IMG/VR virus record: IMGVR_UViG_3300044634_002018
Direction: 5' to 3' (one strand)
DNA: 20,000 bases
DNA from: an uncultured virus (IMG/VR IMGVR_UViG_3300044634_002018)
Lineage: Duplodnaviria > Heunggongvirae > Uroviricota > Caudoviricetes
Shown: one piece after another, positions 1 through 20,000 of the stretch
Position numbering within the stretch: the first letter of the stretch is position 1
How the letters are laid out: each line of letters begins with the position of its first letter
Position numbers and translations under genes: made by a program
Notes under the pieces: model-generated
Told to the model about the DNA's origin: nothing
Database searches by the model: none
The model's input: the letters and a program-made list of their open reading frames with translations, nothing else

Positions 1-2
1 CT

Positions 3-3000
3 TTACAAGTTTTAGGTGCTGCTTCTCAACCGGGTGTGACTAAATTAGGCCCTACAATTGCCCCTTCTGGTCCTAATGGTGGATTGATTAGTAACGATAC
101 TTTATACTTAGCACCTGCTGATGACATATACAAAGGGGTTATTAGACTTGCTGGTGACTTAGATTTACCAGCAAATGCTCCTGTTGTCACAGGTTTTTAC
201 GGAAGAGATTTAGTAAGTACAGCACCTACTGATGGACAAGTTTACGCTTGGAACAGTACTCTAAGTAGATGGGTTCCAACTACTCCAAGTGCAGGAGGAC
301 TTACTGACCTTTCAATAGCAAACAGAACAGCAAATAACTTAGATGTAGTATCTTCTACGGGAACAGATGCTACTTTGCCATTTGCTACCAATTTACTTGC
401 AGGTTTACTCACTGGAGGAGATAAGGCAAAACTTGATACTCTTAATAATCAGTCAATAAGTGCTGGAACAGGAATTAGTGTGTTAAGGACTGGACAAAAT
501 TACCAAGTAACAAACACAGGAGATCTTTCCAATACTAATGAATTGCAAACAATTTCTTACAGTGCACCTACTATTACTTTAAGTAATGGTGGTGGGTCTT
601 TTAATATTCCTCAAGGCACAGTTACAAATGTTTCTGCAACTCCTTCCAATGGGATAACTACAACAATTAACAATCCGGGGACTACTCCTGAATTAGTCAT
701 AGGCTTAGGGGCTATTACTCCTACTTCTGTAAATGCTTCTGGGACAATAGCAGGTTCTAATTTAAGCGGAACTAACACAGGAGATAATTCTCCCAACTCT
801 TTATACAGTGGTTTAGTGACTAATCAACCTGCCAATCTTAGTGTAACAGGCACTGCTTCTCCACTCACTCTAAATAGTAGTGATGGCACAGATGTGACTA
901 TATCAGGAGGAGCAGGTGTAGGATTGGTTGGGACTAGTTCATCCATTCAAATAGTAAATACTCTTCCAGAAAATACCACTATTTTAGACGGAACTACTAT
1001 TGATCTTACCCAGACAGGAGGACAAATAACAGCCGAGATTAAACAACAGGGAGCCACAAGTGGACAAGTATTAAGTTGGGATGGTTCAAATTGGTCTCCC
1101 AGTACTCCCAGTTCTGGAGTGACTGATTTATCTGTAAGTAACAGGACTACCACTACACTTGATGTACTTTCAAACACTGGTGCTGATGCTACACTTCCTT
1201 TTGCCACTAATTTACTAGCGGGATTGTTGGTAGCAGATGATAAAACTAAACTAGACAATATCACAGTAACAAGCCCAGTTAACTTAAACACGCTGGCTAC
1301 AAATAGTCACGTTCCAGTCACAATCACAGGGGAAACTTACATAACTCTAGCAGGTCAAGTTCTAACTGCTAACCAGATCAACTCAACTAATATAGCAAAC
1401 GGAACTATTCTTTATGCTGATATAAACCAGAACGGAGCAACAAATAATCAATCATTTAGATGGAATGGATCTGCATGGGTTAATTACACCACTGTAACAA
1501 GTTTAACTGCAACCCCAAGTACAGTAAATGTTGGTTTAGATTTTAATGCTGGTGCAGCAAGTGGCCCTGTAATTCTAGCAGCAAATGCAAGCAGAGCAGG
1601 TGTATTAACTGCTGCTTTGTGGAGTAAACTTGACACCCTTAATAATCAAAGAGTACTAGCAGGAACAGGAATTGGAGTGGTTAAAGTAGGACAAGACTAC
1701 ACAGTAACTAATAATGCCCCTGACCAAACTGTGACTATTACAGGTGCAACAGGTACTTATCCTAACTTTACTTTACCAACTGTTGACGGCTCTGAAACGA
1801 AAGTAAATTCTGGAACCAATATCTCAGTAACAGGTGCTGGTACAATAGCAAGTCCTTACGTGGTAAATAACTCTGCACCAGAATCTACTACTGTAACAGA
1901 TGGAACCACCATTAATCTAACGAAGACTGGTAATGATATTACGGCTGAGTTACAACAACAATCAGCAACTACTGGTCAAGTTCTTAAATGGAATGGAACT
2001 GCATGGATTCCTCAAAACGATAATGTAGGTTCTGTTACTACTAATAATTTATTAGGGACAGATCGAATAGATGTAGTAAATGGTACAGGAGCAATTCTAG
2101 GTGCTTCCCCTGTTACTATTGATGTTATAGAATCAGGATTAAATTCTTCAAGTATTCTCATTACAGATACAGGAGGTTATTTTACCATAGATAATATCAA
2201 TGCTGCTCTCCAGCAGTTAGGTGCTAACAACCATGCACCTTTGACTGTCACAGACGGAACTATAATTGATTTTACTCTCACGGGACAAAACTTAACCGCC
2301 ACGATTTTATCAGGTTCTATAACTAACACAGATTTAGCAGCATCAGGAGCCACTACTAATCAGGTTCTGGCTTTTAACGGAACTAACTGGGTTCCAACAA
2401 CACCTAGTTCTGGTATTACTGACCTTTCAGTTGCCAATAGAACTACAACCACTTTAGATGTTTTATCCAACACAGGCACAGACGCTACAATTCCTGCCGC
2501 TACTAATCTCTTAGCAGGTTTGATGATAAGTGCAGATAAAGCAAAATCAGATTTTATTACTGTTACACAAGCAGTAGATTTAGATGCTATTGAATTAAGT
2601 AGTCACTCACCAGTAACAAAAACAGGAGCAAGTTATCTTAGTCTTTCTGGTCAAGCACTTACTGCTAATCTTATTGGTGCTGGTGATCTATCTAGTATGG
2701 GAGCAGCATCAGATCAGGTTATGAAATGGAATGGTGCCACTTGGATTCCAACTTCCTTGCCAACAGATTCTTTATATAAAGTTAGCACTGTTTCAAGTTT
2801 TTCTAATTCAGCAATTTACAGTAAATGGGAAACAGGTCGAGTCGTTTCAACAGACGGATTCTATACTTCTGGAGATAATGGCGGAGCAAATTACATTATA
2901 GAAGCAAGTGGAACAGTTGATAATATCGTTATATTTGCTGTTGGCTCACGGAGGGCAAGGTTGCTACCAAATACCGATGGGGGCGTTAATTTCTTCCAAT

Positions 3001-6000
3001 TGGGTTGCATCAAAAACGACGCAATTGCAGACGACGAAAGATTGCAAAAAGGGATAGATGTGTTTAACAATATATATTGCTTTGACAACACTGCAAAGTT
3101 TATCTTTTCTAAACCGCTTGAATTAAAAAGTAATACAAAAATACAACTAGGTAGATCCACAACAATTGAAAAGAATAACGATTGGGCTGCCTTGATGTTG
3201 TGGAATGACGGAGAGAATAACAGTCGAGCCCCAGACTCAAATATTGTAATATTGGGTGGAATATGGGATAAACAATCACCTCCGGGAGAAACTTACACTT
3301 TTGGTACATTTAATCCATCTTCTTATAGTGGAGCACTTGTCGATTATGGCTTTTGTTTTACAAACTGCAAGAACTTGCGGGTAGAGAACTTGTCTGTTTT
3401 AAATTGTTCAAAATACGCTATGAGTCTCAATGAACAAGTAAAACCGTATATTCATAACATTTACTTGGATAGTTACTCTGACGGTATTGATTTTATCGGC
3501 AAAAGCGAAGACATTGTAATTGATGGAGTTACAGGGAGAACACACGACGATTTTGTTGGGATTTTCGCTACGGCATGGACAACAAATATTATTGGTACGA
3601 TGGGGAATATTAATAATGTTTCCATAAGCAATATTTATCCAGACGATAACACTACTTCAAATACAATTGTAATAGGTGCTGGTAACAACGGGGGAGTGCC
3701 TTATACCATTAGCAATGTCAATATAACGAATGTATCTAGTAGCAGAACTAATAACCCTACAATAAAAGTTGCTCAGTATGGGGTAGTTGGTGACCCTCTT
3801 ACTGAAACATTAACAGGAGGCGTAGTAAATGGGATGAATATATCTAATATTACTGCTGGTGTCGGCGCAGCGGCTATAATCGAAATGGGTATAGACACGA
3901 TAAAGAATGTAAACATTTCTAATGTTTTGTTTAAAAATAGCCGTCCTTCCGCAGGTATAATCATAAATGACGGGTATCTGGATAATATAAACATATCTAA
4001 TTACGTAGCAGAGACAACAACAAACGGTTTGTATATTGCCGATTCCGTAAATATAAAGAACATCTCATTTTCTGATTGTAACATAACAGTTAATGCTACA
4101 AATAAATCAGCATTTACAATAGAGAATGACACCTGTTCTTTCCTTATTGACAATTGCGTTTTTAGGACTAATGGTACTTCCGACAATGCGGCGTTGTTAC
4201 TAAAGGGAAAAGATAATCGTTACGGGATTTCAAATACAAGATTTTTCAACGCTAATCAGGCAATAAATGACTTTGGTGCAAGAGACACTTTTTTAGTATC
4301 AAATGTAGTATTTAACACGCCCATTGGCATCTATTCTGGTAGTGCCAGTTCTTCTACAATAATAAAAGCAAGTACTTATTCGCACAACAGTACAGATGTC
4401 CCTAAAAAAACCTTTTTGCGCGGTAGTGTAAATTTCCCTGTATTGCAAACAGGGAATGACGAAAATTTATTTGAAGTTACAACATCTATTAGCATTTACG
4501 ATATTCCTATTGAAATGCCAATCGGAACGACTTATCGTATTACAAATAGCAACACTGTTCCGATTGTAATAGCACTGAGTGGTTCAGAAGTCTTCGCGTC
4601 AGGATCGAATAATTTTTTTTTGCCTTCAAATGCAACAGTTACGGCAAAAAGGTTTTCTAATACTCTATGGCGAATAGTAGGCTCTGGGACAAGCGAGAAC
4701 TTTTTACCAACTGGGGTCTCAGGCCAAACTCTTAGTTATGATGCAAGTAATCGAATTATTGCTAACAATCAATTGGAAAATACTTCTGGCAGCCTTAAAA
4801 CAAATGTGCGCCTGACCACGCAATCTGGCATTACAGCTAATAATATGGGTGAAAATATTATTATAACCTCAGACGGAACCACTGGGAATAATGGTGTTTT
4901 ATACGGAACCGTTGGCGGTGCTTTCTCTTTATCTAATCAGGCCAAAACGAGAGAGCTTTTAAATACGTCCACAGGTTGGAATTTTATAGGGAATGTAGGT
5001 CATGGTATATTGGCCCCCTTAGCCCCTATTCATATAAAATCTTCATCCAACCCAAATGCTATAATAGAGTTCGATGGTTTTGGTACCATTGCCTCTCCGG
5101 GATTACCCGCTCTTAAATTCAAGGCAGGTACATTCGATGGAGCAAGGATTGAGACAGACTTTAGATTCAATTCTGGAGTCAACTACACCTCTTTGCGGTT
5201 TTGGGTCAACAACTCGTCTGGAACCCTACAAAATAAATTCACGATGAATGGGCAAAATGGATGGTTTGGTATTGGAGTAATTGACCCTACGGCAGCATTA
5301 GATGTCATTGGTGATGTTAAGTCTGATTCATGGGTATCAGCAGGTAACAGGCTTTTATTCGCAAACTCAACGGGTGTTGCAAACGAAACCTCAATAGATC
5401 CAGCCCACGTATTAGTTATTGGCTCTGCTTACGGAGGTGATGTGTTTGGCACTTATGATAATTTGCAATTAGATACTGCTGTTGTTGAAACTATTAATAT
5501 TGCAGATGATGCTATTACACAGGATAAGATAGCAAATGACGCTGTTGGCTCTGCTCAAATTGCTAACTCAGCAGTAGGTAGTTCTGAGATTATAAACGGT
5601 AGTGTTGGAGCATTAGACCTTGCTGCGCAGTCTGCAACAGTTGGACAAGTTTTAACTTATGCAGGAGCAGGTATAGGTTGGACACCAGCAACACCTTCTG
5701 GTGGCGGGGGTGGCGGTTCATTACCAACTGGTACAAGCACTCAGACTTTAAGATATGACGCAACTAATACCATAGTTGCTACAAGTCAAATTCAAGCAGA
5801 TACTACTGTTGGTATAGGTGGAGCAGCAGCATCTGATGAACTTACGATTTACGGAACAACTAAATCAATAGGATCGCTCAAAATAGAAGGCACTGGATTA
5901 AACTCTGGAGTTTGGGTTACTAATACTACTCCAATCACGGGAATCACTTGGTATATGTTACAAGATAATAGTGGATTTTTATACTTTCAAGAATCAGCGG

Positions 6001-6401
6001 GGAATACTGTACCATTGATTTTAAGAGGTAATCTAGTTGAAACTACAAACACTTTGGTAAAAGACGCTATCTATAAAGACATAACAACCGTAACGGGCAT
6101 TACAACATATCAAGTTACTGGATTAGAAAGTTTAATTAAACTTACAACAGGTATAGACCTTACAACAATAAATCTCCCAGAGATTGTTGCAAGTGCGCCG
6201 AGTTTTAATCAAGTTACACCGGGTTTTATACTTACTTTAGTAGTCAAGTCTCCAAATGCTGTAATAATTAACAGAGCAGGTGCCGATACTTTTATTCAGC
6301 ATGCTGCTACTGGATCATACACTTCATTTCCAATCTCTGCCAATACTGTTGCAATTTTAGAGTTAATTGCTTTAGAAGATAACCTTTGGTCAATAAAATA
6401 A
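3..6401 (+). CDS. Large phage tail fibre/tailspike protein (5'-truncated) with repetitive shaft, central beta-helix depolymerase-like domain and C-terminal fibre repeats
   Basis: Frame is open back to the window edge (LQVLGAASQPGVTKLG...), so GTG at 36 is probably internal. T/S/G/N-rich, with repeated GQVLxWNGxxWxP motifs, a tailspike-type TDGFYTSGDNGGA motif, N/I-rich beta-helix rungs containing SDGIDF...HDD, GxVGIG-type fibre motifs and IADDAITQDKIANDAVGSAQI repeats. Lies upstream of the lysis genes. Confidence 0.85.
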   Translation, partial: LQVLGAASQPGVTKLGPTIAPSGPNGGLISNDTLYLAPADDIYKGVIRLAGDLDLPANAPVVTGFYGRDLVSTAPTDGQVYAWNSTLSRWVPTTPSAGGLTDLSIANRTANNLDVVSSTGTDATLPFATNLLAGLLTGGDKAKLDTLNNQSISAGTGISVLRTGQNYQVTNTGDLSNTNELQTISYSAPTITLSNGGGSFNIPQGTVTNVSATPSNGITTTINNPGTTPELVIGLGAITPTSVNASGTIAGSNLSGTNTGDNSPNSLYSGLVTNQPANLSVTGTASPLTLNSSDGTDVTISGGAGVGLVGTSSSIQIVNTLPENTTILDGTTIDLTQTGGQITAEIKQQGATSGQVLSWDGSNWSPSTPSSGVTDLSVSNRTTTTLDVLSNTGADATLPFATNLLAGLLVADDKTKLDNITVTSPVNLNTLATNSHVPVTITGETYITLAGQVLTANQINSTNIANGTILYADINQNGATNNQSFRWNGSAWVNYTTVTSLTATPSTVNVGLDFNAGAASGPVILAANASRAGVLTAALWSKLDTLNNQRVLAGTGIGVVKVGQDYTVTNNAPDQTVTITGATGTYPNFTLPTVDGSETKVNSGTNISVTGAGTIASPYVVNNSAPESTTVTDGTTINLTKTGNDITAELQQQSATTGQVLKWNGTAWIPQNDNVGSVTTNNLLGTDRIDVVNGTGAILGASPVTIDVIESGLNSSSILITDTGGYFTIDNINAALQQLGANNHAPLTVTDGTIIDFTLTGQNLTATILSGSITNTDLAASGATTNQVLAFNGTNWVPTTPSSGITDLSVANRTTTTLDVLSNTGTDATIPAATNLLAGLMISADKAKSDFITVTQAVDLDAIELSSHSPVTKTGASYLSLSGQALTANLIGAGDLSSMGAASDQVMKWNGATWIPTSLPTDSLYKVSTVSSFSNSAIYSKWETGRVVSTDGFYTSGDNGGANYIIEASGTVDNIVIFAVGSRRARLLPNTDGGVNFFQLGCIKNDAIADDERLQKGIDVFNNIYCFDNTAKFIFSKPLELKSNTKIQLGRSTTIEKNNDWAALMLWNDGENNSRAPDSNIVILGGIWDKQSPPGETYTFGTFNPSSYSGALVDYGFCFTNCKNLRVENLSVLNCSKYAMSLNEQVKPYIHNIYLDSYSDGIDFIGKSEDIVIDGVTGRTHDDFVGIFATAWTTNIIGTMGNINNVSISNIYPDDNTTSNTIVIGAGNNGGVPYTISNVNITNVSSSRTNNPTIKVAQYGVVGDPLTETLTGGVVNGMNISNITAGVGAAAIIEMGIDTIKNVNISNVLFKNSRPSAGIIINDGYLDNINISNYVAETTTNGLYIADSVNIKNISFSDCNITVNATNKSAFTIENDTCSFLIDNCVFRTNGTSDNAALLLKGKDNRYGISNTRFFNANQAINDFGARDTFLVSNVVFNTPIGIYSGSASSSTIIKASTYSHNSTDVPKKTFLRGSVNFPVLQTGNDENLFEVTTSISIYDIPIEMPIGTTYRITNSNTVPIVIALSGSEVFASGSNNFFLPSNATVTAKRFSNTLWRIVGSGTSENFLPTGVSGQTLSYDASNRIIANNQLENTSGSLKTNVRLTTQSGITANNMGENIIITSDGTTGNNGVLYGTVGGAFSLSNQAKTRELLNTSTGWNFIGNVGHGILAPLAPIHIKSSSNPNAIIEFDGFGTIASPGLPALKFKAGTFDGARIETDFRFNSGVNYTSLRFWVNNSSGTLQNKFTMNGQNGWFGIGVIDPTAALDVIGDVKSDSWVSAGNRLLFANSTGVANETSIDPAHVLVIGSAYGGDVFGTYDNLQLDTAVVETINIADDAITQDKIANDAVGSAQIANSAVGSSEIINGSVGALDLAAQSATVGQVLTYAGAGIGWTPATPSGGGGGGSLPTGTSTQTLRYDATNTIVATSQIQADTTVGIGGAAASDELTIYGTTKSIGSLKIEGTGLNSGVWVTNTTPITGITWYMLQDNSGFLYFQESAGNTVPLILRGNLVETTNTLVKDAIYKDITTVTGITTYQVTGLESLIKLTTGIDLTTINLPEIVASAPSFNQVTPGFILTLVVKSPNAVIINRAGADTFIQHAATGSYTSFPISANTVAILELIALEDNLWSIK
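297..2552 (+). repeat. Three dispersed 141-bp (47-aa) repeats in the fibre shaft at 297-437, 1116-1256 and 2412-2552
   Basis: GLTDLSIANRTANNLDVVSSTGTDATLPFATNLLAGLLTGGDKAKLD / GVTDLSVSNRTTTTLDVLSNTGADATLPFATNLLAGLLVADDKTKLD / GITDLSVANRTTTTLDVLSNTGTDATIPAATNLLAGLMISADKAKSD, each preceded by a WxPxTPS linker. Confidence 0.95.
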
Positions 6402-6407
6402 CATAAT

Positions 6408-7331
6408 ATGAAATACTTAATTTTAATACTTAGTTTAATAACTACAAATTTATTAGGGCAATCAGTTGCTCCGGGAGTACCTGAGACAACTTATGAAGAA
6501 CAACAATTTACTTCTCCTGTTGCTAATTTTTCAGTAACAGTCCCTTCTTGGGCAAAAGAAGTCACTATTTATGTAGTAGGTGCAGGAGGAGGTGGAGGTT
6601 CTGGAAGACAAGGTTTAACTTCTACTGTTCGTTGTGGCGGTGGAGGTGGTGCAGGTGGAAACCTTTCTACTGGAACATTCACCCTTTCTAATTTAGGAAA
6701 CCCCGGGTTCTTATACGTTAATGTTGGAACAGGTGGTACTGGTGGAGCAGCGCAAGCAACACCTTCTACAAATGGTACTGCTGGCGGAAATGGTGGTGCT
6801 TCATCAGTTGGAACAACACCAAATTCTTTAAACTTATTTATAAATGCAAATGGTGGGTTTGGAGGTAATGGTGGAACTGCTACAAATGGAACTGCTGGAA
6901 CTGCTAGTCCTTTGGGTCAGTTTATAGGGTCTGCTGGTGGAGCAGCAAGCACAACAGGTGCAATTGGTTCTTCTGGTGCAACTGCTGGAACTGGTGCTGG
7001 CGGTGGAGGTGGTGCAGGGAGTGGTATCACATCCACAAATGCTTTTAGTGCATCAGGAGCAGGTGGGTCTGCTAATGCAGGTCAGCAAGCAGGTGGGGCT
7101 AGTGCAACAGCAGGAGCAGGTGCAGATGGTGGAGTTTCTCCAAGCACAGGTGCTTACTACGCTGGTGCTGGTGCTGGTGGTGGAAGTTCTTCTGCCACAA
7201 CTGCTGGCAGAGGTGGTGATGCTCTTAGAGGTGGAGGTGGCGGAGGTGGTGCTGCTTCTTTGAATGGATTTAATTCTGGTAGAGGAGGTAATGGAGGAAA
7301 TGGATATGTATTAATAATTTTTAGAAAATAA
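6408..7331 (+). CDS. Glycine-rich tail-associated protein with an N-terminal signal-peptide-like segment
   Basis: VTIYVVGAGGGGGSG...GGGGGAGG...VNVGTGGTGG...GGNGGNGYVLI is typical of phage Gly-rich (polyglycine) domains. N-terminus is MKYLILILSLITTNLLG-Q. Confidence 0.8.
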   Translation: MKYLILILSLITTNLLGQSVAPGVPETTYEEQQFTSPVANFSVTVPSWAKEVTIYVVGAGGGGGSGRQGLTSTVRCGGGGGAGGNLSTGTFTLSNLGNPGFLYVNVGTGGTGGAAQATPSTNGTAGGNGGASSVGTTPNSLNLFINANGGFGGNGGTATNGTAGTASPLGQFIGSAGGAASTTGAIGSSGATAGTGAGGGGGAGSGITSTNAFSASGAGGSANAGQQAGGASATAGAGADGGVSPSTGAYYAGAGAGGGSSSATTAGRGGDALRGGGGGGGAASLNGFNSGRGGNGGNGYVLIIFRK

Positions 7332-7332
7332 T

Positions 7333-7827
7333 ATGAGAACTATAATTCATAAAAAGGGAAATCATGCCTGTAATCTTTATTTACCTAAGGTTTGGTTTAG
7401 AAAACCAGAAATAGTAATAAACTTTGAGTTTGATTCAAGTGCGGAATATTATCACAAAAATGGTTATGCAGGTATTAATAAACTAGGTGGGGTAGATTTT
7501 TCACCCGGTACTCCTGCAAACAAAGGCTGGTCTTACATGATAGGTTGGTCTTGGGACACAGATAAAATAGGAATCTACTGGTATGTAAACAACCCAAAAG
7601 GAGATCATTTATCTGGGTTGCTCCAATCTTTGCCTTTAATTAAAGAAAATAATAAATTAATGTGTCGGGGACAAGCAAAAATTAACTTTGAAGGAAATAA
7701 GGCTTTATTTAGTAGTAAAAATAATTATACCTTTGCAGATGGTAAAACAACCAATTTTTGCAGAGAAATAAGACCTTGGTTTGGAGGTATTTATCCTGCT
7801 CCACACGACATAAAAATAATTATATGA
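7333..7827 (+). CDS. Hypothetical aromatic-rich beta protein, possibly a minimal lectin/PL14-like jelly-roll
   Basis: 164-aa ORF starting 1 nt after the previous stop. Motifs NKLGG, SYMIGWSW, IYWYV and PWFGG...PHD. Confidence 0.7.
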   Translation: MRTIIHKKGNHACNLYLPKVWFRKPEIVINFEFDSSAEYYHKNGYAGINKLGGVDFSPGTPANKGWSYMIGWSWDTDKIGIYWYVNNPKGDHLSGLLQSLPLIKENNKLMCRGQAKINFEGNKALFSSKNNYTFADGKTTNFCREIRPWFGGIYPAPHDIKIII

Positions 7828-8180
7828 CTAGAATCGTTGAATTTATAGACAGCATCCTGTCTTTCCTTGTCCCTTATAAAGATGCTATAATGGGAGGTGC
7901 AGTATATTTTATATACTCGCATGTGTATTTAAAAAGAGAAACTGTGTCCAATTTCTTAGAATTTTTAATGGGGGTGATATTCTCGGTGTATGCAAGCCCT
8001 GAAATTGTAGAGCATTTTTCTTTTCTTAACATTTCCTTTGTTTCATTTATATGCGGTTTAATGGGAATGACTATAATGAGGCTTGCTTTAGAGTTTCCTT
8101 GGAAAGAAACACTTAACAAGATTGTTTCTGAGATTTTAGATACCTTTGCAAAAAGTAACAACAACAATAAAGAAAAATAA
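7824..8180 (+). CDS. Putative holin (about 3 hydrophobic segments, charged C-terminus)
   Basis: ATG at 7824 forms an ATGA overlap with the upstream stop and is preferred over the track start at 7758. Hydrophobic stretches AIMGGAVYFIYSHVYL, FLEFLMGVIFSVYA and FSFLNISFVSFICGLMGMTIM. Located upstream of the amidase. Confidence 0.65.
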   Translation: MTRIVEFIDSILSFLVPYKDAIMGGAVYFIYSHVYLKRETVSNFLEFLMGVIFSVYASPEIVEHFSFLNISFVSFICGLMGMTIMRLALEFPWKETLNKIVSEILDTFAKSNNNNKEK

Positions 8181-8182
8181 TT

Positions 8183-8437
8183 ATGGAAAATGTGCAAATA
8201 TTTCTTGCTTTTTATCTTGACAAACTCAAGATAAGCAACCCTATTACTTATGTGGTAGTTCAAACATTAATTTGTGGGACTTTACTTTTGTTTAGCACTG
8301 ACGTAATTAACATCAATCAAAGTGTGGACAACACTATTATTATTATCTTAGGAAGTATAGTGGCAGGGATTTCACCAAGGACTTCTCAAAAAGCAGCCGA
8401 GTACCAGTTTCCTGAAATAGATCAATCTAACAAATGA
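8183..8437 (+). CDS. Putative holin/antiholin (2 TM)
   Basis: 84 aa with ITYVVVQTLICGTLLLF and TIIIILGSIVAGI segments. ATGA overlap with the endolysin. Confidence 0.6.
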   Translation: MENVQIFLAFYLDKLKISNPITYVVVQTLICGTLLLFSTDVININQSVDNTIIIILGSIVAGISPRTSQKAAEYQFPEIDQSNK

Positions 8438-9102
8438 AAAGTGAAGAAGTAATCCTCGCAAATTACGGGTTTGCACTCACTAATTACAATGGAATAGAAG
8501 TTTATTCAAACAATAAACTCACTAAGCACTTCTTTAATGAGGCGGGTAGAAAATCCAAAATAGTAATTCATCACACTGCTGGCGGGTTTGAAGGGGATCT
8601 TATTACTCTTTTATCTAGCACAGTAAGTGTTGCTTTTCTTATTTCTCCTCAAGGAAAAATAGTCATGCTGCACCATCCTAGATTTTGGGCGTGGCATCTG
8701 GGTAAAGGTGCTTTAGGAGGTAATGAGGCTCAATCTCGTATAAGTATAGGAATAGAACTGAGCAATTGGGGATTTCTAGTACGTAAAGGAGATATTCTTT
8801 TCAATTACTTAGGAAGACCACATTGTAAAATGACTGACACACATTTATACGAGGAAAGCAAACCTTGGAAAAGATTTGGCAATGTAAATGTTAGATACTT
8901 CTCAAAGTACACTGAGGCTCAATATGTAAGCCTTAAATTGATTAAGAACAAACTTTGTGCCCTTTACGCAATCCCTAATGTAAGATACACTAAAGGATAT
9001 TCTAATGAAGTCATTAATTTCAAAGGCATCACAACTCATACAGATTTTAGGCTGAACAAGTTTGACTTGTCTCCTATTTTTGATTGGGACAAAATTATGT
9101 AA
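8434..9102 (+). CDS. Endolysin, N-acetylmuramoyl-L-alanine amidase (Amidase_2 family)
   Basis: KIVIHHTAG, FLISPQGKI, AWHLG, SIGIEL, YTEAQY, ITTHTD and KFD follow the Zn-amidase motif order. Confidence 0.9.
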   Translation: MKSEEVILANYGFALTNYNGIEVYSNNKLTKHFFNEAGRKSKIVIHHTAGGFEGDLITLLSSTVSVAFLISPQGKIVMLHHPRFWAWHLGKGALGGNEAQSRISIGIELSNWGFLVRKGDILFNYLGRPHCKMTDTHLYEESKPWKRFGNVNVRYFSKYTEAQYVSLKLIKNKLCALYAIPNVRYTKGYSNEVINFKGITTHTDFRLNKFDLSPIFDWDKIM

Positions 9103-9117
9103 ACCAACAGGTATAAT

Positions 9118-9819
9118 ATGAAATACGCAATTCTTATGGGTCTGAACAAAATAGACCCTGAATATTATGGAACTGATGGAGCCCTGAGAGGTTGTATCAA
9201 TGATGTAAACACTTGGATAAATCTGATAAAACCGGATGAATTTCAAGTCCTTTTGAACGAAGAAGCAACTCCTGAAAATTTCCTAGGGTGTTTACACTCG
9301 GTTAAAGTAAAAGCAGTTGAGGGAGACACCATTTACATTATGTATTCAGGTCATGGAACTCAAGTCCCCTCAACCTCGAAATCTGAGAAGGATGAATTGG
9401 ATGAAGCATTTTGCTTTTACAATCGGATTTTCTTGGACAAGAATTTTAACAACAACTTGGCCACTATCAAAAAAGGTATCAAAGTTGTGGGAATTTTTGA
9501 CTGTTGCTTTAGTGGTGGAGTCCATAGAAATGCTTTAGGAATTAGAAAATCCATTAAAGCCACTTTACCTATTCCGGCTCCTATTCCTATTAAATCTAGG
9601 ATTTTGAAGTGTAGTTTTCTTTCCATAAACGCATCTGCTGAGTCACAACCAGCCTTAGACGGTGAGGTAAATGGATTGTTTACGGAGACTATGTTTAAGA
9701 CTTACACAGGGCATCCTTTGCTTAGTTGGACCAAAGCAGCCTCTGAATTGGTCACACAACAAAAAATTAACTTTAAATCCTATGGTACTAAGTTTGATTG
9801 GAGTACCTTTGTACTGTAA
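9118..9819 (+). CDS. Metacaspase / caspase-family cysteine protease (peptidase C14)
   Basis: KYAILMGLN, LRGCINDV, LLNEEAT, YSGHGTQ (catalytic His, about 9346-9357), DEAF, FDCCFSG (catalytic Cys, about 9499-9507) and ASAESQ...NGLFT (p10-like region). Confidence 0.9.
   Translation: MKYAILMGLNKIDPEYYGTDGALRGCINDVNTWINLIKPDEFQVLLNEEATPENFLGCLHSVKVKAVEGDTIYIMYSGHGTQVPSTSKSEKDELDEAFCFYNRIFLDKNFNNNLATIKKGIKVVGIFDCCFSGGVHRNALGIRKSIKATLPIPAPIPIKSRILKCSFLSINASAESQPALDGEVNGLFTETMFKTYTGHPLLSWTKAASELVTQQKINFKSYGTKFDWSTFVL
9804..9813 (+). promoter_or_regulatory. Candidate Bacteroidota-type -7 promoter element (TAnnTTTG) upstream of the 9840 gene
   Basis: TACCTTTGTA about 27 nt before the ATG at 9840. No clear -33 TTG at canonical spacing. 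Confidence 0.4.
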
Positions 9820-9839
9820 TTTTTAAATTTTACACAATT

Positions 9840-10214
9840 ATGGAAAAATTTGGTATTATTCAGACAAGCGAGATGGTAACATTTGCTTGTAGGCTTGTAA
9901 GTGCAGGTACATCTGCCTTGGAAGATGGTAAAGTAAACATGTTTGATGCAGCCTTTGTCCTATCCCCCCTAAAGGTAGCAGGTGCAGCCATTAAAGATGC
10001 AAACCTTATTCCTAGTGAACTAGGTGATCTTTCCGCAGCAGAAGTTGCAGAAGTTTCAGCACTCATCCAGAGTGAACTAGAACTTCGTAATGACCTTGCA
10101 GAAGAACTCACACTTGAGTTTGTTAAATTGGCTGGTCAGTTGGCTGTGACTTTGCGTAAAGTACGTGAGGCACGTTTAAAACCAACAGACCCAGTATTAA
10201 ATCCTGATGCGTAA
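9840..10214 (+). CDS. Hypothetical alpha-helical protein (124 aa), last gene of the late/lysis block
   Basis: ATG at 9840 after an AT-rich leader (the track start at 9798 is a TTG overlapping the caspase). Ala/Leu/Glu-rich amphipathic helices and a basic C-terminal RKVREARLK. Confidence 0.75.
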   Translation: MEKFGIIQTSEMVTFACRLVSAGTSALEDGKVNMFDAAFVLSPLKVAGAAIKDANLIPSELGDLSAAEVAEVSALIQSELELRNDLAEELTLEFVKLAGQLAVTLRKVREARLKPTDPVLNPDA

Positions 10215-10239
10215 GGTTTAGTCGTCAGGAAATTTTTTT
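10202..10239 (+). terminator. Candidate intrinsic terminator 1 overlapping the stop of the 9840 gene
   Basis: TCCTGATG...CGTCAGGA stem (8 bp, one G:U) followed by AATTTTTTT. Confidence 0.45.
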
Positions 10240-10245
10240 AATCCT

Positions 10246-10285
10246 AGAAAGGGAGTGCCTGTATAAGACACCCCCTTTCTTTTTT
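10246..10285. terminator. Intrinsic terminator 2 between convergent gene blocks, possibly bidirectional
   Basis: AGAAAGGGAGTGCCT-GTATA-AGACACCCCCTTTCT followed by a T-run. The 15-bp stem has two mismatches on + that become G:U pairs on -. Confidence 0.75.
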
Positions 10286-10709
10286 AACCTTCTACCATTG
10301 GGATTATTTCCGCTTCTGGTACAACCTCTGGTACAACCTCTGGTGCTGGCATTTCACTCAAATACTTAAATTCACTAGGATCAATCCCAAAAACAGGCAT
10401 TAACCTTTTAATGTCTGCTTCATCACGAATCAAAATAAAAAAATGGGTTTGAGTGGATTTGTTGACAAATTTAATCTCAGCCTCACCTTTACGGTTCATT
10501 TTGATTCTTCCCTCAGAATCCACTGTACCGTTAACAGGATAAGATTTAAAACCTTGCTCTGTTGGTAAATCTGTAAGAATTTGGAGAAATTTCACAAACC
10601 CTTCATCATTTTTAACAGGGGTTACTTGTGCCACATTTTCTAAATTGAGAGCACAAATAGTTTCTTGTCCATTATTTTCTTGGACAAATTTGTAATTGAT
10701 AAACTTCAT
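10284..10709 (-). CDS. Hypothetical phage protein with a Pro/Glu/Val-rich tail
   Basis: 141-aa ORF with an ATGA overlap with the upstream gene. Confidence 0.75.
   Translation of the reverse strand: MKFINYKFVQENNGQETICALNLENVAQVTPVKNDEGFVKFLQILTDLPTEQGFKSYPVNGTVDSEGRIKMNRKGEAEIKFVNKSTQTHFFILIRDEADIKRLMPVFGIDPSEFKYLSEMPAPEVVPEVVPEAEIIPMVEG
10315..10344. repeat. 12-bp tandem repeat (TCTGGTACAACC x2.5) encoding PEVV-PEVV-PE
   Basis: Direct inspection. Confidence 0.85.
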
Positions 10710-10960
10710 ATAAATGTAATTAAATTAAGTTCTAATAAAAATTTGTAAACTTCTTGGTTTACTTTTCTTCCTTGCATTCCTGTTTCAGTTTTTTTCTTCA
10801 AGTAGTAATACTCTTCTCCTTTTAGAATAACTTCTGGTAATTGATTAAACCTAGGTTCATACACAGAATCAAATGGCGTGTCTAACAAAAAGGAAAACCC
10901 ATCACAAGGATACTGCTTTCTAGCCTTGGTTATTACTGTAAGACTTTTAACTATTTGCAT
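10706..10960 (-). CDS. Hypothetical phage protein
   Basis: 84-aa ORF containing KARKQYPCD, fits the tight gene packing. Confidence 0.7.
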   Translation of the reverse strand: MQIVKSLTVITKARKQYPCDGFSFLLDTPFDSVYEPRFNQLPEVILKGEEYYYLKKKTETGMQGRKVNQEVYKFLLELNLITFI

Positions 10961-10974
10961 CTTTTAGTATTGAT

Positions 10975-11319
10975 TTATATTTTATCATCCAATAATCTGT
11001 TTAATCTACTGATAAATTCTTTTTCCAAAACTGTGAGATTTATTAGTCTCTTTTTCCAATCTCCGTTACAAAGGTATGCAAAAATTATGGTTCCTTTGTG
11101 ACCTTCGTATTTGTATGCAGGAAAAATAAAATCCAACCAAACCTTTTTGTATTTTCTAACTCGGTATTTTCTCCAAGTAAAAGATTCAATAGGGTCAATG
11201 CCAGTTTCTGCTTTTGCTGCCAAATACATAGTAAGCAAGTCTGGTTTGGACATTAGCACAAAAATGTTAAAAATCTGTTCCATGTCTGCGTAGTCTTTAA
11301 ATTTTAAGTTTTTTTCCAT
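10975..11319 (-). CDS. Hypothetical phage protein
   Basis: 114-aa ORF, fits the tight gene packing. Confidence 0.7.
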   Translation of the reverse strand: MEKNLKFKDYADMEQIFNIFVLMSKPDLLTMYLAAKAETGIDPIESFTWRKYRVRKYKKVWLDFIFPAYKYEGHKGTIIFAYLCNGDWKKRLINLTVLEKEFISRLNRLLDDKI

Positions 11320-11720
11320 ATATTTTTATATGTTACAAATATTCCCAAAAGGTAAACATCTGCTAGGTTGAAAATGACCCACTTTGTCCCGAAGAGTTGA
11401 ATAGGTATCATGTCTGTTACACTTCCGTAAATTGCTCGTTCAGTTAAGTTAGACAAAGCCCCTATAATCCATAGCCAATGCCAGAACAAATGCTCTTTGT
11501 CTACTTTGACAATAATACAAAACACTGCTGCCAGTACTATTGCTATAAAGTAGTGAAGAGTTATTGGGAGAGCATGTTGACAAGGATAAAGAAAACCTAC
11601 CCATTCTTCTGGTTGTTTTCTTGCCCACATTTTTAAGAGAAAATCTGCATTTGCCAAAGCAAACAGTAAAAAAAATCCCTTCTTACCTATTGTTAACGTA
11701 GATATGAGCCGTTGTATCAT
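11304..11720 (-). CDS. lspA: Divergent lipoprotein signal peptidase II (peptidase A8) homolog
   Basis: ADFLLKMWA resembles DQxxK of TM1. IGALSNLTER resembles GAxGNxxDR. GSVTDMI resembles GxVVDFI with the catalytic Asp. WVIFNLADV resembles FNxAD with the second catalytic Asp. Four hydrophobic segments. Confidence 0.8.
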   Translation of the reverse strand: MIQRLISTLTIGKKGFFLLFALANADFLLKMWARKQPEEWVGFLYPCQHALPITLHYFIAIVLAAVFCIIVKVDKEHLFWHWLWIIGALSNLTERAIYGSVTDMIPIQLFGTKWVIFNLADVYLLGIFVTYKNIWKKT

Positions 11721-11895
11721 CGAATTTTAAGTTTAAAGGTTCTGGATTTTCTGGAATTTCTATATCTCTCTCTGGGTCCCATACTGCTATTTTCTTTTGT
11801 ACATTTCTCATAGCCACCCATTCTTCGTCAGTAATATGATCTGGCTTTTCAAGAACTAAGTGTGGGTGTTGTCTGTGATGGTGTCTTTCAAACAT
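11683..11895 (-). CDS. Hypothetical small protein with a His-rich N-terminus
   Basis: 70-aa ORF filling the space between neighbours, starting MFERHHHRQHPH. Confidence 0.55.
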   Translation of the reverse strand: MFERHHHRQHPHLVLEKPDHITDEEWVAMRNVQKKIAVWDPERDIEIPENPEPLNLKFDDTTAHIYVNNR

Positions 11896-12326
11896 GTTAT
11901 TAAATTTAGTGAGTAAAGTAATCCTGATTCTAATGCTTGTTGATGTGTTGGAAACATTCCATATTCTTCGGGGGAATCAAGCCAATTTACTTTCTTTGCT
12001 CTTGCTTCAATTCGTTTCATAAGCAGTAGGTTGTGCCCTCTAAAATCATTATGTTTGCTTGAAATCCACATTTCATACCAATCTTTTTCTAATTGAGGAT
12101 GACTATGAAAATTTACAGTTATGTGAATATTGTGTACTTCACGTAACCATTTTTGAAGTAAGAACTGACTAGGAGCGTAAGCAACTCTCTCATAACTCAT
12201 TGAACCTCTCATACCTTTAGTTGGGTTTAAAGTTCCAGTTTGGTCATACCAATGTTTAGTCTTCCAGTCAAAACCTTTTTCAGCAGCAAGTTTTGCTACT
12301 TCAAACCCTGTAATATCTTCTTTCAT
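11856..12326 (-). CDS. Hypothetical phage protein (FExAKLAxEKG family, paralog 1)
   Basis: FEVAKLAAEKGF...PSQFLLQKWLREVHNIHI...ALESGLLYSLNLI. Confidence 0.8.
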   Translation of the reverse strand: MKEDITGFEVAKLAAEKGFDWKTKHWYDQTGTLNPTKGMRGSMSYERVAYAPSQFLLQKWLREVHNIHITVNFHSHPQLEKDWYEMWISSKHNDFRGHNLLLMKRIEARAKKVNWLDSPEEYGMFPTHQQALESGLLYSLNLITCLKDTITDNTHT

Positions 12327-12652
12327 ATTAATTCTAATGATTTAAATAGTGCTTTTTCTAATGCTATTTCGTAAGAAGCACAACCATGATTATCCGTGTA
12401 AGTAATGCGTTTTGCATTTAAGTACTTATTTTTTTCATTGCCTTGGAAATAAAGTATTTCATAATGATAATCAAAATCTTCATCAAATTCTCCCGTGTAC
12501 AATATTGCTATGTGAATGTCATGTTCACATCTTAACCACCTTTGTAGAACACTCTGAATTGGGACACTGACTAGAGTGCCCCCTATATACTCAAACTTAT
12601 AACCTTTTTCTTCTGCTAGTTTTGCAGTTTCAAATTTAATAGTTTCTTCCAT
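12323..12652 (-). CDS. Hypothetical phage protein (FExAKLAxEKG family, paralog 2)
   Basis: FETAKLAEEKGY...PIQSVLQRWLRCEHDIHI...ALEKALFKSLELI, with an ATGA overlap. Confidence 0.8.
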   Translation of the reverse strand: MEETIKFETAKLAEEKGYKFEYIGGTLVSVPIQSVLQRWLRCEHDIHIAILYTGEFDEDFDYHYEILYFQGNEKNKYLNAKRITYTDNHGCASYEIALEKALFKSLELI

Positions 12653-12861
12653 TATTGTATAGTTATAGTATTTGAATCTTTACTGATTTTAATTTCAGTA
12701 CACCAACCTCTCAAAACAAGTTTTGGTTGAGCAATATTGTATTTAGTATGACAAGCAACTAAACAGTTTACTATTTTACAAGGGTAACATTTTCCTCTAA
12801 AATGCACTGTCATACTTTCTGTTTGCTTTCGATAATGAAAGAAAAACCTGTATTGTTTCAT
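12652..12861 (-). CDS. Hypothetical small basic protein
   Basis: 69-aa ORF with a TAATG overlap with the next gene. Confidence 0.7.
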   Translation of the reverse strand: MKQYRFFFHYRKQTESMTVHFRGKCYPCKIVNCLVACHTKYNIAQPKLVLRGWCTEIKISKDSNTITIQ

Positions 12862-13324
12862 CAGTGGGTTTTATAAAATTCCAAAAATCCCAACCAAATG
12901 GTTCTATGGGTTGCCTTTTAACCATGCAAACATGTAAACGTGTAATCTCTTCTTCCGCTATTTCATTGGAATAAATCCGTAAAGTTTTTCCATCGTTTGT
13001 TACCCCATTTCTAGTTAAAGTAATCCCAGTCCCAAACTGCCCATTAGTAATAATTCCAGAACTATAACCAATACTAAGTCCTCTGTCTTTGAATATTTCA
13101 CATTTTACTGGTAGCCAAGTAGTGTCTTTGTTTACACAAAAATAAGAAGTCAATACTCCTTCTTTATTGTAAACCGGGTAGCATTCTTTGGTTACTTTTC
13201 CATATTGGGTTACTGTATCTGGAACCAGTTCGTTGCAATAAGCCTCGTACTTAATGATGTAGTCTTTAATAGACTGTGTATTTGCTGTAAAAGCAAATAA
13301 TAAAAATAATGCTGTTAATCTCAT
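12797..13324 (-). CDS. Hypothetical exported protein with a signal peptide
   Basis: ATG at 13324 forms an ATGA overlap with the upstream stop and is preferred over the track start at 13465. N-terminus MRLTALFLLFAFTANT-QS. Several Cys that could form disulfides. Confidence 0.7.
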   Translation of the reverse strand: MRLTALFLLFAFTANTQSIKDYIIKYEAYCNELVPDTVTQYGKVTKECYPVYNKEGVLTSYFCVNKDTTWLPVKCEIFKDRGLSIGYSSGIITNGQFGTGITLTRNGVTNDGKTLRIYSNEIAEEEITRLHVCMVKRQPIEPFGWDFWNFIKPTDETIQVFLSLSKANRKYDSAF

Positions 13325-14322
13325 TTTCCTGTGTAGTTTAAATATTTTAAATATGAATTTCTGAACCCAAATAATTTGTTTTCTTGCGAGCCAAGCATCC
13401 AATCTCTGATTGTCCATTTTGCAGTTATGTACTCTTTTTCTGAAAGACCTTTTGATTCCACACACAGCCCATCTCCAAAATGATCTTCTAATTCTGTAAA
13501 TTCCCCCAACCAGTCTTTAAGTTCTGCAATTGTGTAATAGTCTCCTTCTTCTTTTACCCTTCTCTCTCCATCACTTTCTAAGCATTGTAAAAAGATTTTA
13601 TCAGGTATTACAAGGTCAGCCCCACAGTCTATTAGTTTGTTAATAGCAGCATAACCGTTTTTTGCAAATCCGTATTTTTTACAGTACTTTACATATTCAG
13701 TTATATTATCTGCCACTATTTTAACCTTGGATATTTTTTTAGAATTTTCATAATGTTCTAAAGCCAAATCCATGTTTTTAGAAAACCCTTGTCTCCTGTA
13801 ATAATCTTCAAATCCTTCTTCTTCCGTCATAGCGTACTGCTCTTTGTACCATTTTACCTGTTTAGCACAATTCCAAACTAATCCTTCAAGATTTTCTCCC
13901 ACTCCTACATTTCTTGTTATAAAGGAATCCAAGCCTACTCGAATGTAATCTACACCTGTTTTTGCCAATTCTAAAAAGGCTTCTTGGCTTCCTACATTAC
14001 CTGCCATTAAAATCATGTTATTTCCATGAATTTCTTTCATTTCTAATATAGTGGAGTGTAAAATCCTTGAAGCACCATTTTTCCAGTCTATGCAAATTTT
14101 AATAGATTGGTCTAAAGGTTCGGAATAATTTTCTATTAATTCTAATGGAGTTCTTAAAAGAAAATGATCTCTGTTGTCATACAACCCATCATTAGGTAAT
14201 ATGATGTTAATTCCCAACTGCTCAAACAGTGGGATATTTTTTTGGTTCAAAACTAAAGGTGTGGCTAGTAAAGGACAAGTAAAAGCCACTGTGTCTTCTT
14301 CATTAATTTTTGCGTGTTTCAT
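13321..14322 (-). CDS. IMP dehydrogenase / GMP reductase-fold protein with a degenerate active site
   Basis: ICIDWKNG resembles xxIDxAHG. LMAGNVGSQEAFLELAKTGVDYIRVG resembles IAGNVATxEGAxxLxxAGADxVKVG. ITRNVGVG resembles TTRxVxGVG. IVAD...INKLIDCGADLV resembles IIADGG...IxKALAxGADxV. The catalytic GxGPGSIC loop is replaced by GLDSFI. Confidence 0.75.
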   Translation of the reverse strand: MKHAKINEEDTVAFTCPLLATPLVLNQKNIPLFEQLGINIILPNDGLYDNRDHFLLRTPLELIENYSEPLDQSIKICIDWKNGASRILHSTILEMKEIHGNNMILMAGNVGSQEAFLELAKTGVDYIRVGLDSFITRNVGVGENLEGLVWNCAKQVKWYKEQYAMTEEEGFEDYYRRQGFSKNMDLALEHYENSKKISKVKIVADNITEYVKYCKKYGFAKNGYAAINKLIDCGADLVIPDKIFLQCLESDGERRVKEEGDYYTIAELKDWLGEFTELEDHFGDGLCVESKGLSEKEYITAKWTIRDWMLGSQENKLFGFRNSYLKYLNYTGK

Positions 14323-14510
14323 TCTTTAAATTGTTGTAAGGTTGCAAGTGATTCGAGAAGCCCGTAACCATTGATTATACTTTGTTTTGCTTTTTCTAAA
14401 GCCATTTCTATCAATTGGTTTTTAAAATAATTACTTTCATAACTGTAATACAATGCTTGTAATTTAGCAACTCGAATGATTTCGTCTAGTAATTCTTCAA
14501 TAAGACTCAT
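14319..14510 (-). CDS. Hypothetical small protein
   Basis: 63 aa with ATGA overlaps on both sides. Confidence 0.7.
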   Translation of the reverse strand: MSLIEELLDEIIRVAKLQALYYSYESNYFKNQLIEMALEKAKQSIINGYGLLESLATLQQFKE

Positions 14511-14719
14511 AAACTTTTCGCTAAAATAGTTGCCATTAAAAGCATTATAAAAATTACATCTGTTATGAACAATATTCCCATAAGGTTTCTAATGCAGAGT
14601 ATCGAGTCATAGGGCTGTTGGCTCTTCTGCAAAGACCCTTTTACTACAAAGTAAACGCAGAAACTTTGTATAAGAACAGTTGCACCTATCAGTGCTAATA
14701 TTATTTGTGTTAAATTCAT
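14507..14719 (-). CDS. Small 2-TM membrane protein
   Basis: ATG at 14719, just after the upstream stop. IILALIGATVLIQSFCVYFVV and LMGILFITDVIFIMLLMATILA. Confidence 0.7.
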   Translation of the reverse strand: MNLTQIILALIGATVLIQSFCVYFVVKGSLQKSQQPYDSILCIRNLMGILFITDVIFIMLLMATILAKSL

Positions 14720-14720
14720 A

Positions 14721-14939
14721 TTAGTAATTAAACCCTGTTTTAGCATCACGCCTTTCTTGAGCACGAATTTTAGACAGGTCTTGTTTAGAATAAATTAACA
14801 CGGGACAAACATGTATTTCTCCCGTGATGAATGTTTCATTACAATTTGGGCAAGTAGTATGATACTGACCATGATAATGATTCTGGAGTATTTCTGGGCC
14901 TGCTCTACGAATAGAATCTTCAAGTTCTTTTTGACTCAT
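14721..14939 (-). CDS. Small putative zinc-binding protein
   Basis: CPNC...HVC motif and an ATGA overlap. Confidence 0.65.
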   Translation of the reverse strand: MSQKELEDSIRRAGPEILQNHYHGQYHTTCPNCNETFITGEIHVCPVLIYSKQDLSKIRAQERRDAKTGFNY

Positions 14940-15268
14940 TGCTCAAAACAGTTAGTTATTTCAGAAAAATCTACATCAAAATTTGTTTTGTACAAATCCA
15001 ATGCTTTTTCTATTTGTTCTGTGGAAGGTATTTCTCTATCAGACAATGCAGCATTAAATTTTACATGAGTAATAAAATCATTTTCTGTTATTAAAACTCC
15101 TTGTTCAATTTTTGTAATAGAAGTAGTCCACCTTGTCATGCTGGTTCTTACGTAATCAACAATAGTTTCAGAATGAATCCTACAAATCATGCCATAAATT
15201 CCTAGTTTACCGTCATTAAATTGTACAAAATCTCCTACTTTAATCTTTAATTGTGGTTCTGTAATCAT
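14936..15268 (-). CDS. Hypothetical phage protein, possibly SH3/KOW-like N-terminus
   Basis: IKVGDFVQF...G motif, 110 aa. Confidence 0.65.
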   Translation of the reverse strand: MITEPQLKIKVGDFVQFNDGKLGIYGMICRIHSETIVDYVRTSMTRWTTSITKIEQGVLITENDFITHVKFNAALSDREIPSTEQIEKALDLYKTNFDVDFSEITNCFEQ

Positions 15269-15647
15269 TATCTAATTGCTCAAATTTTGCTTTTAACCTG
15301 TTGTACTCTTTAAGTTCGTTTTGTTTGCAGTTTTCTACATACGCATCAATCCTAGTCTTAGCATCCAAGATAAGTTGTTCACCATCTAGGATTCCTGCAT
15401 CTATTAAAAATTGTTGAAACCCTGTAAAATAGGTTGAACCATCTGCTTTAATACCTAGTCTTTCTATAAACCCTTCATACTTGAGTTTGCAGTCATCATT
15501 GCTAATGCTTCCCCAATCATCATATTCTTTGAAACACGAAAAGGAGTCATCTGTGTAAATGATAACAAATTCACAATGGCCTACATGAACCTTTTTAATA
15601 GTTTTACCTATTGAGTCTTTTAATTCTACTTGATTTAATTCTTGCAT
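15240..15647 (-). CDS. Hypothetical phage protein
   Basis: Start likely MQELNQ at 15647, just after the upstream stop. Contains SIGKTIKKV and a C-terminal coiled segment YNRLKAKFE. Confidence 0.7.
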   Translation of the reverse strand: MQELNQVELKDSIGKTIKKVHVGHCEFVIIYTDDSFSCFKEYDDWGSISNDDCKLKYEGFIERLGIKADGSTYFTGFQQFLIDAGILDGEQLILDAKTRIDAYVENCKQNELKEYNRLKAKFEQLDNDYRTTIKD

Positions 15648-15648
15648 A

Positions 15649-15975
15649 TTATTTTTGTTCGTAATATTCTTCATGGTGTTCTATCATTTCATACACATCG
15701 TCAAAATGATCTTCTGTATTGATTTTTATTTCAGATTTTTTATTAGGATTATTTATGAGATGCTGCATAGCATAAAATCCAGCACAAGTAAAAGATTTTA
15801 CTCCTTTTACTATCTCTGCACTTTCCTCATCATTTTCCTCAAGTACTCCTGTTTTATGACATACAAAGTCATTATAAGGATTTGAAGCAGAATAAGCAAA
15901 TTCTGCTGCTCTTTCAGGGTGCAAAAATAAAGTATTTAATCGGCTGTAAGGGCATAGCCCACAGCATTTTTTCAT
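15649..15975 (-). CDS. Cys-rich putative metal-binding phage protein
   Basis: CCGLCPY...FVCHKT...CAGF motif pattern. Confidence 0.75.
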   Translation of the reverse strand: MKKCCGLCPYSRLNTLFLHPERAAEFAYSASNPYNDFVCHKTGVLEENDEESAEIVKGVKSFTCAGFYAMQHLINNPNKKSEIKINTEDHFDDVYEMIEHHEEYYEQK

Positions 15976-15989
15976 TATACTTATCCTGT

Positions 15990-16319
15990 TTATCCTATTT
16001 GTATTAACCCGTCAGGGTATTCTTTAAAAAACTCCACCATAGCCTGAGAATCCAATCTAGTAATCTTGTTGTTAACAGTCCAACCAACCCATTCAGACTT
16101 TGTTAAAGTCGTGCTAGAAGTTTCACTGGGTACTTTCAAAATAAGGTCAACATTGTGAAGATTTTCTTTGTCTATTCGAGCAATATACTCTTCTAGTTCT
16201 CTTTTATCCTCATATTCTCTCCATACATAACTTTCATTATCAGGATCCATAGAGGCTTCTAATTCTTGAACTTCTTCGTAAAGGTCTTTGTATTTATAAA
16301 AAATAGTCGATACAGACAT
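15990..16319 (-). CDS. Hypothetical acidic protein
   Basis: 109-aa ORF, Glu/Asp-rich. Confidence 0.7.
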   Translation of the reverse strand: MSVSTIFYKYKDLYEEVQELEASMDPDNESYVWREYEDKRELEEYIARIDKENLHNVDLILKVPSETSSTTLTKSEWVGWTVNNKITRLDSQAMVEFFKEYPDGLIQIG

Positions 16320-16461
16320 AAGTAAGTATAAGATAAATAGCGTGACACCACGTAGATAAGCGGTAATAAATAAATTCTTGGTCAGTTTTTGGACTCAAAA
16401 ATCCGGGCAGTTCCTTCCAAGTAAGGTAAATCCCATAATAAGGTATTAAGTATCTAAACAT
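16294..16461 (-). CDS. Small hydrophobic protein (55 aa), not in the supplied ORF track
   Basis: Manual translation MFRYLIPYYGIYLTWKELPGFLSPKTDQEFIYYRLSTWCHAIYLILTYVCIDYFL. It spans the only sizeable gap in the - strand array. Confidence 0.55.
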   Translation of the reverse strand: MFRYLIPYYGIYLTWKELPGFLSPKTDQEFIYYRLSTWCHAIYLILTYVCIDYFL

Positions 16462-16843
16462 GTGTTTCGTACCAAGTTAAAAATTGATTAATTATATCTG
16501 TGGTTGCTTCCATTTCTGTTGTGTAAGCATCTGTTCCAATAGCAAGTGTTCCTGTGGTAAAATACTCAAAAGAATCTTTGTAAGAAGGGGATATGTGCCC
16601 ATAGAATCCTTTTGACACTGAATCATATTTTATCTCAAATTCATCTACTATTTCTAAAGAGCATATTTTTGCTTTTACTTCTTGGAGCCAGTTCCAATCT
16701 GAATGAAATTTTAATTCATACAGAGTTTCGTACTTGTTTCCATCATGGTCAGTTACCTCATAGCAAAACCCAGCATCATAGAAAAAATCCCAACCTAGAA
16801 ATTTTGCACATCTAACATTAAAATCTTTTTGTGTTTGTGTCAT
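16454..16843 (-). CDS. Hypothetical phage protein (FHSDWNWL motif)
   Basis: AKFLGW...LKFHSDWNWLQEVKAKI...INQFLTWY. Confidence 0.75.
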   Translation of the reverse strand: MTQTQKDFNVRCAKFLGWDFFYDAGFCYEVTDHDGNKYETLYELKFHSDWNWLQEVKAKICSLEIVDEFEIKYDSVSKGFYGHISPSYKDSFEYFTTGTLAIGTDAYTTEMEATTDIINQFLTWYETHV

Positions 16844-16865
16844 TTTGTTTAAATTGAATTTATTA

Positions 16866-17228
16866 TTAAATTATGTAACGACGTATCTGATAATACACAT
16901 AACTGGCCCTATTATAAAAAGTGTTAACTTCTAAACTCCAGTCTTTTTCTCTAAAAGGGTGAGAACAAGAATAATCTATTGATTTACGTGGTGCTTTTAC
17001 ATTAAATATTATTTTAACTGAATCATTTACAAGTTTTACTTTTTCAATTTCTCCAAGAATAATTTCTTTGCGCCAGTCAAAACTAAGAATACATCTTAAA
17101 ACAAAATCTTCTTCTTTAGTTTTTATGCCAAGTTTAACCCTGTATTCATTTAATTGTTTTTTATGTTTTCTTAGCCAAGGCTCCGTAACAGGAAAACTAT
17201 AAATAAACTCTTTTTCCTCAATCTCCAT
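16866..17228 (-). CDS. Hypothetical basic protein
   Basis: ORF with an uncertain start (ATG 17228 or 17264; the track uses TTG 17273). Confidence 0.6.
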   Translation of the reverse strand: MEIEEKEFIYSFPVTEPWLRKHKKQLNEYRVKLGIKTKEEDFVLRCILSFDWRKEIILGEIEKVKLVNDSVKIIFNVKAPRKSIDYSCSHPFREKDWSLEVNTFYNRASYVYYQIRRYII

Positions 17229-17502
17229 TTCTTTTAAATTTTTCCCACTCTTCCGAGGTGGCATTGTAAGCAAATACTGATCTACTCATTGGATTTCCAT
17301 CTTCATCAGTAGTCCAGAGAGTATTGTCATTTGATTTTAAAAGGTATGTGTGTCTCCACCAATCCATTTTGATTTGCACATAATAGAGTTCTGAATGAAT
17401 TTTTATACAATGCCCAAACTTAACCTCGTTTTTGGTTAATAAAACAGAACCAGCATTTTGTTGTCGGGCTGGGTTTTGATTTCTATATTCTTGTAAAGTC
17501 AT
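17218..17502 (-). CDS. Hypothetical phage protein
   Basis: 94 aa with a TGATG overlap with the upstream gene. Confidence 0.7.
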   Translation of the reverse strand: MTLQEYRNQNPARQQNAGSVLLTKNEVKFGHCIKIHSELYYVQIKMDWWRHTYLLKSNDNTLWTTDEDGNPMSRSVFAYNATSEEWEKFKRNGD

Positions 17503-18263
17503 CAGTAAATTAAGTCTGAAAAATGAAACTCTTCATGTGTATAATCTTCAATAAGTGTTGTTTTAATGCTTAATTTTCCGGTATTTTTTATTCTGAATTT
17601 AATTCCGTACAACCCGTATTCTGAGTTTTCTATTCCTAGATTATTAGCGTCATGCTTGCAAATTTTGTTCCAATCTATAAGAAACTTATCCATTTTTTCA
17701 AGGCTATCCATTGGATCTTTTCCTATTATCTTTTGTGCTTGTTTAAACCCATACATGTAGTTTCTAGCAATACCCGGAATCCAGACAAAAGGATTATTGT
17801 ACTTTACTCTTTTCAAAATTTTTTCTTTATACTCTTCTACCACTGCTTCAACACTCCACAATTCTTTTGTATATTTCTGATAAGGTACTAAACAAGTTTT
17901 CTTTTGCGCCTCATAATCCATTGGATAATTTTCTGACATAGCCTCTTGTATAATACCTAAAGTATCTATTGTAAAATCTCTTTGGGGTTTATACTTCCTA
18001 TATCTGAATGTTTCTAAACCTAATTCATAGTAAGCGAAAGCATGCCCAGATGCACACATTTCTCCCCATAGTTGCATAAACCCTTTCCCATTGTAGTATT
18101 TGTTAACTCCTTCAAAATAATGCTCAAAAACATCGTGAAACACACCTTCTGGTGTCCAAAATGAATTAAAAGGAGTTTCTGTGTTTAAAGTTTTTACTGG
18201 AATCAAACCATATTCCCCTGTTGCCTCATCTACTGCGTATTTTAGTGTGACTTCGTACTGCAT
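17502..18263 (-). CDS. Hypothetical phage protein with a His/Glu cluster
   Basis: 253 aa containing FHDVFEHYFE...GEMCASGH. Confidence 0.75.
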   Translation of the reverse strand: MQYEVTLKYAVDEATGEYGLIPVKTLNTETPFNSFWTPEGVFHDVFEHYFEGVNKYYNGKGFMQLWGEMCASGHAFAYYELGLETFRYRKYKPQRDFTIDTLGIIQEAMSENYPMDYEAQKKTCLVPYQKYTKELWSVEAVVEEYKEKILKRVKYNNPFVWIPGIARNYMYGFKQAQKIIGKDPMDSLEKMDKFLIDWNKICKHDANNLGIENSEYGLYGIKFRIKNTGKLSIKTTLIEDYTHEEFHFSDLIY

Positions 18264-18673
18264 TATTTTAAAAGTTCTTGGTATTGTTTTTTGTAAGTGG
18301 CTAATGCGTTCTCAGTAACACGTATGTTATTTTCTAAAGTGTCTTTTCTTTCCACAAATTTTTTCAATTCGTATTCTTTAGCCGCTAATGTAACAGATGC
18401 TAAATCTTTAAACAAATCGTGTTCTTCAAACCACACTTCAAACCAAGGTGTAGTACCATCCGCATTGCCTAATTCATACCTTATTTCCCATTCATACCTA
18501 GACGTGTAATTATTGTCAAACCATTTTAATTTTAACTCTACTCCGAGTATGTCAACTTTTATGACTTTTCCAAAATGAAGCAAATATGCTTGATCGTTTA
18601 TTCCATACAAAGGAACTTTAACATTACTAAAATCTACTGGAGTACCTGTTTTTACTGTTATTTCTTGTTTCAT
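18263..18673 (-). CDS. Hypothetical phage protein with a C-terminal coiled coil
   Basis: 136 aa, overlaps both neighbours. Confidence 0.75.
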   Translation of the reverse strand: MKQEITVKTGTPVDFSNVKVPLYGINDQAYLLHFGKVIKVDILGVELKLKWFDNNYTSRYEWEIRYELGNADGTTPWFEVWFEEHDLFKDLASVTLAAKEYELKKFVERKDTLENNIRVTENALATYKKQYQELLK

Positions 18674-19359
18674 AATATTTTAATGACTTTTATGATGTTG
18701 TTTGTGATTTTAATATCAAATGATTTACCACTGATACAAGCAGGGCATTCTGTACAGTTATTGTTTCCATCAACAAAAACACTACTTCCTTTACAATGCT
18801 CACAGTTTTCCAATTCTATTTTAACTCCCCACTCTTTTACTTTATTTAAAGAGTTTAAGTAATTATTCAAAATTACATGTCGTGGAACTCCTACGCCAGA
18901 ATCTCTATCTATCCAAGCATCTGTCTGATAATAGTTATTATCCACGAATGCTAAATAGTCTGCAAGGTCTTCTTTACTAAACCCTAGTAATTTTTGAGCC
19001 TTTCTAAACCCGTCTATATAACCGTGTACATAAGTGACTTTATGGTTAGAGGTATAAGTTGCTTCTTGAATTTCACTACTTCTATCTGCCAAAACCTCAA
19101 CATTTATATACTTAATAGTATTGCATTCTGACTTAGTTAATGCAGAAAAATCAATATTTGGTAGATCTGAATTGTGGTAAAAGTTTGTTTTTGCTATTAC
19201 TTTTGACCTATAATTACTCTGTGCTAGATTAAAATAAGCGATACTAAAAGGCTCATCAGAAGTGGGTTCATAATAATAATCGCCTTCTCTGATTTCTTCA
19301 TTGCTAGTGATAAGATAAGAATTGTCTAGTTTTCTTAGTGTGTATTTTACCTCTGTCAT
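18670..19359 (-). CDS. Hypothetical phage protein with a C-terminal zinc-finger-like segment
   Basis: EEIREGDYY...KVIAKT N-terminal region and CEHCKG...CPAC near the C-terminus. Confidence 0.75.
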   Translation of the reverse strand: MTEVKYTLRKLDNSYLITSNEEIREGDYYYEPTSDEPFSIAYFNLAQSNYRSKVIAKTNFYHNSDLPNIDFSALTKSECNTIKYINVEVLADRSSEIQEATYTSNHKVTYVHGYIDGFRKAQKLLGFSKEDLADYLAFVDNNYYQTDAWIDRDSGVGVPRHVILNNYLNSLNKVKEWGVKIELENCEHCKGSSVFVDGNNNCTECPACISGKSFDIKITNNIIKVIKIL

Positions 19360-19635
19360 TTAATCTTCTGTTAAGTTTTTTAAATATTCCCCTACTTCTT
19401 TTTTACCTTCTTTTACTCCTTTTTCTACTCCTAACTCAAATGCTTGTTCCGCCAATATTCTTAAAACGTCTTTTAAAGTAGTTTTATCGTTATTACGTAT
19501 GCGAATTACTTGCCAATGACCTGAAAAATAAAATTCAACTTTTGCGTAAAGACCTTCTGTTTGATTAATATCTTTCTCTGTAAACAGAAACTCACATTCT
19601 ATAAGTTGATCTTGTAATTTTTTTGTTATGTTCAT
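19360..19635 (-). CDS. Hypothetical phage protein
   Basis: 91 aa with an ATGA overlap. Confidence 0.7.
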   Translation of the reverse strand: MNITKKLQDQLIECEFLFTEKDINQTEGLYAKVEFYFSGHWQVIRIRNNDKTTLKDVLRILAEQAFELGVEKGVKEGKKEVGEYLKNLTED

Positions 19636-20000
19636 GTGTGAAATAATTTATAGCATTGGACTTCTGTAATGAGTCCCTCTTGCACTAATAAGAAAATAAC
19701 CTTTTTCCAATCTACATAAGGTCTTTCAAGTGCAGGTCTTACAAGAGGTGTTCCTAGCGCGGAATCATCTATCATAAAATTTGCGTATGACTTAGGGGAA
19801 CTCGTCCAAGAAAGTTGAGTTGGATTAGTTTGAATCCCATATAAAGGTATGTCATGTTTCTTGAACCAGTTTACTGCTTCTGTGAGGTAATTACCTTTAG
19901 GAGTGTCACTCCTCATTGTAAAAAGAATAAGTTGATGCCCATTCTCTACTAAGGTTTTAAGAACTGGTACTGCTCCTATTTCTTCTCCTATTTCTGGAAA
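19632..20000 (-). CDS. HAD-superfamily hydrolase/phosphatase (5'-truncated by the window edge)
   Basis: Frame is open to the window end: FPEIGEEIGAVPVLKTLVENGHQLILFTMRS (motif II Thr), SPK (motif III Lys), MIDD (motif IV). The DxDGT motif I would lie outside the window. Confidence 0.8.
   Translation of the reverse strand, partial: FPEIGEEIGAVPVLKTLVENGHQLILFTMRSDTPKGNYLTEAVNWFKKHDIPLYGIQTNPTQLSWTSSPKSYANFMIDDSALGTPLVRPALERPYVDWKKVIFLLVQEGLITEVQCYKLFHT

Follow-up and report, generated by a model that had tools for sequence, protein, structure and literature searches.

A complete 131,429-bp genome of a large phage from lake water (G001) encodes a caspase-family protease in the penultimate gene of its predicted late operon, directly behind the endolysin. 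The gene was analysed within a 20,000-nucleotide stretch of that genome, hereafter the window. Judging from its sequence and predicted fold, it probably encodes an active single-domain, Arg/Lys-directed cysteine protease of the caspase fold and of the GSU0716/prokaryotic-caspase type. The preferred reading of its role, which is possible but at less than even confidence, is that of a late Arg/Lys-specific executioner coupled to the wall hydrolase. The basis of a lysis reading is the gene order, the protein family, the predicted fold, the conserved catalytic and pocket residues, synteny, and the pairing of M15 and C14 peptidases in bacteria. Caspase-family proteases are cell-death executioners in eukaryotes and, as recognised more recently, in bacterial anti-phage systems; here, such an enzyme is found on the virus side, within the operon that bursts the cell.

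The cassette consists of the following features:

7824..8180, plus strand: holin-like membrane protein, 118 aa (phrog_2359 holin, E 1.2e-4, weak; Phage_holin_3_1, E 0.096, weak)
8183..8437, plus strand: small membrane protein, 84 aa, either a second holin or an antiholin perhaps (one clear hydrophobic segment, residues 19-44)
8434..9102, plus strand: N-acetylmuramoyl-L-alanine amidase, the endolysin, 222 aa (Amidase_2, PF01510, E 4.3e-10)
9118..9819, plus strand: stand-alone Peptidase_C14, metacaspase/orthocaspase-like, 233 aa (PF00656, E 1.9e-14)
9840..10214, plus strand: acidic all-helical protein of a large unnamed viral family, 124 aa (five-helix AF2 model)
10246..10286, plus strand: hairpin with a U6 run, resembling an intrinsic terminator (RNA fold -18.2 kcal/mol, z -2.05, 5 of 200 shuffles equally good)

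The C14 protease

The Peptidase_C14 search proposed in the initial annotation gave a match to PF00656 over residues 3-212 of the 233, with a score of 54.3 bits where the cut-off is 21.4 (53.7 bits on the G001 record). The His (SGHG) and Cys (DCC) dyad described there is indeed intact: His79 and Cys130 (in DCCFSG) are present in every one of 17 aligned homologues and in all seven members of the phage clade. The other positions invariant in the 17 aligned sequences are D29, E90, D92, E96, D128, Q177 and D181. The catalytic and pocket residues are unchanged across homologues of 44% to 75% identity, which suggests that protease activity is under selection.

The family profile matches both GSU0716 (E 7.7e-79) and yeast Yca1 (E 6.6e-41), with the motif blocks GCxND, SGHG, DExDxxDE, DxCxSG and Q..xD common to all three. 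D29 (GCxND) and D181 (Q..xD) fall in the corresponding blocks of both GSU0716 and Yca1. Following the metacaspase literature, we take these two to be the acidic S1-pocket residues that would confer specificity for a basic P1 residue (C14B), and DExDxxDE presumably has its acidic loop role. The AF2 model (pLDDT 85.9, pTM 0.85, with a low-confidence linker at residues 132-151 that includes a conserved Arg137, a possible self-processing site) has the caspase/hemoglobinase alpha-beta fold: Foldseek places 3bij first (TM 0.83, E 1.2e-18, 26% identity), followed by metacaspases, and 297 PDB chains match at E <= 0.001, led by 3bij, TbMCA2, CgMCA, AtMC9, Yca1 and MALT1. Pfam and a hydrophobicity scan describe a single domain with no hydrophobic segment, bearing out the earlier statement that the protease has no sensor or membrane domain. 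Neither a type I prodomain nor a long type II p20-p10 linker is present, as the C14 domain occupies residues 3-212 and the linker is about 20 residues long.

The late operon and its viral relatives

The cassette operon runs on from the fibre genes of G001, so that the late order is fibres, two small membrane proteins, amidase, C14 protease, 124-aa helical protein and terminator. All five cassette ORFs lie on the plus strand with intergenic gaps of -4 to 20 nt; the start of the 118-aa gene overlaps the stop of a 164-aa gene upstream, and the stop of the 84-aa gene overlaps the amidase start. The protease ATG lies 15 nt past the amidase stop, on the same strand and with no terminator-like site at the junction, just as first described (the scan found 2 sites in the region, both away from the junction, where shuffled sequences gave 3.7 +/- 1.8). 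The hairpin at 10246-10286, which was found by RNA folding and is absent from the output of the consensus terminator scan, would close the operon facing converging minus-strand genes. ORF coordinates, strand, and Pfam and PHROG searches thus uphold the gene identities and operon structure of the initial annotation.

In the 118-aa protein, hydrophobic 19-residue windows lie within residues 44-91, while the 84-aa protein has no Pfam or PHROG match. The amidase also matches phrog_1794 amidase (E 2.1e-8) and three endolysin PHROGs and, together with Amidase_2, these families identify it as the endolysin. Annotated amidases in 21 phage records match it at 24-39% identity, and a scan of IMG/VR with the amidase found no relative. 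Neither an export signal nor an obvious propeptide was seen in it. No spanin lies beside it: the two genes on its 3' side are without a membrane segment and, in a lipobox scan, without a lipoprotein start. The earlier remark that no spanin is recognisable holds for the cassette; elsewhere in the genome, spanin-like candidates lie about 45 kb away. G001 also holds a second endolysin-like gene elsewhere.

The helical protein (pI 4.56; AF2 pLDDT 94.6) belongs to a family of 717 representative clusters at E <= 1e-3, compared with seven for the phage protease clade, and the ESM Atlas clusters closest to it are 93-95% viral. Among the helical proteins closest to that of the window, a basic LRKxRExR stretch close to the C-terminus is common. 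Sixty family members gave no Pfam or PHROG match, and Foldseek against PDB and BFVD found no match for the fold (best E 0.66-0.68). A wide VIA-align search reached Z 5.7 at best, with flagellar-chaperone-like and generic bundles, which is below the meaningful level for helical proteins. No match to three family members was found by tblastn in the phage records, and IMG/VR scans with the family found no relative. Roles as a tail-assembly chaperone or a DNA mimic were considered and set aside, being backed by size, acidity and helicity alone. In five of five prophage contexts, the family occurs without a C14 protease, which makes the latter look like an insertion specific to this lineage, outside the conserved core.

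Synteny of the protease was judged from the window and two metagenomic loci, L002 and L003; the longest contigs of its six close homologues measure 60.8 kb and 13.7 kb. In L002, where the protease is 44% identical, the order of amidase, protease and helical gene is kept: the upstream gene has an amidase-like C-terminus and a stop overlapping the protease ATG, and a helical homologue (49% identical) lies 6 nt past the protease. In L003, the helical gene is again downstream of the protease, with an ORF for an Acb2/Tad1 hairpin (PF24729, 29.1 bits, cut-off 27) between the two. In another locus, L106, a helical-family member has an Acb2/Tad1 match two genes away, weaker at 24.7 bits and under the cut-off. 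With regard to the gene-neighbourhood check suggested at the outset, the amidase-protease-helical order recurs in L002 and the helical family does without C14 in the five prophages.

The sole relative of the protease among 50,697 deposited phage records is that of a jumbo phage (LR745208.1, 29% identity). It adjoins a 2H/LigT phosphoesterase, with a weak Acb1 match (E 0.0031), and a VWA protein, and has no lysis genes as neighbours. A tblastn search with this jumbo-phage C14 returned its own record alone.

Cellular relatives and known systems

Identity between the phage protease and its closest cellular homologues does not exceed 37%. In 11 of 80 cellular loci, all from Chitinophagales, a Peptidase_M15_4 protein of about 196 aa lies directly upstream of C14 on the same strand. 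Its identity to the M15 peptidase of Flavobacterium phage FCV-1 is 57%. The FCV-1 enzyme is encoded behind three small membrane proteins in an apparent lysis cassette; an extra basic N-terminal stretch of about 40-55 residues in the bacterial partners is absent from the FCV-1 enzyme. The bacterial pair of an endolysin-type M15 peptidase with C14 is independent of the phage amidase-C14 pairing, and a sister relationship of the phage clade to the M15-linked clade was left unsupported by a phylogenetic tree. CHAT giants adjoin the C14 homologues in 13 of the 80 loci and nSTAND1-beta-lactamase proteins in 5, while TIR-SLOG-CHAT proteins adjoin them in two of three metagenomic loci (L004-L006). The initial annotation had named homologues in contexts with no link to lysis genes as evidence against its proposal. 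The jumbo-phage gene is such a case; L002, with its amidase-like gene, and the 11 loci with an endolysin-type M15 peptidase are not.

The best structural and profile match, GSU0716 of Geobacter sulfurreducens (PDB 3bij), is likewise a stand-alone single-domain C14 protein with the same motif blocks. At 233 aa versus about 270-285 aa, the phage protease has a linker past the catalytic Cys that is some 35-40 residues shorter and, unlike GSU0716, which the 3bij entry names an uncharacterized protein, is phage-borne and sits behind an endolysin. Eukaryotic metacaspases (Yca1 4f6o, TbMCA2 4af8, AtMC9, AtMC4) have the fold and motifs in common with it, but it lacks their type I prodomain or type II linker and is 14-20% identical to them in structure alignments.

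Two bacterial executioners offer functional precedents. PCaspase of the Haliangium ochraceum type III-B CRISPR/SAVED-CHAT cascade is reported to be a C14 protein that acts as a broad-specificity executioner once activated (10.1101/2023.06.23.546230). By this description the two are alike in being C14 proteins, and the cellular homologues of the phage protease also adjoin CHAT-domain proteins; a Pfam scan of the 34 window proteins found no CHAT, SAVED, TIR, sigma-factor, kinase or PCi-like inhibitor gene, in which the window differs from the PCaspase system. PsCaspase of type IV Thoeris is described as a promiscuous arginine-specific caspase-family protease that kills the cell by mass proteolysis, with a C-terminal domain thought to bind a signal molecule and a TIR partner gene (10.1101/2024.10.24.620036). 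The phage protein is a protease domain alone with no TIR neighbour. Thus, an adjacent CHAT, SAVED or TIR activator or a fused sensor, as expected of a defence executioner, is absent from the window, though the cellular homologues have such neighbours. No gasdermin lies beside the protease either, since neither neighbour has such a Pfam match and the downstream protein is modelled as all-helical.

Canonical holin-endolysin-spanin cassettes, such as the apparent one of FCV-1 (gp13-gp20), share with the window the small membrane proteins ahead of a soluble wall hydrolase, and the placement of the hydrolase inside or at the close of a structural gene block. Unlike them, the window has a protease and an acidic helical protein after the hydrolase and no spanin-like gene. 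In the stretch of FCV-1 examined there is no C14 gene, none of the cassette ORFs is a helical-family member, and gp20, a lipoprotein with a C-terminal membrane segment, is without a window counterpart.

Possible roles of the protease

In the preferred reading, a lake-water phage lineage would have inserted the protease gene downstream of its endolysin and upstream of a widespread viral gene. The protease would be made late, on one transcript with the holin-like proteins and the amidase, and its translation would be coupled to that of the amidase in the L002 relative. Soluble and cytoplasmic, it would build up alongside the endolysin, and might then cleave many host proteins after basic residues, in the cytoplasm or, with the amidase, in the envelope after the holin lesion opens. 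Such promiscuous proteolysis could speed the dismantling of the cell. The link to lysis proposed initially gains from the overlapping start and stop in L002 and from the bacterial M15-C14 pairs. Several points count against it: accessory genes are common at the end of lysis operons; the adjacency of amidase and C14 is found in two loci of one lineage, and so may be inherited rather than selected; the second endolysin-like gene and the spanin-like candidates elsewhere leave no obvious gap among the lysis steps; and the jumbo-phage relative away from lysis genes, the helical genes without C14 and the phylogenetic tree also speak against it. Should the link be functional, phages would use regulated proteolysis at lysis, and the parallel pairs of endolysin-type peptidase and caspase beside CHAT sensors in bacterial chromosomes would suggest a common origin of phage lysis modules and bacterial suicide modules. 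A bolder version is distinctly improbable: the protease would be a true lysis effector, released or activated at the holin lesion (e.g., by entry of external Ca2+ or access to the envelope) and cutting envelope or cytoplasmic proteins together with the endolysin, and the same endolysin and caspase pair under CHAT control would form a suicide module in Chitinophagales. If true, phage lysis would gain a protease arm and a tie to bacterial caspase-type cell death.

The data are equally compatible with a lysis role and with an anti-defence island at the operon end. In the latter case, a captured homologue of a host executioner would cut or out-compete immune proteins of CHAT-, TIR- or STAND-controlled systems. 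This is a serious rival, because L003 has its Acb2/Tad1-like gene at exactly this site of the cassette, next to the protease, yet it is rather unlikely overall. It draws further support from the TIR-SLOG-CHAT, CHAT giant and nSTAND1-beta-lactamase neighbours of the homologues, the phosphoesterase beside the jumbo-phage gene and the sub-threshold match in L106. Counter-defence genes are usually early, whereas this one shares an operon with structural and lysis genes and, in L002, has a start that overlaps the endolysin stop; the 11 M15-linked bacterial loci also point to wall hydrolysis and not to immunity alone. A role in counter-defence, if real, would make it an anti-immune factor of the protease type, a kind also little explored. 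Somewhat less likely again is a passenger or auxiliary gene without a lysis role (e.g., manipulation of host physiology or superinfection exclusion), retained because the insertion site is permissive. In its favour, the clade comprises just seven clusters at 90% identity, the L003 site takes another insert, and virome work lists metacaspases among auxiliary viral genes without linking them to lysis (10.64898/2026.01.21.700432). Against it, the invariant catalytic and pocket residues suggest selection for activity, and a random passenger would not be expected to overlap the amidase gene in L002 or to have parallel M15-C14 pairs in bacteria.

Least probable of these is a specific processing enzyme that sets the time of lysis by cutting one phage protein, be it the holin, the 84-aa protein, the amidase or the helical protein. 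The tight linkage of these genes with the protease is consistent with it, as are the basic LRKxRExR stretch of the helical proteins and the basic N-terminal stretch of the bacterial M15 partners, which could be a removable propeptide. Activation through cleavage is established for PCaspase and gasdermin systems (10.1101/2023.06.23.546230; 10.1101/2024.10.24.620036). The amidase, though, has no obvious propeptide, no conserved cleavage motif emerged and, because its broad viral family occurs without the protease (717 clusters versus 7, and five of five prophages), the helical protein is unlikely to be a dedicated substrate, contrary to the earlier suggestion that the caspase activates it. A virion maturation protease was rejected, as a long distance separates the gene from those for portal and capsid and it has no PHROG head-protease match.

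IMG/VR scans with the protease and with the clade alignment found no relative, and megablast of 6 kb of the window against the deposited phage records found no match; a metagenome scan yielded two short contigs of the close clade. The 24 sequencing runs listed with matching sequence are all lake-water or freshwater metagenomes, with no RNA run among them. The contigs from four of these runs are fragmentary and carry little information on variants; none omits the protease, and two span the junction of amidase and protease unchanged.

The late operon and its caspase-type protease

The virus record (G001) is circularly assembled, with a length of 131,429 bp, a 127-bp terminal repeat and a CheckV completeness of 100; the window is in reverse complement to it. 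The virus is a large virulent-type tailed phage; elsewhere G001 encodes portal, terminase, DNA polymerase, helicases and rIIA/rIIB, and it has numerous giant structural ORFs. The source runs containing it are lake-water or freshwater metagenomes, and the affinity of the nearest cellular protease homologues suggests a host among the Bacteroidota. On the plus strand, the window contains the last genes of a very long late operon.

Late operon genes and the hairpin that follows them (window coordinates)
3-6401, +, giant fibre gene, 2447 aa when complete
6408-7331, +, Gly_rich_2 protein with a hydrophobic N-terminal segment
7333-7827, +, 164-aa protein
7824-8180, +, 118-aa holin-like protein
8183-8437, +, 84-aa membrane protein
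8434-9102, +, Amidase_2 endolysin
9118-9819, +, Peptidase_C14 protein
9840-10214, +, 124-aa protein
10246-10286, hairpin (-18.2 kcal/mol) followed by U6, where the operon meets converging minus-strand genes

The last five genes are tightly spaced, with overlaps of up to 4 nt and gaps of no more than 20 nt. The terminator scan found no terminator-like site at the amidase/protease junction and, together with the gene spacing, it bears out the initial annotation, which had placed the caspase directly behind the amidase on the same strand.

The protease had been described as a stand-alone caspase with neither sensor nor membrane domain, and a search against the Peptidase_C14 HMM had been proposed. 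PF00656 matches residues 3-212 of 233 with 54.3 bits (cut-off 21.4) and is the sole domain; domain search and hydrophobicity of the 233 residues gave neither a second domain nor a hydrophobic segment. The His/Cys dyad, reported as intact, is indeed invariant in an alignment of 17 homologues, as H79 (SGHG) and C130 (DCCFSG). Also invariant are D29 (GCIND), E90/D92/E96 in an acidic loop, D128 and Q177/D181. In metacaspases, the two Asp conserved in these blocks (D29 and D181 here) line the S1 pocket and confer Arg/Lys specificity, and the acidic loop binds Ca2+; the same roles are predicted for the phage enzyme. The profile of this alignment detects GSU0716 (3bij) at E 7.7e-79 and Yca1, the metacaspase of yeast, at E 6.6e-41; in both, the same blocks line up.

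The AlphaFold model (pLDDT 85.9, pTM 0.85) is confident except at residues 132-151, directly after the catalytic Cys. This stretch is the counterpart of the inter-subunit linker and contains Arg137, a residue shared by all members of the phage clade. Foldseek places 3bij first (TM 0.83, E 1.2e-18), followed by TbMCA2, the Candida and yeast metacaspases, AtMC9/AtMC4 and MALT1. Family match, invariant residues and predicted fold thus indicate an intact, minimal enzyme of the metacaspase/orthocaspase type, with activity predicted.

Gene order and relatives in phages and metagenomes

No PHROG family matches the protease, and of the 50,697 deposited phage records searched, just one has a relative (29% identity): LR745208.1, an uncultured phage of 485 kb. 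Its C14 gene has a 497-aa 2H/LigT phosphoesterase (L018, a stretch of that record, 2909-4402; weak Acb1 match, E 0.0031) on one side and an 823-aa VWA protein (L018 6594-9065) on the other, with no lysis genes next to it; this may be a counter-defence neighbourhood. Scans of IMG/VR gave no further relative. A collection of 5.8 billion proteins yielded 269 matches at E <= 0.001, where the only close clusters besides the protease's own are six metagenomic ones (44-73% identity, 230-238 aa) and the best match beyond them has 34% identity.

Two short metagenome contigs, L002 and L003, encode proteases 44% identical to that of the window. In L002, the gene upstream of the protease ends in a peptide clearly homologous to the C-terminus of the window amidase, its TGA overlapping the protease ATG (frame 3 read by eye). 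The protease stop is followed, after 6 nt, by a homologue of the 124-aa protein with 49% identity, and then by a converging gene with a Pro/Glu/Val repeat; the window shows the same kind of repeat gene. In L003, the protease is followed by a 70-aa ORF (699-911, +) and then by the helical gene. This ORF scores 29.1 bits (cut-off 27) against PF24729, the Acb2/Tad1 hairpin domain, and its product may act as a sponge that takes up nucleotides of immune signalling. The three loci, which belong to a single lineage, therefore suggest that the order amidase-protease-helical protein is kept across substantial divergence, and that the same spot also takes a counter-defence gene of a known type.

The 124-aa protein is acidic (pI 4.56) and is modelled with five helices (pLDDT 94.6); fold searches with the model gave no meaningful match. 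A profile search of 1.84 billion representatives found 717 clusters at E <= 1e-3, nearly all of 105-135 aa; 57 of the clusters reach E <= 1e-10. Sixty members showed no consistent Pfam or PHROG match, the ten looked up are all unnamed metagenomic proteins, and the closest clusters in the ESM Atlas have a viral share of 93-95%. Members occur in five of 401 sampled Bacteroidota genomes, each within a prophage-like block, and none of the five blocks has a C14 gene or a homologue of the window amidase nearby. One member has Phage_lysozyme directly upstream (PF00959, E 8.1e-50), one is preceded by a weak XhlA-like ORF, and one has a weak Acb2/Tad1 match two genes off. The helical gene is thus widespread among viruses and tends to neighbour lysis or accessory genes, and the protease looks like an insertion between the endolysin and the helical gene rather than a fixed partner. 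Conservation of the cassette, for which the initial annotation had proposed a neighbourhood analysis, holds in part: the amidase-caspase-124-aa order recurs in L002, but the 124-aa family also occurs without C14, and the C14 of LR745208.1 lies away from lysis genes.

Cellular relatives

With one genome scanned for each species, 416 cellular relatives were obtained, and neighbours were analysed in the best 80 loci by clustering and Pfam. In these, identity to the protease is at most 37% and no homologue of the helical family or the amidase was found.

Recurrent neighbours of C14 in the best 80 of 416 cellular loci
Peptidase_M15_4, ~196 aa, directly upstream, same strand: 11 loci, all Chitinophagales (Niabella, Ferruginibacter, relatives): L023, L025, L029, L032, L035, L037, L046, L048, L056, L066, L067
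Giant CHAT protein, up to ~1900 aa, with TPR-S in the one scanned: 13 loci, including five of the 11 M15 loci
nSTAND1-beta-lactamase protein, upstream: 5 loci
~1040-aa protein without family, upstream: 5 loci

In the five M15-C14 loci with a giant CHAT protein (one scanned, with TPR-S), its gene converges after C14. Over its residues 43-195, the bacterial M15 partner shares 57% identity with the enzyme of the same family in Flavobacterium phage FCV-1; matches to the partner occur in 167 phage records, of which 146 are Flavobacterium phages. The FCV-1 gene is preceded by three small membrane proteins and followed by a lipoprotein with a C-terminal membrane segment, in what looks like a lysis cassette. 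The bacterial versions carry an extra basic N-terminal stretch of about 40-55 residues. In the Chitinophagales, this phage-endolysin-type M15 and the stand-alone C14, joined by CHAT in five loci, may form a module for suicide or defence that works as a protease cascade. Separately, two of three metagenomic loci (L004 1980-6582, L006 2307-6935) encode a TIR-SLOG-CHAT protein of about 1200 aa and, immediately downstream of it, a stand-alone C14 of ~270 aa; the layout resembles a pair of initiator CHAT and executioner caspase.

In a maximum-likelihood C14 tree of 73 rows (ORFs <200 aa or >420 aa excluded), the seven phage proteins form one clade (SH-aLRT 98). It falls within a group of 37 rows (support 89), which also includes the Chitinophagales clade of 19 rows (support 99), 10 of them M15-linked; the two clades are not resolved as sisters, with a long-branch warning.

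Possible roles of the protease and other features of the genome

Related enzymes act in host defence. PCaspase, a stand-alone C14 activated by a CHAT protease, is described as a promiscuous, arginine-directed executioner that kills the infected cell (10.1101/2023.06.23.546230), and the type IV Thoeris C14, activated by a TIR-made nucleotide, is reported to be likewise a promiscuous arginine-directed executioner and to kill the cell (10.1101/2024.10.24.620036). Metacaspase genes are named among auxiliary viral genes, without mechanism, in virome papers (10.64898/2026.01.21.700432), and a 2012 survey mentions metacaspase operons of a phage-related kind in genomes of Clostridium botulinum (PMC3501461). 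In full-text searches on caspase-type proteases and phage lysis, none of the texts inspected describes a caspase gene within a lysis cassette.

We tentatively favour a role as an executioner at lysis, coupled to the wall hydrolase. The protease would be made late, in step with the amidase. Like the amidase, it is soluble and has no export signal; its targets would be many host proteins, cut at or just before holin firing. The case for a functional adjacency rests mainly on bacteria, in which the same protease type is independently paired with a phage-type endolysin. The strongest rival, an anti-defence role, is somewhat less probable; it draws on the Acb2/Tad1-like insert of L003, the phosphoesterase adjoining C14 in the jumbo phage LR745208.1 and the defence-type neighbourhoods of cellular homologues. 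It is rather unlikely that the protease is a passenger, and a specific gating cleavage is more doubtful still. The idea that it stands in for a missing spanin is weakened because G001 has a second lysis-like cluster, in its early/replication region.

Second lysis-like cluster
G001 84599-86562 (stretch L015, 4599-6562), +: 114-aa lipobox protein; 102-aa secreted protein; 104-aa protein with an N-terminal membrane anchor and a helical tail (the membrane-anchored coiled-coil protein); 232-aa membrane-anchored endolysin-like protein (phrog_3513, E 9e-29)

Several other genes stand out. A 138-aa homologue of lipoprotein signal peptidase II (window 11304-11720, -; PF01252, E 1.8e-11) is unusual in a phage and suggests processing of its own or host lipoproteins. 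Contigs of other runs show skips and inserted glycine-codon repeats in the Gly_rich_2 gene (joints 6601-7283, 6810-6992 and 6981-7230), so this gene is length-variable or collapsed in assembly. Two adjacent ORFs (window 11856-12326 and 12323-12652, -) match the N- and C-terminal halves of phrog_12005 (E 2.4e-15 and 2e-14) and may be a split or frameshifted gene. The terminase large subunit (G001 56700-59888; stretch L013, 16700-19888, -) has 1062 aa and, at residues ~140-400, shows additional matches to P-loop PHROGs of primase and helicase-loader type; it may be a fusion or carry an insertion. Possible auxiliary metabolic genes are an IMPDH/GMP-reductase-like fragment match (window 13321-14322, -; PF00478, E 1.2e-7) and a phosphoheptose-isomerase-like match (window 19632-19916, -; phrog_1238, E 1e-11).

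Follow-up and report, generated by a model that had tools for sequence, protein, structure and literature searches.

A short open reading frame in the DNA of this uncultured tailed phage raises the question of whether a phage can bring along its own signal peptidase II (LspA), and what so reduced a protein might do during infection. Many bacteria cannot live without LspA, which is also a validated target of antibiotics, and the cell surface of the Bacteroidota is dominated by lipoproteins. A sequence-only reading of the window (the whole stretch of 20,000 nucleotides that was analysed) had proposed a minimal phage-borne LspA homolog with both catalytic aspartates, a description that was borne out by a profile search, by the predicted fold and by residue mapping. 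The protein is called mini-LspA in the following.

The open reading frame and its phage setting

The frame, its 138 residues and the motifs GALSNLTER (residues 87-95), VTD (101-103) and FNLAD (117-121) were all present as that reading had named them, and YPCQHALP was located at residues 45-52. The features of the locus, with their evidence in brackets, are the following.

7758..9102, + strand: lysis genes, comprising a holin-like ORF, a small membrane ORF and an Amidase_2 endolysin (PHROGs, Pfam)
10975..11319, - strand: downstream gene of 114 aa, whose first 16 nt double as the last codons and the stop of mini-LspA (ORF list)
11304..11720, - strand: mini-LspA ORF, a Peptidase_A8 homolog with an ATG start, 138 aa (ORF list, PF01252, fold match)
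11320..11682, - strand: segment of 363 nt that is present or absent, codons 14-133 of the mini-LspA ORF (joint in sequencing run X18; protein P0066)
11358..11360, - strand: codon of Asp121 (FNLAD), the second catalytic Asp, equivalent to S. aureus Asp136 (phmmer alignment to 6ryo_A; available part of PMC6952399)
11412..11414, - strand: codon of Asp103 (VTD), the first catalytic Asp, equivalent to S. aureus Asp118 (phmmer alignment to 6ryo_A; available part of PMC6952399)
11436..11453, - strand: S90-N91-L-T-E94-R95, the SNxxER form that the clade has of the GNxxDR motif (clade and canonical alignments)
11562..11621, - strand: shortened loop between helices 1 and 2, residues 34-53, a beta-cradle remnant without the extracellular loop (alignment gap; strand 47-49 of the model)
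11631..11645, - strand: Asp26 to Lys30 of helix 1, equivalent to S. aureus Asp21/Lys25 (17-row alignment)
11683..11895, - strand: upstream gene of 70 aa, whose last 38 nt double as codons 1-13 of mini-LspA (ORF list)

The protein occurs in two gene-call forms, one starting from a TTG at codon 22 and giving 117 aa (P0001, 10 contigs), the other starting from the ATG and giving 138 aa (P0056, 11 contigs, the longest of 131,429 bases). The TTG start would leave four residues ahead of the conserved Asp of helix 1. The 138-aa form is favoured as the correct one, the start being ambiguous between callers, because 10-13 hydrophobic residues precede this Asp in the other clade members and because the predicted model has a helix at residues 13-35. 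A gene on the opposite strand was ruled out, as ORFs of 45-52 aa only are found there, and a recoded genetic code was likewise discarded, all genes being open under table 11. The mini-LspA gene overlaps both of its neighbours; in a promoter and terminator scan, matches to the promoter consensus near it were weak only and no terminator was found. The upstream 70-aa gene is known in eight variants, with 89-97% identity to the copy in the window.

The + strand half of the window contains a frame of more than 2,100 aa without a family match, a Gly-rich protein matching minor-tail PHROGs, the holin-like ORF, the Amidase_2 endolysin and a caspase-like Peptidase_C14. From 10284 on, small ORFs, most of them unknown, form a compact block on the - strand, and the mini-LspA gene lies among them. 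No tRNA was found in the window, nor any cellular housekeeping gene among the 32 ORFs scanned. Megablast of the whole window against GenBank phages gave no match, and a search for related phages through the 333-aa neighbour found none. The GC content of the mini-LspA gene (0.353) and its GC3 (0.302) are like those of the neighbouring genes, and it is therefore not a recent arrival.

The carrier is a recurrent freshwater phage. All 24 runs listed for the stretch 9000-14000 are labelled lake water or freshwater metagenome, and no RNA run is among them. Ten of the 24 may be sources of the DNA in the window; in nine others, which come from nine studies, 0.43-0.95 of the words sampled from this stretch were present. 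The host is probably a member of the Bacteroidota, as the sequence-only reading had guessed, and several indirect signs agree with it. Bacteroidota largely lack a Shine-Dalgarno signal, and in the window a Shine-Dalgarno-like match, even one of 4 bases, was found at 2 of 33 starts only. The gene at 11856-12326 has relatives among GenBank phages in Cellulophaga phages only (4 of 4 records), and the 11 records matching the amidase include three from Tenacibaculum phages, along with phages of Alphaproteobacteria. Moreover, two signal-like N-termini (6408-7331 and 12797-13324) have a Gln right past the hydrophobic stretch and no lipobox Cys, which fits ordinary processing by signal peptidase I under the Bacteroidetes Q-rule (PMC5837995).

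Family, fold and conserved residues

The sequence-only reading had named as checks a search with the Peptidase_A8 profile and a comparison of a predicted structure with LspA, and both came out in its favour. Pfam PF01252 was matched with 44.9 bits against a gathering score of 25 (E 1.8e-11), the alignment spanning residues 56-125 only and profile positions 57-131 of 142; the same profile was matched at E <= 0.01 by seven of the eight members of alignment A1. The NCBIfam lspA equivalog TIGR00077 gave 32.5 bits against a cut-off of 73.95, and all 12 LspA models listed from NCBIfam scored under their cut-offs. Mini-LspA had no match in PHROGs at E <= 1 and no hit in PADLOC. The sole solved relative found by sequence was the S. 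aureus LspA, 6ryo_A (phmmer, E 8.2e-5).

The AlphaFold2 model, built from an 8-row alignment (pLDDT 77.4, pTM 0.67), predicts four long helices; the first outer loop has one short strand (residues 47-49), and a small sheet separates helix 3 from helix 4. Foldseek gave five matches at E <= 0.01, all of them LspA chains (6ryp, 6ryo_A and 5dir A/B/C, from three entries) with TM 0.62-0.69, the next match having an E of 1.6. In VIA-align the LspA structures reached Z 13.7, 13.5 and 12.3 over 131-134 residues and the next entry 4.0, and the Atlas model showed a TM of 0.77 to a signal peptidase II cluster. By profile, fold and catalytic dyad, the 138-aa protein is thus a divergent member of the Peptidase A8 (signal peptidase II) superfamily. 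It is not an equivalog of the housekeeping LspA, since it falls below the equivalog cut-off, lacks the Asn-x-Gly element and the loop that follows, and has Glu in place of Asp109.

In the available part of PMC6952399, 14 residues are described as highly conserved in S. aureus LspA. These were mapped by the phmmer alignment to 6ryo_A and by a 17-row alignment that includes eight canonical LspAs, with the following counterparts in mini-LspA.

S. aureus Asp21: Asp26; Lys25: Lys30
S. aureus Asn52: no counterpart; Gly54: no counterpart
S. aureus Gly102: Gly87; Asn106: Asn91
S. aureus Asp109: Glu94; Arg110: Arg95
S. aureus Val116: Val101; Asp118: Asp103
S. aureus Phe132: Phe117; Asn133: Asn118
S. 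aureus Ala135: Ala120; Asp136: Asp121

Thus 11 of these 14 residues are identical, one is conservatively changed (D109 to E94, the substitution already read from the sequence) and two have no counterpart. The spacing between Asp103 and Asp121 is 18 residues, the same as in S. aureus, and in helix 1 K30 is the same in all 17 rows and D26 in nearly all of them. Against the eight canonical rows, the alignment has a gap of about 20 columns where the NxGxAFS strand and the loop after it would stand. The sequence-only reading had taken YPCQHALP as a replacement of NxGxAFS; YPCQHALP does stand in this loop, and the alignment indicates that the canonical stretch was deleted rather than substituted.

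What such a deletion might cost can be gauged from the available part of PMC6952399. There, the loop Asn53-Lys63, which includes Trp57, is described as a flexible lid over the pocket that clamps globomycin and myxovirescin and may confer substrate promiscuity; the cradle is said to accommodate residues past the cleavage site, with a lipid modelled beneath. Table 1 of the same source gives the activities of S. aureus mutants, amounting to 7% for N52A, 71% for N52Q, 113% for G54A and 0% for G54P, and to 0% for R110A, 0% for D118N, 3% for N133A and 0% for D136N. The activity-abolishing positions reported in this part of the source (R110, D118, N133 and D136) are all retained in mini-LspA. As judged from the alignment and these mutants, the parts absent are the lid and one helper Asn, and the residues whose loss kills the enzyme have been kept.

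Compared with the LspAs of S. aureus (6RYO/6RYP) and P. aeruginosa (5DIR), mini-LspA shares the four-helix fold (Z 12.3-13.7), the Asp dyad 18 residues apart, the Asp/Lys pair of helix 1, the Asn and Arg of the motif, the Val-x-Asp strand and FNxAD. It differs from them in its low identity (19-22%), in having about 20 residues fewer from helix 1 to helix 2, in the absence of Asn52/Gly54 and of the 11-residue loop with Trp57, in the Glu at the site of Asp109, and in being phage-encoded, optional and below the lspA equivalog cut-off.

A clade of short proteins and an optional gene

An exhaustive HMMER scan of 1.84 billion representatives returned 52 proteins at E <= 1e-3 and two at E <= 1e-10, and six short relatives aligned over their full length (P0003-P0007 and P0012). 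Together with P0002 and P0054 they form, with the query, a group of nine; P0002, found on seven contigs, is 80% identical to the query and keeps every motif. At the position of the cradle the group has a signature of its own, W-x-G-x-L-Y-P-x-x-(N/H)-x-x-P, accompanied by SNxxE(R) and VTDMIPIP. Glu94 occurs in 9 of 9 members, whereas 8 of 8 canonical rows have Asp at this position. Both catalytic Asp are kept in the query and in six others of the nine. The six catalytically intact members have 20 invariant positions in common, including VTDMIP and NxAD. In P0004 the two catalytic sites are occupied by Cys and Ser, and P0007 has Asn at the first of them and has lost the Arg too; as two of nine members lack catalytic Asp, catalysis is not maintained clade-wide.

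A maximum-likelihood tree with 44 rows placed the nine members on one side of a branch of length 1.69 (SH-aLRT 100), set apart from all 35 canonical rows. Excluded from the tree were P0001 and P0056, which represent the query protein itself, the long or duplicated forms P0010 and P0030, the duplicates P0057-P0063 from the clusters and rows of less than 110 or more than 210 aa, and its canonical set was taken without the short bacterial LspAs L001 and L002. The clade is rare, consisting of clusters of 1-5 members on contigs of 1.5-24 kb, except for the query's own. Scans of viral, metagenome and genome contigs revealed no relative, and one further scan yielded two bacterial short LspAs only (L001 and L002). 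No match was found in species-representative genomes by pattern scans, in GenBank phages by tblastn with the query, P0006, P0054 and P0007, or, for mini-LspA, in plasmids. The nine proteins form a small, separate, long-branched clade of rare metagenomic proteins, previously undescribed.

L001 and L002 are examples of the short LspAs (138-148 aa) that are found in cells of candidate-phyla-type bacteria and that resemble mini-LspA in length and in the SNxxxR spelling. Proteins of this kind are also its nearest look-alikes by language model, in Atlas clusters of 128-146 aa, with scores below 0.9 that make them a lead only. Unlike mini-LspA, L001 and L002 have retained the Asp of the DR motif and a cradle strand of the N-x-x-AFS type, and they lie in a bacterial context beside a 120-aa gene whose product is putatively DksA/TraR-like. 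Extra lspA paralogs are also known in antibiotic producers such as Myxococcus xanthus (myxovirescin/TA), where a second, non-housekeeping LspA serves a special purpose; those extra LspAs are full-length and cellular, whereas mini-LspA is trimmed and phage-borne.

LspAs of the same Pfam family do occur in GenBank phage records, the canonical LspA P0022 having matches in 19 of 50,697. Two of the 19, both UNVERIFIED, show chromosomal neighbourhoods around LspA, namely ileS-lspA-rluD-pyr (IleRS, LspA, pseudouridine synthase and pyrimidine genes) in the first and sepF-ylmH-lspA-rluD (SepF, YlmH, LspA and pseudouridine synthase) in the second. Three further records annotated lspA are one Salmonella contig and two 'MD-2021a' contigs with lspA beside fkpB. 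The five records inspected among the 19 thus look like host DNA. In the full-text literature that was searched, no description of a phage-encoded LspA was found, the matches dealing with sites in phage lipoproteins that SPII cleaves; it seems that no true LspA encoded by a phage has been described so far.

The contigs of four runs were compared over 10200-12700. In run X18 a contig of 93 nt (depth 2, 30 letters on its shorter side) contained the joint 11319-T-11683, by which 363 nt are skipped. The ends of the joint coincide with the last base of the stop of the upstream gene (11683) and with the first base of the downstream ATG (11319). Taken alone, the joint is weak evidence for a variant without the gene. 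It predicts, however, that the ATG at 11720 reads through 13 codons straight into the downstream gene, and P0066, a protein of 127 aa from a contig of 2,885 bases in an independent assembly, consists of MIQRLISTLTIGK (13 residues) followed by the downstream protein, which is exactly the predicted fusion. The mini-LspA gene is therefore an optional presence/absence cassette, a gene-less variant without 11320-11682 exists, and the gene is consequently not essential.

In the same run a contig of 614 nt (depth 3.6) carried the gene, with all 17 of its 17 differences in 11162-11278, inside the downstream gene, and none in 11279-11712; this pattern indicates a mosaic boundary at the 3' end of the mini-LspA gene. 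Gene-bearing variants are more common, with 21 contig records of the exact protein in both gene-call forms, and the exact downstream gene occurs on 14 contigs against one for the fused form. Being present or absent in otherwise collinear genomes, with boundaries at gene borders, the mini-LspA gene behaves as an accessory (moron-like) gene.

Activity and alternative explanations

The reading that we prefer, with a probability of roughly 0.55, is that mini-LspA is an active, streamlined and dispensable accessory LspA of a freshwater, probably Bacteroidota, phage. Family, fold, residue retention, phage setting and the presence/absence polymorphism are observations; the activity, its substrate, its timing and its benefit to the phage are inferences. 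The protein would be a four-helix protein of the inner membrane, with the dyad of Asp103 and Asp121 facing the outer leaflet and backed by Asn91, Arg95 and Asn118, and would most likely remove signal peptides from diacylglyceryl-modified prolipoproteins during infection. The dyad is retained together with Arg95, Asn91 and Asn118, and so is the clade-specific replacement loop with its invariant Pro and Gly, which argues for a working peptidase whose pocket is open and lid-less. Because the extracellular loop and the Asn-x-Gly strand are missing, the pocket would be expected to be more open, the range of substrates to be narrower or shifted, and globomycin and myxovirescin to make weaker contacts.

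Several facts speak against this activity. The equivalents of Asn52/Gly54 and the extracellular loop are missing, the equivalog score is low, and catalytic Asp is lost in two of the nine clade members. The gene is missing from one variant, the start and stop of the gene lie inside its neighbours, and the start itself is ambiguous between ATG and TTG. Finally, the lipobox scan that the sequence-only reading had envisaged for the full genome, run here on the 20-kb window of a contig of up to 131 kb, revealed no credible lipobox protein by strict or relaxed criteria, and hence no phage substrate is in view. The strict scan had one match, treated as spurious because the ORF in question, of 41 aa, runs opposite to the - strand block within which it lies; the relaxed signal-peptide scan gave seven rows from five ORFs, none with a lipobox Cys at -1/+1.

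A first alternative is that mini-LspA is a pseudo-enzyme or substrate trap, which would bind prolipoproteins or signal peptides, or occupy the niche of LspA, without efficient cleavage. Maturation of host surface lipoproteins might then be delayed or re-routed, for instance toward superinfection exclusion or a weakening of the envelope. The loss of the Asn52/Gly54 region and of the loop is in line with such a role, N52A and G54P retaining 7% and 0% of the activity in the S. aureus mutants reported in the available part of PMC6952399, as are the intact ORFs of the two members without catalytic Asp and the position of the gene within a block of small accessory-type genes. The same part of that source gives 113% for G54A and 71% for N52Q, and activity thus does not strictly depend on the lost side chains. 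Moreover, the persistence of both Asp in the query and six other members is hard to explain without catalysis, and the query and five of those six also hold Arg95, Asn118 and the VTDMIP strand invariant. This explanation is considered unlikely. A purely dominant-negative action, which the sequence-only reading had offered as one option, is a poor fit for this member, in which none of Asp103, Asp121, Arg95 and Asn118 has been lost.

It is similarly improbable that the protein works as an aspartyl peptidase on a different kind of substrate, such as phage proteins with ordinary signal peptides. The trimmed part of the cradle is the one said, in the available part of PMC6952399, to accommodate residues past the cleavage site, and the window offers the two signal-like N-termini without a lipobox Cys (6408-7331 and 12797-13324) and no credible lipoprotein candidate. 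However, those residues of the pocket that touch the lipobox mimic in canonical LspA, as given in that part of the source, are kept; the Gln of both signal peptides fits signal peptidase I under the Q-rule (PMC5837995), and the view covers 20 kb, the contig being as long as 131 kb in its longest record.

A captured fragment of a host gene that has no current function and is being lost is still less probable. The presence/absence polymorphism, the start and stop borrowed from the flanking genes, the strongly shortened protein and its long branch in the tree could all be read as decay, but the ORF is intact on 21 contig records, and its 80% homolog on seven more; two invariant motifs, W-x-G-x-L-Y-P and SNxxER, are peculiar to the clade, the composition is like that of the phage, and the form with the gene prevails (14 contigs against one). 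That the window is a bacterial chromosomal island carrying a cellular LspA paralog is highly improbable: the context is a 20-kb window, with 131 kb for the longest contig bearing the protein, and the nearest language-model look-alikes are the short LspAs of candidate phyla (scores below 0.9, a lead only), but the 32 ORFs scanned include no cellular housekeeping gene, the window has a compact block of small genes along with genes of tail-like, holin-like and amidase type, a neighbouring gene has its only GenBank phage relatives in Cellulophaga phages, and neither pattern scans of species-representative genomes nor plasmids gave a match.

Two things are newly found here, the mini-LspA gene as a presence/absence cassette and the lid-less clade to which its product belongs. 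It is tempting to speculate, although we regard it as rather doubtful, that the nine members represent a type of signal peptidase II which has no lid, is employed by phages and acts on a chosen few lipoproteins. If so, the targets would be lipoproteins made by the phage or those of the host surface, such as receptors, and the Bacteroidota surface would be re-tuned in infection, for example by superinfection exclusion or receptor masking. Such enzymes would be naturally insensitive to LspA inhibitors that grip the loop, and the members without the Asp dyad would be pure binders.

A natural lid-less LspA that has the catalytic core but neither Asn52 nor Gly54 shows which parts of the enzyme may be dispensable for catalysis and points to those that serve only substrate range and inhibitor binding. 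If mini-LspA is active, as the preferred reading has it, lipoprotein maturation would join the host processes that phages bring along, and the co-existing variants with and without the gene provide a natural comparison for the role of mini-LspA.

The 3' end of the LspA gene

A contig from run X18 diverged from the window by about 15% over 11162-11278, where 17 changes were counted, 8 of them amino-acid-changing, and the same contig showed no difference from 11279 on through the LspA gene (11304-11720, -). This switch from divergence to identity, in the stretch 11162-11303, marks a recombination boundary at the 3' end of the LspA gene.

Neighbouring small, tail-like and lysis genes

The small-gene block includes the following features:

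11856-12326, -, match to the N-terminal part of phrog_12005 (PHROGs)
12323-12652, -, match to the C-terminal part of phrog_12005 (PHROGs)
13321-14322, -, protein resembling IMPDH or GMP reductase (Pfam, 31.6 bits; phrog_9582, 'dehydrogenase')
19632-19916, -, short open reading frame matching a phosphoheptose isomerase PHROG (phrog_1238)

The phrog_12005 match is split over the two adjoining genes, and among GenBank phages relatives of the first were found in records of Cellulophaga phage phi4:1 only. The other two genes are of metabolic type.

Further genes of the window were as follows:

3-6401, +, reading frame open for over 2,100 aa and extending past the window start (DUF6087, sub-threshold)
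6408-7331, +, Gly-rich protein with a signal-peptide-like N-terminus followed by Gln (…NLLG/QS), matched by minor-tail PHROGs
9118-9819, +, caspase-like Peptidase_C14 gene (Pfam, 54.3 bits; PADLOC 'caspase' model, E 1e-9)
12797-13324, -, protein with a signal-peptide-like N-terminus followed by Gln (…ANT/QS)

The giant frame matched none of the PHROGs in the search, its sole Pfam match being DUF6087 with a score of 20.3 bits, short of the 27.1 cut-off; it presumably encodes a giant tail or fibre protein, since it is located ahead of the Gly-rich tail-like gene. The Peptidase_C14 gene is the last of the lysis row, immediately 3' of the Amidase_2 endolysin. A caspase-type protease is unusual in a phage lysis cassette.

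A secretion signal is odd for a tail-like protein. Both N-termini, in which Gln directly follows the hydrophobic stretch, fit the Q-rule that describes signal peptidase I substrates of Bacteroidetes (PMC5837995).

Relatives of the mini-LspA

The lspA loci compared were:

MT835478.1, 85985-98455, and OM373555.1, 56509-68967, GenBank 'phage' records flagged UNVERIFIED, each with an ordinary bacterial chromosomal lspA neighbourhood
L001, 160-975, and L002, 9389-10168, metagenome contigs with short bacterial LspAs (148 and 138 aa) and a preceding 120-aa gene

In one of the two GenBank records LspA is accompanied by IleRS, an RluD-type synthase and genes of the pyrimidine pathway; in the second it stands with SepF, YlmH and RluD. 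Both stretches probably derive from the host. The 120-aa gene stands directly 5' of the short LspA in both metagenome contigs (pairing conserved in 2/2) and was taken, judging by its sequence, as a putative DksA/TraR-type zinc-finger gene.

Within the mini-LspA clade, two intact metagenomic members, both from outside the window, depart from the catalytic pattern: in P0004 both catalytic Asp residues are replaced, by Cys and Ser, and in P0007 the first is replaced by Asn and the Arg is also lost. Judged from these substitutions, P0004 and P0007 may be natural pseudo-enzymes.
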